Source: a virus (taxonomy: Duplodnaviria > Caudoviricetes). Taken from it: a stretch of DNA of 64,000 bases. The position numbers and the translations under genes are program-made. This document shows positions 1 through 64,000 of this stretch, piece by piece. The DNA lies in the IMG/VR virus record IMGVR_UViG_3300019365_000009, positions 2,229 through 66,228 of that record; one strand, written 5' to 3'. Below the pieces are notes generated by a model. The model worked only from the letters and a program-made list of their open reading frames with translations, ran no database searches and had not been told where the DNA came from. Numbering within the stretch: position 1 is the first letter of the stretch; each line of letters opens with the position of its first letter.

Positions 1-216
1 CCAAATCGACGGTATGAGATTAACGCTCTTCGGAAACGAGCCGTCTTAAAGGCCGGATTTTCACTATTAAGAGCGATTGTTTCAATAACCTGATGACTGA
101 TAGTGCGACTTCTGTCTGTCGTTTTAATGATATTTCGATACTCCATAAGCAACAGATACTCGACTGGAGCATATACGAAAAGGAAGTGCCCTAATGCAGT
201 CTCGTGGAACTTGACC

Positions 217-456
217 TTAATCTTCCGGGAGTTTATTTTCGGCCCCGGTTTCTTTTTTCTTTTTTGACTTCGACTTTGGGTCTGAGGTTTCGGTGGTTGC
301 TGCCACAACCTCTCCTTCTCCCCAGTCCTGAACTTGATCTCCAGCATTGGTTTCAAGGATTACTTCGGTTGTTGTCGGCTGTTCAGGCGACACACTTTCC
401 TGATGTTTCTGTTTTCTTTGATGGGCGTAATCATTGCCCAGATTGTGAACTTTCAT
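217..456 (-). CDS. hypothetical protein (79 aa, low complexity)
   Basis: Co-oriented with the virion module and fills the gap downstream of 474-1118. Confidence 0.5.
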   Translation of the reverse strand: MKVHNLGNDYAHQRKQKHQESVSPEQPTTTEVILETNAGDQVQDWGEGEVVAATTETSDPKSKSKKKKETGAENKLPED

Positions 457-473
457 ATTGTTTGAATTTGAAG

Positions 474-1118
474 TTAATATTCGGTATCTGCAATTATGAT
501 GTTTATCTTATTGAAGTTGATCATAAATTTCGACATTATGTTTCGGATATCGCGTTCATAGTCTTCGTGGTTGTAATTGACGGTATCGACAATGGCTGGC
601 GCATAAACATTAGTCTGATCAATCGACTCCAGATAATCATCATTATACTTTTTGCCGTTATCCTCATTATCCCACGATAGGGCATTGTTCCAAAGCATAC
701 GATTCTCCCACATACCAGTATTGATGCAGGTCAGGTTCATATTCATACTAACCAATGGTTCAGTATCAACATTCCATCTGAGAGCATTATCCCAGTGTAA
801 CCCATTCCTCCAAACATTACTACTGAAGCAAGATAAGGATTCATTGATACCTTGGGTGATGAAGAAATTATCGTTTTCTTTGAGAAAATGAAGTTGAAGG
901 CGATACTTCAGATACCACTCCAAAGATGACTTCTGAGCAGTGATATGACATTCGATGTATCGCTCCAATCCCCACGCCTTAAAACGGCTATGGGCAGAGG
1001 CAATCGGACTGAGAATGGCTTGTAAAAGCAAGGAAATTTTCTTACCCCTTGCCCAAAAAGGTAATAGTCTGCCGATTAACTTGGCGTTGTCAATATTAGT
1101 GAAATCAATATTTATCAT
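474..1118 (-). CDS. putative baseplate wedge/tail protein with two W-x5-W-x5-W motifs
   Basis: Overlaps the baseplate J-like gene by 4 nt; the position matches P2 gpI / Mu gp48-type wedge genes. Confidence 0.5.
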   Translation of the reverse strand: MINIDFTNIDNAKLIGRLLPFWARGKKISLLLQAILSPIASAHSRFKAWGLERYIECHITAQKSSLEWYLKYRLQLHFLKENDNFFITQGINESLSCFSSNVWRNGLHWDNALRWNVDTEPLVSMNMNLTCINTGMWENRMLWNNALSWDNEDNGKKYNDDYLESIDQTNVYAPAIVDTVNYNHEDYERDIRNIMSKFMINFNKINIIIADTEY

Positions 1119-2056
1119 TCTTGGTCAAGAGAGGCTAAATACTGGTCCATCTTTGAAGCTGCTACCAGTGTAAGATTATCACTATTGATGGTCATAACTG
1201 AATTGGTGTCAAGCAAACGGATATAACCACTCTTCAACCTGATACGATTATTCAGTTCGACCGGCTCATCATATTTTCGATCGGTCGTATTATATGAGCT
1301 GACATAGATTTTAATGCTGTTACTGATGTCAGTAATGTGTTCGGTCTTTCTAATGACATCCAGAACTGACTGGTAGTAGAACATACCATTAAATTCCAGT
1401 TCATTAGCGAAATCAATCATTGCTTGTTGCAATTCCGTCAATGCCTGGGCTGCCGTCACATAACTGTCATTATAATAAATGGGATTGTGCTTGTCTGCAA
1501 TAATGGTGATTATGTCACCGGGAGAGCTTTCGCAATAAATGTCGGCTCCTATAAATTTGATTTGCTGAACATACATTCTGAAAGCGGTCAGCTCATAATC
1601 ATTGAGAGGCATATAAGGAATACCATTATTGACTTCATTAGAGTTGTCATTGGCTTTGCATACTTTCAAAGTGAGCGACATATCATCAGTTTGCCATGCA
1701 GCTTTTTCAATAATTCTGTGAGATGTGTCTGGCTGGACGTATTCAATTTTCATTGTGTCTTCATTGAAACGTAGCTCATCTCCAGTTTCAGTCACACTAT
1801 TGTATTGGAACTTTTTGGCCATCATTGCATACCAATCTGGAGTGCCATTGATGCGACCTTTGAGAACTTCTGCAATCCTTACTTGAAATAGGTCAAGCAC
1901 AGCCTCGTAAGTATGTATGCAGACAGCCACAACATAGGTCAGCAAGTTTAACATACTGAGCTTACTGTTGCTGCGGCCGGTATTGAGTTCTGTCAGCTGG
2001 AGATAATTGTTTCGTGTGCTGACAGCTTCGGAATATATTTGACTTACACTTCTCAT
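1115..2056 (-). CDS. baseplate J-like protein
   Basis: GTPDWYAMMAKKFQY motif recalled from Bacteroidota phage baseplate wedge proteins; gene order. Confidence 0.6.
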   Translation of the reverse strand: MRSVSQIYSEAVSTRNNYLQLTELNTGRSNSKLSMLNLLTYVVAVCIHTYEAVLDLFQVRIAEVLKGRINGTPDWYAMMAKKFQYNSVTETGDELRFNEDTMKIEYVQPDTSHRIIEKAAWQTDDMSLTLKVCKANDNSNEVNNGIPYMPLNDYELTAFRMYVQQIKFIGADIYCESSPGDIITIIADKHNPIYYNDSYVTAAQALTELQQAMIDFANELEFNGMFYYQSVLDVIRKTEHITDISNSIKIYVSSYNTTDRKYDEPVELNNRIRLKSGYIRLLDTNSVMTINSDNLTLVAASKMDQYLASLDQE

Positions 2057-2724
2057 TGCGTGATTATCAGTTTATTTAAGTCCTCAATATTTAAGACCGA
2101 GAGAAATTCATCGGCATAAATAGTTCCGAGGGGATAATAAATACCATTAAGTTCGCGGAAATCCAGTTTTGAACATTCAAAGTCACCATAGAGAGTGATG
2201 ATATGTTTCCCGGACCCTTTATAGCAGTGTTCGACTTCATGCTCTTCAGTTCCTTCTATGATCTGAGGAGCAGAATAATCTCCCCAGTCCACTATAAGGT
2301 GTGTGTCGGCTTTTAACCGCACTATCATATCTGTGGTCTGACCTTGCTGATGTATGACCATCCGGGGAGTATAGAGTGATTCCCAATACATATTCTGCTC
2401 ATCTGATGACATTTCCGAGAGAGAATTGTATATGGCAGAATGATAGGTTGCAATATGACTCTTGACCAGTTCCTCTATATCAAGATAATGATAGATATGC
2501 TCCCCATTTTTAACCAGCACATTATTGTCCTTTAGCCATATTACAATGCTCTTGTTGACAGCAAACTCTTCATGATAGTTAAGAACCATACCATAGGATA
2601 GTTGGGTTTCCATATTGAGCCATTCATTGCTTATCAACAAATCAAAAATGCCCTCTATACTGCCATAGAGAGTCAATGCTACATCGTATATATTTTGTCC
2701 GCTTCGGACTTTATATTGCGCCAT
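2053..2724 (-). CDS. LysM/tail-X-like baseplate protein
   Basis: N-terminal YKVRSGQNIYDVALTLYGSIEGIFDLL is LysM-like. Confidence 0.6.
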   Translation of the reverse strand: MAQYKVRSGQNIYDVALTLYGSIEGIFDLLISNEWLNMETQLSYGMVLNYHEEFAVNKSIVIWLKDNNVLVKNGEHIYHYLDIEELVKSHIATYHSAIYNSLSEMSSDEQNMYWESLYTPRMVIHQQGQTTDMIVRLKADTHLIVDWGDYSAPQIIEGTEEHEVEHCYKGSGKHIITLYGDFECSKLDFRELNGIYYPLGTIYADEFLSVLNIEDLNKLIITQ

Positions 2725-2806
2725 TGATTTTTCAATATTATTTGTTATGGAATAAAGCCGTCCAAGGACATAGTTTATCCAAGGACGGCTTCATGCGGGC
2801 GGTAAA

Positions 2807-3217
2807 TTAGGCTTCAATGCCCATTACCTCCTTGGCGATGGTCTTGGCGAGATCGCGGTATGCCTGGTAAGCCTCGTATTCGGCGGCATACTCAGCAGCT
2901 TTCTCTTCCGATACTGCGCCGGTGCGGGCAGCCAGGAAGTTGGCTGTGATGGCTTCAGACTGATCAGTGTCATACTTGCGCTTGATGAGCGTCGAGAGCA
3001 GCTGAGGATAGCTGAACGGCATTTCGAGGGCGACAACCTCTCTGTCGATTGTTACTACAGCGCAACCGCCGATCTTCTGGACGTGGTTGCCATGAAGATC
3101 CATATCCTTCTGCGCTTCCATTTCGGCAAGCATTTCGGGAGATATGACAGACTCTTCGGGAGCCATAACCTCTTCCTGTTCTACTACAGGTTCATTGTTG
3201 TTGTTGATCTGGTCCAT
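2807..3217 (-). CDS. hypothetical protein, possible tail-fibre assembly chaperone
   Basis: Clean ORF with strong codon bias in the fibre region; function inferred from position only. Confidence 0.45.
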   Translation of the reverse strand: MDQINNNNEPVVEQEEVMAPEESVISPEMLAEMEAQKDMDLHGNHVQKIGGCAVVTIDREVVALEMPFSYPQLLSTLIKRKYDTDQSEAITANFLAARTGAVSEEKAAEYAAEYEAYQAYRDLAKTIAKEVMGIEA

Positions 3218-3255
3218 TGTTCAGATTTTTTGAAAGTTAAAACTGGTGTTTATTA

Positions 3256-4575
3256 TTAATAGTCTCGTTGACTTTCAAGTATGGGAATAGGGGGAATATT
3301 AATTGGGGTGTATTCAACTAACATTCTGATATATTTATCTTTATCATCTCTTTCCTCAAATTCTGCAATAGGCTGAGGAAGTGATAATCTATCTTGATAA
3401 TTATGATTGAGACGGTATCTGATGCGATTCCGAGGATGATATTTCTTTTTCAGTTTGACCACTTCCATGTGACCTTTGATATAAACCCACTTGAAAATAC
3501 GAGGCTCAATCTCCATAAGTCCATTATATCTGATGGCATAACTATCATAATGCCTTAATAATCCTAAGTAACTATTGACTGAGGATAAAGCCTTGATGAT
3601 TTGAGATTTGGTACGACACTGATTCAGTCTGTGAATACTATGCCGGAAGCTGGTGACTGTACGATTTAACGGATAGACTCTTCCCGGTTTAACTACGGCG
3701 CCGGTAAAGTCCAATCCTTTGGTATAATGTTGCATATAGAATTTCTTGGGAGATAGTTTTAATCCAAGAGATTCTAATTTGACCCTAATTTTCGGAATTG
3801 CGTTTAGAATTTGCTCTTTTGTATCGGCCACCAAATAAATGTCATCCACATATCTGCCGTGATATTTGATACCAAACTCCTTTTCAATCGCCCAATCCAA
3901 AGAGTTCAAAAGATAGTTGGCAAACATCTGAGATGGAAGATTCCCGATAGGCATACCCAATCCATTGCCATTTGTAAAGAGTGATTTGCTGGCTGGAAGA
4001 TTATTCCACATTGTTTCAGATGACTGTCTGATACAATTCTCTTCCGGGCAATGACTTAATACCACATGACATAGATAAATCAAATCGTCTTTATCCTCGC
4101 CGTGATACTTTTCTTCCACCAGTTTAACAACCATATCCTCAACCAGTTTCTTAGGGATAGACATAAAGAAACTATTGATGTCAACGGTGGCTACATAGCA
4201 ATCCTGAGTGTAATTATTTGAACACTCGATTATATCTTTCTTCAACTGATCGACACCGGCCAGAGTGCCTTTGCCATTTCTACAGTTGAAAGTGCGATCA
4301 TTAAATTCTTGTTCGATTATTGGCTCTAATCGGAGCCTGATGTAATGATGAATGATGCGGTCTGCAAAATCGGCCGCAAAAACCTCACGATATTTGGGGC
4401 GACTAACGACAAAGCAAATGGAACGTTTCGGACAGTAGGTTCTATTGTTGATGGCTTGCATCATATCATAGAGGTTGCCTTCTACATCAAGAGTAAACCT
4501 GATGCAGTTGTTTGTCCGCGACTTGTGTACGCGACAATCTAAATAGGCTTCTACTAATCCTTCATACGTTACCAT
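3256..4575 (-). CDS. DGR reverse transcriptase
   Basis: Motifs REVFAADFADRIIHH, DINSFFMSI, GMPIGNLPSQ, RYVDD; adjacent to TR and avd. Confidence 0.95.
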   Translation of the reverse strand: MVTYEGLVEAYLDCRVHKSRTNNCIRFTLDVEGNLYDMMQAINNRTYCPKRSICFVVSRPKYREVFAADFADRIIHHYIRLRLEPIIEQEFNDRTFNCRNGKGTLAGVDQLKKDIIECSNNYTQDCYVATVDINSFFMSIPKKLVEDMVVKLVEEKYHGEDKDDLIYLCHVVLSHCPEENCIRQSSETMWNNLPASKSLFTNGNGLGMPIGNLPSQMFANYLLNSLDWAIEKEFGIKYHGRYVDDIYLVADTKEQILNAIPKIRVKLESLGLKLSPKKFYMQHYTKGLDFTGAVVKPGRVYPLNRTVTSFRHSIHRLNQCRTKSQIIKALSSVNSYLGLLRHYDSYAIRYNGLMEIEPRIFKWVYIKGHMEVVKLKKKYHPRNRIRYRLNHNYQDRLSLPQPIAEFEERDDKDKYIRMLVEYTPINIPPIPILESQRDY

Positions 4576-4640
4576 ATCAGCACTAAAAGTGATAATGCCA
4601 TTTATAATTAGTCTTATCTGTTAGCAAAAATGCGATTTGT

Positions 4641-4753
4641 TGAAATGCTGCCACAGCGCGGACGTAGTTGCTGTTCGTGACCTTAGTGTTCCAGTTGTTG
4701 AGGTTGCCGTCGTTCAGGTTCAAGTTCCAAGCGTTCGTCGCCGAGTTCTCAGT
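4641..4753 (-). ncRNA. DGR template repeat (TR), 113 nt, AAC-rich
   Basis: Aligns to VR1 (5525-5634) and VR2 (55173-55285) with all substitutions at TR adenines; lies between avd and RT. Confidence 0.97.
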
Positions 4754-4869
4754 GTATCGGGTACGTTTTCTTATTCTTAACTACACATGGGCAGTAGTAC
4801 CCCCATTTCTCACAGAAGCGCATACTCTATGGTCATCCTTAAACTCCCATACTCTGTGCGTTGCACCGA

Positions 4870-5253
4870 TCAATCAGTCTCATCCGCAGAAGTGCGTTTG
4901 CGATACCTCTTTTTCGATGCGTTCTTCCATGCTGTCACTTGTTTGCCGATAGTCGCCTCCAAATACATGAGATTGGATTGTTGCTTCCGGCTTATCCAAC
5001 GATTATCGCCCGCAAGTCTAACTATCAGTTTGCAGTGTTCAAACTCACAGATGAAGTCGGTCAAATATGCTTCTCGCTCACTCTTGAACATATTTGCCTT
5101 AACAATGAATGTCGGCAATGAGATAGCAATTTTGATCCATTCTTGACCAACGGTGTGTTTTACATCCCTTGGAAAATTCTTTTGAGTGTCAATCACTGCT
5201 TGAATGTAGTGATAGGTTTCAACATAAACCGGCAATTCGTTAGATAAAGCCAT
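4870..5253 (-). CDS. avd: DGR accessory protein Avd (four-helix bundle)
   Basis: 127 aa, basic, helical; LPVY...FPRDVKHTVG pattern; directly upstream of TR-RT. Confidence 0.85.
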   Translation of the reverse strand: MALSNELPVYVETYHYIQAVIDTQKNFPRDVKHTVGQEWIKIAISLPTFIVKANMFKSEREAYLTDFICEFEHCKLIVRLAGDNRWISRKQQSNLMYLEATIGKQVTAWKNASKKRYRKRTSADETD

Positions 5254-5442
5254 TGCAACGGAGTATTAAGAAACACTGCTTTCATCATTTTTACAATAAC
5301 AAACTGATTGCCAGTAGATAATCAGTTTATCCGCATAACATTATAGAAACCCTATAAAGCACACATTGCTTACCTCAGAGTACTGGAACTAATCCTGAAC
5401 CTTCCAAAATGGCGACCGCTCCGAGGTAAGTTGAATGTGTGT

Positions 5443-5514
5443 ATCTCTTCAACCCTAATGCTCGTTGCGCTCGCTCGTCGCTAACGCTCCGAAGAGTTGA
5501 AGGGTTGAAGAGAT
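5443..5514 (-). promoter_or_regulatory. DGR hairpin/cruciform downstream of VR1
   Basis: Perfect 14-bp inverted repeat ATCTCTTCAACCCT (5443-5456) / AGGGTTGAAGAGAT (5501-5514) just 3' of the target stop codon. Confidence 0.75.
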
Positions 5515-5520
5515 AAAGGG

Positions 5521-6342
5521 TTAATGAAATGCTGCCACAGCGCGGACGTAGCGGCTGTTCGCGACCTTAGCGTTCCAGTAGAGGTAGCCGTCGTTCAGGT
5601 GCAAGAACCAAGCGTACGACGCCGAGTACTCAGTCGAGGACCAATGCCAGGACTCAACAAGCGGGCTGGCGCCCGAAATGACTGAGAGGCACAGATTGAT
5701 GGCGTATTTGTGCTTCCAGATGGTGATCAGCTCTGCGATAGAGGGGAGCCACCATTGGCCAGCACCGATACCGACTATTGCGCCATTCCCTTTGTCGTAG
5801 GAGCGATCGTAGGCGTTGCACCATGCAGGTGCAAACTGGGTCCAGGTCTCTTCCTCTTCACCGAAGAGTTCGACACCTTTGGCCATGATAGCGGCGGTGC
5901 GGGTCTTACCTGAGTAGTCAACATACGCTTTGTTGTAGTCGCCGCCGGTATCGGCATTGACTGCGATAGCGTTTTTCGACCATTTGAGCTGAGTGCCGGT
6001 GGGAGAAACGATGATTGGTGCCTGACCGTCAATGAGAACGAGAACACCATCAGCAACTTCGTCAGCGGCTTCGAGGGCAGCCCACTTCCAGTAGGGAACA
6101 GCGAGAGGCCAGTTATCGCTCTTACGGTGGTAGGTCACGAAACAGCCGTCAGTGGCTGCCTGAAGCTGCGGGTTAGCTTCCAGCTGATTGTTGGAAAGAG
6201 TGTCGACCTGATTCTGAAGAGCGACGTCCTTGTCATGCAGAGACTTGATCTGATCTTTCAAGAATTTCTGGACCTGAGCACCAGTTGCCTGGGCACCCTT
6301 TGCACCCCAGTCATCTTCCATTGTTAAAACTTTTTCTGCCAT
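5521..6342 (-). CDS. DGR target protein 1 (C-terminal CLec-like variable domain), probable receptor-binding/fibre tip
   Basis: WWLPSIAEL...WHWSSTEYS..AW motifs; C-terminal VR1; located among fibre genes. Confidence 0.9.
   Translation of the reverse strand: MAEKVLTMEDDWGAKGAQATGAQVQKFLKDQIKSLHDKDVALQNQVDTLSNNQLEANPQLQAATDGCFVTYHRKSDNWPLAVPYWKWAALEAADEVADGVLVLIDGQAPIIVSPTGTQLKWSKNAIAVNADTGGDYNKAYVDYSGKTRTAAIMAKGVELFGEEEETWTQFAPAWCNAYDRSYDKGNGAIVGIGAGQWWLPSIAELITIWKHKYAINLCLSVISGASPLVESWHWSSTEYSASYAWFLHLNDGYLYWNAKVANSRYVRAVAAFH
5525..5634 (-). repeat. DGR variable repeat VR1
   Basis: 12 substitutions versus TR, all at TR adenines, plus a one-codon deletion. Confidence 0.97.
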
Positions 6343-6403
6343 GTTGAAAAATTGAATTAAAAAACTGTTGGTTTATATATAATAGTATCGAGTCATTCAA
6401 ACT

Positions 6404-6865
6404 CTAAATCCCGTTATCCCACACAGCGTCCTGTTGCCAAGGATACTCATTAATCCATAATCCAGTACCTATTACGCCGTAATGGGTGATTATGAATTTT
6501 TCTTCCAGATTACTAAGCCGTTTCTCCATCTCAGTGGCGTGGAACCAAGCGATTTTGGTAGGTATTCCCTGAGCATTGAGAACTACATTCTTAGCAATCG
6601 AAAGCCCCCAGCCATCAGGAACTTGATTGTCGGGGTAGATTACACATTGCCCAGCGTGGAAACCAGCGAGGTTCCCACTTGCCGGGTCTGTATATAGAGT
6701 GTCTGTTTCAGTGGGCTGTTGAGTCGCAACGGGAGTGTACTCATCACGACTCAAAAGAGCAAGCATATAAGTTTTAGTAAGTCCTAACTGCTCCCAGCAA
6801 GACTGAATACTAAAATCTTGACCTGCTATTTTGAGTGTTTGGAATTTTTTTGAAGTATCTGCCAT
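6404..6865 (-). CDS. hypothetical tail-region protein with one C-terminal W-x5-W-x5-W motif
   Basis: Co-oriented ORF ending GLWINEYPWQQDAVWDN. Confidence 0.6.
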   Translation of the reverse strand: MADTSKKFQTLKIAGQDFSIQSCWEQLGLTKTYMLALLSRDEYTPVATQQPTETDTLYTDPASGNLAGFHAGQCVIYPDNQVPDGWGLSIAKNVVLNAQGIPTKIAWFHATEMEKRLSNLEEKFIITHYGVIGTGLWINEYPWQQDAVWDNGI

Positions 6866-6884
6866 TGCGATAAGTTTTTAGAGT

Positions 6885-7742
6885 TTATTCCGCTACTGAG
6901 AATCCGGAAAGCGTGACGGTCTGAGTGGCAGCGTCATACGCTACAGTGTTTGCGGTGGCACCGTCCTGTATTCCGTCAAGTTTGGATTTGAATGCGTTGG
7001 TAAAGTCATTCTGAGAAAGACCTTTACCATCCTCTTTGCTGACTTTGCCATTCAGAGCGGTATCTACCTCAGTCTTGGTATAATAGTTACCAATGTTGAG
7101 GTCGTTGATTGCGGCGGCAATAGCGGCCTTGACTGTAGCGGGATCACCTTCACCACCAATCCCTGTCAAAAGATTTTCGATGTTGGTAATTGCCGCAGTC
7201 ATCTGAGCAGCTTCACCACCATGTTCAGCAGCCCAGTCGATGAGTTCTTTGTAGGAGTTTACTACACCATCATCGGAAACCTTGGTGGCGAAGTCGTTGA
7301 AGGCGTCTGTGATCGCCTTGGAAACTTACCCGGATCCAGTGCCGTTAAGGGTGTCGATTTTGCCACTGAGGGTAGATACCTCAGAAGATTCGGCTTTAGC
7401 GTCGATAACCGCCTTCAAAGCTGCGTCCAGCTCATCAGCTGACACATTGGCCTTATAAGCAAGAGCAGCGAGGCCCCTGATAGGAACATCAGTTCCCTGC
7501 ACTGAGATGGTGCCGTTGGTCGAACCCGTTGCAATCAGAATATCGACAATTTTGGAAGCGATACTGAGAGCAACCCCATTAACCTTGACACCTTCCAGTA
7601 CGTTAGCTTCTGCACCTGCTGAAATGCCGGCAAGTTTGTTGAAATCTTCAGGAGACATCAAACCTGCCTGGTCAGAAGCAGCTGCTGGGATGACGAAGGA
7701 TTCTCCACCAATGACAAAGCGTGTAACTTTAAGATCTGCCAT
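6885..7742 (-). pseudogene. fibre-like virion protein interrupted by a single in-frame TAA (7326-7328)
   Basis: ORFs 7326-7742 and 6885-7202 share a frame; the 41 intervening codons are open (VSKAITDAFNDFATKVSDDGVVNSYKELIDWAAEHGGEAAQ); C-terminal KVSKEDGKGLSQNDFT fibre-type motif. Confidence 0.7.
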
Positions 7743-7802
7743 TTTGTTATTTATTTGAAGTATATAAAATTACGAGTCATTACTCCCTCGTAAATAGAGT
7801 TT

Positions 7803-10520
7803 TTAGATTGTGACCGTAGCTGTATCGGGATCGTAAGATTTTACTGTGACAGTCGAAGAACCTCCAGTTCCTACAGAAGCTGCGGCTTCAGTAATCAGGG
7901 CATTTGACCATTTTGAGGTATTATCCCAAAGCAATAGATTTTGCCATTTTCCGACATTAAGGACTGTAAAGCAATCCATTAATGTTTCAAGTTGGTTCTG
8001 GTGCTGTTCAATAATAGTCTGTTGAGTAGTATATTGCTGAATGAAGAGAGCAAACTGAGATTCCAGAGCTGTCAGACGGCTGTTGTGACTGATGATGTCG
8101 TTCTCTGCTTCGGAGATACTATTGGGAGAGTTGTACCATATATCCGTATCATTCCAGAAGAAGGGGTCTGCCCATTCGCCTTTCTCAAAACATCCGTTAT
8201 AAGCTCGGATGTCATCGAGCATTTTCTGATATTCAGACTGATGATCTTCGGCTCTCTGATTGATGTTATCAATCTCTTCACTGATTACGTCAATCCTTTC
8301 ATTGGTATCGGCAATAGCCTCATCAATTACTCCGGCGCCATTAGCCCATAGGTGGTCATTATTCCAGATAAAAAGATCCCCCCAGACACCATCGACAAAA
8401 CAGCCAAAATGTTCACCTAATTTAGCGATATTATCATCTTGTGCAGTTTGCTCGCGTCCAATAGCTCTAAGCTGATAAGCAACTTGACGATGTTCTGTAA
8501 GAGCCTCCTTGCGAATTTCATCAGAAGTGTCCTGAAGTTCAGACTGAGTGGCTTCGATAGCCTCCTTATTGTCTTGAATATCAGAAATGTTTTTCTGAAT
8601 GAGTTTGTTATTTGCTTGAATGAGAGAGAGGTTGGTCATTATGTCCTCATTTGCTTCATTCAGCTTATAACGAGTGTCACGAAGGTCATCGCGGAGATCA
8701 GAAATTGCACCAGTAATAACCCCGGTTTCATTAGCCCACAGAAGATCATTATCCCAAATGAAGATATTTCCCCAGATACCATCTGCATAGCAACTGAAGT
8801 GTTCTCCAATCTTGGCAATATTTTCATCCTGAGCGGTTTGCTCACGTCCTATGGCACGAAGCTGGTAAGCGACATTTCGGTGTTCTGTGACCGCATTTTG
8901 CTTAATGATTTCAATTTCATCATCATTATCAGCAATGGCCGAAGCGTTTACCTCAACATCAGATATGATAACTTTGATATTCTCTTCTGCATCAGATATT
9001 CTCGGAGTTGTGGCTTCAAGACCTGCCTGAAGTTCATCCAAACGTTCTTCGGTATCTGTCGGGCAATGACAAGAACCATTGAGATTTGTGTTGGTCCACT
9101 CAGATTCATTTATCCACAAGAGATTATTATCCCATACTCCATTGGTGAGAATGGAAATGCGATAAAGAAGAGAATCAATTTCATGTTGCTGACCCTCCTG
9201 TTTGGTATCAAGCCCATCGAATCTGCCGGTTATGGCCTGATGTTCTTTTTTGAACTCATCGTGCTCTTTGGCAAACTCTTTATGCTCTTTGCGGAAATCC
9301 TCATGTTCCTTACGGAAATCATCAAAAGTCTTATTGATAACCTTTAATGTATTTTCCTTCTCAGTATTGATTTTCTGTATCTCTTTGGTCAGATTCTCAA
9401 TAGATTTCTGATGACCTTCAATTTGAGAATAAATATCCTCAAACGTATTATACATCAGATTAGAATTTTCCCACAGAGCGACATTGCTCCATTTCAGGCC
9501 ATTATCCCAATAGCCATTACTGAAGCAAGCAAGAGTATCAATAAGGTCGATAATCTGCTCATCGTGCTCTTTGATAAGGTCCTGAAGGTCTTTAATTTTC
9601 CTATCATGCTTTTGGAGATGGGTATTAACTAACCCATGCTCTTTAGCATTTTCAAGCATTGCCTCCTCAAACGCCTTATCGCTTTTTGATAGGTGTTCGT
9701 CAAGTTCCTTTATATCAGCAGCAAGAGCATCAGTGATAGCGTATTTGTTGTTATCCCACAATGCTTCCTGGCTCCAATGCAAGTCATTTTCCCATACACC
9801 GGTGCTGAAACAGCTGAAAGAATTATTCAAATCATACACCTGATCCTGAAGGTACTCATTGATACCCATCTGAATCTTCTCTTGGCGTGCGACATGAGCA
9901 GCAAGTGCGCTTATTTCTGTGTTATGCTTCTCAGTTAAATCTTCTATGTCTTGACGATGGTTTTCATCCAAAACGTTTATCTGATTTTGCAAATCGTCAG
10001 TAATGGCGTACTTGTTGTTATCCCAGATTGTTTCATTACTCCACAGAAGAGTATCAATCCAGATTCCTTCACTGAAACAGCTGATGGTGTCAAAAATTGA
10101 ATTTAACTCCCGCTGTTGTTCGGTATTGACTTTTTCAATGTCGTTGATGTGACCCCATTGGTCTCGATTGTCCTCCTGAAGTGCCTCGATTTCCTTCTGT
10201 TGCTTTTGAAAAGCCTCATCCAGTTTCTTGGCATAATCCAACATTTGCTGTGTAAGTTTGCGAGTATCAACGGCATAATTGTAATAATATGCCATATCAA
10301 CCAGCACATCCCACACATCAGTATTGGTATAGACAATGTGCCCCTGGTCATCAGTCATCTTGATTGGGGATTTCCCCTGAGCCTGTAATACTTTACACCT
10401 AAAGACGCAGCCACACGCCGTGACCACGTTCTCTTGGTAGTATTTCTTGGTTAAGTCAAAAGTGTTTCGCCATTTTAAGGCAACACCAATTTTAACTATA
10501 TTGTCATTATTAATACTCAT
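7803..10520 (-). CDS. long fibre-like protein: coiled-coil segments alternating with eight Trp-triplet repeats
   Basis: Repeated (S/G/A)CF-x2-G-x-W-x5-W-x5-W-x-N motif separated by heptad-like segments. Confidence 0.7.
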   Translation of the reverse strand: MSINNDNIVKIGVALKWRNTFDLTKKYYQENVVTACGCVFRCKVLQAQGKSPIKMTDDQGHIVYTNTDVWDVLVDMAYYYNYAVDTRKLTQQMLDYAKKLDEAFQKQQKEIEALQEDNRDQWGHINDIEKVNTEQQRELNSIFDTISCFSEGIWIDTLLWSNETIWDNNKYAITDDLQNQINVLDENHRQDIEDLTEKHNTEISALAAHVARQEKIQMGINEYLQDQVYDLNNSFSCFSTGVWENDLHWSQEALWDNNKYAITDALAADIKELDEHLSKSDKAFEEAMLENAKEHGLVNTHLQKHDRKIKDLQDLIKEHDEQIIDLIDTLACFSNGYWDNGLKWSNVALWENSNLMYNTFEDIYSQIEGHQKSIENLTKEIQKINTEKENTLKVINKTFDDFRKEHEDFRKEHKEFAKEHDEFKKEHQAITGRFDGLDTKQEGQQHEIDSLLYRISILTNGVWDNNLLWINESEWTNTNLNGSCHCPTDTEERLDELQAGLEATTPRISDAEENIKVIISDVEVNASAIADNDDEIEIIKQNAVTEHRNVAYQLRAIGREQTAQDENIAKIGEHFSCYADGIWGNIFIWDNDLLWANETGVITGAISDLRDDLRDTRYKLNEANEDIMTNLSLIQANNKLIQKNISDIQDNKEAIEATQSELQDTSDEIRKEALTEHRQVAYQLRAIGREQTAQDDNIAKLGEHFGCFVDGVWGDLFIWNNDHLWANGAGVIDEAIADTNERIDVISEEIDNINQRAEDHQSEYQKMLDDIRAYNGCFEKGEWADPFFWNDTDIWYNSPNSISEAENDIISHNSRLTALESQFALFIQQYTTQQTIIEQHQNQLETLMDCFTVLNVGKWQNLLLWDNTSKWSNALITEAAASVGTGGSSTVTVKSYDPDTATVTI

Positions 10521-10521
10521 A

Positions 10522-11904
10522 CTATTGATTTATTTGAGTTGCATAAATATGCTGAGTGATTTCATCCAGTGTCATATCACTGATGTTGGTGCTGTTTGAT
10601 ACGATACCAAGGAGTCGGCCGGTATGAATGTCTTGTACCAGTCCAAGCATATTCTTGATATTGGCACTTGTTTGAGGCACCATATACAATCCTTTTCCTG
10701 CGTGGAATTGATCTTGGCGAATCATATATTTCACCACTGCCCGGCGCTTTAGGATAAAGCACTTGTGGCAAGTTTCAGTGAGCCAGTATGGTTGCTCAAC
10801 CAATGCGGTATAGAGTCGGGTCTCGTCATTATCATTGATGATGAAAATTGGAGCGTCCTTTACATTATCCTCGGTCTCATCATCGAACATAACTATGGTA
10901 TTCGCCTCTAAGGTGGCTGAAATGATGTAGTATTGATCGCTTGGAATAATCTCGCCTACACCATTGAACTGACCGGGTTCGACCTTATTGGCTATTCTGG
11001 AAACACTGGTTGTATAGTCTGTAAATAAAAGAATATTAAGTACATAAGGATAGCCGTTTAACAGCTCCATAAAATCGGTATCTGATAGTTCATTCAGGAC
11101 CACATTGCGCCGCACATATTCATCAGTAAACAAACTAAAGAATGAGAGATTGAGGTCATCAATATCATCCAGTCCTATATCTGATTCCTCCTTTTCAGGG
11201 CTAAAAAGAACATCGAGCTTACACGTCTCGTTATCAAATTCTGCATCCTGAATGGGTTTCTTGTCGCCATTGAACTGAGCTTCCAGAACTTTCTGTAAAT
11301 CGGAATGAGACACTACACAATTCAAATATTTAGTAATGCCCACGCCAGTTGTCGGATATCTATAACTTTTTCCGGGAGCACACAATGTCAGGAGCTGCGA
11401 AGCCTGATCATCACTGTAATTGATACTGATGTCAGTGCTTTTTGCAGAGTAGATGTATGCCTTATCCAGTGCCTCCGACTTGCTGTTCTGCACCATCTTG
11501 ATCATAAATTCTCCATCAATATCTATGAATGGAAGCATACAAGCCGGTATGGGGGCGGCAATATTCTTGCTAAGGACATCGCTATTTACTGGCAAACCAA
11601 AATCGCCTCTGATTCTTTCAAAGACATAATACTTGCCATCGCGTAATCCTACAAGTCTGATTCTGAAATTGCTGGTATTGGGTATGTATGAAGATTTGAA
11701 ACGGCAAGTCATTTCGCCATCTTCATATCCTACAATACTCCAGTAGGCTTCGGGAATAATAATGTTACAGATAAGAATGTCAAGTTCTTTATCCTCATCG
11801 AAGATATTACCCCACAATGAGTCGAACATCGGCACTGAAGCATTGGACTTGTCCTCGGTTAACAAGTCGCGCTCCTTCATATCTATGATTAAGTCTCTTA
11901 CCAT
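10522..11904 (-). CDS. putative baseplate protein
   Basis: Position between spike and fibre genes; probable ATG at 11904 (MVRDL). Confidence 0.5.
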   Translation of the reverse strand: MVRDLIIDMKERDLLTEDKSNASVPMFDSLWGNIFDEDKELDILICNIIIPEAYWSIVGYEDGEMTCRFKSSYIPNTSNFRIRLVGLRDGKYYVFERIRGDFGLPVNSDVLSKNIAAPIPACMLPFIDIDGEFMIKMVQNSKSEALDKAYIYSAKSTDISINYSDDQASQLLTLCAPGKSYRYPTTGVGITKYLNCVVSHSDLQKVLEAQFNGDKKPIQDAEFDNETCKLDVLFSPEKEESDIGLDDIDDLNLSFFSLFTDEYVRRNVVLNELSDTDFMELLNGYPYVLNILLFTDYTTSVSRIANKVEPGQFNGVGEIIPSDQYYIISATLEANTIVMFDDETEDNVKDAPIFIINDNDETRLYTALVEQPYWLTETCHKCFILKRRAVVKYMIRQDQFHAGKGLYMVPQTSANIKNMLGLVQDIHTGRLLGIVSNSTNISDMTLDEITQHIYATQINQ

Positions 11905-11947
11905 CTTTCTTGACTGCGTTTTATCTATAATAGTCAAATCTGATGGC

Positions 11948-12523
11948 TCAACTTATGGTTATTTTGGTTATAGTTGCTGTGCCGGTGGATGATACGGCTG
12001 GATGAGTGGCGGCACCGGGAGTCACATTCATTGCAAGACTGTTTATCCAGTCCATAATTCCCCCACATACCACTTCCCAGACCTTTTGTTGTGGGTCTTT
12101 ATCTCCAACATCGTGTGTAGCTTTCAGATTGGCCTGAGTTGTTACAATTCCTATCGGTAAAAATGGTTTTTGTGGAAAAACCAGTCCTCCGTTGCCCATT
12201 GGAGCTAATTGAAATCCAGCAATAATATTGGCCTCAATTTGTTTAATCCAACTATCAAAACTATTCGATGGACCAGTGGGAGCGCAACTGCCAACAATCT
12301 TAAAAGTGTCGGACACTAATGGATCTGGGGCAGGTGGAACGCCAGGGATAATACCAACATAAGCAACTACGACTGTAGTGTTGGCTACCAGATACTCAGT
12401 AATTCCAGCTGCTACTGCACTCATAGCGGCAGTGACACTCCCGGCAGAATAATCTTTGCCGGAAGTGCCTATTGAACTTTTGAGTTTTGATATGATTGTT
12501 TGTGCAAAAGCTGACTTACTCAT
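11948..12523 (-). CDS. hypothetical virion protein
   Basis: Tightly packed in the baseplate operon. Confidence 0.6.
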   Translation of the reverse strand: MSKSAFAQTIISKLKSSIGTSGKDYSAGSVTAAMSAVAAGITEYLVANTTVVVAYVGIIPGVPPAPDPLVSDTFKIVGSCAPTGPSNSFDSWIKQIEANIIAGFQLAPMGNGGLVFPQKPFLPIGIVTTQANLKATHDVGDKDPQQKVWEVVCGGIMDWINSLAMNVTPGAATHPAVSSTGTATITKITIS

Positions 12524-12525
12524 AA

Positions 12526-13458
12526 TTAAGTTCCACTAACTGATGATCCACAATGAGGAGCGCCACTGAAAGGACACACTTTAATGGCATTGAACGGTCC
12601 ATTTAAGTCGGTAGCTGATACTCCTTTGGTTTTGAGAGTGCCACCGGTAATGGTAACTGAAGTTCCGTCAACTTTTACGTCGGAGCCTTTGATTTCACAA
12701 CTGCTTGTTTCGATTTTGGCTTTATCGGTTTTGATATTCACTGAGCCATCTTCTTCGGTAATGGTTGTGCCTCCGACTTGAAATGAGACCTTGCCACTGG
12801 TCTCAATCATTACGTTTTCTCCATCAATGGTGATTTTCGTGTCACCTACTGTGATGATTTTATGCTCAACAGTTTTTTCTTCTTTGAACCCCTCTTCATC
12901 ATCCGGGGAAATAATCTGGTCAGTGATGGTGGTGCAGGTGTATTTTGTACTGGTCTTATTTTTAGTTGGTTCTAATTCATAATAATCCTTATCCAAACCA
13001 TCATCAGTCTCGATAAGTTTTTCTGTCTCGGTAACACCAATTTCTATCACACCATCATCCTCTCCTTCAAGCGAATGAGCGAGCATTTGAATACGCTTTG
13101 CGTGGCTATACATAATCACATACTCTTGACCATCTGTGGGATTCTGAACAATAACAACTTCAGAATAAAGCATGGGAACAATCAGGACACCATCAGAGTT
13201 ATCCTGAATGGCAGACAGAAGCACTCCCTCATGATGACCGGTACCCATAATCGGATATTCATCAGGCTCATAGTTAAATTCCTGAACATCTATAGTTCCG
13301 GCCAAATCTCCCTCTTCATGGATGGCACATACATACCCTATGATTTTCTTAGTTCCGCGTACTGCGCCATCAGGCCCAGTCATACCTTGACGAGCCATTT
13401 GACCTATTGACCGGCGCACATCGCCGGAATATTTATTGATTCCTCCTTTGAGCGACAT
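12526..13458 (-). CDS. baseplate central spike (gpV-like)
   Basis: N-terminal OB-like region, T/G/V-rich beta-helix repeats, C-terminal CPFSGAPH putative metal-binding tip. Confidence 0.7.
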   Translation of the reverse strand: MSLKGGINKYSGDVRRSIGQMARQGMTGPDGAVRGTKKIIGYVCAIHEEGDLAGTIDVQEFNYEPDEYPIMGTGHHEGVLLSAIQDNSDGVLIVPMLYSEVVIVQNPTDGQEYVIMYSHAKRIQMLAHSLEGEDDGVIEIGVTETEKLIETDDGLDKDYYELEPTKNKTSTKYTCTTITDQIISPDDEEGFKEEKTVEHKIITVGDTKITIDGENVMIETSGKVSFQVGGTTITEEDGSVNIKTDKAKIETSSCEIKGSDVKVDGTSVTITGGTLKTKGVSATDLNGPFNAIKVCPFSGAPHCGSSVSGT

Positions 13459-13463
13459 AATGA

Positions 13464-15107
13464 TTAAATGATTTGAACTGGTTTTGAGAATGTGGCAATC
13501 TTAAACGGGATATGAAGTTCTCGGCGATAACCATTCATTCCGAAAGTGGTATTAACGGCTTCAACATAGTAATACCCATTCTTTTCAGGCTGTCGAACAT
13601 CTATCAATCCTATAATGTCGGTAGGACGGACAAGAAGATCTCCGAATATTTCAATCGACCCGGATATGCCATTGGGATTATAGTTTGCCCAATATTGCTT
13701 TGCTTCTTCTATCAACTCTTCCTCCGTAATACCAACTTTTGTTGAGATATACTGGATGACGTGATATTTGTCGAGTTTTGCCGGATCCGTCAAATGTCCT
13801 TCAATACGCTTTGTGCTGTAGGTGCCATTGACGAATTTCATCTTCTTTCTATCTTTTACCTTACGGCGATTGACAACCTGAAACTGGCCATCGCTATCAA
13901 TTACCCACCCCTCATCATCAGGATTGGGATTTTTACGCAATGTCAGCTTAAAAAACTGATTATCCTTTGTCCGCCCCTGAGCTTCAACTGCAAGATATTT
14001 TTTATCATTGCGTTTGAGATTGAGCTTGTCATGAGCGACATCCCAGTCAAATTGAATGAGTTTGACTGAGTTGTTTCCCCCATTGTAGGTGATGTATTTC
14101 TTATCATTGTTCGGTAGGCCACCACCTTTCCCGGCATAATAAGTCAAGCCGACACGAAGTTGAACAGAACCATCTGATTTGGTTTCCATTATGCAGAGGA
14201 CACCGCTCTTACTCCATTCAGTCAATACATCGGCTATTGTGAGATTGTTACTGATTGAACCACCACTTACTGATATGGTTGAACCTTTACTGGCAGCTGC
14301 CAGAGGTATGCCAGTATCTTGTAAGAGATGATATGTGCCATCATCATCGAGAAAATCCTTAACCATTAATGTGGCTTTGGCCGATATGTTGGGGGTACTG
14401 ACAGAGGCAAGGATATGAGCCATATTGGTACACTCCAATTCCAGAGGTGTATCTACTGAAATGGCTGTGATAAAGCCGGTAAATACAACATCCATATTGG
14501 GATCACTGTCAGCAGTGTTCATTTTCTTGAACTCAGTCTCTGAATAAGCATATCCCAGTCTGATTTCAATACGATTTCCAACCGCAACATCGTTGGGGCT
14601 TAATAAGGCCGGCTCATTCTTTGTTCTGTTAAAATCTATCAATCCCTTATCATCATAGTTGGCGGCCATAGACGTGGTGGAAATTCCATCTTCACTAAAT
14701 AATGCTGTCGGAGAAGTAGTGATATCACCATCATTATTAGCTGTGATAAGAGTGTTTTCTTTATCAGTTGAGTCTGCTTTATCGCCACTTGTTACATCCT
14801 TTTCTTTTCTGCTGGAGAGATTGATTACAGTGCCACGAGGGAATTTAACTACAGCCTTATTGATAAGGTTTTTTGCTGAGTCTGACACTTCAATGCTTTC
14901 ACATTCTCTAATGGTGAGGCATTGATTAGCTGAAGGTATGGAAAACCAATCATTACCATTAGCCTTCCATATCTTGATCTGACAAACGAGTATAGCGAGT
15001 TTATCCTCATACGCCTTATGCTGATAGTATTTGGGCGTGAGGGTGTATTCGACCTGCTGAACTAAATCAGGTCGCTGAGTTCGGAGTGCTGTTAAATCTG
15101 AAGCCAT
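13464..15107 (-). CDS. baseplate hub (gpD/gp27-like)
   Basis: RIEIRLGY...VFTGFITAIS...LELEC and C-terminal GSIEIFG..VRPTDII..YYVEAVNTTFG pattern; precedes the spike. Confidence 0.7.
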   Translation of the reverse strand: MASDLTALRTQRPDLVQQVEYTLTPKYYQHKAYEDKLAILVCQIKIWKANGNDWFSIPSANQCLTIRECESIEVSDSAKNLINKAVVKFPRGTVINLSSRKEKDVTSGDKADSTDKENTLITANNDGDITTSPTALFSEDGISTTSMAANYDDKGLIDFNRTKNEPALLSPNDVAVGNRIEIRLGYAYSETEFKKMNTADSDPNMDVVFTGFITAISVDTPLELECTNMAHILASVSTPNISAKATLMVKDFLDDDGTYHLLQDTGIPLAAASKGSTISVSGGSISNNLTIADVLTEWSKSGVLCIMETKSDGSVQLRVGLTYYAGKGGGLPNNDKKYITYNGGNNSVKLIQFDWDVAHDKLNLKRNDKKYLAVEAQGRTKDNQFFKLTLRKNPNPDDEGWVIDSDGQFQVVNRRKVKDRKKMKFVNGTYSTKRIEGHLTDPAKLDKYHVIQYISTKVGITEEELIEEAKQYWANYNPNGISGSIEIFGDLLVRPTDIIGLIDVRQPEKNGYYYVEAVNTTFGMNGYRRELHIPFKIATFSKPVQII

Positions 15108-15109
15108 AA

Positions 15110-16189
15110 TTATAACTCATCTTCCAGCAGACCGGCGGCGAGTCCAATTCCTTGTTTGAGTGCATCGGCTGCCATAGACTTCAGTCCTTCAAGCTGGTTG
15201 TTCAACATCTTCATCCATTCGCTGCCATCATCATCCTTGGCCGATACATTCTTCTGAGGAATGATAGAAACCGTATCTTCAGAAATTTCGATTTCATTTT
15301 CAGGCTGGAGGCCGATAGCAGAGAATGTGTATTGCTGGAGTGCCTTGTATCCTTGACGCGGAGAGACACTGAAATTCTCAATAACAATATGGGTAATTCC
15401 AAGCTGGTCAAGTACCATATTATTGATTTTGATGATACCCTTGTATTGCATGACCTTATAGAACTTCTGCATCTCTTCTGCCGGATAGATGTCAGGTTTA
15501 CCACTGGTAATCTGTCCTGAGACTGTGAATTTTATATCGCCATTGGAAACCAGTTCTTTTCGGCTATAGTCTCGGCCAGTCACACGGGTGGCTATGAGGT
15601 TTTTGTCGGAATTGATTGTAATCAATGCGGTTGTGTCATACCAAACCAAAGTTTTTGTAGTTACGGTATTGCTCACTGTATCAGGCTCTTGCTCCTTATA
15701 GATACCTTTCTTTGCATCGACAACTTTGGTACGATATACTGGGAATTTCTGAGTGACAGTAATGCTTTGATCAAGTTCAATACCTAACATCAATGCCTCT
15801 GGAGCTTTACCACCCCAATCATCCAAGGCGTATATGGTTCCACCATCGACCTGCATCATACCGTATTCCTTAGCCTCAACTTCTTGTTTCTTCAGTTCAG
15901 ACTCTACCCATGCTGCACCGACAGTATCTTTTGTTCGCTTACCATTCAGAAGGGAGTTAAAAGCATTGACCGCTTCATTTTTCAATTCAGATACAGCTCC
16001 CCGGACAACCCCTTTGACTGCTACTTGAAGTAGTGAGCCTCCGGCGCCGTCTTTGTAGTAAAATTTACAGTTGCTATCTCTACCACCATTGGCAATTTTA
16101 CTCTGTAAAGTATTGAACAAGGCCCCCATTGTAGAAGCCATTGCACTGCCGGTGGATGTTATTGCGAGGTTATTTAGACTTGTACTCAT
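15110..16189 (-). CDS. tail tube initiator (DUF6046/gpU-like)
   Basis: KNLIATRVTGRDYSRKELVSNGDIKFTVSG motif; follows the tape measure gene. Confidence 0.6.
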   Translation of the reverse strand: MSTSLNNLAITSTGSAMASTMGALFNTLQSKIANGGRDSNCKFYYKDGAGGSLLQVAVKGVVRGAVSELKNEAVNAFNSLLNGKRTKDTVGAAWVESELKKQEVEAKEYGMMQVDGGTIYALDDWGGKAPEALMLGIELDQSITVTQKFPVYRTKVVDAKKGIYKEQEPDTVSNTVTTKTLVWYDTTALITINSDKNLIATRVTGRDYSRKELVSNGDIKFTVSGQITSGKPDIYPAEEMQKFYKVMQYKGIIKINNMVLDQLGITHIVIENFSVSPRQGYKALQQYTFSAIGLQPENEIEISEDTVSIIPQKNVSAKDDDGSEWMKMLNNQLEGLKSMAADALKQGIGLAAGLLEDEL

Positions 16190-16222
16190 ACTCTATAATA
16201 GTGTTGTGATGAGAAAATGAAA

Positions 16223-16262
16223 ATGCCGCCTTTCCCAACAAATTTTCGGTACTTGGCGGCAT
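16223..16262 (-). terminator. putative terminator after the tape measure gene
   Basis: ATGCCGCC/GGCGGCAT inverted repeat followed by a T-rich tail on the minus strand. Confidence 0.5.
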
Positions 16263-16267
16263 TACGA

Positions 16268-19200
16268 TTATGTAAGATCCATTACTCGCTGAGCCTGATT
16301 TGAGGCTTCGGCAAACATCTGATAGACAGCTCCCGCTATTCTATCTTCCATTGTCGCAATCAAATCACGCTCTTCAGCACTGGAGGCCACTGTGGTTCGG
16401 TCAAAATTAGCCAGATTGTTAATGTTGAATACAACCTGAGTGGGTCTTGCCGCAGTTCTATCATAGTGAGAAGCGTATGCTTGCTGGTCTTTCGCTGGAG
16501 CCGGAGTTGGTGTTGAGGTCGGAGTATTCTGAGTGCCAGAATTGTTGTTTCCAAACTGTTTTGCCTTTTCCGTCAAGTGTTTGTTATGTTTAATGATGGT
16601 ATTGGCAGTTTTGCGCGAGATGTTGCTATACATCTGCTGTTGCTCTCCGGAACGTGTCACAACACGATTACCAAGATTAATCGTATTGCCGGATCTGCCC
16701 ATCACAAAGTCCACATACTGCTTTTCAGTGATACCAGCTTTTACCCATTCTGAATTGGAATTATTGTCAATCCATTGAGCATAGTATTGTCTGGGAGTTT
16801 CATCTCCGTATTTAGCACCATTAAGTTGATGACGGATTTGATTTTTCAGATTATTTGCATCACTAATGTCAATGATTCCAGCTTCGGCCATCATCTTATA
16901 TGCAGTTCCGATAATGTCGGTGAATCCTTGAAGAGTCAGGTTAAAGTTTGTGACCTTGGTCCGGATTTGATCTAAGATATTCGTGAATCTCAACTGACCA
17001 TTCGGAAGAGTGGAAAGCATTAACTCAATATTGGCTTGCTGCTGCCCATCAGCTGAAACGGCGTTGTATATAACGTGATAATCACCAATGATATTGGAGA
17101 TTGCGTTATACCATTCATCAGTGTATAACTTGGCGCGATTCTCTGCATCTGACAACCACTGATAAGCGTTCATTTTTCCCACCAAGGTACCCATTTGACC
17201 ATTGATAGTTGCATCAAGAAGGTTTTGCGCACCTAACTGATACTGGTCATAAACACTACGGTTGCTTGTCTGCTGGAATTGTTTAGGTGTCATTCCGGCA
17301 GAAGGCAATTTAGCAGTGAACTGAGACATGAATCTGTCTCTTATGGCAAAGGCTGCCTGCTGATATTCGATTTCAGATTTATATGTGGTCTCTCCAGCAA
17401 GATACTTTTGACGGAGTTCCGCAATCTCTCGTATGGCCTGCTGAGTACGGAGGTCATTTGCACCTTCGATCATAAGTGCATCCTGAACCATACCATTGCG
17501 TTGATTTATGGCCGTATCTTCATCGGCATGCCACATATTCCACAATGCTATACCAAGATTGCTTGCATCATTATGAAGGTTGTACTCCATTTGCTTATGC
17601 TTCTTAGAGAAGTCATAATTCCGTGCATTACCGATAGCGAGAGAATAAGCTGGATTTGCAGTTATGACATTCTTCCACTTGGTCGTAACATCATTTACTG
17701 ACTGCTTACTTGCATCTTTTGAGAAATCATTAAAAATTGTCGCATAAAGTTGATTGAACTTCTGCTTATCCGCATTATATTTCTCGATTTGAGTAGTGTC
17801 AATACTGGATATTACAGGAGCAGCTTCAGGAATATTCTCATTCATCATATCCTGATACCACTGACCTTCCTTGGTAAGTTCTCGATGGGTTCGATCAGCA
17901 GCTTTGTTGGCCTGTACTCTTGCACGTTGCTGGGCTTCAGAGGTGCCATCTATGCGCTGTTTGAGCTTATAGAGACCATATCCAAGTCCGGCCACAGCAC
18001 CAACAGCCAATGTTACAGGGTTTACCAAGAATCCGGCGGCCTTGGCCAATCCAGTAAGTAATCCCATAAGCATACTCTTCAGTCCACCAAACATCGGAGC
18101 GAATGAAGCCATAGTTGGCACAGCGGTTGCGGCAGCTCGGAAAGCACGCCCAGCTCTGGCCGAGCCATACATTCTCACGGCTCGTTCACGCACTGCTGCA
18201 TAGTGCTGGCGTGTCTCTTTATTGAGCGCGGCCAATGTAGTTCGCTTGTTCGCTCCACTAGGAGCTAACTCTCCGGCCAATATAGCGTTTGCCGCCATAG
18301 CATTATGCGCTCTGGTAGCGATATTGCCTCGGATAACCTTGTTTGTGCCCCACTTACCAGAACCAACTATGAATGGAGCGTTTGTTATAGCAGCGTTTGC
18401 CGCACCTCCAGCAACAACCCGACCGGCCACATTGCGTGTCATTGTTGTGCCTCCGGCAGCAGATATGCCGGCCAAAGCCATGATGGAGCCTTTGAGACGG
18501 TCAAATACACCAATCAAAGATATGATAGGAGCAATGAGCGCACCCATCTGGGTAATACCCATTTGGAATGTGATCCAGAATTTGATAAGTCCGGGAGCTG
18601 CATTGTAGAGAGAGGCCCATATCTTGACAAACCACGCCATAACTTTGCCTATCTCAATGATTAAATCGAGAAGGTTCTGCATCATCTGGATTGTTTCGGG
18701 TTTAGCAAGGTAGTCTCTTAGTTTTTTCAACATTTCTTCAAATCCACCTTGACGATTTTCAAACGCCTGAACAATGCCTTCAGTAAATGTTGATGTGACT
18801 TGTGCCCACAGACCTGATATGGTGTTCTGTTTCTCTTCTGCAATAGCACCAGAGATATTTCCATTGACGGAATTACGGTTTGCCAGCATAAGAGATACAA
18901 GAGAGCTAAGGCCAGCCTTACTACTCATCTTGTTCGACACAGCTTCGATACCAGTCCCAATCTCTTCGGCAACCCCTTTATCGCCACCGGCAGCGGCAAG
19001 TAAGGTTGCAGCGGCGCCAGGTTGAGCAGTGATTCGGAAAAGATTACCGACAATAGAGGCCATTTGGTTTTCAGGTATGCGCTGGGCCATTTCGATTAAG
19101 ATGTCGGACATAGCACGATAACTACCATCTTCTTTGAGGGTAGTGATCCCGTAGCTTTGTTTCATCATATCCAGAACTGCCTTCTGATTTTTGTTTGGCT

Positions 19201-22200
19201 TAAAGAGGTTCTGATACATCATACGGAGAGCAGTACCAGCAGATGAAGCCTGAATACCAGCATTACCCATGACACCAAATAATGCCATCGTATCGGCAAA
19301 AAGATTGGGGTCATTACGGCCATACATATTTGCCACACCACCACCATATTTTGCTGACTCGGCCAACATCATAAGGTCGGTATTAGATCGAGTAGCGGTT
19401 GTAGCCATAATATTTGCTGCCTCACGCATACGATCAGGAGCAATCTGGAAGGTGGTCATAATATTGGTCATCTTATCGGCAGTCTCGCCCAAATCAGAAT
19501 CTCCGATAAGAGCAAGGTCTGCGATAGGTCGAATCGCTGCATTAATTGCATCTATATCATAACCGGCCATAGCAAGAAAACGAGCAGCACTGGCAACTTC
19601 AGGAGCAGAGAATTTTGTCTTGACACCAACATTACGCACAGTCGCTTCCATATTCTTGAATGAATTTTGACTGTAAGTGTCAGTACCATTCTGAAGTATG
19701 GCCTGGGTAGTGCGCATTGTGTTCTGGTACTCCATAGCCTGACTGAATGAGCTTCCGATTGCTGACATTGCACCACCAATCGCAAACATCACGCCCATAC
19801 CCTTGGCCATATCCACAGCCATAGGTGTGCGAACACCAAAAGAAGTCTGGCCCGTAAATGGATATGCCCACCTACGAGAACGGTCAAAGAATGGTTTTGG
19901 CTGCCCAGTTCGTATAGGCACCATACCAGTGCCGCGAGATTGTGTGGGCTGGCCGACACCATTGATCTTAGCTACATCGCCTTCAAGTTTATTGATTTGA
20001 CTTTGCAACGCCCAAGGCACCGCCACACTTGCTTTCTGCATCTGAGTTGATACTCCTTGCAGATATTTCAGCATTTGTGTAGCCTCCATTCCCGGAGTGG
20101 GCATAATACCAGTGGTCGCTACTGCTTGACGGAAGTAACGACGATGTTTGGTGAGCATATTCAGTTGCTCTTTGTTTTGGGCAAAGGGCAACATCGCATT
20201 TTGAGCCTGAGCTTGTAAACGAGCAGCTTTCTGAATATTAGACTCACTTGGCTTACCCTTGGGATTTATTTGAGCCAATTTCCAGCCATCTGTATATCTT
20301 GATACAGCAGCTCGCGCTGAAGAATGTTGTTGAGTAGCGGCAGAAAGAGCATTACTTGACATCGTACCATATCGAGCCATCAATGCTGTTTCATGCTGAA
20401 TTGCATTAGCGAATGGGGCTTGTGCCTGACGATATTGGTCAATTTGAGATTGTAGTGCGGCTTGGGAGGATTCTATTCTGGCAATGGCGCTTCTTTGATT
20501 TTTATTAGGCTTTTTCAAAGAAAGAAGCGGTTTTTTCATTTCCTCAAGCTGTGCCATCTGTTTCAAATATGGCTCCATTTGCTTTTGGATAGCTGCATAT
20601 TGTGTCTTTGCCGCTTCCAAACGAGCATTAGACTTCCCAGTGCTACGAGCAATCTGAGACTGGATTCGTGCTACGTTTCCTCGCGCATTACTTTCATCTC
20701 CCCTGAGTTTTGCCAGGTATTGCTGTTGTTCAGGATTAAGATATGATGTAAGATCGTTAGCTCTAACCCATTTATATCCATTAGGCGCAGTGTGAGCTGC
20801 CGGAGCTGAAGAGCCCCAAGCAACTTTATTTTTACCTGTTCCAGCAGTAGTGGGAGCTAATTTTCTTAATCGTTCTTCTTCGGCAAGCTCATAAGGCGTT
20901 TTTTGAGCAAAAGCAGCCATTGCATTTCGCTTCATTTGGTCAAGCTGCCACGCCCTTCTTCGTTGTTGATCTGCAATCTGAGTTGCATAATTTGAAGGAA
21001 GTATACCACCCTTGGCTAAATGTGCTCCAAGTTGATCTCTATATTGTCTTGGAGTCAAAGGTTGATGGCCCGTGTGTCCTGCCTGCTTACCACTCTTTTG
21101 AGCAACGCCAACACCAGCAGTCTTTGGAGTTGTGCCAGCCTGACCAGCGGCACCTCCAGCTACACCAGAAGCAGTGAGCTTGATATTCTGAGGACTGGCA
21201 GCCTTAACAGCTGTAATAAATTCCTCCAGTTTTGCGATTGCCGGCGTAATATTCAAATTAAGTTTGATGGGAGGAATACTGCCGGCCATCTTTTTAATTT
21301 GTTCCTGTCGGCCAATAACACCCTTCTCCCACATCAATTTAACCGCAACGGGTATGGTCTGACGTGGGATGCTTTTGATTTGACTGATTATGTCTTTGGT
21401 ATCAATCGTTGCAGTTATAGGAGTTGTAGTGCCTGACTTCTTTCCTTTAACTGGAGTAGAAACTGGTGTTTCCTTTGCTGTGGGCGCAACAGTAGTGCCA
21501 ACCACACTCGTTTTGGGGTGTGGTGTGGTTGAGGTGGCAGCACCAGTGCTTTTTACTGGTTTGGGGGCAGCCTTTGCTTGTTGTGCGGCTAAGGTTTGTA
21601 ACTGCTGCTGGGCTTTATCAGTTAATAAGTTTACCCTAACATCCAAAGTTGGTGCAGGAATTGATCTTACAGATGCAGCCACCTGATCGGCCATTATTTT
21701 TACATTGACCGGGATAGCTTCTGCAACTTTACCTTGGATTTTAGTGATTTCTCCTACAACTGATATTACCGGGGGTTTGGCTGTAACATTGATTTTTGAG
21801 AGATTGCCTACAATATCAAGAGCCAGAGGTTTTACAGTTTTTGTAACTGCTTGTGCCGCTGCGGTAGATTTTCCCTGAAGAGTTCGGACAATATTCTCTT
21901 GTTCTGCTCGATTAGCCTGATATGCCGCAAGCGTTTTAGTATCACGAGTAATTTGCCCTTTTATCGCGGGAGTACGCTGATCTTCTGGAATGGCTCGATT
22001 TGCATCAAGACGAGACTGGATAGGAGCGATTTTATCATTCCAGACCTTAATCTGCTTTTGAGCATTTGTGAGCTTAGTCTTTTCATCCTTGGTAAGAGCA
22101 GAAACAAGACTGGATGATTTACCAGTTTTAGTCTTGTTGTCTTTAGGAGTGAATGGAGCAACGACAGCAGCACTTAGGCCGGCAAGACGTGTGAGTTGAG

Positions 22201-23146
22201 CTTCAGCAGCGGCAAATCCTTCAGTATTCAGTATCGGATTGATATTGAATGTGCCTTGTGATTGTAAAGCCTTTAGTGAAGCCTGGATTTGCTCTATAAC
22301 GGTCAATGCGCCACCAGCACCAGTGGCATTGCCTCTGATGTTAACTGTAAGAGCCTTACTTTTTGCATCACCAAATGCTTTCTTCCATTCTCGGATAACG
22401 GCTGGAGTGACATTGGTGAGTTTTGCCGGCTGAGATGCGGCAGTTGATTTAGAAGTAGGGGTAGCTGCAATTTTTGATTGAGCCTTTGCAGCCTTTGCTT
22501 GTTGTGCGGCTGTTTCCTTTTCAAGTTTTTCTGCAACAGCAAGTTCAGCTTTACACTGCTGAATACGCTGCTGATACATTCTTTTTTGAGCCTCTAAGTT
22601 TGTAAGTCTCTCTTGGTAAATTGCCTGCTGTTGAGCTGTGGCTTTTGCTAATCCATTTTTGTTCATCTGGATTAGACCATCACGACCTCTTACAACGCTG
22701 CCATTTTTATTTTTTTTAGGTGTACCTAAGAGTTTATCTAACTCTTTGTTATACGCCTCAATATCCTTCTTTATGGCTGCAACTGATCTGGTTCCACCAA
22801 GAGCAGAACCAATACCTTTTTGAGCTACTTTTGTACCAGCAGTGTTTCCTGAAAGAGCCTGGAATATTGCTGTGTGCATTTCGGCGGCGGCACTACGGAC
22901 TTGTGTCACCATAGCTCGCAACTGATTATTAAAAGCACCTACATCAATTTTCGGTGCAAATGTCATTTGCGAGTTTTGTTTGAGCTGATATACCGACTGG
23001 CTAACCTGAGTGATCGCAGTTTTAAGCGTATTCATTGGGCCTTCAAATTCCTTTGCGATATTCGCAATAGATTGAAGCCCCTCGGCCGCCTTGGTTACAT
23101 CAGCAATAATGTCATACCTGACGATGTAATCTTTATAATCTGCCAT
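16268..23146 (-). CDS. tail tape measure protein (TP901-type core)
   Basis: 2292 aa; TKFSAPEVASAARFLAMAG...ADIMTNIM-type core; position after the tail chaperone. Confidence 0.9.
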   Translation of the reverse strand: MADYKDYIVRYDIIADVTKAAEGLQSIANIAKEFEGPMNTLKTAITQVSQSVYQLKQNSQMTFAPKIDVGAFNNQLRAMVTQVRSAAAEMHTAIFQALSGNTAGTKVAQKGIGSALGGTRSVAAIKKDIEAYNKELDKLLGTPKKNKNGSVVRGRDGLIQMNKNGLAKATAQQQAIYQERLTNLEAQKRMYQQRIQQCKAELAVAEKLEKETAAQQAKAAKAQSKIAATPTSKSTAASQPAKLTNVTPAVIREWKKAFGDAKSKALTVNIRGNATGAGGALTVIEQIQASLKALQSQGTFNINPILNTEGFAAAEAQLTRLAGLSAAVVAPFTPKDNKTKTGKSSSLVSALTKDEKTKLTNAQKQIKVWNDKIAPIQSRLDANRAIPEDQRTPAIKGQITRDTKTLAAYQANRAEQENIVRTLQGKSTAAAQAVTKTVKPLALDIVGNLSKINVTAKPPVISVVGEITKIQGKVAEAIPVNVKIMADQVAASVRSIPAPTLDVRVNLLTDKAQQQLQTLAAQQAKAAPKPVKSTGAATSTTPHPKTSVVGTTVAPTAKETPVSTPVKGKKSGTTTPITATIDTKDIISQIKSIPRQTIPVAVKLMWEKGVIGRQEQIKKMAGSIPPIKLNLNITPAIAKLEEFITAVKAASPQNIKLTASGVAGGAAGQAGTTPKTAGVGVAQKSGKQAGHTGHQPLTPRQYRDQLGAHLAKGGILPSNYATQIADQQRRRAWQLDQMKRNAMAAFAQKTPYELAEEERLRKLAPTTAGTGKNKVAWGSSAPAAHTAPNGYKWVRANDLTSYLNPEQQQYLAKLRGDESNARGNVARIQSQIARSTGKSNARLEAAKTQYAAIQKQMEPYLKQMAQLEEMKKPLLSLKKPNKNQRSAIARIESSQAALQSQIDQYRQAQAPFANAIQHETALMARYGTMSSNALSAATQQHSSARAAVSRYTDGWKLAQINPKGKPSESNIQKAARLQAQAQNAMLPFAQNKEQLNMLTKHRRYFRQAVATTGIMPTPGMEATQMLKYLQGVSTQMQKASVAVPWALQSQINKLEGDVAKINGVGQPTQSRGTGMVPIRTGQPKPFFDRSRRWAYPFTGQTSFGVRTPMAVDMAKGMGVMFAIGGAMSAIGSSFSQAMEYQNTMRTTQAILQNGTDTYSQNSFKNMEATVRNVGVKTKFSAPEVASAARFLAMAGYDIDAINAAIRPIADLALIGDSDLGETADKMTNIMTTFQIAPDRMREAANIMATTATRSNTDLMMLAESAKYGGGVANMYGRNDPNLFADTMALFGVMGNAGIQASSAGTALRMMYQNLFKPNKNQKAVLDMMKQSYGITTLKEDGSYRAMSDILIEMAQRIPENQMASIVGNLFRITAQPGAAATLLAAAGGDKGVAEEIGTGIEAVSNKMSSKAGLSSLVSLMLANRNSVNGNISGAIAEEKQNTISGLWAQVTSTFTEGIVQAFENRQGGFEEMLKKLRDYLAKPETIQMMQNLLDLIIEIGKVMAWFVKIWASLYNAAPGLIKFWITFQMGITQMGALIAPIISLIGVFDRLKGSIMALAGISAAGGTTMTRNVAGRVVAGGAANAAITNAPFIVGSGKWGTNKVIRGNIATRAHNAMAANAILAGELAPSGANKRTTLAALNKETRQHYAAVRERAVRMYGSARAGRAFRAAATAVPTMASFAPMFGGLKSMLMGLLTGLAKAAGFLVNPVTLAVGAVAGLGYGLYKLKQRIDGTSEAQQRARVQANKAADRTHRELTKEGQWYQDMMNENIPEAAPVISSIDTTQIEKYNADKQKFNQLYATIFNDFSKDASKQSVNDVTTKWKNVITANPAYSLAIGNARNYDFSKKHKQMEYNLHNDASNLGIALWNMWHADEDTAINQRNGMVQDALMIEGANDLRTQQAIREIAELRQKYLAGETTYKSEIEYQQAAFAIRDRFMSQFTAKLPSAGMTPKQFQQTSNRSVYDQYQLGAQNLLDATINGQMGTLVGKMNAYQWLSDAENRAKLYTDEWYNAISNIIGDYHVIYNAVSADGQQQANIELMLSTLPNGQLRFTNILDQIRTKVTNFNLTLQGFTDIIGTAYKMMAEAGIIDISDANNLKNQIRHQLNGAKYGDETPRQYYAQWIDNNSNSEWVKAGITEKQYVDFVMGRSGNTINLGNRVVTRSGEQQQMYSNISRKTANTIIKHNKHLTEKAKQFGNNNSGTQNTPTSTPTPAPAKDQQAYASHYDRTAARPTQVVFNINNLANFDRTTVASSAEERDLIATMEDRIAGAVYQMFAEASNQAQRVMDLT

Positions 23147-23193
23147 TGGTAGTAATGCTTAATGATTTGCTACCTATTAATAGTCAAAGAGAA

Positions 23194-23221
23194 GCCCCAA
23201 GTCGTTTTACTGACCTGGGGC
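23194..23221 (-). terminator. putative intrinsic terminator
   Basis: GCCCCAAGTC/GACCTGGGGC stem with a minus-strand T-rich tail. Confidence 0.55.
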
Positions 23222-23257
23222 GAGTAGTTTATTTGATACGCTTAAACCTACAATATC

Positions 23258-24541
23258 TTAATTTATGTCATGTGAGACTTCTTCCGAAAGGAATCCGCTA
23301 TAATTGACCGGACCAATTTCCAGTTTCATAGAGATTGAATCATTTTCCAGAATCTCATCATTTTCTAAGAATGTTACAACACGGCCATTAATCTGATTTT
23401 GACCTTGTTTATTTCTCATTACAGAGTCAAGAATGGTATTGATAGAGTCTGTTATGATTGCGATAGAGGTTGCACTAATGTTGTGGGTGCCTGGAATGTA
23501 AATGTGATTGCTGTTGACATACGGGATAAGTGCCGTACACATTGCTCTACGGCATTTGTGCATTACCCGGTTATTGGCTATTGTGCTGAAGTCACCTTCG
23601 CATAAAGTTTGATCACTACTGAGGAAATACGAAGCCTCCAGCCCCTCATAATCTATTGGAATGATGTAGCCTCTGGATGATATGGTATTGGCCCATACTC
23701 GGTGTACGCTATCCATCGGAGTGCCGGTACTACCCACTCCCCATTCCGGATTATTAAAGCCCTCGTTTTTGTTCAAATCACACTTTTCAATAGATGCAAT
23801 ACTTTCTTCGGCGCCACATAAAGCAAGACAAGCCATAATCAATCCCAGTGATGAAACTGGGGCCTGAAGAGGATTGTTGCTTTGCATTTGATGGACTTCC
23901 TGAGAGCCATTTTGAACAAGAGCAATAGATACTTTCGGACAATTCAATTCAATAGCGTTGGGAAGTTGTTTATAGCGGATTTGATCGCCACCTATATAAT
24001 TGGTATTGCCACAAAGCACAATATGAAGAGGCACCATAGTATGAGTTGAGACACCGATTTTTCCATTAATCTCATTAGCTTGGGCCTGAAGATCTGTTAT
24101 AAGTGATGTAAAGCCCATTGTGCCATCAGACTTCTTATTCCATACTGGCTGGGAAGTCCACACTCCAATATGAAATATCCGGCCACTGGTCTGTTGCTGC
24201 ATATATTGAAGTACATCCCAGTCCTTAGAACAATCTGCTATTGCTACATACACAGTCTGATTATCTCCAATAAAATCAAAAAATTGAGCGAGATGATAAT
24301 AGAGAAGGTTATTCAGAAAGCCATCATTCTTAATGCCTAATAGAAGTGCATCATCCATATTTTTAACACATTGTATCTGTCCGTCCTTGAAATTATGATA
24401 TAGTAATGGGAAACCGTCAAATGGTTTGTCAAAACCACTTGTATCGAACAAGAAGGCTCCTACGCTTTCATCAGTAGGAATATTGAAAGTTAAGTCTGGA
24501 GTCTGCTTGACCCCAGTATTTATATAACTGAGTTGTGCCAT
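23258..24541 (-). CDS. tail sheath-like protein, second paralogue (DUF2586-like)
   Basis: Shares SSDQTL..GD......RVMHK.RR...AL.P.VNS with 25901-27271. Confidence 0.75.
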   Translation of the reverse strand: MAQLSYINTGVKQTPDLTFNIPTDESVGAFLFDTSGFDKPFDGFPLLYHNFKDGQIQCVKNMDDALLLGIKNDGFLNNLLYYHLAQFFDFIGDNQTVYVAIADCSKDWDVLQYMQQQTSGRIFHIGVWTSQPVWNKKSDGTMGFTSLITDLQAQANEINGKIGVSTHTMVPLHIVLCGNTNYIGGDQIRYKQLPNAIELNCPKVSIALVQNGSQEVHQMQSNNPLQAPVSSLGLIMACLALCGAEESIASIEKCDLNKNEGFNNPEWGVGSTGTPMDSVHRVWANTISSRGYIIPIDYEGLEASYFLSSDQTLCEGDFSTIANNRVMHKCRRAMCTALIPYVNSNHIYIPGTHNISATSIAIITDSINTILDSVMRNKQGQNQINGRVVTFLENDEILENDSISMKLEIGPVNYSGFLSEEVSHDIN

Positions 24542-24603
24542 ATTGACTTTTTATAATAATAGTCCAAAAACAAGAATAGGAGCCGTAAAGCCCCTATCTT
24601 GAA

Positions 24604-24807
24604 TCATTTTGCACCCCCTGTTAACATACCTACCATATTGGCCTGCTGAACTACGAACATTTGAGAATGCACCCAGTAGGCATTTTCTGACCAAAAGGCA
24701 AACTCATCATCTGTCATTTCATTGAGGTCCAAATGAGGATAGTAGTATGTCATCAGTGCAAGGCGTTGTCTATACACATCCTCTTTGCCTATTCGACAAC
24801 GCTCTAT
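24604..24807 (-). CDS. -1 frameshift extension of the tail assembly chaperone (67 aa)
   Basis: Open -1 frame (IERCRIGKEDVYRQRLALMTYYYPHLDL...MLTGGAK) starting at the A-AAA-AAA slippery site. Confidence 0.75.
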   Translation of the reverse strand: MERCRIGKEDVYRQRLALMTYYYPHLDLNEMTDDEFAFWSENAYWVHSQMFVVQQANMVGMLTGGAK

Positions 24808-25223
24808 TTTTTTACCATGTCGGCGTTGCGGGAGTCGATGATCTGCGAAAGCTGACCCATAGTTCCGTAGAGGAAGAGCTCATCATCGTCAACAAGTTCA
24901 CGGTCGCCGGCGAGGAATACGTTGGTTGCAAGCATCTTGTTGGCCTGAACCACGTCCTTCTGAACGAAGTTCATATATTGGCTGAAGTGCATGAGGCTGG
25001 GGCGGCGCAGATAACCGATATACAGCGGCTTTTCATCGCCTTCTTCGCCTTCGACGATGACGATGAAGATCTTGCGGAGCTTGTGCTCGGCCTTCAGAGC
25101 TTCGGCCTTCTTGACGATTTCTTCACGGATTTCGAGTGGAACGTTCACGTTACCGGCCAGTTCGATTGCGGGCGCAGCCTGAGACTCAGCTACAGCTTCT
25201 GCATTTTTCTTTTCTTTTGCCAT
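24804..25223 (-). CDS. tail assembly chaperone
   Basis: Follows the tube gene and ends GTA AAA AAA TAG (slippery heptamer). Confidence 0.8.
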   Translation of the reverse strand: MAKEKKNAEAVAESQAAPAIELAGNVNVPLEIREEIVKKAEALKAEHKLRKIFIVIVEGEEGDEKPLYIGYLRRPSLMHFSQYMNFVQKDVVQANKMLATNVFLAGDRELVDDDELFLYGTMGQLSQIIDSRNADMVKK

Positions 25224-25366
25224 TGTGTAGTTTATTTGGTTTTAATGTTAAAAATCAGTTTGACGTTTTTGGCGTCGTCAATATATAATAGTAAACCTTG
25301 AAAAAAATATGAGAGAGCGGCCATTTCTGACCACTCTCTCCAACTGAAGTATAACAAGAAAACCGA

Positions 25367-25867
25367 TTAGGCTCCACCGTAGAGCTCGTGTGACCAGCTC
25401 ATGTTTGCGTTGCTCTGTACTTTGCCGGTGTAGATACGATGCGGATGGAGATCGAACTCTCTTGTGATAGAGGTATCGTCCTGATTTGCATCCATACCAC
25501 CTTCGGCCAGAATACAGCCTGCGAGGGTGACGGTTTCGGTAGTGACGTTTGCGGCTACGTCGTTTACCCACGAGATGATGAGGTTGAACTCACCAAGACC
25601 CAGAAGTGTGCCGTCCGTTGAGCGGTCGCGGAGGTCAACCTGAGTGCCATAAGGCAGTGTGATACTTGCCTCATAGGTCACGTTACCGAAACCACGCTTA
25701 CGGGGTTGGCCACCAAGTCCGTAGATAGACTCGATCTTACGTTTAGTGTCCCACTTGATAGCGGTACAATCAACGAAAATCGGGTTCTGAGCACTCTCGC
25801 CATCGAGGTTGGTCTGAAGTTGAATCATCGACCAACTGTATGCTACATTATTGATTGTTGCTGCCAT
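25367..25867 (-). CDS. tail tube protein
   Basis: NNVAYSWSMI...IYGLGGQPRKRGFGNVTYEASITL; directly after the sheath gene. Confidence 0.8.
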   Translation of the reverse strand: MAATINNVAYSWSMIQLQTNLDGESAQNPIFVDCTAIKWDTKRKIESIYGLGGQPRKRGFGNVTYEASITLPYGTQVDLRDRSTDGTLLGLGEFNLIISWVNDVAANVTTETVTLAGCILAEGGMDANQDDTSITREFDLHPHRIYTGKVQSNANMSWSHELYGGA

Positions 25868-25900
25868 TGTTGTATTATATTATTTGATTAAACATTGGCT

Positions 25901-27271
25901 TTAGATGGAGTTGGAGAAGCCCTCAGTGACCTTGATCTCACCGGTTACACCCAGCGGAACGAGGCTATAGTGAATATCTATAGCGTCGGTGTCAAGCACG
26001 TTCTGATCGGGATCAATCGTGCAAGTACGTCCACTTACCTGGGGTTTTGCGGTGCCGGGTTCGACCATATTCTTATCCAAAGCCTCGATAACGATGTTCT
26101 GGAACTCTGCTACGACAGAAGCCGAAAGTTTGCCGGAAGTGATGTCAACTTCAACATTGGAGTTGACGCGGGGAAGAAGCGCCCTACGAACTACGCGACG
26201 GCTCTTGTGCATTACTCGACAACGAGCAAGGGAACGATAGTCACCGGTGCTGAGAGTCTGGTCGCTGCTGAAGAAGATGCTATTTTCAAGACCATCGTAG
26301 TTCACCAGGAACACATAGCCATTCTTGTGAAGGTATGCGTTACGCTTGGTATAACCAAGAGTCTTGATATTGGTGAAGGAAGATTCAGCAGCATAGGTCT
26401 TGTTCTCTGCGTCCTCGACGAGATTGCCGAAACCAAGCTCTGCATCCTGCATCACAGCAGCGAGATTGAAGCTGGCGACGTGTGCGATACTTTCATTGGC
26501 CGGAGCGACTGCAAGACAACCGAGAGCTGCACCTACACATCCTACGGGAACATAAGATACAGTGTCAGCAACGTGGTTGACAGCATACATAAGCTCATGG
26601 ACGGTATCGGTGGGTGCCTGGCCCAGAAGAGCTGTTACCTTGGGCATATCCAGACCGCTCAGATCAGGAAGTTTCTTGATGTCGATTACAGCCTCATTGA
26701 GAATGGGTGCTGAAAGCAGCATATTGAGAGGAGCATTGCCCTCATAGTTGGTAATACCAACCTTGCCGCCCAGAACTTCTGCAACAGTTTCGAGCTTCGC
26801 ACAGACATTACCGGCCTCTACGGAATAGGAGCCATCCTTATTCTTCTTGGCAATCGGCTTGCCAGTCCAGACACCGATCTGATAGATAATGCCGCCGGAT
26901 GCAAGCTGCATCAGTTCAACGGCCTCAAAATCGGGATCCTCATCGCTGTTCATAAATGAGACAAAAATGCGCTGAGTGCCGCCGGCCAGACTGAAGAAGC
27001 TGTCAAGATGATATTTTGCAATACCAGCAAGAACAGTATCGTCGATACCGGCCTCAGCTACATCCTTAGTGGTATTGAGCTCCACGACATTGCCGTTGGC
27101 AAAGGTTTGAGCAGCGAGTGTGTCTTCACCCAGAGCCTTGTCAAGACCTCCTACGATACTGGTATCGAAGATGAGGCCGACAACATTCTCAGTGCTAAGA
27201 AACACGTTGCTATTACGCTTGCCGTCAATGTCAGTGGTAAAAACTCCACCTAAATTTGTATTCGTAGCCAT
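25901..27271 (-). CDS. tail sheath protein (DUF2586-like)
   Basis: 456 aa with strong codon bias; precedes the tube gene; sheath-like C-terminal domain. Confidence 0.8.
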   Translation of the reverse strand: MATNTNLGGVFTTDIDGKRNSNVFLSTENVVGLIFDTSIVGGLDKALGEDTLAAQTFANGNVVELNTTKDVAEAGIDDTVLAGIAKYHLDSFFSLAGGTQRIFVSFMNSDEDPDFEAVELMQLASGGIIYQIGVWTGKPIAKKNKDGSYSVEAGNVCAKLETVAEVLGGKVGITNYEGNAPLNMLLSAPILNEAVIDIKKLPDLSGLDMPKVTALLGQAPTDTVHELMYAVNHVADTVSYVPVGCVGAALGCLAVAPANESIAHVASFNLAAVMQDAELGFGNLVEDAENKTYAAESSFTNIKTLGYTKRNAYLHKNGYVFLVNYDGLENSIFFSSDQTLSTGDYRSLARCRVMHKSRRVVRRALLPRVNSNVEVDITSGKLSASVVAEFQNIVIEALDKNMVEPGTAKPQVSGRTCTIDPDQNVLDTDAIDIHYSLVPLGVTGEIKVTEGFSNSI

Positions 27272-27277
27272 TATGAA

Positions 27278-27643
27278 TTATTTTTTATTGTTGAAAAATT
27301 TGTTTTTGAGAAGTTTTGCGCCTTTCAGCAGATACTGGGGTGCGCCTTCGGGATGCACAAATCCCTTCGGGGTAATCCAGATTTTTTCATACTGAGGATA
27401 GAGACGCATCAGCTCTGCATCACGAGAAGAAATCTCTTCAACCGGTTCGCTCTCTGTCGAAGCCTTTTTGGTTTTAGCCGGCTTCTTGGCTTCAGGAGCT
27501 TCTTCGATCTCTTCGATTTCATTTGACGGCTGTGTTTCCTGCTCTGGAGTGGGTTCTGAGGGGGCTGCCTCTTCTCCGACCTGAACATCAACCACAACTG
27601 CATCTTCGGCTTTCGCTGTTTCGTTTTTTTTGTTTTTAGCCAT
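27278..27643 (-). CDS. hypothetical protein (head-associated?)
   Basis: Between capsid and sheath genes; E/K/P-rich N-terminus. Confidence 0.6.
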   Translation of the reverse strand: MAKNKKNETAKAEDAVVVDVQVGEEAAPSEPTPEQETQPSNEIEEIEEAPEAKKPAKTKKASTESEPVEEISSRDAELMRLYPQYEKIWITPKGFVHPEGAPQYLLKGAKLLKNKFFNNKK

Positions 27644-27660
27644 AGTTGTGAAAGATTTGA

Positions 27661-27686
27661 GTAAGGCGGCTGTTACACCGCCTTAC
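27661..27686 (-). terminator. putative terminator after the major capsid gene
   Basis: Perfect 9-bp stem GTAAGGCGG/CCGCCTTAC. Confidence 0.6.
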
Positions 27687-27700
27687 AGAGTTGTGATTGA

Positions 27701-28759
27701 TTACGCGGCGGTATATTTGAACGGAATATGAGCCGTGATTTCCGACGGGCGAACGATATTGACATCCATTTTGAGAAGAGCCTTGAAGAAGTAAAGCTCA
27801 GAGTTGTTCTGGAGCTTGTCGACCTGAAGGACATTCTCATCGTTGACGTAATCGACACCCATCCAGAGGTTCGAGTCAACGCCGGTGGTGAATACGCCCA
27901 TGAAGATTGTATCGTTGGGAAGAGCAACCATAGGAATGATGCGCTTGCCCTGGAAACGATGCTCGTTCTCCTTGCGGTTGTCGTTGTATTTCATGGTTTT
28001 TGCCGAGAGATACTTGTTATAAGCGTCCCAAGACTTGTAGTCCATGAGGATGACGAGACCGGCCTTCTTGCGGATCTTGGGTGCAGTGGCTTCCCACATT
28101 GAGTAGAGTTCATTCTCTACAGCTTCACCATCAGCAAATGTGCCGGTACCGGCGATGTTGACCTGACCGCACTTTGCATCTTCAGAAGTAGCGGAGGCTG
28201 CGGCGTTCATGAGTACACGGGCGATAGCTCCGTTAAAATACTTCATGGGACCAGCCTCTGCATCACCACCGATTTCGGTTGCACCGGCTGCAACAGAGTC
28301 GTCGCTGCTTGAAATCTTTGCGTGCTCTGTGGGAGTAGCCGAACACCAGATTGCCTGGTTGATATATTCCTGCTCCTGCTCCATAAGCAGACGAATCATA
28401 GTCGCCTGAACCTTGGGATCGAGTTCGCGGAACACCAGATTGCCGGTGGGCTGGAACGGTTTGTAATACTGCTCGAAGTCGCGGGGGTTGAACTCCAGAT
28501 AGATCATAAAATCTTCCGGTGTCAGATAGCGCTCTGCAAATTCGTATTCGCCCACACTTGAAACAGGTGTTGCGACGTGATCCTGGATAATCTTCCCGAG
28601 GCGAACATGCGGAAGAGCATACTTTTTCTGAATACCCGACTTGACATGAATAAGACCCTCCTTGTAGGTCTCATTCTCCTGGGCGACAAGGGTCAGAAGA
28701 TCACCAAGGACTTCACCAGTATAGTTACTCTGACCCGCGTTAAAGTTAAATACTGCCAT
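27701..28759 (-). CDS. major capsid protein
   Basis: 352 aa with strong codon bias; follows the protease/scaffold gene. Confidence 0.8.
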   Translation of the reverse strand: MAVFNFNAGQSNYTGEVLGDLLTLVAQENETYKEGLIHVKSGIQKKYALPHVRLGKIIQDHVATPVSSVGEYEFAERYLTPEDFMIYLEFNPRDFEQYYKPFQPTGNLVFRELDPKVQATMIRLLMEQEQEYINQAIWCSATPTEHAKISSSDDSVAAGATEIGGDAEAGPMKYFNGAIARVLMNAAASATSEDAKCGQVNIAGTGTFADGEAVENELYSMWEATAPKIRKKAGLVILMDYKSWDAYNKYLSAKTMKYNDNRKENEHRFQGKRIIPMVALPNDTIFMGVFTTGVDSNLWMGVDYVNDENVLQVDKLQNNSELYFFKALLKMDVNIVRPSEITAHIPFKYTAA

Positions 28760-28801
28760 TGTTAATTGTGAATTAAATATTAATGATTGATTTGCTGGCG
28801 A

Positions 28802-30049
28802 TTAGTCGAGGGTCTTGAACTTGAAGTCTTTTCCCACAACATCTTCGACCTTGGCCTGAACTTTCTGCTCTTCAGTCTGGAGGCCGTCTTTGGCGGTGTC
28901 CTGATTGGCCCGAGAGATGATCTGACCGAGATTGTCACGAGCCGGAATTTTGGCGAGGATGCGTTCTGCAAGTGCAAAATCGCTCTGAGCCATCTTGACG
29001 TAATCTTCGCGGTCATCCTTGCTGATTTTGCAATCCTTGATTGCCTTGTCAACGAGGGCGTTGATCTTGTTCTCCTGAGCCTTGGCCTCAGCTTCCTGAT
29101 AGACCTTCAGAGCGTCCTTCGCCTTTGTGAGATCGGCGGTCAGATTGCTGATTGAAGTCTTGGCGCCGGTAAGCTCTGCATTTGCAGTAGCCAACTGTGC
29201 TGTTTTCTCATCAAGAGCTTTCTGGATAGCTTCGGTCTTATCAGCTTTAGCTTTGAGCTCATTGATCTTCGCCGAAATACTCTCGACGGTAGCCTTCTCT
29301 CCAGTCAGTCCGAAAAGAGCGGCAAATACTGTGATTTCAGTTTTATCCATTGTATTTAAATTTGATGTGATATTCTGTTCGTTAATAGTCGTTGAAGGAA
29401 GTGTAGGTGCCACCAATCCATAAATCGCCTTGATTTGTCCGATGTCTTTGGTGTTTTTCAAAGCTGCCTGAATCTGATCCTTGACAGCTTTAGGGGTTTC
29501 AATGATGTGTTCTGCATCGACAAAGCCTTTTTCAAGAGCCTGAGCAGCTGTGAGAAATGTTCCATCTTCCCCCTCTTGGCCATTCATTATGTTTTCAACC
29601 TCTTCTTCGGAAAGGCCAAAACGCTTGACATAGATGGTTTTAAGCTGCTGAGTGAAGGCTTCGGTGGCTTGGTTGTATTGCTTCTCTCCGTTTGCATCAC
29701 AGAATGGATTGTGAATCATCAGAAGAGCATAATCTTTCATAAAAAGCTCATCGCCAGCGGCCCAGATGATAGATCCCATTGAAGCTGCCAGAGCGTCGTT
29801 GATACACTCTGTGCGAATTTTACAATCCATGATTTTTGAGAATACGCTCATTCCCTCGATGACACTGCCACCGACAGAGTTGATATGGATGCGTATTACG
29901 CTGGGATTTACATAATTGACGAGATAATCAAATTCCCAGAGAAATTCTTGAACACTCCAGTAATCGACATCAGTGTAGTAGCAAATATCGGCAGGAGCAC
30001 CAGCGCAATAAGCTCCTTTGATAAACTTAAATTCTTTATTTTTTGCCAT
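28802..30049 (-). CDS. Clp-type prohead protease fused to a C-terminal scaffold domain
   Basis: IHINSVGGSV, LAASMGSII, LMIHNP, FLTAAQALEKGFVD ClpP motifs; coiled-coil C-terminus. Confidence 0.88.
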   Translation of the reverse strand: MAKNKEFKFIKGAYCAGAPADICYYTDVDYWSVQEFLWEFDYLVNYVNPSVIRIHINSVGGSVIEGMSVFSKIMDCKIRTECINDALAASMGSIIWAAGDELFMKDYALLMIHNPFCDANGEKQYNQATEAFTQQLKTIYVKRFGLSEEEVENIMNGQEGEDGTFLTAAQALEKGFVDAEHIIETPKAVKDQIQAALKNTKDIGQIKAIYGLVAPTLPSTTINEQNITSNLNTMDKTEITVFAALFGLTGEKATVESISAKINELKAKADKTEAIQKALDEKTAQLATANAELTGAKTSISNLTADLTKAKDALKVYQEAEAKAQENKINALVDKAIKDCKISKDDREDYVKMAQSDFALAERILAKIPARDNLGQIISRANQDTAKDGLQTEEQKVQAKVEDVVGKDFKFKTLD

Positions 30050-30082
30050 TGTTGCTCGATTTTCTTAGTAATAGTGAGCAAC

Positions 30083-30110
30083 AAAAAAGCCCCTGCGGTT
30101 GACAGGGGCT
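30083..30110 (-). terminator. intrinsic terminator
   Basis: AGCCCCTG/CAGGGGCT stem plus T6 on the minus strand. Confidence 0.7.
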
Positions 30111-30131
30111 AAAATTCAATATTACAGTATT

Positions 30132-30890
30132 TTATGTTTCATTTTGGTGAGGTATGTAATCAGTGGCTTCATCATAAGTTCTGGGATGATCCAAATTGTT
30201 ATGCCCATCTGGATTAACACCTTCGATAGTTGGGTCTTGGTCAGCATGATTGGTAAATGGAGGGCAAACAAATTTTTTATAAATCTTGTTACGAGTAGTC
30301 CAAATATTCCTTTGCTTAAACCATATTTCATAGGTCATCCAGCAAGGTTGTAATCCGTGATCGAAACTCTCCATTGGATCTACATATTCCAACTGACAGC
30401 GTTCTTGCAGACATTCGTACTTGCTAATACTTTCCTGAATAGTCTGATGAATACGCTCTGCCACATAATACACTCCCATATCATGCCCATCCTCATGGAC
30501 GTTCAAGCTGTTCAGGATGAAACGTATTCTTAACTCTGCTCGCCCTTCATTAATTCGAGATTGTTGGACTAAGTATCTCCAATTAATGAAGTGAACAAAT
30601 GCAGCTGGGAACCCCAATGTCTCTTCTTTATTACCACTGGGGGAAATGATACGCTCGTATTGGCCATCATCTATTTGAACCGTTCTGAATATTTTAGGAC
30701 TATTTGGAACCCCGTATTCCCAGGTTACTGAGCGAAGAATCTCTTTCATAGCCTTCAATACATCCATAGGCCCATTAGATTCAACCTGAAGAGGCTTTTC
30801 TTGCGGCTCTTGGGGTTTATCTATGGGCGGTGCAACGGCACTGGTTTTATTGCCACTTATGACTTTATTATTTTTCTTATCTATGATCAT
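30132..30890 (-). CDS. putative tail terminator/neck protein
   Basis: Position; FPAAFVHF pattern typical of head-tail completion proteins. Confidence 0.5.
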   Translation of the reverse strand: MIIDKKNNKVISGNKTSAVAPPIDKPQEPQEKPLQVESNGPMDVLKAMKEILRSVTWEYGVPNSPKIFRTVQIDDGQYERIISPSGNKEETLGFPAAFVHFINWRYLVQQSRINEGRAELRIRFILNSLNVHEDGHDMGVYYVAERIHQTIQESISKYECLQERCQLEYVDPMESFDHGLQPCWMTYEIWFKQRNIWTTRNKIYKKFVCPPFTNHADQDPTIEGVNPDGHNNLDHPRTYDEATDYIPHQNET

Positions 30891-30914
30891 CGTTCAGTCT
30901 TTATTGATAATAGC

Positions 30915-31838
30915 TTAGGTTTTCTTGACAAGGAACACACTATCAAAGAGGTATAATTTCATCATCTTCCTCATAAAGCTGTCAGTAAATGGATTCAAGT
31001 AAGAAGAATGACCCATAAACTGTCTCTTGATATATGATTTTGGCTTATGGCCATTCCACGCACTTCCGTATGTACCCTTTCCCTCATTATGATATCCGGC
31101 ATAGCATATACTATGTTTTTTATGATGAGCAGAGTTGGCCGGTACGACATCAGTATATATTCTTGTTTTGGCAGTTCCAGCATTTTCATCCATTTTGAGA
31201 GAGTTGTATAAATCACCATACTCTTTCAAAATTCGATTACCAGTACCTCTACTGGCACGTTTCTTTAGCGTATATGCTGATAATGGAGTCCATCTACGAG
31301 AACGGTTGCTATAAAATTGTTGATATTTGAAAGAGTTTTGAAACACCTTCATCGCTCTTCGACCAACTACTACACGGAAATTTTCTGACTGAACACGAAG
31401 TGCATAGAGGCTTATCTGAATTTGACGGATCCATTGTTTTGTGCCGTGAAGTATTGTAACGGAGCTTCCAGAGCCCCTTTTGCCTTGGCTTATATCAGAA
31501 CCCCAACGTCCACTGGATGAGCCTTTGCGCACAACTCCTTTAGAGTCAAGATAGCTAGCACGACCCCAGTTATAGTTTGGATTGGAGCCACCTTTAAGTG
31601 ACATAGGCTTGGCCCAAGAAGCCAAATGGCCTTGTCGAGTGGTGAACTTTGCTCCAGAACTGAAGTATTTGCTATATTGTTTAGGAAAAGCAGCACGACC
31701 CTTTGCAGTACCACCATTTTGACTACGAAGCCATTGTTGATACTGTCGCTCTCTATGAGAACCAAGACGTTGCCCCTCATAGAAATGTTTGCCAAATTGG
31801 GTTTTGACTTTACTGGGGTCAAACTTCTGCCGAGACAT
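30915..31838 (-). CDS. virion morphogenesis protein (Mu gpG-like), basic
   Basis: WTPLSAYTLKKR...ILKEYGDLYNSL...YAGYHNEG...RQFMG pattern. Confidence 0.65.
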   Translation of the reverse strand: MSRQKFDPSKVKTQFGKHFYEGQRLGSHRERQYQQWLRSQNGGTAKGRAAFPKQYSKYFSSGAKFTTRQGHLASWAKPMSLKGGSNPNYNWGRASYLDSKGVVRKGSSSGRWGSDISQGKRGSGSSVTILHGTKQWIRQIQISLYALRVQSENFRVVVGRRAMKVFQNSFKYQQFYSNRSRRWTPLSAYTLKKRASRGTGNRILKEYGDLYNSLKMDENAGTAKTRIYTDVVPANSAHHKKHSICYAGYHNEGKGTYGSAWNGHKPKSYIKRQFMGHSSYLNPFTDSFMRKMMKLYLFDSVFLVKKT

Positions 31839-32673
31839 AATATTTCTCTCTAAGTCTGGAAACAAAGCCCATAAGCATTTCCGTATCTTTTTCTTTTACT
31901 GAGAAATAACTATGGGTTGGCCCAAAAATCCTACCACATTTAGCCAAAGATTCACTATACACGCTATTCAGCTGTTTAGGTTTTACAAGGTCTTTAGCAG
32001 AACCTTTGATTTGGCTTAGTTTAGCGTCTGCACGAGGTACTTCCAATATCTCCAAGAAACAACGACAGTTATACTCAATGGGTGGAATCATCCAGGATGG
32101 GAACTCATCTCTGGGAGCTGCATATCCTTGTAATGCCATGTGCCAGGGTCTAACTTTTGTATCGTTTTGAGTCCAATACACAGCATAGTCCGTAGCAGAC
32201 ATTTTCATCCACATTGCCGCTACAATTCCAGCATATTCAATATCAGAATTTTCAATAGCAGAATACTGATCATTATACTTTTTACACACAGCAAGCAATT
32301 CATCATATTCATCAGAATTGAAGTCAATATCAGTATCTCCAACCATATCCAACACTTCATCATAAAGCTGGTATTCCTCACAAACGGAAAAATCAATCAG
32401 ATTAAGAATCGCAGCAGTAAGACGGTCTATGAGGTCTTTCTCTTGTTGGGTAAGATTTTCATCTTCAGAGTTTTTCAGAAGTTGAATTGCATTATCCACT
32501 TCTATACCCAACCCCTTGACAACGTGCTTAAAAGCTATTTCAGTTCTTAATTCTGAAAGAGCGTAAAGAGCCTCATCCTTATTTTCATTACGTAAGGATT
32601 TGAGTAACTGAATAAATAAGGCTACCAAAGACTGATAATCGCTGTCATGTTCGGCTTGTTGCTCTTCAGTCAT
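31819..32673 (-). CDS. head morphogenesis protein (Mu gpF/SPP1 gp7-like)
   Basis: YWTQNDTKVRPWHMALQG...PPIEYNCRC. Confidence 0.85.
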   Translation of the reverse strand: MTEEQQAEHDSDYQSLVALFIQLLKSLRNENKDEALYALSELRTEIAFKHVVKGLGIEVDNAIQLLKNSEDENLTQQEKDLIDRLTAAILNLIDFSVCEEYQLYDEVLDMVGDTDIDFNSDEYDELLAVCKKYNDQYSAIENSDIEYAGIVAAMWMKMSATDYAVYWTQNDTKVRPWHMALQGYAAPRDEFPSWMIPPIEYNCRCFLEILEVPRADAKLSQIKGSAKDLVKPKQLNSVYSESLAKCGRIFGPTHSYFSVKEKDTEMLMGFVSRLREKYYVSAEV

Positions 32674-32717
32674 GGCAGCCTTAGTCTTTTTTACAAGGTC
32701 AGAGGTGCATCCGCCTT

Positions 32718-34052
32718 TTAATGTACCCCTGACAGAAAATTTATACGATTTCGATGATGACCGTAACGTTTATAATATTCTTCATCACTCATTCGATGAC
32801 CATCGTTATCACCATCACCATCCCAGTCACCAAGGCCGCCTCCACCGGTACCAGCTTCAAAATTGCGCTGCTGGCCGACTTCAACGCCCCATTCCTTGTT
32901 GATTTCTTCGGGATCAATCTCATATTTGTCTGTGAGCATATCATAGAGCTTGATTTTATTCTCATCAGACATTTCAACTTTGTTCATGTACTTGAAGTAC
33001 ACATCATCAGAGATTATACCCCAGTATCTGAGGACTGGAACCACTTGCTCATTCATTACGTTCTCAATGCGAGTACGATATGAATTAATACGAGCACGAT
33101 ATATATTTTCGTGAGCTTTGGTAGATCCGACATAAGCCTGAGTAGCACCGGCCATAGATTCTGAACCAAGTATCAGGCTGTCATTCTCTTTATTGGTGAA
33201 CTCCGCAAGTGTCTGGTAAATTTTTTCAGAGTTGGACGCTGCAAAGGCTTTAATATCAATTTCATCCCCCTTACCAGTTACCAGCACTTTATTCTGAGCT
33301 GCCGAACCAATTTTCCGAGCCAGTCTTTGACGCGATTCATTGTCTTCAGCTTCGGTTTTGCCGTGAATGATAGGCTGCCCATAAGTGTGACTGAAGTTTA
33401 CCCAGTTGCTAACCGTATATTTCTGGGCGAGAATATTGGGCGTGGTTGCAGCAAAAATACCAAACCCACCAGTATTGATAAGAATATAGTTATGTTTATA
33501 TTGCTCATCGTCTAAATCCCAGCCCGGACTCCATTGACACCAGTGTTGAACAACACGGCGTTGATCTGGAAGAACACAACGGCGTTCAATATTGTTTACT
33601 TCCTTCAGCAATCCAGTTTCAGGGTCAAGTTCCGGCATAATTTCAAGAAGAGTATAACCATATAACTCTGCTTCAATTATGCCCTTGATAATCTTTTCAA
33701 ACTGTGAGCCTTGGCATATTTTTGACTGCTTGGGGTCACGAACCCACTTGCCATCCTCACCTTCACGGGCAAACATATATCGTTTCCCCACTAACTGAGA
33801 AAACAGAGTAAGAATTGTGCCTTGAAGATGTGCATTTTGGATATAGCAGGCTTCATATAGATCTATGAGTCTGGAACGGTCATCCATTATGGTGCCGTTC
33901 TCAACTTGACTTACGACACTTTTGTATCTGCATCGACGTGTCAGTTCTTCGGTATATTCAGTAATGGTCTTTTTGACAAGGTTATAATGTGCAACCAAAG
34001 CCTCGTCAGTAAAGAAATTACCGTTTGAATTATTTTCAGTGCGTTTACGCAT
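32718..34052 (-). CDS. portal protein (DUF935/Mu gp29-like)
   Basis: WVNFSHTYGQPIIHGK pattern; size; upstream of the gpF-like gene; probable ATG at 34052. Confidence 0.8.
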   Translation of the reverse strand: MRKRTENNSNGNFFTDEALVAHYNLVKKTITEYTEELTRRCRYKSVVSQVENGTIMDDRSRLIDLYEACYIQNAHLQGTILTLFSQLVGKRYMFAREGEDGKWVRDPKQSKICQGSQFEKIIKGIIEAELYGYTLLEIMPELDPETGLLKEVNNIERRCVLPDQRRVVQHWCQWSPGWDLDDEQYKHNYILINTGGFGIFAATTPNILAQKYTVSNWVNFSHTYGQPIIHGKTEAEDNESRQRLARKIGSAAQNKVLVTGKGDEIDIKAFAASNSEKIYQTLAEFTNKENDSLILGSESMAGATQAYVGSTKAHENIYRARINSYRTRIENVMNEQVVPVLRYWGIISDDVYFKYMNKVEMSDENKIKLYDMLTDKYEIDPEEINKEWGVEVGQQRNFEAGTGGGGLGDWDGDGDNDGHRMSDEEYYKRYGHHRNRINFLSGVH

Positions 34053-34508
34053 AATCTTGATTTTATTGGTAATAGTCACTCTGTATAGTTGGCCGGAGAA
34101 TACCTGAATACCATAAAATCATTCAGTACACAGTCAAAATAAAAAAATTCAATTTTTTTATCACAGAATATCAGATAGTTATAGAGACGGCGGTTTCACT
34201 TTGCCCAATCTCACTATACACCCAATACTATTATATATAGGAGTACATCAAAACCTCCCTTAAATTGCAGTCAAATGACGAATTGGAAAAACTTAAAGAG
34301 TAATCCTCCGACAGAGAGTTGTAACATCTGCTTGAAGATTGGCACTTCCTATGATACCTATTTCTTTAAGAGATATACCAGTTATAGTTGGGAGTTAACT
34401 AAATTTCCACAGGTTATAAGCCCGGAGAAAGTGCCTGACCACGCCCTTTACATCAATCTGGATGAGGTAAAATGATGAATAGCAGTTGTTAATTCTAAAT
34501 CACATTAT

Positions 34509-34928
34509 ATGAGAGCTTTTATTGAAGCAAAAGTAAAGTTCAAAAAGCAGATGCAGAATGGAAAGATTAAGGAGGTAAGCGAACCTTACCTTGTGAAAGC
34601 CTTATCTTTTACTGAAGCTGAAGCTCGCGTTACTGAAGAGGTGCGCCCCTATATTTCAGGAGAATTTTCAGTATCTGCCGTAACAAAGTCTAATGTCATT
34701 GAAGTCTTTTACGACCCTGAAGGCGACTTCTGGTATAAAGTTAAGGCCAATTTCATAAGCCTTAATGAAAAGACCAATACGGAGAAACTGACTTCTTCCT
34801 ACTACTTGGTTCAGGCGCACGATTTTCGCAGTGCGTATGACAATTTCCTGAAAGGGATGAAAGATACAATGGCAGATTTCACAATCGCCAGTATCACGGA
34901 AACCAAGATTATGGATGTGTTTGAGTAA
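34509..34928 (+). CDS. DUF4494-like protein
   Basis: VSEPYLVKALSFTEAEARV motif, common in Bacteroidota phages. Confidence 0.75.
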   Translation: MRAFIEAKVKFKKQMQNGKIKEVSEPYLVKALSFTEAEARVTEEVRPYISGEFSVSAVTKSNVIEVFYDPEGDFWYKVKANFISLNEKTNTEKLTSSYYLVQAHDFRSAYDNFLKGMKDTMADFTIASITETKIMDVFE

Positions 34929-34932
34929 GACT

Positions 34933-35403
34933 ATGGACTACAAGACCACAATCCTAAAAAAAGAAATCCAGACGGATGAAACTTTATTGCCAGAAATAGC
35001 GGGATTGCATTTTGGGTTCTTAGAGGAAAACAGAGCCGTATTCGACTATACAGCATATATCGAAGAAAACAAACTGGTTCCTATTGATTTCAAAGTGTTC
35101 ATGAGAGTTAATAAGCATTTCATAGAAACACTGGCAAAATCTAACGATAAGAAAACATCAGAATTGTTTTTTCAAAATACCAATGGTCACATATTGGTAT
35201 CAGCAGAATTGGTCTTCATTTTCTTAGCGTTTGTGAACCCTGAAATGTTCCTTTATTTCAACAGCCTCTTGACTGATGTCATAACAGATGGTGTTGCATA
35301 TAGCAATGGGTTTGTGTATAGTATGGCCGCTAATAGGATTCCGTCAGATGTTCTAAGTGATTTAATCAAAGAAAGAGAGAATGACGCAGCCGGAAGTAAA
35401 TAA
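34933..35403 (+). CDS. hypothetical protein
   Basis: Tightly packed ORF; probable ATG at 34933. Confidence 0.65.
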   Translation: MDYKTTILKKEIQTDETLLPEIAGLHFGFLEENRAVFDYTAYIEENKLVPIDFKVFMRVNKHFIETLAKSNDKKTSELFFQNTNGHILVSAELVFIFLAFVNPEMFLYFNSLLTDVITDGVAYSNGFVYSMAANRIPSDVLSDLIKERENDAAGSK

Positions 35404-35734
35404 TAAACCGACCACCATTGTGGCTTTTGATTCGTCTTACGTATTAGTGGCGATATTCAAATCCATCAGTGAGGCCGCTACTTTGACCAATACTGTGCGC
35501 CAGTCCTTAATCAAAGCAGCCTATGGAGATATAATCTCTGTCAATAAAAGATACTGGAGAGCGGTGCCCACCGATTTTCAGATTGAGCCAGACGATGTGG
35601 GTAAACTGACATTATTTGAATTTGATGCGGCTGTTGGAGAAGATCGAAAGATTTATTCAACCCGAAAAATGCTCAAAAATTCAGTAATGCTGGAAAGTGA
35701 GTACATAGCTCTCCAAGCAACCCAAGGAAAATAA
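35381..35734 (+). CDS. NUMOD1-like HTH protein
   Basis: IFKSISEAATLTN...SVNKRYW resembles NUMOD1 DNA-binding domains. Confidence 0.55.
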   Translation: MTQPEVNNKPTTIVAFDSSYVLVAIFKSISEAATLTNTVRQSLIKAAYGDIISVNKRYWRAVPTDFQIEPDDVGKLTLFEFDAAVGEDRKIYSTRKMLKNSVMLESEYIALQATQGK

Positions 35735-35758
35735 TACTAAATTTACTGTAATACAAAA

Positions 35759-36220
35759 ATGAAAGTAGTTCTTTTATCATCGGGTGCCAAAGTGCCCAAA
35801 AGAGTAAATGATTATGCCGCTGGCTATGATCTCTTTACTCCCAAAGACTCAGTTGTCAAACCGGGTCGTAACCTCATACCCATCGACATCTCTGTTGAAC
35901 TGGATCCACATACTGAGGGCGAGATAAGACCTTGTAGCGGATATTCCATATACGGAATGAAAGGTTTTTCTCTTGAAGATCTCAATACTGAAAAGAGATT
36001 TGATGCGGATGTTATCGTCGGGACAGTGGACGAAGATTATCGTGGCGTGGTCGGTGCGATCATCAAAAGCTATGAGGACAAGCCTTTTGTTATCAAGCAA
36101 GGTGTAAAAATCGCCCAGCTCGTAGTCAAAAACTATATCGGTAAACCCTTCGAGATTACTTCAGAGCTTTCCGCAACAGAAAGAGGAAGCAAGGGTTTTG
36201 GAGAACTGGAACACAAGTGA
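35759..36220 (+). CDS. dut: trimeric dUTPase
   Basis: AAGYDL, RPCSG, GTVDEDYRG, KIAQLV, RGSKGFG motifs. Confidence 0.9.
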   Translation: MKVVLLSSGAKVPKRVNDYAAGYDLFTPKDSVVKPGRNLIPIDISVELDPHTEGEIRPCSGYSIYGMKGFSLEDLNTEKRFDADVIVGTVDEDYRGVVGAIIKSYEDKPFVIKQGVKIAQLVVKNYIGKPFEITSELSATERGSKGFGELEHK

Positions 36221-36255
36221 CCCCATTCTTAACTACCTAATAGGGCAGTAGCCCA

Positions 36256-36290
36256 AGGAGCGTCATGTGTCATACACACGCTCCTTTTTT
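36256..36290 (+). terminator. intrinsic terminator after dut
   Basis: AGGAGCGT/ACGCTCCT stem plus T-run. Confidence 0.7.
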
Positions 36291-36406
36291 CTATATAATT
36301 AAGGTGTGTCTTTTGCGGAAGTGAAACTTATTAAAATTATAACACATTCTAAACCAGCAATAAAACATAAGTTTAACATTTTTTAGAAAGTGAAACTACA
36401 AAATTA

Positions 36407-36438
36407 TTTGAAGGTTTCACTTTTTAAGATTAATTTTG
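36407..36438 (+). promoter_or_regulatory. Bacteroidota-type housekeeping promoter for the recombinase gene
   Basis: TTTG (36407) - N20 - TAATTTTG (36431) matches the -33/-7 consensus. Confidence 0.65.
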
Positions 36439-36459
36439 CGAAACCAAATTCCAAATTGT

Positions 36460-37053
36460 ATGAGTAAAAAAGGAAGTGTCACGACGGCTGACTACTTGCC
36501 GTATGCAGATTATCAGAAGCTTGTTCAAACTCTGATAGACGAAAAGAAATATTGGTGGGCCTGCTACTGCATCTTGTCATTTTGTACTGGATTGCGGTTT
36601 TCCGATGTATGTAAATTAAGGTGGTCTGATGTTCTTGATCAGAGAAAGATTGTCATCACAGCCAAGAAAACCAACAAGACCCATGTTATCCCTATTGGGC
36701 AAAATGCTTCTGACCATTTTACTTCTCTTCATAAATTGATGGGTAAACCCTCTAAAAGAGACCTTATCCTTGTCGGTCAAAAAGGAGAAGGAAGCAAGCC
36801 GGTATCTATTCAATATATCAATCGTGCATTAAAGAAATGGGCAGTCAAGTATGACTTGGATATTGACAACTTCAGCACTCATACATTTAGAAAGACTTTT
36901 GGAAGATACGTCTATGACAAAGGCGGTAGGGATGAAAAGACACTGATGTATTTGAACAGAATCTTCAAACACACCAGTTTAGATACTACTATGATATATC
37001 TCGGAATTAGAGATGAAGAAATCTCCAATATCTTCGATTCTATAAAAATATAG
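36460..37053 (+). CDS. small tyrosine recombinase (catalytic domain only)
   Basis: TGLRFSD, HTFRKTFG, HTSLDTTMIY (R-H-x-x-R-H-Y). Confidence 0.92.
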   Translation: MSKKGSVTTADYLPYADYQKLVQTLIDEKKYWWACYCILSFCTGLRFSDVCKLRWSDVLDQRKIVITAKKTNKTHVIPIGQNASDHFTSLHKLMGKPSKRDLILVGQKGEGSKPVSIQYINRALKKWAVKYDLDIDNFSTHTFRKTFGRYVYDKGGRDEKTLMYLNRIFKHTSLDTTMIYLGIRDEEISNIFDSIKI

Positions 37054-37055
37054 GT

Positions 37056-37679
37056 ATGAATACTGGGAGTAGAATATTGAGCAAGCTCACATATTGCAAA
37101 CTCTGCGGAAGTAAAATATGGATGCAGGGCTACAATATCCGAAGCCACATTACCCACATTATGAAAAAAAATAATGTGTGCTATGAATGTGCCTTCTGGG
37201 AAGAATTGATCGCTTATCCCCCGGAATATATGGAGGTGATCAATCAACAGTGTTTACGCCTACACCCAGTTGCTAATAAGAAGGACAAAACCTTAACCCT
37301 CGGAGGTAAGGGGAAAATGAGATATTTTATGCGTACTGATGGCTCTTTAATTCAATCCAATGATATATGGACTATCGGCACAATACCAGAACGCTTCATA
37401 TCCCAGTTACCGACAACGGCGGTAGAAATAACCTTAAAGGCATATCGCCAGTTGAAGAAAAGCAGTAAGAAATGTTATGCTCGTGGTTGTATGGACCGAT
37501 ACCATTGTTTCAGATATGATCGAGCATTGGAGAATGATGAAAAAGGATCATTCAATGCTATTCCACCTAAATGGAATGTTGGCGATGAGCATTGTGGTTT
37601 CTTCATCAATATCCAGGACATAAAAAGTGATGAGAGCAGTGTTATCAGTAAACCAAATTCCAATGAAGCAGAAAACTGA
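37056..37679 (+). CDS. hypothetical Cys-rich protein
   Basis: CKLCG, CYEC, CYARGC..C motifs. Confidence 0.65.
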   Translation: MNTGSRILSKLTYCKLCGSKIWMQGYNIRSHITHIMKKNNVCYECAFWEELIAYPPEYMEVINQQCLRLHPVANKKDKTLTLGGKGKMRYFMRTDGSLIQSNDIWTIGTIPERFISQLPTTAVEITLKAYRQLKKSSKKCYARGCMDRYHCFRYDRALENDEKGSFNAIPPKWNVGDEHCGFFINIQDIKSDESSVISKPNSNEAEN

Positions 37680-37956
37680 AGAGTTGCTTAAAAAAGCACA
37701 GGAAATCATGGGTGATGAATCAGACTTCCTCATCATTGCCCATAAGGAAGGACAATGTGGCGCCGTAGCACATGGCGATTCAGACACAGTTGCCCAGGCA
37801 ATATTCTCGTGTATGCACCAGCCTGGTAATCCTATCGGCCAAACACTGTATCGTATCATCAAACTCAATGTGATGAATATGCTGCGCAATCCATCTATCT
37901 ATGCAAAGGATATGCTTGACTCTATCGACTTAATAATTCCCGACAATGAGCAGTAA
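37663..37956 (+). CDS. hypothetical protein
   Basis: Probable ATG at 37663, preceded by the repeated 16-bp motif. Confidence 0.6.
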   Translation: MKQKTEELLKKAQEIMGDESDFLIIAHKEGQCGAVAHGDSDTVAQAIFSCMHQPGNPIGQTLYRIIKLNVMNMLRNPSIYAKDMLDSIDLIIPDNEQ

Positions 37957-38782
37957 ATATCTTCCATACGACGTGTCGGATATAGACACGCTCTTGAATG
38001 AGCCTTGGGAAATCAGTGACCAGCCATTCATGCTTCACGCTGCCTATGCTCTGAATTGTCTTTATGACATCGTGGCTCCGGAAGATGATGAGGAGTTCAC
38101 TCCAGATGATATGTGGGGTAATAAAATTGAGAAAAAGATCCTGGATAGGATGGTTCTTGACATAGAGGCAGACTTCAACGATGCGGCCACTAATCGTAAA
38201 CCCGTCCGAATATGGGATAAAAGTTATTCAATCAGAAAGGTCAATGCCTATGACCATTCACGCCTTCACTTGATATTCAATTTCCCATTGGAGAATGGGG
38301 AGTACACAATCACTAAAGAGGGCGTGTTGAACTTGACTGGCGTTTCTGACCCAATACTTAAACCCTATGATATTTCTAAGGAGCAAGCTCAAATCAATCG
38401 CACCTATCTCAGACAGATTATTATGCTGGCTGAAGATGATGAGAACGATGGGTGGGGCCAACTGACCGATATGGAGATTGTCGTTTATTGTTGGGCGCTC
38501 TTTTACAACAAGCACCAGTTTGACAATTTTATTCAGTTTAAGAAAGAGTATCAGGATTATCTCTATGTCACTGAAAAGGAGATACTCAGTTGCTTGAATG
38601 AGAGGTCCACTCTCAGGCAGAAACCAGTCGGAATGTATGCGTTCTCACATGACAAGATCCAGAAATGGAACCAAGACAACTATCAGGAATCTGCCGCCAT
38701 CAAAATTCCAGCTTCCAAAGCAGAAGATTACTGGTATGATATCGCGCTGAAAAAGACTTTCAAACCGATAGACCAACGATAA
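37946..38782 (+). CDS. hypothetical protein
   Basis: 278-aa ORF in the operon. Confidence 0.7.
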   Translation: MSSKYLPYDVSDIDTLLNEPWEISDQPFMLHAAYALNCLYDIVAPEDDEEFTPDDMWGNKIEKKILDRMVLDIEADFNDAATNRKPVRIWDKSYSIRKVNAYDHSRLHLIFNFPLENGEYTITKEGVLNLTGVSDPILKPYDISKEQAQINRTYLRQIIMLAEDDENDGWGQLTDMEIVVYCWALFYNKHQFDNFIQFKKEYQDYLYVTEKEILSCLNERSTLRQKPVGMYAFSHDKIQKWNQDNYQESAAIKIPASKAEDYWYDIALKKTFKPIDQR

Positions 38783-38823
38783 GATGTGGGGGATGGCATT
38801 ACGCCTTCCCCCTCATCTTTTTT
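38781..38823. terminator. bidirectional terminator between convergent genes
   Basis: AAGATG.GGGGGA.GGC/GCC.TCCCCC.CATCTT stem plus T-run. Confidence 0.65.
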
Positions 38824-39662
38824 ACTTCTTTCATAAAGAGTAGTCCTTCAGTAAAATCCAAGATGTAGTTACCGGCATCCCATCTTTCCTGATGTTTCTT
38901 TGCTCCGTTGTCTCGGTCCATTACCAATTCAAAGCGGTCATTCAAGTACCAGTACACATTATTCTTACCTTTTTGGGGCGTTTTGATAAACTGATGGGCA
39001 CGCTCATTAAATGACAAGCCATTCTTAGAAGTTGCAGCGTGAAGCCTTTTAATATCGGCTTCTGTCGCTTGTCTTAATGGTGTATAGTTTGAATCAATCC
39101 AACAATCCATCTGCAACTTATTTCCATAGAGATAAGCGAGAAAATGATGTTTGGAATTGTCTGATTCTAAGTACATTCCCACACCTACCTCATCACTGTT
39201 GGGGTATTCTATAGTGGCATAAAAATATTTTTGAGGGGTGTATATCTTGTTAAACTTTCCAGTGCGCACTTGAAAATCCAATCTCTTCTCAAAAACGAGT
39301 TTTCTTAACTCAGTGATACGAGACTCTTCCAAAGTCTGTAACCTTTGAGGCTCCAGAACTTCCATATCATTGACAATAAGATTGCCTTCATAATCACAAT
39401 AAGCAGCCAAGACGATACTGGCCGGAGTGCTGCTACTCACTATCCCCATTGTATTTCCGTAGCTGACCATATCCCCTGCACCGAACCCTGTCTCAATCCA
39501 TTTTCTGAATTGCCTGTATGTTGAATCCGCCTTGGGATATAATGCTTTATGGATTTTTCCTCCCTTAAATCGCTTACGACAATATTCGAGAACTCTTTGC
39601 CAGTCCTCATCTGAGAAATGGCAATCAGCAGTGTAACGATATATCTGATTCAGAGTTTTCAT
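38799..39662 (-). CDS. hypothetical protein
   Basis: Isolated minus-strand ORF; probable ATG at 39662. Confidence 0.7.
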   Translation of the reverse strand: MKTLNQIYRYTADCHFSDEDWQRVLEYCRKRFKGGKIHKALYPKADSTYRQFRKWIETGFGAGDMVSYGNTMGIVSSSTPASIVLAAYCDYEGNLIVNDMEVLEPQRLQTLEESRITELRKLVFEKRLDFQVRTGKFNKIYTPQKYFYATIEYPNSDEVGVGMYLESDNSKHHFLAYLYGNKLQMDCWIDSNYTPLRQATEADIKRLHAATSKNGLSFNERAHQFIKTPQKGKNNVYWYLNDRFELVMDRDNGAKKHQERWDAGNYILDFTEGLLFMKEVKKMRGKA

Positions 39663-39734
39663 GTGGTATATTCCAGTTTTAACTTGCAAAGTTACTATTA
39701 AAAATTAAAACCAGGCGAAATAATTGCCTATTAT

Positions 39735-39765
39735 TTTGACCAAACTTAAATTTTTAATAATTTTG
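39735..39765 (+). promoter_or_regulatory. Bacteroidota-type housekeeping promoter
   Basis: TTTG (39735) - N19 - TAATTTTG (39758). Confidence 0.6.
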
Positions 39766-39831
39766 CAATCTGCAAATGAGGATATTACCTATCCCAACGT
39801 GATGAAAGCAGTGTTATGAATAGTTCATAAC

Positions 39832-40413
39832 ATGAAGCGAATACCCAATAGGGCTATGCTGCCGCCACCAGAGCCGATTGTGATTAAGCTCGATCCTAAA
39901 CAGCTCAGGGGCGGAATAGTCCTTCCCAAAGTCAAGTATCAGGTACTTGCAACAGTTGAAACCGAAGAGGTTTTTAACGGAATGGTTATACCCATGCCTA
40001 AAGTCCTGATATACTTCCTGAACAAGAACGAGCTGATGGTGGTCTCGACAATCATGGAAGAGGCTAATGAAAACGGGGATTGTGCATTGTCGGTCAAAGA
40101 ACTGGCAATCAAGATGAAATTATCTATCCCCACTGTCAGTGACAGTCTCTATTCTCTACGGCATATCGGATTATTACTGGAAACCCCCAATGGGAAAAGA
40201 GGGGGTGGAAGAATCCGTCAGCTAAATTACAAAGCAATCCAACATTTGAATGACCTTGTGGAAAATGAAGATCCAGGCATATACGCTCGGATCCGAACTG
40301 CCACGCGCAAAATCAATATCCTCAATCTGACAAAGGATGATGTGAAAAGCGCATACGACACTCATGTGCTGGAACCGGGCCATGATTCGGCAGAGGAAGA
40401 AGAATATGATTAA
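39832..40413 (+). CDS. winged-HTH DNA-binding protein
   Basis: LSVKELAIKMKLSIPTVSDSLYSLRHIGLL. Confidence 0.65.
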   Translation: MKRIPNRAMLPPPEPIVIKLDPKQLRGGIVLPKVKYQVLATVETEEVFNGMVIPMPKVLIYFLNKNELMVVSTIMEEANENGDCALSVKELAIKMKLSIPTVSDSLYSLRHIGLLLETPNGKRGGGRIRQLNYKAIQHLNDLVENEDPGIYARIRTATRKINILNLTKDDVKSAYDTHVLEPGHDSAEEEEYD

Positions 40414-40450
40414 GTGATGAAAGCAGTGTTCCTCAAAAATTGAAAAGATA

Positions 40451-40753
40451 ATGAGCAGACCAATTCATTTTGAGTATCAGCAATTCGGAAACATCACTGT
40501 CGTAGCTCTGGATTCAAAACTGAAGGACTATGATTTCAAGCCGGTCAATGTCGGCGGTAAAATGATGGTTCAACTTCCTGAGAAAACCGTAAAAGACTGC
40601 CGCAACATAGATGGCTGTATTTATTTCCACCTCGGAAGAGTAAGTGATAGCGTTATGGTTGACCTTATCGAGAATTTCCAGAAATTGAAAATGGAGAAAG
40701 GCTGGAAGCCCGGAAAGGGTTTGGTAATTCCTGACAACAAATTCAAGTTCTGA
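40451..40753 (+). CDS. hypothetical protein
   Basis: Operon-packed ORF. Confidence 0.65.
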   Translation: MSRPIHFEYQQFGNITVVALDSKLKDYDFKPVNVGGKMMVQLPEKTVKDCRNIDGCIYFHLGRVSDSVMVDLIENFQKLKMEKGWKPGKGLVIPDNKFKF

Positions 40754-40754
40754 T

Positions 40755-41006
40755 ATGAGCTTCAAAGATTACTTGCAATCATTACGCTGGAACAGTTTTG
40801 CAAAATATCCGACTCAAGGCTCTGATGTTTACATTCACTGTTTCGCTGGTGACATCCATAAGTTTGTCAAAGTAAGACAATTCAACGCTGTCTGCTTTGA
40901 CTTTCAGAAAATCGTAAATAACTTTCCACAAAATCATCAATGGCAGTTCTCGTGGCTGCCAGCAGCAAAAACCGAAGAAGATTATGATAACTCAACTTCT
41001 CATTAG
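40755..41006 (+). CDS. hypothetical protein
   Basis: Operon-packed ORF. Confidence 0.55.
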   Translation: MSFKDYLQSLRWNSFAKYPTQGSDVYIHCFAGDIHKFVKVRQFNAVCFDFQKIVNNFPQNHQWQFSWLPAAKTEEDYDNSTSH

Positions 41007-41178
41007 TGCGGTAATGGCTATATCGCCATTTACTCCAAAGACTCCGGTGTCTGATGTGCCTAAGCAATACGCCATCTTAAACGCCGATGAAGAGCGTAAG
41101 CCGACAAACAGACGCGATCGTAGAGCAAACAAGCGCCGTCAGAAATGATAATAACAGTGAGATACAAAAATCGTCAAG

Positions 41179-41469
41179 ATGAAAAGAGCTTATATTTCAA
41201 TCCCGATATCCGGGGAAGATTATAACAGCCAACGTGACCACGCCACCGCCATAGCCTCCAAACTGAAGAAACAAGGTTATGATGTTGTAACGCCATTTGA
41301 CATCGTAAAGTCTGTGACCACTCCCTACAATGAAGCGATGGGAAAATGTGTGGCCGGACTTCTGGAGTGTGAGATGATCTATCTCTGCAAAGGCTGGCGG
41401 AACTCCAAGGGATGTTCCGCTGAACTTCAGGTGGCCTTGGTGTATGGGCTGGAAGTGATGATTGAATAA
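41179..41469 (+). CDS. DUF4406-like (nucleoside deoxyribosyltransferase-fold) protein
   Basis: YISIPISG...GYDVVTPFD...LLECEMIYLCKGWRNSKGCSAE. Confidence 0.75.
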   Translation: MKRAYISIPISGEDYNSQRDHATAIASKLKKQGYDVVTPFDIVKSVTTPYNEAMGKCVAGLLECEMIYLCKGWRNSKGCSAELQVALVYGLEVMIE

Positions 41470-43300
41470 TATTGGCCAAAGACTATTATCAATCAGACAA
41501 GAAAAGTTTTTGTCTCATACAAGAATTTGGTTTTTTCGTGCGCTGGGCTGGGAAGCTCGGCGCATTGTATTTTCAGGGCGCACGTTCTATCCGAAAGAAA
41601 GAACCAAAAAGAAAAACAAAAAACAGAAAAAAGAAAAATAAATAAAAAGAAAAAAGAAAAATAAATAAAAAGAAAAAATAAGAAAGAAAGTGGTTCACTC
41701 TCCCTCATTCCTTTTCTCCTAAAGTCGAAAAGGAAATTCGGTCGAGTGACCCGCGCACACGCGAGCGCGAACCCAAGGCAAAGAACTTCATAGTATAGCT
41801 CCCTATTCCAGTAAACTTAACAAAGTCTGTTTCCCTACATTTCAGTAAACTTTTGAAAAGGCTGTTTAGAGTATTCTGTTTAGAGCTTAGTTCCATTCCC
41901 AGTAATTTTATAAAAACTGTTTTGTGATTTTTTGAGAAAGTGTTGAAGGAGTTTTAGGGAGTGGAAGGATTTTTAAGGGGGTATGTTTTGGGAATTTTTC
42001 AAAACAATCCACAAATAAGACCGCCGCCCGCCGCCGATCGTGCTGCGCCCTGCACCGGCCCCAAAAACCGACTTGAAAAATAACCCCCGGAAAATTTGGG
42101 GCAAGTGATTTGAGAGTTTTCTGGTGTGTCAAAAACCGAAAAATAATATGGTTGCTAAAAGTGTTTATGGACGATGATAGGAAAAATGCCCAAATTTAGG
42201 CCATAGGAAGCCCTACAAGTGATTTTGTTGGCAAAGATGTGTAGTTATTCATCCGAGGGTGAGAAGCGCGAAATTTGGGGCATTCTAGACGGTTTTGAGA
42301 TTTGGGCGAGATGTGGCGTGTGGTGGCTGAGGTCTGGTAAAAATGTGACTGGGATGATAACTGATGAAATATCAGCAGTTTATGAGTAAAAAAGGCTGGA
42401 ATGAGGGGTTTTGAGGCAAAAATCAGGTTAAAAATTGGATGATACTGGAGTGTTTTGTGGGGCTGAGATGTTTCTGACCCTCTCAGTACAACAACTACTA
42501 AAACGAGATTTGAAATTTGAGAAAAATTTACATCTGCCTTCAAGAGCAAGGGAGACACCCACTCCAGTTTTTTATTTATTTTCAGATAGTTAGCTACATT
42601 TTCGGCTTATTTTGGTTTCACTTTTGCAATAAGTGAAACATACATTTTTTGCTTGAAAATCGAAGTCTAAATGTTAAAAAGTGTTTAATCTTTGCTTATT
42701 GTGTATAAATTGTTGTTTTTCAACTGTTTGGGTAAATTTGATAATTTGGTTTCACTTATTTTTGAAAGTGAAACCTCTTTTATATATAGGTGAAACTCCA
42801 CTTTTTAACATTTATTTAACACTCCAAAATACCCTTATCCATTTTTGGGACTATCTCAAACATAAAATTTTCCCTTTTCTCAAAAAATTTTCAAGAAAAA
42901 TAAAGATTTTTACATTACTGATTATCAATCAATTACACCTTTACAAACAACCTTACACCTTAATAGATATAAAAGAATGGGCTTATGAAAAAATTTTTGC
43001 CGATAGTGTTGTAACCGTCCACAGACCACTGCAATATTGTGGTGTAAGATTTGAGAAACGGATTAGCTCCTGAACTTCTCAAAAACTTGCAAGAGAACTT
43101 TGACATATTGGTGCTTAGTTGCTTTTGGCAATAAGTGTGAAAAGTAAAATCCCTTGACTCCATGAGTGAGGAAAATTTAGCAAATTTTCGCTTTATCCTT
43201 TGCAAGTCCATGACTTGCGTATATAGGTAAAAAGTGTGTAAAGTAGCGAAGTAACATACTGTTATCAAAAATTATGCAACAAAATTGTATCGTGTGGGTA
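41470..43300. other. long non-coding region (candidate origin or genome-end region)
   Basis: No credible ORF; A-tract ~41590-41690, short GC island ~42020-42062, inverted-repeat motif pairs at 42615-42639 and 42749-42774. Confidence 0.5.
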
Positions 43301-43719
43301 AAAACCGCAATAGTGCGGGCGTGTAAAGCGATGCAGCCCCTGCGCACGGGGGAAGAGTGGGAGTAATGCGTCCATTCGGGGGAAACCTTTGTCCGACTTG
43401 TAGGGTGAAACGACTCAATCGGATAGCATAGAGCGCAAAAAAGTCCAAAATGTGCAAAAACGGTTGCGCATGAATGCGGTAAAGGCATACCATGCAAGCG
43501 CACTGACCGTACCCCTTAGTGGGCGTGTTTGGGCTGACGTAGGAGCACAAGTTACGTCCGTTCTGGAAAATAATGTATCCAATCAACACTTTATAGGGTG
43601 AGTCCGTAAAAGCGGCACTGGGAGTGTGGCATATTATGCCCTTGCAATGTACTCCCCACCCACTATTCATTAACCTCAAAGCAGTTGTGACCGCTCTTGT
43701 GTGGGGTCACTATATCATC

Positions 43720-44334
43720 ATGGTTACAAATGTAACCCTCAACGCAAAGCAAATCAACGGTGGCTCACGCGAAATCATCTCCAAGACCTCGCAACTCACG
43801 CAGGTACTCCGTACCTTTGAGACCCTCTACACCCAAAAACTCCCCTCGTGCGATGGGATGACTGTGGAGGGCTTTATGTCCGCAATGGGCGTGGAGCGTT
43901 TCACGACTACCAACAAGTCGGGCAAAGTGACGAAAAAGGGCTACACCCCCGGAACTATCCGCAAGGGTTGGAATGACTCTATGCAGACCGAAGAGGGCAA
44001 AATGTGCGTGTTCAAAAACGTGCCGGCGAAGTACAAGGATGAGGACGGCACGGTCTATCGTGTGTTCACACCCGAAGAGGCTGAAAAGATTGACGGCAAG
44101 TGCGTTTCACGCTTTATGCTGTCGGAAATTGCCGACGACAAGTGGACTGTCGCAATAATTCTGCGCGGTCTGAAACAGGGTCGTGACTTCAAAAAGTACA
44201 ATGACCGTTCTGTGGAGTCTGAAATGGCGTGGGAAGAGATGGATAACCTGTGCATCATCCGCGTGGTGGAGGATGAAAACGGCAAACAGAGCCGTGAAAT
44301 CGTGGAAATCGAAAAGGATGAGGTGTATTTCTGA
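43720..44334 (+). CDS. hypothetical early protein
   Basis: First gene of the plus-strand run; probable ATG at 43720. Confidence 0.7.
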   Translation: MVTNVTLNAKQINGGSREIISKTSQLTQVLRTFETLYTQKLPSCDGMTVEGFMSAMGVERFTTTNKSGKVTKKGYTPGTIRKGWNDSMQTEEGKMCVFKNVPAKYKDEDGTVYRVFTPEEAEKIDGKCVSRFMLSEIADDKWTVAIILRGLKQGRDFKKYNDRSVESEMAWEEMDNLCIIRVVEDENGKQSREIVEIEKDEVYF

Positions 44335-44409
44335 GCCTCAACTATCGGGTGAACTTTAGCGACATTGGGGGTGCGAGTCCCCCACACTCACTAATCAAAA
44401 TTTAATGTA

Positions 44410-44904
44410 ATGGCAACAAAAACATTCAAAGGGGTATCTATGCCCAAATCTGAGCTCAACGCCTATGGTGTTGGGCTTTTGCGTTTGAGTGAGGCACATA
44501 TCAATGCCGAAAACTTCAATCGTGAGGAAATAGAGTATATCGGCAAATGCAGTATCCGCCGGCGTAAGGTGGTGCTGGGTCGTATCGGAAACTTGTGGGG
44601 AATTAGTGGGCGAATGGCGGAACAACGTCGCCAAGTAACTGCGCAATTCCAAGCAAACTTGCGGTTCCGGGCGCACTATGTCATCGAAGGAAAACGTGTT
44701 ACTGTGTTGCACGCTTCAAACGGCAAAAGTGTGGAGCGGGCTATGTCCGATTATGAGTGTCGCGACACTTCTAAGTCTGTGTGGGAAATGAGTGCAAGAG
44801 AGTTATTCAAAGCAGTCCAAGGGCGCAGACCGTCACGCAAACACGCTCCCAAAATGGGTCTTTCAACTCGCATTGCCAATGCTGCCCGTATGGAGAAACT
44901 TTAA
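44410..44904 (+). CDS. hypothetical basic protein
   Basis: Arg-rich ORF with an A-rich leader. Confidence 0.6.
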   Translation: MATKTFKGVSMPKSELNAYGVGLLRLSEAHINAENFNREEIEYIGKCSIRRRKVVLGRIGNLWGISGRMAEQRRQVTAQFQANLRFRAHYVIEGKRVTVLHASNGKSVERAMSDYECRDTSKSVWEMSARELFKAVQGRRPSRKHAPKMGLSTRIANAARMEKL

Positions 44905-45042
44905 CAACAACCCAATAAACTCCAACAAAATGATTAGAACAGTTTATTTCATCTGTGGTCGCCCTCGTGTGGCTGTGAGAGTCGCCTCCTGCTCTGGTGG
45001 CAAGTACATCAATTACGCTAACCCTTCAAAATCCAACAGAAA

Positions 45043-45462
45043 ATGAAATCGCTTTTCAAACTCGCTGCGGTCGGCTGTCTTGCCGCCGTTCTCGGTGTCG
45101 GCTGTGCCGTCGCCGCTTCTTTCGTGAAATATCAAGACGAAATCACTGCATCGCTTGCGGATTATCCGTCTGAAAACCGCCCTGTGAGCGGAATGTTCTT
45201 CTCCACTGAATATGTGGTGGAAGAGTACGAGTATGACGATGCCTATTGTCTGCTCTATGACGATGCCGATGCAAATCTCTTCGAGTGTGAAATCATCGTG
45301 GACCTCGAAACCTATCAACTGGTGCGGTACCACATCGAGAATGACAAGAAACTTGTCGGCTCCCTCGTGCTGAATGACGATTACAGTTTTGACGGCGTGG
45401 AAGTATTCACCTTTATGCCCGAACCTGAGTTTGAAATGGCAGATGCAAGTGCTAACCTCTAA
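45043..45462 (+). CDS. hypothetical exported/membrane protein
   Basis: N-terminal hydrophobic signal-like segment; acidic body. Confidence 0.65.
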   Translation: MKSLFKLAAVGCLAAVLGVGCAVAASFVKYQDEITASLADYPSENRPVSGMFFSTEYVVEEYEYDDAYCLLYDDADANLFECEIIVDLETYQLVRYHIENDKKLVGSLVLNDDYSFDGVEVFTFMPEPEFEMADASANL

Positions 45463-45474
45463 AATTCTCAACCG

Positions 45475-45780
45475 ATGAAGAAAATCATTCTCACTATGTT
45501 TCTGGCGATCGCCGCGATGTCTGCCTGCGCCGCCAATGAAGTCAAGAACGACACTATTCCCGTAAACAATTCGGAGATTGTCAAAATCGTGGAAGATGAA
45601 AGCGTCAATTCCAAAGGTAACAAAGTCACCAAGTTCTACTTCCTGTATGACGGTGAACTGATATCGGCTTCCCGTCACGTCGTGGAGTCATACAACCTCT
45701 GCAAGAAACACGAGGTAAAATGCCGCCTTGCAGTGGTCGTAAACAAGAAAACCAACCGCAAACGTATAATTCTAAACTAA
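45475..45780 (+). CDS. putative lipoprotein
   Basis: MKKIILTMFLAIAAMSAC lipobox-like signal. Confidence 0.6.
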   Translation: MKKIILTMFLAIAAMSACAANEVKNDTIPVNNSEIVKIVEDESVNSKGNKVTKFYFLYDGELISASRHVVESYNLCKKHEVKCRLAVVVNKKTNRKRIILN

Positions 45781-45785
45781 CAGCT

Positions 45786-45953
45786 ATGGCAAATTATGAC
45801 AAAATGTCTGTTTCCGAACTGGAAATGGAGCGCGACCGCCTCACTGAGAAAATGATGGCGTCAAACGACACCGCCGAAATCGAATTGCTCAGTCAGGATA
45901 TTGAGGGTATCGAGGGTATTCTCAGTGAGCGTGACCCGATGGCAGAGGATTAA
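45786..45953 (+). CDS. small acidic hypothetical protein
   Basis: ATG at 45786; followed by a terminator. Confidence 0.55.
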   Translation: MANYDKMSVSELEMERDRLTEKMMASNDTAEIELLSQDIEGIEGILSERDPMAED

Positions 45954-45974
45954 ACTGCCAAAAACCAAAACTCT

Positions 45975-46008
45975 GGTCGGTACTTCATCTGAGGTGCCGA
46001 CCTTTTTT
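45975..46008 (+). terminator. intrinsic terminator
   Basis: GGTCGGTACTTCA/TGAGGTGCCGACC stem plus T6. Confidence 0.75.
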
Positions 46009-46034
46009 CTTTCATTATTAAAAACAAAATCAAA

Positions 46035-46562
46035 ATGATACAAATCAACTTTTCAAGCGCACTCACAAGCGTATTCTCTGGGTACACCTCAACCGAAGAA
46101 CTGAAGTCTGCCGCCAATGCCATCTGCGCTCAGGTAAATGACGCATACAAGGCACGTTTTACTGAAATCACCAACAAGACCAAAACTGCATCAAAGCCTG
46201 CGACCGCCCCGGCTACTCCCGCCAAGCCTGAAGCCAAAGCAAAGAAAGAAAAGACCGCCAAGACCAAACCAGCTGAGGCTCCCAAGACCAAAACCAAGAC
46301 CAAGACCGTCGGCGAAACTGATACGCTTGTGGCAATCACTGACCTCGCCGCTATCAAAAAACTCGGTCTTTCTTTCGTGAAGTACAACGATCGTTGCTGG
46401 GTTCTTCGTGGCGACACCAAGCCTCTTCGCAAAATTCTCAAAGAACAGTTCAAAGGCGTGTTCAACAGCCATTTGTCCGGCGGCGAGGGCTGGGTTATCA
46501 AAACCGCCAACGTGGATGAATGTGCCAAGGCTCTCGGTATCAAACTTCCCAAAGTCGCTTAA
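46035..46562 (+). CDS. hypothetical protein with a K/A/T/P-rich linker
   Basis: Strong codon bias; two-domain layout. Confidence 0.7.
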   Translation: MIQINFSSALTSVFSGYTSTEELKSAANAICAQVNDAYKARFTEITNKTKTASKPATAPATPAKPEAKAKKEKTAKTKPAEAPKTKTKTKTVGETDTLVAITDLAAIKKLGLSFVKYNDRCWVLRGDTKPLRKILKEQFKGVFNSHLSGGEGWVIKTANVDECAKALGIKLPKVA

Positions 46563-46685
46563 TGCAGAATCGGATGAGCATAAGGAGCAGTGTTTGCCCA
46601 GAGCATTGCCCTTTATCAATTATTAACATCCATTAATAAAATTCTGAGCCAACAATCTTCTAATAACAAAAAAACGGACTCACAA

Positions 46686-46925
46686 ATGAAACAGACATCA
46701 ATCGAAATCCTCAATGCCATACTGACCATTCTTGTCGGTATTCTCTCGCTCATCATTCTTTTTTGCCGCAAGATGTGGCTGAAAGTGAGCCGAAATATCC
46801 TCAAACCTCATTTCGGCATTGAGACCAAGGCTTATCGGAAGTGGCACGATAAACGCTCTGCCCACATCCAGAAGCTGCTTGACAAAGAACACAAAGAGAA
46901 CCCCAACATAATTTCATTCGTATGA
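46686..46925 (+). CDS. small membrane protein
   Basis: One hydrophobic helix (ILNAILTILVGILSLIILF). Confidence 0.55.
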   Translation: MKQTSIEILNAILTILVGILSLIILFCRKMWLKVSRNILKPHFGIETKAYRKWHDKRSAHIQKLLDKEHKENPNIISFV

Positions 46926-47644
46926 CACCGAATATCACCAAAATAATTCAGACCATGAGTAATATCGTGGCTGATGTCATGACTTCCTTTCAGTCAGATT
47001 TTGAGAATTTCGATCGCCCATATATCGAGAATGCCTACAATTCTAAGTTTCCGATGATTTGGATTGTCGGAAAATCTTACACCTATCTCTTGCACTTGGG
47101 AGAATATGAGGAAAACTTTAGGGAAAATGAGGTGGCACGATATGCCTACGTTCAGGGTGGAAATCCATTTTTCTCTTTTCTCGACGCTCTTGGTGGCGAC
47201 CATCTTTTTCTGATTGAGCCGGATGGCGTTCGAGAAATCACTGAAAAGCAAGTGCGTGAAGTTTGCCGTGACATAGTGACTTCAGTTGCTGAGAAGTGGA
47301 TGAAAGAAAATGGTCCGCTTCCCACAAGAGTTCAAGTACCGGTCAAGTTCTTCAACATCACTCTATCAAAGGTCAAAGAACTGATCCGCGAATGTGAGGC
47401 GCACAACGACAATTCTCTCATTGAGATTTTCCGTCGCTTTCACAATTATCGCCGTGTTGCAATAGACCAATATATCCAGATTTCCTACAATCCCGGATAT
47501 AACGAGTTTACTTTCTGCGAGTACACCAACGGCAAGCAAGGTCTTGTTGGTGGTATCATCTTTCACGGATGGCCCGAAACAGGCTATATGGTTAACGGTT
47601 CCTATCAAATGGAGCCAACATACGGCTGGTCATCACACACTTAA
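46922..47644 (+). CDS. hypothetical protein
   Basis: ATGA overlap with the upstream gene. Confidence 0.7.
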   Translation: MTPNITKIIQTMSNIVADVMTSFQSDFENFDRPYIENAYNSKFPMIWIVGKSYTYLLHLGEYEENFRENEVARYAYVQGGNPFFSFLDALGGDHLFLIEPDGVREITEKQVREVCRDIVTSVAEKWMKENGPLPTRVQVPVKFFNITLSKVKELIRECEAHNDNSLIEIFRRFHNYRRVAIDQYIQISYNPGYNEFTFCEYTNGKQGLVGGIIFHGWPETGYMVNGSYQMEPTYGWSSHT

Positions 47645-47655
47645 CTTTTACGACT

Positions 47656-48633
47656 ATGTGCAATGAAATGAAACCCTGGGAACCATATCTTCCAGAGCAC
47701 GTTTGCCTTTACTATGTGGATTACAACAGTAACCTCGATGGAAACACAAAAAATCTTCAAAAGTGTATCGAGGACAACAATCTTTATCCCATATCAGAAT
47801 CCATAGATGGATGGTGGGATTTTCCTGAAGGTCAGTATCTCGAAGATATGCAGAGGGCTATGGAGAATGATGATATGGAATGGGATGATGACTGGAGAGA
47901 TGAAATCATCGAAACCTTGCGTGAAAGAGATGATAGTGACCCAGTAAAAGACCTCATTCACAATACTTCCGACTTACATTGCTATTTCGACCTCGGATAT
48001 GATGTCGATGAGCCATTTGGAGCCGATGAAGAAGAACAGGAAGAAGAGATTGACAGTATCTGCAAGGTACTGAAAATCGCCAAGGATTCTCCAATGCGTG
48101 AAAAGATTACCGGAATATACTATAACGCTTCTTATGGTGGCAGCCTCCGCATATACTTTCCAGCCGGTCTGATGACTTTGCTTTCTGGCAATGGCTGGGA
48201 TGGCGATAAGGAAGATTTTGAGTCTATTAAATTCAAAGGAAAATTCCGCGTGGTTATCATCGACACAATGAATGGTAGTGGCGATTTTGAGGATGACATT
48301 GAACTTGATGTTGAATATGACTTCGACCGCTCATTGCTCGGTGTATCTGAAGAAGATCATTATGCGTTTGAAGAGATTTTCGGTGACGATTGCGGAATTA
48401 AGCATTGTGAAACTCCGACATTTGAAAAGAAAGCGGAAGCTGAAACTATCCACGTTGAGAATGAAGCGCTTGCTCAGGAACGTGAAAGACAACAGAAATA
48501 CAATGACACTTTCAAAGCTGGCAAATGCACATTCGGCGACCGCGATATGAACCGGCATCGTGACATCGAATATGTCAATGCTTTCCCATGTGGCTGGCAT
48601 TGCCCTCATTGTGGAATGACATGGACCGACTAA
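47656..48633 (+). CDS. acidic hypothetical protein with a C-terminal Cys/His zinc-ribbon-like motif
   Basis: D/E-rich; ends CGWHCPHCG. Confidence 0.7.
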   Translation: MCNEMKPWEPYLPEHVCLYYVDYNSNLDGNTKNLQKCIEDNNLYPISESIDGWWDFPEGQYLEDMQRAMENDDMEWDDDWRDEIIETLRERDDSDPVKDLIHNTSDLHCYFDLGYDVDEPFGADEEEQEEEIDSICKVLKIAKDSPMREKITGIYYNASYGGSLRIYFPAGLMTLLSGNGWDGDKEDFESIKFKGKFRVVIIDTMNGSGDFEDDIELDVEYDFDRSLLGVSEEDHYAFEEIFGDDCGIKHCETPTFEKKAEAETIHVENEALAQERERQQKYNDTFKAGKCTFGDRDMNRHRDIEYVNAFPCGWHCPHCGMTWTD

Positions 48634-48645
48634 AAATATAAAGCC

Positions 48646-49479
48646 ATGAATGATAATCTATTGATTGAAACCAAGGAGATTGGTAATCATCGAATTAAAA
48701 TATACTACGACGCATGGGGGCAGAGTCCAATCACAAATTCTGATATGGCTGCTCGGTACTTGTTCGAGTATAATGATTGCTATCATCATATTCTTCACGA
48801 GGAATGTAACTGGAAAGACTGGTTCCTTGAAAACCGATACTCTCTGGAAGATGCACTGCGCTATATGGCGGCAGACGTTGTGAAGCAGAAAGACATCATC
48901 ACCTACTACAAAAAGGGTGAGATTGATGGTCTGCGATTCATCTATGATCGACACGAGCGAGAGTGGAAATTACAGACATGGGAGGAATGGTTGGGCGATT
49001 GGTTCACTCGATATGAAGTTGAACCGTATGACCTTAAAAAATATGATTGTCGTTCTGAATTAGTCGAATGTCTGAGTAAAGACGAACTCATATCACTCAT
49101 CCAAGATTGTGCTAAAGATTTTGTCATCAAAGAGTGGAGCACCACCGGATATTCTCAGGGTGATTTTGTGAAGGGTGTGGCCTATATTTCGAAAGAACGA
49201 TATGACAAAATGGTCGGAGACACAGGCAAGCCTTGGAAAGAACATGCCGATTATCTCATTGACTTGGAGGTCAAAGAAATAGGAATGTGGATGTGGGGCG
49301 ATGTCATAGGTTATGTCCTTGAAAAGAAAGTTCCATTCACCAAAGTTTATGACGATGAAAATCGTGAGGACGAAGAGGATATTGAGTGGGAAGAGGTTGG
49401 CTCCTGCTGGGGCTTCTTTATGGAAACCGAAGAACTCATTGATGAGGTGATTTCGGAATACAGTCTAAAATCTGCTTAA
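48646..49479 (+). CDS. acidic hypothetical protein
   Basis: WMWGDVIGY...SCWGFF motif seen in mobile-element proteins. Confidence 0.7.
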   Translation: MNDNLLIETKEIGNHRIKIYYDAWGQSPITNSDMAARYLFEYNDCYHHILHEECNWKDWFLENRYSLEDALRYMAADVVKQKDIITYYKKGEIDGLRFIYDRHEREWKLQTWEEWLGDWFTRYEVEPYDLKKYDCRSELVECLSKDELISLIQDCAKDFVIKEWSTTGYSQGDFVKGVAYISKERYDKMVGDTGKPWKEHADYLIDLEVKEIGMWMWGDVIGYVLEKKVPFTKVYDDENREDEEDIEWEEVGSCWGFFMETEELIDEVISEYSLKSA

Positions 49480-49491
49480 TCTACAATCACA

Positions 49492-49773
49492 ATGCTACGA
49501 TACCCAAACCCTATTTATTCCAACAGCTTGAATAAGAAAATCAAGCAAATCAATAAAACTCAGGCACGCAAACTGTATGAGGCTGGGGAAACAGTTTATC
49601 TGCTTCCCTGCCTTTGCAGGGTGGATGGTGTATGGGTTTCTCCATATCCCATTGATAAGGAACACGCCGTATGGTGGGGCGACTCATTTGATAGTGACGT
49701 TCTCAGTTTCACCAACTACAACTGCTGCCCCGAACTGGGTAAATATCCAATATTCTTTAGAGTAATAAAATAA
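49492..49773 (+). CDS. hypothetical protein
   Basis: Operon-packed ORF. Confidence 0.6.
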   Translation: MLRYPNPIYSNSLNKKIKQINKTQARKLYEAGETVYLLPCLCRVDGVWVSPYPIDKEHAVWWGDSFDSDVLSFTNYNCCPELGKYPIFFRVIK

Positions 49774-49801
49774 AAACATAGATAATAACTGCACTGAAAT
49801 T

Positions 49802-50068
49802 ATGATCAGCAACAAATTATATCAAAAGCTTTCAAAAGAAGCTCAGAATGTGGCAGAATATATCTACAATATTTATCGCAATGATGATGTGTGTATTGGA
49901 GAAGTTCTGGATGTGTTAACCACGACAGATATTCCGGACAGTGAATCTTTGACCATTGAGGACTGGCATTATGTTTATATGACTTTGATGAGCTATGTCG
50001 AGGGAGATCGCTTTTTTCGCTCTATCAATGACGATGAACCGCAGGATTATGAAACGAGTCATAATTAA
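49802..50068 (+). CDS. acidic hypothetical protein
   Basis: Operon-packed ORF. Confidence 0.6.
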   Translation: MISNKLYQKLSKEAQNVAEYIYNIYRNDDVCIGEVLDVLTTTDIPDSESLTIEDWHYVYMTLMSYVEGDRFFRSINDDEPQDYETSHN

Positions 50069-50432
50069 AAACTACAATTTTGTAGCAGATGCCCTATATG
50101 AGATATTTGAGCATCTAATGATTGCGCAAGCTGACGACTCTTTCGAGTTTGTTCCAGAAGGGCGAGAATATGGTTTTATGGTAACACCACAGCCTAAATA
50201 TCAAACAACTCCGGATAATCGAGAGGTTCCGGCACTTCCGTTTTATACCTTTAATTGGGAAATGTATAATGATAAATGCGGAGTTTATCGAGGAATGGAA
50301 TGGGGGTGGACATTAAAAGTTAATGAAAATCTCTTCTTTATTTCAATGCCTGGTAATATCCCGAGTGGATTTGAGATGAATTGCTGGTATCGAAATTTTT
50401 ACACCAGAGGCAACAAAAATAGTTTAATCTAA
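50049..50432 (+). CDS. hypothetical protein
   Basis: Probable ATG at 50049. Confidence 0.55.
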   Translation: MKRVIIKNYNFVADALYEIFEHLMIAQADDSFEFVPEGREYGFMVTPQPKYQTTPDNREVPALPFYTFNWEMYNDKCGVYRGMEWGWTLKVNENLFFISMPGNIPSGFEMNCWYRNFYTRGNKNSLI

Positions 50433-50450
50433 CTAATCTTATTTAATAAG

Positions 50451-51050
50451 ATGAGATATATAGTAGAAGAAAACCTCCACAACTTCAAATTTTGGAGTGG
50501 CGGCAAAGATAGGGCTGATAACTGTTCGGTTGATGAACTTGATAGCATTGAGGAATTTCTGGAAGAGATTGCCCCGGAAGAAGGTTGGACGGACACTGCC
50601 ATTAATGATATGTTCTGGTTTGAGTTTGACACTTTGGCCCAGCACCTCGGCTATAAGAATGAAGAAGATTTCGATTTTCATCACGACCCCAACTATCTTG
50701 ATGACGATGAACTGGAGGATTTTGTCGGAGAGTGGTTTGTTAATTTCCTTCAGGGTGTCAAAGAAAGAGAAGGGACTGATGGCATTATCTATCTCTATGA
50801 GAATTGCTTCGGGGGCGATTATATGGATTTCGCCGCTCTTGAAGAATTTGAAGAGGCTTATAATTCGGTAGATTATCCTGATTGGTTAGGAGAGCGTGTT
50901 TATGCTCATCTTCTGAAAGAAGCTCCTTCTAACCTTATGGAAGCACTCTTTGAGGATGATAATGGTCACGAAAATCTGACAGATTTCCCGACAAAAGAAC
51001 AATTCCGAAAAGAAATGATGAATAAACACAAAAAATCAGAACAGCAATGA
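50451..51050 (+). CDS. highly acidic hypothetical protein
   Basis: About one quarter D/E by hand count. Confidence 0.7.
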   Translation: MRYIVEENLHNFKFWSGGKDRADNCSVDELDSIEEFLEEIAPEEGWTDTAINDMFWFEFDTLAQHLGYKNEEDFDFHHDPNYLDDDELEDFVGEWFVNFLQGVKEREGTDGIIYLYENCFGGDYMDFAALEEFEEAYNSVDYPDWLGERVYAHLLKEAPSNLMEALFEDDNGHENLTDFPTKEQFRKEMMNKHKKSEQQ

Positions 51051-51508
51051 AAAAAGAATTATATCACACCAATTATGCGGTCGCTGTGAGTTGGTGCAAC
51101 AACGCACTGGTGCTCTGTAACAACATCCCAGAAATTGATGATTCCATCTGGGATAACTTTGAGCCTATCGTCGATTTAGACAATGAGCCTGAATACAATG
51201 AGGAAGGGGAAGAAATCAAGTCTAAGTGTCCGGAATGTGGAGGAGATATGGAGCAATCTGGACCCAATATGGTATGTTCTGAATGTGGCGAATGTGAAGA
51301 GCCAGTTGAAATATTCCAGTGGTATATAACTGATTGTTCCAAGTGGGATGTAGAATATCTTACAAAAACTTTCGGGTTACTGTTCACTTATAGTGATAAA
51401 CTTGACTGTTACATTCTCTGTGTCACACATTTTGGCACCGGCTGGGATTATGTGGATTGGTATACAACCAATCCTAACGCAGAACGAGAGTGTGGTCAGA
51501 AAAAATAG
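51047..51508 (+). CDS. acidic protein with an inserted zinc ribbon
   Basis: CPECG...CSECGEC. Confidence 0.7.
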   Translation: MKKELYHTNYAVAVSWCNNALVLCNNIPEIDDSIWDNFEPIVDLDNEPEYNEEGEEIKSKCPECGGDMEQSGPNMVCSECGECEEPVEIFQWYITDCSKWDVEYLTKTFGLLFTYSDKLDCYILCVTHFGTGWDYVDWYTTNPNAERECGQKK

Positions 51509-51513
51509 GTCTT

Positions 51514-51840
51514 ATGAAAAAGAAACTTTATTCTACAGTCCGATTCGTGCAAAGTGTCGATGAGGATTACAACCGAATTGAGGCTGTATTCTGTGGATTG
51601 CGAGACGGCTATTGTGAAGGCAATTCCCAGCCAGTTATTGACTATCTCAGTAATTGGGATGATGAAAAGAATGAGCTTACAGATGAAGAACCTATGATTG
51701 CAAAAATGGGTGACACATCTTATGTTGATGAGAACGGCACTTACACTCTCCTTTACAATTCCACAATAGGTGGCTGCTTCTTGCTTTACAGAGAGGCGAT
51801 CGAAGATGAAATTGATTGGCATAACGACCATGTTAAATAA
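51514..51840 (+). CDS. acidic hypothetical protein
   Basis: Probable ATG at 51514. Confidence 0.6.
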   Translation: MKKKLYSTVRFVQSVDEDYNRIEAVFCGLRDGYCEGNSQPVIDYLSNWDDEKNELTDEEPMIAKMGDTSYVDENGTYTLLYNSTIGGCFLLYREAIEDEIDWHNDHVK

Positions 51841-51855
51841 CAAAACAAGACAACA

Positions 51856-52530
51856 ATGAAAACTTCAATTATTGTCAAAAGTTTCCCCGGATTTTACGAA
51901 ACGGTTTTTGATGAAAGATACATAGAGTCCGACCAACGAGACCAGCTTTATGAGTTGTATAAAGGCTTTAAGTATCTCGATGACTGGGAGCTGCCTGAAA
52001 CATATCGGTCGGAGGTTGCTAAAGAGTTTGCTGAGATGTATATCAGTGAGCTTAATGACAAGCTCGGTCTTAAAATGAAACTCACATCAGAGTCCGTTGA
52101 ATCTCCCAAAGAATACAATTTCACCTCTGATCAGGTAATCTGTTACATAGAGGTTGGAGATTGGGATGAGTTTATCAAGAAAGTATCATCCTTGATGAGC
52201 CTTCCCGAATACAGAACCGAACTTGCCAAAATCATAAAGGAGAACCATTCAAACCGTCCCGGTTTCTGGAGTTTTATGAGCAATGACATAGAAGATTGGT
52301 TCGGAGCCATCGTGGACCCGGATAACACCAATTATCTTGAATGTGTGTTGTGGTATCTCTATTGTCTGAAGTCTGGAGAATCTATTTCCAATGACAGTGA
52401 CTGGGGTATGTCGGAGCAAATCTATGAAGAACTCAGCTGTTCACGAGATACGATGAATCTCACGCCAGTTACAGATGAAGCCAAGAAAGAGTGGGAAGAA
52501 TGGCGTGATAAGGAAGATGCCCATTCATAA
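51856..52530 (+). CDS. acidic hypothetical protein
   Basis: FPGFYET...SPKEYNFTSD...PGFWSF motifs. Confidence 0.7.
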   Translation: MKTSIIVKSFPGFYETVFDERYIESDQRDQLYELYKGFKYLDDWELPETYRSEVAKEFAEMYISELNDKLGLKMKLTSESVESPKEYNFTSDQVICYIEVGDWDEFIKKVSSLMSLPEYRTELAKIIKENHSNRPGFWSFMSNDIEDWFGAIVDPDNTNYLECVLWYLYCLKSGESISNDSDWGMSEQIYEELSCSRDTMNLTPVTDEAKKEWEEWRDKEDAHS

Positions 52531-52550
52531 AAACATCGACATTAAAAGTT

Positions 52551-53147
52551 ATGGTCACAAAAGAAATCACAAAAGAACTGGTCGAAAAGCAGATGGACAG
52601 CACTCTTAGTTATTTTCCTTGGGGTGGCAAAGCGATTGCTGTACGCCAGAATCAATGGGGCGAATGGATTGTTGATTGCAAGATTCCCGGTCATTATAGC
52701 AGGGACTGTGATGGCCCCAGTGGTCACTTCTATCGTATGGAGGATATAGACTGTCCTATCCGTCAGTTTATGGTTATCTTGGAATATCAAGAATCCAGAT
52801 TTGGTATGGAGCCTTGGTGGTCGACGAGATATTTTGAAGCAGAAAACGATAAACGTCTCTACACTTTCCCTGAAGAGGGCGGTTTTTTCGATCCCGATGC
52901 ACCACGCAGTCCTTACATACTTGCTCAAATAAAAGCCAGTATCGAACAACACCCTTGCCTATGGGAGCTTCAGGAAATGTGGGACACTTTCAGTAATGTT
53001 CCCATAAACACTGATGATGAGATAGAAAAGCCATTTTATTTCTGGGAGGCTGGCACTTCTCGGTTTGAGATATGGCACTGGTTCGATAATCTATGCCCAA
53101 ATGGTCTTGCAGTGGACTTGATGGGCGAAACTCCAAAAACGAAATAA
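52551..53147 (+). CDS. hypothetical protein
   Basis: C-terminal F.WEAGTSRFEIWHWFD motif recurrent in mobile-element proteins. Confidence 0.7.
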   Translation: MVTKEITKELVEKQMDSTLSYFPWGGKAIAVRQNQWGEWIVDCKIPGHYSRDCDGPSGHFYRMEDIDCPIRQFMVILEYQESRFGMEPWWSTRYFEAENDKRLYTFPEEGGFFDPDAPRSPYILAQIKASIEQHPCLWELQEMWDTFSNVPINTDDEIEKPFYFWEAGTSRFEIWHWFDNLCPNGLAVDLMGETPKTK

Positions 53148-53149
53148 CT

Positions 53150-53431
53150 ATGATACCTGACAGATATATCGAATACAACGGTAAGAGTTACCCTGTGTTT
53201 AATCTCAATATCGTTGACCAAGGCGATGAAGATTCCGCTCAAAATATGGAAATGATTGAGGTGGAAGTGTCCGTCCAATCTCTTTCCAATGTACTTATAA
53301 ACTCATCCGGCAGCCCGGTCAATGATGAGGCGAGCGTACTCGATGAAGAGATTTTCTTCTACATTCCTGATGAGCTGGCAGAGCGAGAGGCATGTGAGAT
53401 AGCTGATTATGTTTCCGATAATTGCTGGTGA
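53150..53431 (+). CDS. acidic hypothetical protein
   Basis: Probable ATG at 53150. Confidence 0.6.
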   Translation: MIPDRYIEYNGKSYPVFNLNIVDQGDEDSAQNMEMIEVEVSVQSLSNVLINSSGSPVNDEASVLDEEIFFYIPDELAEREACEIADYVSDNCW

Positions 53432-53432
53432 T

Positions 53433-53936
53433 ATGGAAAAGAGAAGAGTATCCGACAACGAATGGCTCTATATTTACGATAAGTTCTACAAAGAGCGCTA
53501 TGAGCATTACAGAAAATCTGGAGTGTCTGCCGCCGAAGCGATAGACCAGGCATTTCAAGAAACAGTTGATCTCGAATTTCATCCATATTTTCCCGTACAG
53601 CGTCCTATAAATCAGATGGTAATGACTGAATGGGGAGAGAAACATCAGCAAATGTTAGAAGGCGAACTTCATATTGCAATAATAAATTCCGACTCTATCT
53701 CTCCTGAAGTCGGCATTATCAAAGTAAAATGGGGATGGCTCCGGCGTGAATTACCCCAGTGGTTGATTGACAATGGTCATTACGACTACTTCTATGAAAT
53801 CCCAGACGATGAGGATGAGCTGATTGAGCATTTCCTTTTCGTGTATTGTGATTACAGCCAGAACAATTTGCACTGGCAATGTGTGCCGTCTGACACTCAA
53901 TTCAAACGATTAACAATTAAAGATTTTCAAAAATGA
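53433..53936 (+). CDS. hypothetical protein
   Basis: Probable ATG at 53433. Confidence 0.6.
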   Translation: MEKRRVSDNEWLYIYDKFYKERYEHYRKSGVSAAEAIDQAFQETVDLEFHPYFPVQRPINQMVMTEWGEKHQQMLEGELHIAIINSDSISPEVGIIKVKWGWLRRELPQWLIDNGHYDYFYEIPDDEDELIEHFLFVYCDYSQNNLHWQCVPSDTQFKRLTIKDFQK

Positions 53937-54304
53937 AACATACCGATTTTTATAATCAGTACAAATATCTGGATGCTTGTACTGAAAATGAGCTGAAAGC
54001 CGCTGTAAAAGCTCATGGAAATGAATATGTGTTTATCCACACAGATGATGATGAACACATATCAGAAGAAAAACAAAATGCTCCTATTATTTCTGCTTCA
54101 ACAAAATGCATGGCAAGTTATGAGGACTTTTATGTTTCCCGTGTCGCTATTGAAGATTTCGATAGTGTGGTAGTTTATGGCTTCCCCAAAGAAGGATGGG
54201 CCGATGATGAACAAGAACTCACCAGCATAGCACATGGTCAATTAGAGTTTGTTATCGACGAAATTCCTGAAACTGATGAAGTCCAGGATGTGACCATCCC
54301 TTAA
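53933..54304 (+). CDS. acidic hypothetical protein
   Basis: ATGA overlap with the upstream gene. Confidence 0.65.
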   Translation: MKHTDFYNQYKYLDACTENELKAAVKAHGNEYVFIHTDDDEHISEEKQNAPIISASTKCMASYEDFYVSRVAIEDFDSVVVYGFPKEGWADDEQELTSIAHGQLEFVIDEIPETDEVQDVTIP

Positions 54305-54386
54305 AAACTCTTAAAAATCTCGTTCTCATTCCAATTTTTCAACATCACGAGACTATTCAAATAAAAACCATATAAACTTCTTAAAT

Positions 54387-54554
54387 ATGACTTCACAAGC
54401 ACTGAACTGCCTTGAGTTATATCGAGGCGGCAACCCCTCTACAATCAAACAGTTGCTCAAAAACCAGAAAGCATCGGTAGTAGCAGAACTGAAAAATCAC
54501 TTTGGCACTGACGACCTTGACAAGTTGGCAGTGTGTCTCAGCAAAGGCAAATAA
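54387..54554 (+). CDS. small hypothetical protein (55 aa, not in the ORF track)
   Basis: Open frame MTSQALNCLELYRGG...CLSKGK with an A-rich leader, directly upstream of DGR target 2. Confidence 0.5.
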   Translation: MTSQALNCLELYRGGNPSTIKQLLKNQKASVVAELKNHFGTDDLDKLAVCLSKGK

Positions 54555-54575
54555 CATCATCAAAATACAAATAAT

Positions 54576-55289
54576 ATGATCTCAGACGAAATCGTAAAAG
54601 CCATTTATGCTTCTCTTCCAGCAGACGAGAAGCTGAAACTCGCTCTCTACAGTGACTTCGGTGAAGAAGCGCCGACAGTGTATGACTTCATCAAATCTCC
54701 CGCTAAAGAAAGCGAGGAAGTCAATGTAACCGTCCAGCCTGTTCACATTCCCGGCGAAGTTCTCACTACTGATGGGGTGTATTATCTCTATGAGGATGAC
54801 ACCTCGGAAATGTTCGACTACAAAAAGCGTAACGCTCCGACAAAGGCTGTCAAGCGTATCGGCGTAGTAATGGGAAGTCATGCTCTCGCCGTCAATCTGG
54901 AGGATTACCCGGAACAGCCTCTCACCAGTCAGAAAGATACCACCGGCTACACCGGCTACATCTCAGAATATGTCGATGCAGTTGCTGACTGGAACGGCAA
55001 AGCCAACACTGAACACATCAAGTCTATCGGCACTGGCATAGAGCTGAAGGATGGCGAGTGGATTCCGTCAGTCGCCGAACTCTATCTCATTTATCTCAAT
55101 AAGCGGTCAATCGATGCCGCCATCGAACTTAGCGGCGGTAGCCGCATAAAAGATGGTTGGTACTGGACCAGCACTGAGTACTCGGCGACGTACGCTTGGC
55201 GCTTGACCCTGATCGACGGCAGCCTCGGCAGCTGGTACACTAAGGTCACGCACAGCTTCTACGTCCGCGCTGTGGCAGCATTTCATTAA
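54576..55289 (+). CDS. DGR target protein 2 (remote; CLec-like variable domain)
   Basis: WIPSVAEL...WYWTSTEYS..AW; C-terminal VR2 ending YVRAVAAFH exactly as in target 1. Confidence 0.92.
   Translation: MISDEIVKAIYASLPADEKLKLALYSDFGEEAPTVYDFIKSPAKESEEVNVTVQPVHIPGEVLTTDGVYYLYEDDTSEMFDYKKRNAPTKAVKRIGVVMGSHALAVNLEDYPEQPLTSQKDTTGYTGYISEYVDAVADWNGKANTEHIKSIGTGIELKDGEWIPSVAELYLIYLNKRSIDAAIELSGGSRIKDGWYWTSTEYSATYAWRLTLIDGSLGSWYTKVTHSFYVRAVAAFH
55173..55285 (+). repeat. DGR variable repeat VR2
   Basis: 113/113 nt colinear with TR; 14 substitutions, all at TR adenines. Confidence 0.97.
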
Positions 55290-55294
55290 CCCTT

Positions 55295-55363
55295 AACCCC
55301 TTTATCCCTTTAACCCTTGGAGCGAAGCGACCGCGAGCGAAGCGAGTTAGGGATAAAGGGGTT
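55295..55363 (+). promoter_or_regulatory. DGR hairpin/cruciform downstream of VR2
   Basis: Perfect 15-bp inverted repeat AACCCCTTTATCCCT / AGGGATAAAGGGGTT. Confidence 0.75.
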
Positions 55364-55377
55364 CAATTTCTACTTTT

Positions 55378-55902
55378 ATGAAACGCCCCGACCTTGATAA
55401 TGTTCGTGAATTATTACGAGCAAAAAATTATGAGGCAGTTGCAGAAATAGAACCTCAAATTATTGAATACTGTAAACAAAAATTAAATAATTGCATTAAT
55501 TCCATAGAATTGATGCAGACTCTTTTACTTACACTTGAATCGCAATATAGTGAAAAGGAGAAAGACTCAACAAATCCATTACCGGATTATTTATTGGGTC
55601 TGACAAACAGATTGATAAGTGAATATGAATTGCTTAGAATAGATGACTATCAATCGCTTCAAGCTAATGATGTTACCTTATATTACTGGAAACACAAGAA
55701 AAAATTGAATGTCAATCCAGTGATAATCAATAAGGTAATTGAGGGGTCTAAAGTGCATATCCGATATACCCATCACGAACCTCCAAATGGTTTTGAACAC
55801 ACTTTCAAAGCCAACAATTTCAAATTCGCAATCAGGCAGTTAGCTTCCTCCGCAAAAGTGAAAGTAAACACAAAATATACATTCTTTTTCTTTAACTCAT
55901 AA
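55378..55902 (+). CDS. hypothetical protein
   Basis: AT-rich 174-aa ORF. Confidence 0.6.
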   Translation: MKRPDLDNVRELLRAKNYEAVAEIEPQIIEYCKQKLNNCINSIELMQTLLLTLESQYSEKEKDSTNPLPDYLLGLTNRLISEYELLRIDDYQSLQANDVTLYYWKHKKKLNVNPVIINKVIEGSKVHIRYTHHEPPNGFEHTFKANNFKFAIRQLASSAKVKVNTKYTFFFFNS

Positions 55903-55914
55903 ATATCTTTCAAT

Positions 55915-56319
55915 ATGGAATTTACCCCTTTTGAAACAGCAATCAAGAAATATCTTGACAAGCGCGCCGAAGAAGATCCTCAGTTCGCAGCATCATACAC
56001 TAAACCAAATAAAAGTATCGAAGAGTGCTGCAAGTACATCTTTCAAGAGGTTGAAAAGGGCAAAAAGAAAGGTGAACGCTGCGTAGGTGTTTCAGACGAT
56101 GAAGTCTTTGGTTTGGCAATTCACTACTATGATGAGGATGACATTGTAGTTGATGGCCCTAAGAACAAGGTGGCGGTTACACAAAGCGCATCGGTCAATG
56201 AAGAAACTTCGTCAGAAGAGACTGCTACCGAAGCTAAGCGTAAGACTCGCAAACCCAGAAAACCCAAAGCTGAGGTTGACCCCAACATCCCGGAGCCACT
56301 GGATATTCCGATTTTCTAA
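55915..56319 (+). CDS. PcfK-like protein
   Basis: IKKYLDKRAEEDPQF...KSIEECCKYI...SDDEVFGLAIHYYDEDDI. Confidence 0.85.
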   Translation: MEFTPFETAIKKYLDKRAEEDPQFAASYTKPNKSIEECCKYIFQEVEKGKKKGERCVGVSDDEVFGLAIHYYDEDDIVVDGPKNKVAVTQSASVNEETSSEETATEAKRKTRKPRKPKAEVDPNIPEPLDIPIF

Positions 56320-56337
56320 TCATCATTCCGACATCAA

Positions 56338-57633
56338 ATGAAACCAAGAAATAAACTTCAGAGAAAGATTTTGAAACTATCTCAGGGTCTTTCTCCGCTT
56401 ACCAAATACCAGTACAAGGAGGCTGTAAGAAAAGTTGGTCTGCATATTGCAAAATACAGCTCCAAACGAGGATATGAGTGTTTGGATTGCGGTCATACTT
56501 GGACTGGAGCTGAAGCAAAGCGAGTAGTTTGTCCTCATTGTGGTGCAAAACTTAATGTTGATGCTACACGAAAGAGAAATTTCTGTGAGAAAGACTATTT
56601 TGCAGTAGTTACAAAATGTCAGGGTTTCCAAGTTGTTCGGATGTTCTTTATGCAGACCAATTTAAGGAAAGGCAGCAAGCCTACTTATTGGATTTGCGAG
56701 GCATTTCAACGCTGGCTTACTCCAGATGGAAAGCTCACAATAGTTGGTCGGTCCCGACATTGGATTTCTTATTATTGTGATTGCTGGAATTGGGATAGTG
56801 ATATGGAAATAAGGAGTGAAGGTCCAGGACACATGGTAACACCTTGGAAAGTTGTCGGCCAATCATCTGTAATTCCTGAAATAAAACGAAATGGATATGC
56901 CGGAGATTTTCATCATTGTTCGCCATACACCCTTTTCAAAAGACTCCTTACCGATAACAAGACTGAAACGGCGTGGAAACTTGGTCAATATAATATGGTC
57001 GCTTATTCAATGGCTAAATCTTATGAGTTTGAGAAATATTGGCCATCCGCAAAAGTTGCTTTCCGTCACAAATACCATATTTCAAATGCCTCAATTTGGT
57101 ATGATTTGCTGGATGCTTTAGATTATTGTGGGAAGGATTTGAGAAATCCTAAATTCATCTGTCCCGACAATCTTAAAGAGGCTCATGATTTTTGGATTGC
57201 TAAAAAGCGAGCTAAGATAGATGAAGAGAATAGACGAAGAGAGCGTGAAAGACGGATGACACCAGAACAACGCTATCAAGCCAATAGCAAGCATGATGAG
57301 GCTCAATATAAGCAAGCCAAATCCAAATTCTTAAATTTGGAATTTGTCGATCAGGAAATTGTTGTTAAGCCTCTTCAATCTGTAAGGGAATTTTTGGATG
57401 AAGGTGAGTATATGCACCATTGCGTATTCACTAACAAATATTATTCCAAGAATAATGTGCTTATACTTCACGCTTTGGTTGAGGGCGTATCAATCGCAAC
57501 TATAGAGTTTTCATTAGAAAATTTCTCAATCGTACAATGTCGAGGAAAGTATAATAAAACCCCAATGAGTTATGAACGAATAACATCACTGGTCAATTCC
57601 AATATACCGAAAATAATTTCAAAAACCGCATAA
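56338..57633 (+). CDS. PcfJ-like protein
   Basis: DLLDALDYCGKDLRNPKFICPDNLKEAHD and PLQSVREFLDEGEYMHHCV; follows the PcfK-like gene. Confidence 0.85.
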   Translation: MKPRNKLQRKILKLSQGLSPLTKYQYKEAVRKVGLHIAKYSSKRGYECLDCGHTWTGAEAKRVVCPHCGAKLNVDATRKRNFCEKDYFAVVTKCQGFQVVRMFFMQTNLRKGSKPTYWICEAFQRWLTPDGKLTIVGRSRHWISYYCDCWNWDSDMEIRSEGPGHMVTPWKVVGQSSVIPEIKRNGYAGDFHHCSPYTLFKRLLTDNKTETAWKLGQYNMVAYSMAKSYEFEKYWPSAKVAFRHKYHISNASIWYDLLDALDYCGKDLRNPKFICPDNLKEAHDFWIAKKRAKIDEENRRRERERRMTPEQRYQANSKHDEAQYKQAKSKFLNLEFVDQEIVVKPLQSVREFLDEGEYMHHCVFTNKYYSKNNVLILHALVEGVSIATIEFSLENFSIVQCRGKYNKTPMSYERITSLVNSNIPKIISKTA

Positions 57634-57638
57634 CTGCT

Positions 57639-57953
57639 ATGACTGAAGAACTAAAAATCGCTATGATAGCCATCAATAAGTGGATGTTTCATGGCTGGAA
57701 CTACGAGTCAGTTCCATTGACAATCAAGACCCCTTATGGCACAACCGACACCGTGAATGTGCCACAATTCATTAAAGAGGTCAAGTGGACTTGCAACACC
57801 AGTCACATGCTGGAAAAATGGAACAAGGCAACTCGTACCCAAGACCCAGATACATATATGACAAAGTTCTATGCGGAGCTTGATAATAACAACCGTCGGC
57901 TCTTACTGGAGTGGGTTATCCAAAACTACAATGGTGAAAGATCTTTATTCTAA
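57639..57953 (+). CDS. hypothetical protein
   Basis: Operon-packed ORF. Confidence 0.65.
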   Translation: MTEELKIAMIAINKWMFHGWNYESVPLTIKTPYGTTDTVNVPQFIKEVKWTCNTSHMLEKWNKATRTQDPDTYMTKFYAELDNNNRRLLLEWVIQNYNGERSLF

Positions 57954-57958
57954 CGAAT

Positions 57959-58210
57959 ATGGAAGTATATAGCGTACAAGTTGAGTATGCAGGTGAACGA
58001 CCGGGCGAAGACTGGCATGGTCACACACTGTGGTCAACACTTGAAGGTGCAAGGCGTGGCCTGAAAAGCGAGCGTGATAGTATTCTTCATAAAAATACTT
58101 GGCTCAACAATGAAAACTGTATAGAAATTGATAAGGAGGATCATTTCTTGGCAGGCGATGACCAGGAGTCCTACGACATTACAATCAGCAAAGAAAAAGT
58201 CCATGAATGA
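57959..58210 (+). CDS. small hypothetical protein overlapping the RT start
   Basis: Last 8 nt overlap the RT ATG (58203). Confidence 0.6.
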   Translation: MEVYSVQVEYAGERPGEDWHGHTLWSTLEGARRGLKSERDSILHKNTWLNNENCIEIDKEDHFLAGDDQESYDITISKEKVHE

Positions 58211-59474
58211 CAAAATATTAGAGATGTTTTTCGACATCAAACGATGGACGTATGCCATTGATAAAGGTGTTGGAAAACATATCAACAAAGCTCATCTCTA
58301 CCAGCTCACCAAACCTGAGACCAGAGCAGCGATGTATGCCGCAATCAGGGATGGGAAATATGAAATAGCTCCACCTCATACGGCACAGATACCAAAGGAC
58401 AACGGAGATTTTCGCACAGTCTATATCAACGAGCCCGTTGACCGTGTATTCCTTAGCATTGCCAACGACCTCTTGTTTGAACTTATGCCTGAGATGATTC
58501 ATCCAGCTTGCCAGTCCTACCAAAAAGGGATAGGATGTGGTAAGATCGTGAAAGAAATATCTTGGAAAATATGCGAGACCAAGGGCGATGTCATTGGATG
58601 GAAATCTGATTTCAGCAAGTATTTCGATTCCGTTCCCATTCGGTTTATTGACGAAGCCTTTGATAAGGTGGAAGCCAAATACGGTCATTCAGCTATCATA
58701 GATGTGCTCCGTAAGTATTATCACTCCGACTGGTATTTTGATGCAGACGGCAATCTCCAGAAATCCTATCAATCACTCAAACAAGGCTGTTCGGTAGCCT
58801 CTTGGTTAGCCAATGTGGTTATGTTTAGTCTTGATGAACGATTGAGCAAGCTGGATGGCGAATATGTCCGCTATTCTGATGACGCTCTATTTGTCGGTCC
58901 TGATTATATGAGAGCAATGGAGATTATGTCTGAAGAAGTTGCTATGCGAGAAATGACACTCAATCCCAAAAAGATAGAGTATCTGACCCACACTCGATGG
59001 TTTAAGTTTCTTGGCTTTTCCATTATGGGCGCTTCCATCTCACTCAGCTCAACACGAATTAAGTCCTTTCAGAAAGAGATTGAGGCACGAACAATCCGTG
59101 CTAAGAATCTGAGCTTCAATAAAGCCATAAATCAGGTTAATAACTATCTTTATTTCGGGAATGGCGAATATAGCTGGGCCACCCAGGTTCTTCCGGTTAT
59201 CAATGTGCAAAAGGATGTTCAAATACTTTCCGTGTTTGTAGCGGATTGCTTGCGAGCAGTGATTACCGGCAAAACAAAAGTAGGCGGCCTGGGTTATGTG
59301 GCCAACAATCCTGATGGCTGTATTCAACGAGGTATTGGCCGAAACGTGAAAGCTAACCGTATCAAAACCGATAAGACGCTACCCGGCTACTACACTCTGG
59401 GATGTATGCAAAATGCACTCCGTACCAGTAAAGAGGTTTACAAGACCTTGGTAGCTAATCTTAATCGGAAATAA
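58203..59474 (+). CDS. reverse transcriptase of unassigned class (array-associated)
   Basis: RTVYINEPVDRVF, KSDFSKYFDSV, LKQGCSVASWLANV, YVRYSDD, LNPKK, FKFLGF; 423 aa from ATG 58203. Confidence 0.93.
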   Translation: MNDKILEMFFDIKRWTYAIDKGVGKHINKAHLYQLTKPETRAAMYAAIRDGKYEIAPPHTAQIPKDNGDFRTVYINEPVDRVFLSIANDLLFELMPEMIHPACQSYQKGIGCGKIVKEISWKICETKGDVIGWKSDFSKYFDSVPIRFIDEAFDKVEAKYGHSAIIDVLRKYYHSDWYFDADGNLQKSYQSLKQGCSVASWLANVVMFSLDERLSKLDGEYVRYSDDALFVGPDYMRAMEIMSEEVAMREMTLNPKKIEYLTHTRWFKFLGFSIMGASISLSSTRIKSFQKEIEARTIRAKNLSFNKAINQVNNYLYFGNGEYSWATQVLPVINVQKDVQILSVFVADCLRAVITGKTKVGGLGYVANNPDGCIQRGIGRNVKANRIKTDKTLPGYYTLGCMQNALRTSKEVYKTLVANLNRK

Positions 59475-59509
59475 GAAATAGATTGAGTGTGCAATGACTG
59501 ATAGAACGA

Positions 59510-60295
59510 CAATCCTTTCAGTGAAGGATCAACAACCCTACTGTGGGCCAGGAGCTATCGCTTTCCGTGGCCAACAGTATGGCAGGATCCTTCTGACATC
59601 GAATATCTAAAGTAACACACGATATTGTCTGACTATCAATTACCGAATATGCGGTCTTATCTGAAGGGTCAATCATTTAATTATACAGAAGATGCCAAGA
59701 TGGACCAAGTTTCATCATCTCTTGTCAGAGATGCTTTCACTGGTCCATCTGGGATATTCTGTAGAATATCAAACCAATAAAGCAACATATCACTGACATG
59801 ACAGATAGTATAAGCCAAGTATATGGCAGCGACCTGAGAGAATGATAAATTTAGCTGGGCTTCATTAAGCTGCCGCTGTAGGCCATACCTACCCTCCAGC
59901 GGCAGCCATAAAGCCCTTGCATCGAATGATTAAAGATATATACCATATCATCTTCAGCAGCTTAGTAATGCGACATTATGGTTCAAGAAAACAAAATTTA
60001 GTCATCCAGATTGTAATATGACTCAGGTTGCACCGGCGTTTCATTCCTTATCAGTCAATTACGCCGGTTTCACCTGAGTCATCCGTCTGGATTTCATCAG
60101 CACAATAAAGAAACGCATCACTGTTTTTGAGAGCCAGACCACCTTAGCACAAAGGAATTTTATCAAGATTGGCAAATTTAATAGAGCTGGATTTAATCCT
60201 GGATCTGAATCAACACCACCAGGTTAGCTACCTGGCTCAGTCGATTCCGATCCAGTCTATCCAGCTCCTTAATCGATCCGATAAAGAAATGTGTC
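59510..60295 (+). ncRNA. array of five structure-conserved hairpin units downstream of the RT
   Basis: Five long inverted repeats, each followed by ATC-N7-TAAAG (59598, 59768, 59921, 60096, 60272); no ORF of 60 aa or more; strand assumed from the RT. Confidence 0.8.
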
Positions 60296-60333
60296 AAGCC
60301 AATGAGATTATAATTTTTTAACTAAAAAATCAA

Positions 60334-60795
60334 ATGCAAAACATCTATTATGAAGTGATAGAGAAAGTTCAGAATGGAGCCAAATTCCAAGTTGACTTTC
60401 AGCAACGGAGTCTGAAAATTGATGGCAAATACATCATCAAGAACGGCGAGTATGAGGGTGAATTAGGAATTGAGGTATCTGATACTCCACTTCTAACCAT
60501 CGCTCAATTATTTCTCCGCTATCAGCATAGTTTGCCTTCGGAAAGAAGTGACAACAAAAGATACAGATACTTCAATCCACTTCCCGAGCATGAGCTTTCT
60601 GATAACGATATACTTTATGGCGAACCACGAGAAACTGCTCAAATCAAATTAGAACTTTATGTTCTGATAATGATTTTGAACGGCTCTCTTAAATGGGATG
60701 AATTTGCCAAGGACAAATGGTTCTGGCAATGCCCCTCAGCAAAAGAACTCATTATCCTCAAAGAATGGGTTGAACCTAAAAAAGAAAATAAATAA
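60334..60795 (+). CDS. hypothetical protein, first gene after the RT array
   Basis: 153-aa ORF with an A-rich leader. Confidence 0.75.
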   Translation: MQNIYYEVIEKVQNGAKFQVDFQQRSLKIDGKYIIKNGEYEGELGIEVSDTPLLTIAQLFLRYQHSLPSERSDNKRYRYFNPLPEHELSDNDILYGEPRETAQIKLELYVLIMILNGSLKWDEFAKDKWFWQCPSAKELIILKEWVEPKKENK

Positions 60796-60816
60796 CAAAC
60801 ACAAATATAAATCATT

Positions 60817-61851
60817 ATGGCAAAATTTAACGTACAGTGCCCTAAGTGTGGCGCAAACATCAAGATCAATGCACCCGAAGTCGTAGCAGTAGTTGCTCCC
60901 ATCTCAGCAATCCCAGTAGTCGCTGCTTTCCCGGCCAAGAAACTCAATGCCGCAGAAGCCAAAATCGAAGCTCTCCGCAGTGCCGATGTCAACGTCGAAA
61001 ACCTCTTCTCTATTCGTAGCACAAACGGTGCTTACGAAGTCGGCCGCTTCTCTGAAGGTCAATTTTCAGTCGTTTCTGACAATGACCCTATCTTTGCCGC
61101 TATCAAGGCCAGTCGCACAATTCCTGACCGTCGCTTGTTCCGTCGTTGGATTATGGCTCAGGTCTTTCACATGCTGTCCGAAAAGGACTGTAAGACCGGC
61201 AATCCCATCGGTTTCACTGCTGCTCTTCGCCGCAAGGGTTACAAGTATCAGTGGAAAATGGTAGTTGAAGAACTCCGCGTTCAGGCTAAGCTCTTCAACG
61301 ATGACCCTGAGAACTATGCAGAGCGCAATCGCTGGTTCAACAGAAGCGTGGTTATCCAGATGGCTAACGACTACATCAAGCTCGTCAAGAACATCGTAGG
61401 CACTATCCGTATTCGCCACTGCAAAGGCGTTCCTTATGTTCGTCTTGACGGCACTGACATCTTTGTTGATGACCTTCAGACAAGGGTGTATGCTTCGCTT
61501 GAAAAGCTGGTGAAATCAATAAAGAATACCCGCAATCCCGGCGCACTTCATAAAGCCACCGTAAACTTCTATCAGGCTGTAAAAAACACCTATCTGTTCT
61601 TTGATATGGAACAGTCCAAGGCTTTCAAAGACGCTTATAAGGGTGCCGGCGCTTTCTTCACATTGAAGAACCTCATTCTCTTCCATGATTGTGTGTTCCC
61701 CAAAATGGATCAGGAGGCTTCAATCGCTTATCTCAACTATCTGGTAAATGACAAGGATTTTGAGGGCTACAAGCTCTTCGGAGTTCTGAAAGACTTTCTG
61801 ATCACCAATCATATCGACATCGAGGCCAAGCAGAGAGAATGGCAAAAATAA
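60817..61851 (+). CDS. hypothetical protein with an N-terminal CxxC motif
   Basis: 344 aa with strong codon bias; CPKCG then a helical basic body. Confidence 0.8.
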   Translation: MAKFNVQCPKCGANIKINAPEVVAVVAPISAIPVVAAFPAKKLNAAEAKIEALRSADVNVENLFSIRSTNGAYEVGRFSEGQFSVVSDNDPIFAAIKASRTIPDRRLFRRWIMAQVFHMLSEKDCKTGNPIGFTAALRRKGYKYQWKMVVEELRVQAKLFNDDPENYAERNRWFNRSVVIQMANDYIKLVKNIVGTIRIRHCKGVPYVRLDGTDIFVDDLQTRVYASLEKLVKSIKNTRNPGALHKATVNFYQAVKNTYLFFDMEQSKAFKDAYKGAGAFFTLKNLILFHDCVFPKMDQEASIAYLNYLVNDKDFEGYKLFGVLKDFLITNHIDIEAKQREWQK

Positions 61852-61870
61852 AACTTCAAACACCAAAAAG

Positions 61871-62119
61871 ATGGAAAGCGATTTTATATTAAAGGCTACT
61901 GATAAGGAAGCTAAAGCCTTATTTGATAGCCAACTCGCAACTGTCAAACTGATGTCATTTATGGGCGACAAAGAATTATATCCAACTATGGATTATAATA
62001 GCAATGTCGTTCATAAATGGGAAGTTAAACTCCGTCATCGAGAAGATATTGGAGAACTCAGAGGCACTTATTCTTACGCAAAGTTAATGAATATTCTAAA
62101 ATCAAATCCCAATGGATGA
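61871..62119 (+). CDS. hypothetical protein
   Basis: Operon-packed ORF. Confidence 0.55.
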   Translation: MESDFILKATDKEAKALFDSQLATVKLMSFMGDKELYPTMDYNSNVVHKWEVKLRHREDIGELRGTYSYAKLMNILKSNPNG

Positions 62120-62360
62120 ATATACACGAAAACGTGTGATCCGAAAAATCCGTGAAGCCCACAATCTCTGCAAAATCCAGTCCATCACTTTCTTTCGTGA
62201 TGGGTCTGGAGTAGAGTTTATTTATACCGACCCAGTTGGCGATCATGGTCTGCCTTGTTTAATGTCATCTTCACTCAATATTGAAGATGCAATGGAGGCT
62301 ATATCTGGTATGCGCCTCAAAATAGGTGATATTCCAACCACCTTAAAAATTGAAAAATAA
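62112..62360 (+). CDS. hypothetical protein
   Basis: Operon-packed ORF. Confidence 0.6.
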   Translation: MDEYTRKRVIRKIREAHNLCKIQSITFFRDGSGVEFIYTDPVGDHGLPCLMSSSLNIEDAMEAISGMRLKIGDIPTTLKIEK

Positions 62361-62674
62361 TGGATAAGATTTTCAAAATCATCAGAATATCTGAGGATGG
62401 CATTCAGACTATGATACCGAAGTATTTTCAAAACTCTTATGGTGTATTAGAAAATGCTGTAACATTCAATATGCAGTTGCATCGAATTTCAAACATTTTA
62501 GATCCTATGCTAAGATTGCAGTATCGAAATGGGATAGCCATACCTGTTGGTCTTAATCCAAGAGAAAGAGCCTATGTTTCTTTTGGAACCGACATCTACT
62601 GTATTTCTGAAGTTTTTGAAAATGAAAAACCAAATTTTTCATTACTCTTTCAAGCAGCAAGTTTAGTAAACTAA
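62360..62674 (+). CDS. hypothetical protein
   Basis: TAATG stop/start overlap. Confidence 0.6.
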   Translation: MDKIFKIIRISEDGIQTMIPKYFQNSYGVLENAVTFNMQLHRISNILDPMLRLQYRNGIAIPVGLNPRERAYVSFGTDIYCISEVFENEKPNFSLLFQAASLVN

Positions 62675-62689
62675 AATAATAAATAAACA

Positions 62690-63628
62690 ATGAGCGACAA
62701 CACAAATACCCTTTTTAACGGGAAAGAGGTCTGGTGGTCAGATCCCGAAAACAAGACTTCAGGTGCTTACAAAGTGCTTGAAATCAAAAGAAATCCTGAT
62801 GACCCGGATGAAGGTCTCTATGATGACACCATCGTTCTCATCAGCAATGGCGTTTCCGAAGCAGAGGTTGAAGCCTGGGAGCTTCAAGACCTCGGACTCC
62901 GTAGAAAGCGCATTGAGGAATTTGTCAATCGTATCACAGCAATAGCCGAAGATGATGACTGGAGTGTTCACAATCACAGTGAGAACTACGATAAGGTAGA
63001 TCTCTATCTTTCCAAGTATTCCAATGCCGACCAGGATTTCGGTTTCTATGTCGAATGTGAGACAGGAGATGCAGATGAGTTTATCAATGCCGTTGAAGGG
63101 TACTATAACAGTTATGATCCCTATGAAGAAGCGGCTCTGTGGATAGACCCGGACGGTCATGGTAAAAACGGCGCACCTGATGACCTGAAAGACCTCATAG
63201 CCGACATGGAGGAATGTAAGGGCAATGTTAAGGGCCTGATTGACCTCCTGAGACAAGAACTGAAGGGAATAAAAATAGTTAAGCAGACCTATCATTCCCA
63301 GTATTCAGAGCGTGTGTATAATATTCGCACTGAGGTCATCGAAAGCATTTTCTATACTATCAAAGACATCTGTGAACAAACCCAAACTTGTTCAATTCTT
63401 TGGGATGACATCACTGGTCACGAAAACCCCGACATCTGTTATGAGAAAGACTCCGGCCCATCATCAGTATTGCCGGACACCATAGGTCTGACTGATGATG
63501 ACAAGGGGTTCTACATCACTTTCGCTTCATACTGCGATGCACCATCATCCAATGACGGAGAAAACATCTATACAGAGACTCTGATTGATATTTTGGAGTA
63601 TCTGGAAAATTATCGTTCCACTCTTTAA
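62690..63628 (+). CDS. acidic multi-domain hypothetical protein
   Basis: D/E-rich; WIDPDGHGKNGAP motif. Confidence 0.7.
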   Translation: MSDNTNTLFNGKEVWWSDPENKTSGAYKVLEIKRNPDDPDEGLYDDTIVLISNGVSEAEVEAWELQDLGLRRKRIEEFVNRITAIAEDDDWSVHNHSENYDKVDLYLSKYSNADQDFGFYVECETGDADEFINAVEGYYNSYDPYEEAALWIDPDGHGKNGAPDDLKDLIADMEECKGNVKGLIDLLRQELKGIKIVKQTYHSQYSERVYNIRTEVIESIFYTIKDICEQTQTCSILWDDITGHENPDICYEKDSGPSSVLPDTIGLTDDDKGFYITFASYCDAPSSNDGENIYTETLIDILEYLENYRSTL

Positions 63629-63639
63629 CTAAATTCGAC

Positions 63640-63822
63640 ATGGCAGCTAAAAAGGGCACTACCAAATCAACTTCTGAAACCCGTCCTGAAGATTACATAC
63701 CACAGAAAGGCAATAAAGCCACTCTCACTCTCGCCGACTTCTCAGATGACAACCTTTTTGGAGAACTGAGACGGCGTGGTTATCATGGCACGTTGCAATA
63801 TTCTAAAACCATAAATGTATGA
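63640..63822 (+). CDS. small hypothetical protein
   Basis: DFSDDNLFGELRRRGYHGTL motif. Confidence 0.55.
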   Translation: MAAKKGTTKSTSETRPEDYIPQKGNKATLTLADFSDDNLFGELRRRGYHGTLQYSKTINV

Positions 63823-64000
63823 ATCAAAGTAGCGCTGGAGAGGCGTATCATGAGAATCTGACAATTCGACTGAAAGAATGTTGTAAGGAGTGCCCTTTTA
63901 CTACAAGCAATCGCCCTTGCAAAAAGTCTAAGACCAACTGTTGTTTCTACAATATGACAATAGCAGAATATGTAGTAACGACATATTCTGAGAAAGTGCT

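Follow-up and report, generated by a model that had tools for sequence, protein, structure and literature searches.

A phage diversity-generating retroelement with a probable second target 50 kb away, outside the virion genes

The stretch of DNA analyzed here, hereafter the window, comprises 64,000 nucleotides (bases 2229-66228) of a 66,228-bp virus record, IMGVR_UViG_3300019365_000009, that is ~60% complete according to CheckV. A search for a terminal repeat in the record found none. The source names of proteins identical or nearly identical to those of the phage point to Muribaculaceae as hosts, and megablast of the locus and the cassette described below against cultured phages returned no match. 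The virion genes form a minus-strand block that extends from ~34 kb down to 5.5 kb and contains portal, protease, capsid-like, two sheath-like, baseplate-hub, and fiber-like genes. The block terminates in a classical cassette of a diversity-generating retroelement (DGR). Far from it, on the plus strand, lies the gene that is the subject of this study, target 2. The features that we describe are the following, in window coordinates.

3256-4575, minus strand: DGR reverse transcriptase (RT), 439 aa
4641-4753, minus strand: template repeat (TR), between avd and the RT gene
4870-5253, minus strand: accessory variability determinant (bAvd)
5442-5515, minus strand: hairpin 3' of VR1
5521-6342, minus strand: target 1, 273 aa, Lcl_C/DUF1566, at the end of the tail module
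5525-5634, minus strand: VR1, in target 1
54576-55289, plus strand: target 2, 237 aa, from the list of open reading frames and its translation
55173-55285, plus strand: VR2, codons 200-237 of target 2
55263-55294, plus strand: IMH-like 3' end of VR2
55295-55363, plus strand: hairpin 3' of VR2
55915-56319, plus strand: PcfK-like protein
56338-57633, plus strand: PcfJ-like protein

The RT of the cassette matches Pfam RVT_1 (E 3e-19) and carries the motifs IGNLPSQ and YVDD; the combination of [I/L/V]GxxxSQ and YxDD is the signature of DGR-type RTs. It is 46-56% identical, over most of its length, to the RTs of nine other viral loci (L024-L033), in which the RT gene likewise lies beside an Avd homolog and a target-1-type gene. 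The accessory variability determinant was identified by its match to Pfam bAvd (E 7e-14; 52.7 bits against a cut-off of 40). Target 1 belongs to the Lcl_C/DUF1566 family (PF07603, E 8e-10, 39.5 bits), and its repeat, VR1, differs from the TR at 12 positions, all 12 of them template adenines, and by a 3-nt deletion that removes one codon of an AAC-AAC run.

An ungapped scan of the window with 55173-55285 gave a single strong match, to 4641-4753 on the opposite strand (99 of 113 positions identical), and no additional TR- or VR-like copy. When VR2 is aligned to the reverse complement of 4641-4753, no gaps are required and every one of the 14 mismatches falls on a template adenine, with none at the remaining positions (A>T in six cases, A>G in five, and A>C in three). 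The chance that all 14 would fall on the 35 adenines among the 113 positions is P = 8.5e-9. The first base of VR2 is the start of codon 200 in the open reading frame 54576-55289, and in that frame the TR contains 11 AAC codons. These results bear out the initial annotation of this DNA, which had described VR2 as equal to the TR at every non-adenine position over 113 nt, with 14 A-to-N changes, and had placed target 2 on the strand opposite to the TR and ~50 kb from it; the separation is 50.4 kb. The distance is not an artifact, because a 99%-complete, 109-kb relative (L002) has its DGR RT and its target-2 homolog 49 kb apart. We also considered a circular map, on which the 50 kb would shrink to ~16 kb, and rejected it: the record has no terminal repeat and is well short of complete, and the 109-kb relative keeps its 49 kb.

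The ends of the two variable repeats resemble each other and differ from the end of the TR. Homology between TR and VRs stops at ...GCATTTCA; in the alignments, VR1 and VR2 both continue with TTAACCCTT and the TR with ACAAATCGC. The IMH-like 3' end of VR2 consists of an unmutated GC-rich stretch common to the TR, followed by TTAACCCTT, which is common to VR1 and absent from the TR. Immediately downstream, VR2 has a hairpin with a 15-bp stem and a GC-rich core containing two GCGAAGC units (DNA fold -17.1 kcal/mol, z -3.4 against shuffled sequences). VR1 also has a hairpin with a 15-bp stem (-19.3 kcal/mol, z -5.2 against shuffles). The two stems differ in sequence and each is fully paired, and the VR2 hairpin is kept in the relatives L001 and L002. 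The earlier proposal that VR2 possesses its own IMH end and hairpin was thus correct. We infer that the IMH-like end and the hairpins serve in homing. A scan for promoters and terminators gave matches at background level. GCGAAGC is a very stable DNA mini-hairpin sequence; its two copies lie in the loop of the VR2 hairpin (55328-55345), and L001 has GCGTAGC at the matching places.

If VR2 receives copies of the TR, natural populations should vary at the codons that contain template adenines, and this is what we observed. The 90%-identity cluster that contains target 2 holds 363 distinct sequences. In an alignment of 15 cluster members, three of the first 199 columns vary. In VR2, by contrast, all 11 AAC codons carry 5-8 different residues, and the single-A codons show no residues beyond those that A-to-N changes allow. 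Among the non-A codons in the range 200-236, 15 of 17 are invariant. There are two exceptions. Codon 224 is V or A and varies at a non-A position, probably because the TR is polymorphic there from strain to strain; codon 236 varies in a single outlier, a sequence with an altered C-terminus. The changes in VR2 outside TR-A codons are accordingly confined, in these 15 members, to codon 224 and the last residues of two outliers. Invariance of VR2 across populations, which the initial annotation had named as a finding that would count against it, is not what the cluster shows. Variation across metagenomes shows that the lineage diversifies VR2; it says nothing of when or how often. Target 1 varies likewise, with 138 cluster members of 273 and 274 aa. 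The exact RT of the window is present on 984 contigs, the exact target-1 allele on 32, and the exact target-2 allele on 3, and, by these raw contig counts, the diversification of target 2 would seem no smaller than that of target 1.

Both variable repeats also differ in length by one codon among cluster members, at the TR's AAC-AAC run: target 1 occurs as 273 or 274 aa and target 2 as 236, 237, or 238 aa, and in the 109-kb relative an AAC-AAC codon is missing from the distal VR. The polymorphism suggests slippage on CAACAAC during cDNA synthesis.

The features by which a DGR is recognized are present: a DGR-type RT, TR/VR pairs that differ at A only, and Avd beside the TR and RT, together with a 3' VR in a C-type-lectin fold, target-site signals, and diversification of VR2 at the population level. 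We conclude that VR2 very probably functions as a second, non-adjacent target of the one DGR that the phage carries. The A-specific relation between TR and VR2, the intact RT, Avd, and TR, the target-site features, and the hypervariation of VR2 support this idea, and the retrohoming steps can be sketched by analogy with Bordetella phage BPP-1. In such a scheme, the avd-TR-RT cassette at 3.2-5.3 kb would give rise to TR RNA, which the DGR RT and Avd would copy into cDNA, misreading adenines. This cDNA would take the place of VR1, next to the cassette, and would act in trans on VR2, which lies 50 kb off on the opposite strand, the VRs each being marked by the common IMH-like end and a downstream hairpin of their own. 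In target 2, the changes would fall within the last 38 codons of the 237-aa protein, on the 11 AAC codons and a few further adenines, and the outcome would be a varied putative ligand-binding face on a predicted DUF1566 C-type-lectin domain. The earlier suggestion that target 2 is diversified in trans by the cassette at 3-5 kb is strongly supported by the confinement of variation to A-containing VR2 codons and by the remote, A-mismatched layout found in other phages (see below).

Two other accounts of VR2 were weighed and both appear very improbable. VR2 could be an inactive relic, the fossil of a former target that no longer receives cDNA. Such look-alikes exist: in the clade described below whose lectin domain is fused to DUF3310, a VR-like end and hairpin persist in a complete genome without a DGR RT, and 4 contigs carry one and the same VR sequence. 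The lineage of the window, however, has hundreds of alleles that differ only at TR-adenine codons while the rest of the protein is invariant, and the frame, the IMH-like end, and the hairpin of VR2 are all intact in the window. It is similarly hard to credit that gene conversion from VR1, or a second RT that is encoded nearby, and not TR-templated retrohoming, is the source of the variation in VR2. VR1 and VR2 do have common flanks, and a second RT gene does lie 3 kb downstream of VR2. Conversion would homogenize the two repeats, yet both differ from the TR at A only and from each other at many such sites. The second RT is of class UG27 (E 5e-230) and has the motif QGCSVAS, the window contains no additional TR/VR-like copy that it might use, and L002 has the target without this RT within 6 kb.

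We next consider the product of the gene. Target 2 matches Pfam Lcl_C (PF07603) with E 8e-5 and 23.3 bits, under the curated cut-off of 34.9, and many of its close homologs have a precomputed PF07603 match. Its assignment to the DUF1566/Lcl_C family is supported by structure matches to 8q4e and 4eps. In the AF2 model (mean pLDDT 74.7), two N-terminal helices (4-40) are followed by a disordered linker (43-61) and a globular domain (~62-237). With VIA-align, the best match of residues 54-236 was the Bacteroides ovatus pilus-tip DGR target BACOVA_04982 (4EPS, 4eps_A; Z 13.4, rmsd 2.9 A over 177 residues). The globular domain also matched the C-terminal domain of Legionella Lcl (8Q4E, Z 8.3) and, weakly, Mtd (1YU0, Z 3.9) and TvpA (2Y3C, Z 3.7); Foldseek against the PDB gave a weak Lcl match alone. 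An alignment of the target-2 family is conserved from residue 66 to the end, with 34 invariant columns. The modeled layout, the structure matches, and this conservation indicate that target 2 is predicted to be a near-bare DUF1566 lectin domain with a short helical leader, not a two-domain protein. The initial annotation had described a C-terminal domain like that of target 1 joined to an unrelated N-terminus. Indeed, the two proteins are 45% identical over the last 101 residues and show no similarity upstream; what had been missed is that the N-terminus has only ~40 structured residues and that the lectin domain spans residues 60-237. The N-terminus is acidic and hydrophilic and the protein is, by inspection, free of cysteine, and so target 2 appears to lack a signal or lipoprotein signal. 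The absence of a signal peptide had been noted before, and the observation is true by inspection; it does not discriminate between roles, since target 1 and phage fibers in general also lack one. A search of the ESM Atlas with residues 1-62 found nothing. The idea that the N-terminal hairpin is a remnant of DUF3310 was rejected, as hhalign gave a probability of 7% and aligned the DGVY motif alone. In PHROGs, the sole match of target 2 was a family of unknown function, without tail annotation.

As anticipated, pcfK and pcfJ lie downstream of target 2, and Pfam confirmed both (PcfK-like, E 2e-28; PcfJ-like, E 2e-35). They are syntenic with target 2 in L001 and L002. Searches of the neighboring genes with PHROGs, Pfam, and PADLOC mostly returned no match, and the block is largely unannotated apart from an integrase fragment, a weak DnaD-like match, DUF4120, PcfK/PcfJ, and the UG27 RT. 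The initial annotation placed target 2 among early genes. The non-structural context is supported, but an early character of the block is not demonstrated: most of its genes lack annotation, and in the 109-kb relative the DnaB-like helicase is encoded elsewhere, beyond the cassette. Searches for DNA_pol_A and Terminase_6N in records G000 and G001 found neither, and of these two records only G001 gave a DnaB match, far from the target. Two further observations concern this region. A protein with DUF4120 (E 4e-7, above cut-off) is encoded at 46922-47644, and DUF4120, PcfK, and PcfJ together have what we take to be the look of an accessory region of a Bacteroidales conjugative element. The UG27 system, 3-6 kb downstream of VR2, consists of the non-DGR RT at 58203-59474 (PADLOC RT_UG27) and the RT-associated protein RTas337 at 60817-61851 (E 4e-134).

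A scan of viral contigs identified 33 loci. The order target 2 - (ORF) - PcfK - PcfJ - 104-aa gene is kept in L001 and L002, whose target-2 homologs are 78% and 62% identical to that of the window; the DGR RT of the 109-kb L002 record is 81% identical to the window RT. Full-length homologs with 32-46% identity were found at ~20 additional loci, without a cassette within 6 kb, in a different kind of phage. There, the homolog is part of the replication module: upstream of it are genes for an exonuclease, a Gp2.5-like SSB, and DNA polymerase A, the last separated from it by one or two small ORFs, and downstream are those for a clamp-like protein, a methyltransferase, and a primase-helicase. In 4 of these records, a DGR RT is encoded elsewhere in the record, with its TR outside the ±6 kb target flank and >10 kb away by contig coordinates; relative to this TR, the VR of the homolog has 7-21 mismatches at A and 0-1 at other positions. 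Bacuni F1, F2, and F4, which are cultured Bacteroides phages, fall within this DNA-polymerase-A-linked group. By tblastn, their distal target is 38-40% identical to target 2 over residues 19-236 (92% of its length). In Bacuni F1 it is gene 26, one small ORF after DNA polymerase A, and in our own comparison its VR has 18 A-only mismatches to a TR 12.7 kb away. On sequence grounds, then, we assign target 2 to the family of Bacuni-type distal DGR targets.

Other members of the family depart from this arrangement. At L022:122-3951, a whole cassette, with a target-2-like gene adjacent to Avd, the TR region, and the RT, lies just 3' of a DNA-polymerase-A fragment, that is, in the replication module and not in the tail module. 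Proteins of the clade L008-L011 (e.g. L009:5767-6579) have a DUF3310 domain (36.6 bits, cut-off 24) fused to the lectin domain on its N-terminal side, and the fusion gene directly follows DNA polymerase A and keeps a VR-like end and a GC hairpin. A DGR RT was sought in the complete 37.5-kb genome of this clade and was not found; the fused gene is an orphan or fossil target. The proviruses L004 (G002) and L007 (G003), which are 94-100% complete, have a target-2 homolog and a hairpin, and a DGR RT was not found in either record. These proviruses have lost their cassette recently, or else another source in the host provides the RT. The VR of L007 is unlike those of L003, L006, and L016, to which L007 is closely related.

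A layout with one adjacent and one distant target is already published. Wu et al. 2018 (NAR 46:11, PMC5758913) reported that many phage-associated DGRs have one target of each kind and that the non-adjacent one is nearly always within 50 kb in the same prophage. That survey did not analyze the identity and placement of the non-adjacent targets, and the window lies at the far end of its 50-kb range. Remote targets could not be detected in the survey of Roux et al. 2021, and large surveys that are restricted to the neighborhood of the RT miss them. Both DGR targets of Bacuni F1, F2, and F4 were described by Hedzet, Rupnik & Accetto 2021 (PMC8143477; MT635598), who read them as adhesins. Like the window, the Bacuni phages have one cassette (target-Avd-TR-RT) and a second DUF1566-type target elsewhere in the genome, with both VRs encoding the last 35-38 residues. 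The phages themselves are unrelated, Bacuni being a 40-kb siphovirus and the window deriving from a ~110-kb myovirus. The TR and the distal target are 12.7 kb apart on the same strand in Bacuni and 50 kb apart on opposite strands here, and the Bacuni target follows DNA polymerase A whereas target 2 is beside PcfK/PcfJ. What goes beyond the published layout is that the target-2 family lies in non-structural blocks of two unrelated phage lineages and that one clade fuses it to DUF3310. The interest that remains lies in this conserved non-structural placement and in the function of the family.

The DGR of BPP-1 (Mtd) resembles that of the window in its Avd, TR, RT, and adenine mutagenesis, as well as in the 3'-terminal VR of its C-type-lectin target, with an IMH-type end and a hairpin downstream. 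By contrast, BPP-1 has a single adjacent target, the tail-fiber tip, and Mtd matches the target 2 model only weakly, as noted above; its hairpin is an 8-bp GC stem, whereas the window hairpin is long and AT-stemmed. BACOVA_04982 is a cellular DGR target, a 497-residue secreted fimbrial protein of a bacterium, and target 2 is a 237-aa phage protein that has no signal sequence by inspection. DGRs are also reported to diversify intracellular bacterial proteins, namely cyanobacterial regulators (PMC7517822) and putative antigen sensors (PMC10907252). These offer a precedent for lectin domains that work inside cells, although the proteins are cellular and multidomain, with signaling or effector domains, unlike target 2.

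What target 2 does is a separate matter from whether it is diversified; its partner is presumably a variable ligand. Phage DGRs are usually explained as host-receptor-switching devices. Target 2 might, with appreciable probability, be a second virion-borne adhesin or receptor-binding accessory, docked by its N-terminal helices and diversified so as to widen or tune binding to the host or to mucus; its coding site away from the tail module would then be due to chance. The fold of its domain is that of a Bacteroides pilus-tip adhesin and of Lcl, and it has both its 45% identity and the TR itself in common with the target of the fiber module. Published authors have taken both Bacuni targets as adhesins (PMC8143477), and in other work small lectin-type DGR targets flanked by short helices have been interpreted as RBPs (PMC10743442). 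Against this, the gene lies outside the structural module in every lineage examined, beside PcfK/PcfJ here and after DNA polymerase A in the Bacuni-like phages, and target 2 has no PHROG tail annotation. The other candidate role is that of a putative non-virion, intracellular binder, as the initial annotation had proposed, a reading that we rate somewhat below even odds and about level with the adhesin, and to which we lean slightly because the family sits in non-structural blocks in two unrelated lineages. In one of these lineages the gene belongs to the string that includes DNA polymerase A, which makes a non-virion role plausible. The fusion of one clade to DUF3310 is compatible with such a role and speaks against an adhesin, since proteins with this domain, such as lactococcal SaV and cytotoxic proteins of mycobacteriophages, are early and non-structural. 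The published Bacuni genomes (PMC8143477) point the same way: F1 and F2 have the same host and differ by 15 SNPs in the distal VR, a change without a change of host that is compatible with a non-virion binder, whereas F1 and F4, whose hosts differ, are set apart by 18 SNPs in the RT-adjacent VR. Slightly more doubtful is the narrower proposal that the family consists of early or accessory putative non-virion binders that would track a variable protein of the host or of a rival phage, for example a defense component or a replication cofactor.

Two unrelated lineages encode the family away from their virion genes, and one may ask whether an intracellular binder is also among the proteins that phages hypermutate. 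If so, it would be the first demonstration that a phage DGR acts on a protein other than a virion adhesin. Bacuni F1 is a cultured model with a member of the target-2 family, and the question is directly testable there.

A minor observation concerns the leader of the cassette. The 16-mer TGATGAAAGCAGTGTT was sought upstream of target 2 and was not found there. It precedes avd and three plus-block genes by 16-20 nt, at 5272-5287 (minus strand), 37628-37643, 39800-39815, and 40415-40430, and it has 6 matches at ≤3 mismatches where 1 is expected. The DGR cassette may be co-regulated with these plus-block genes.
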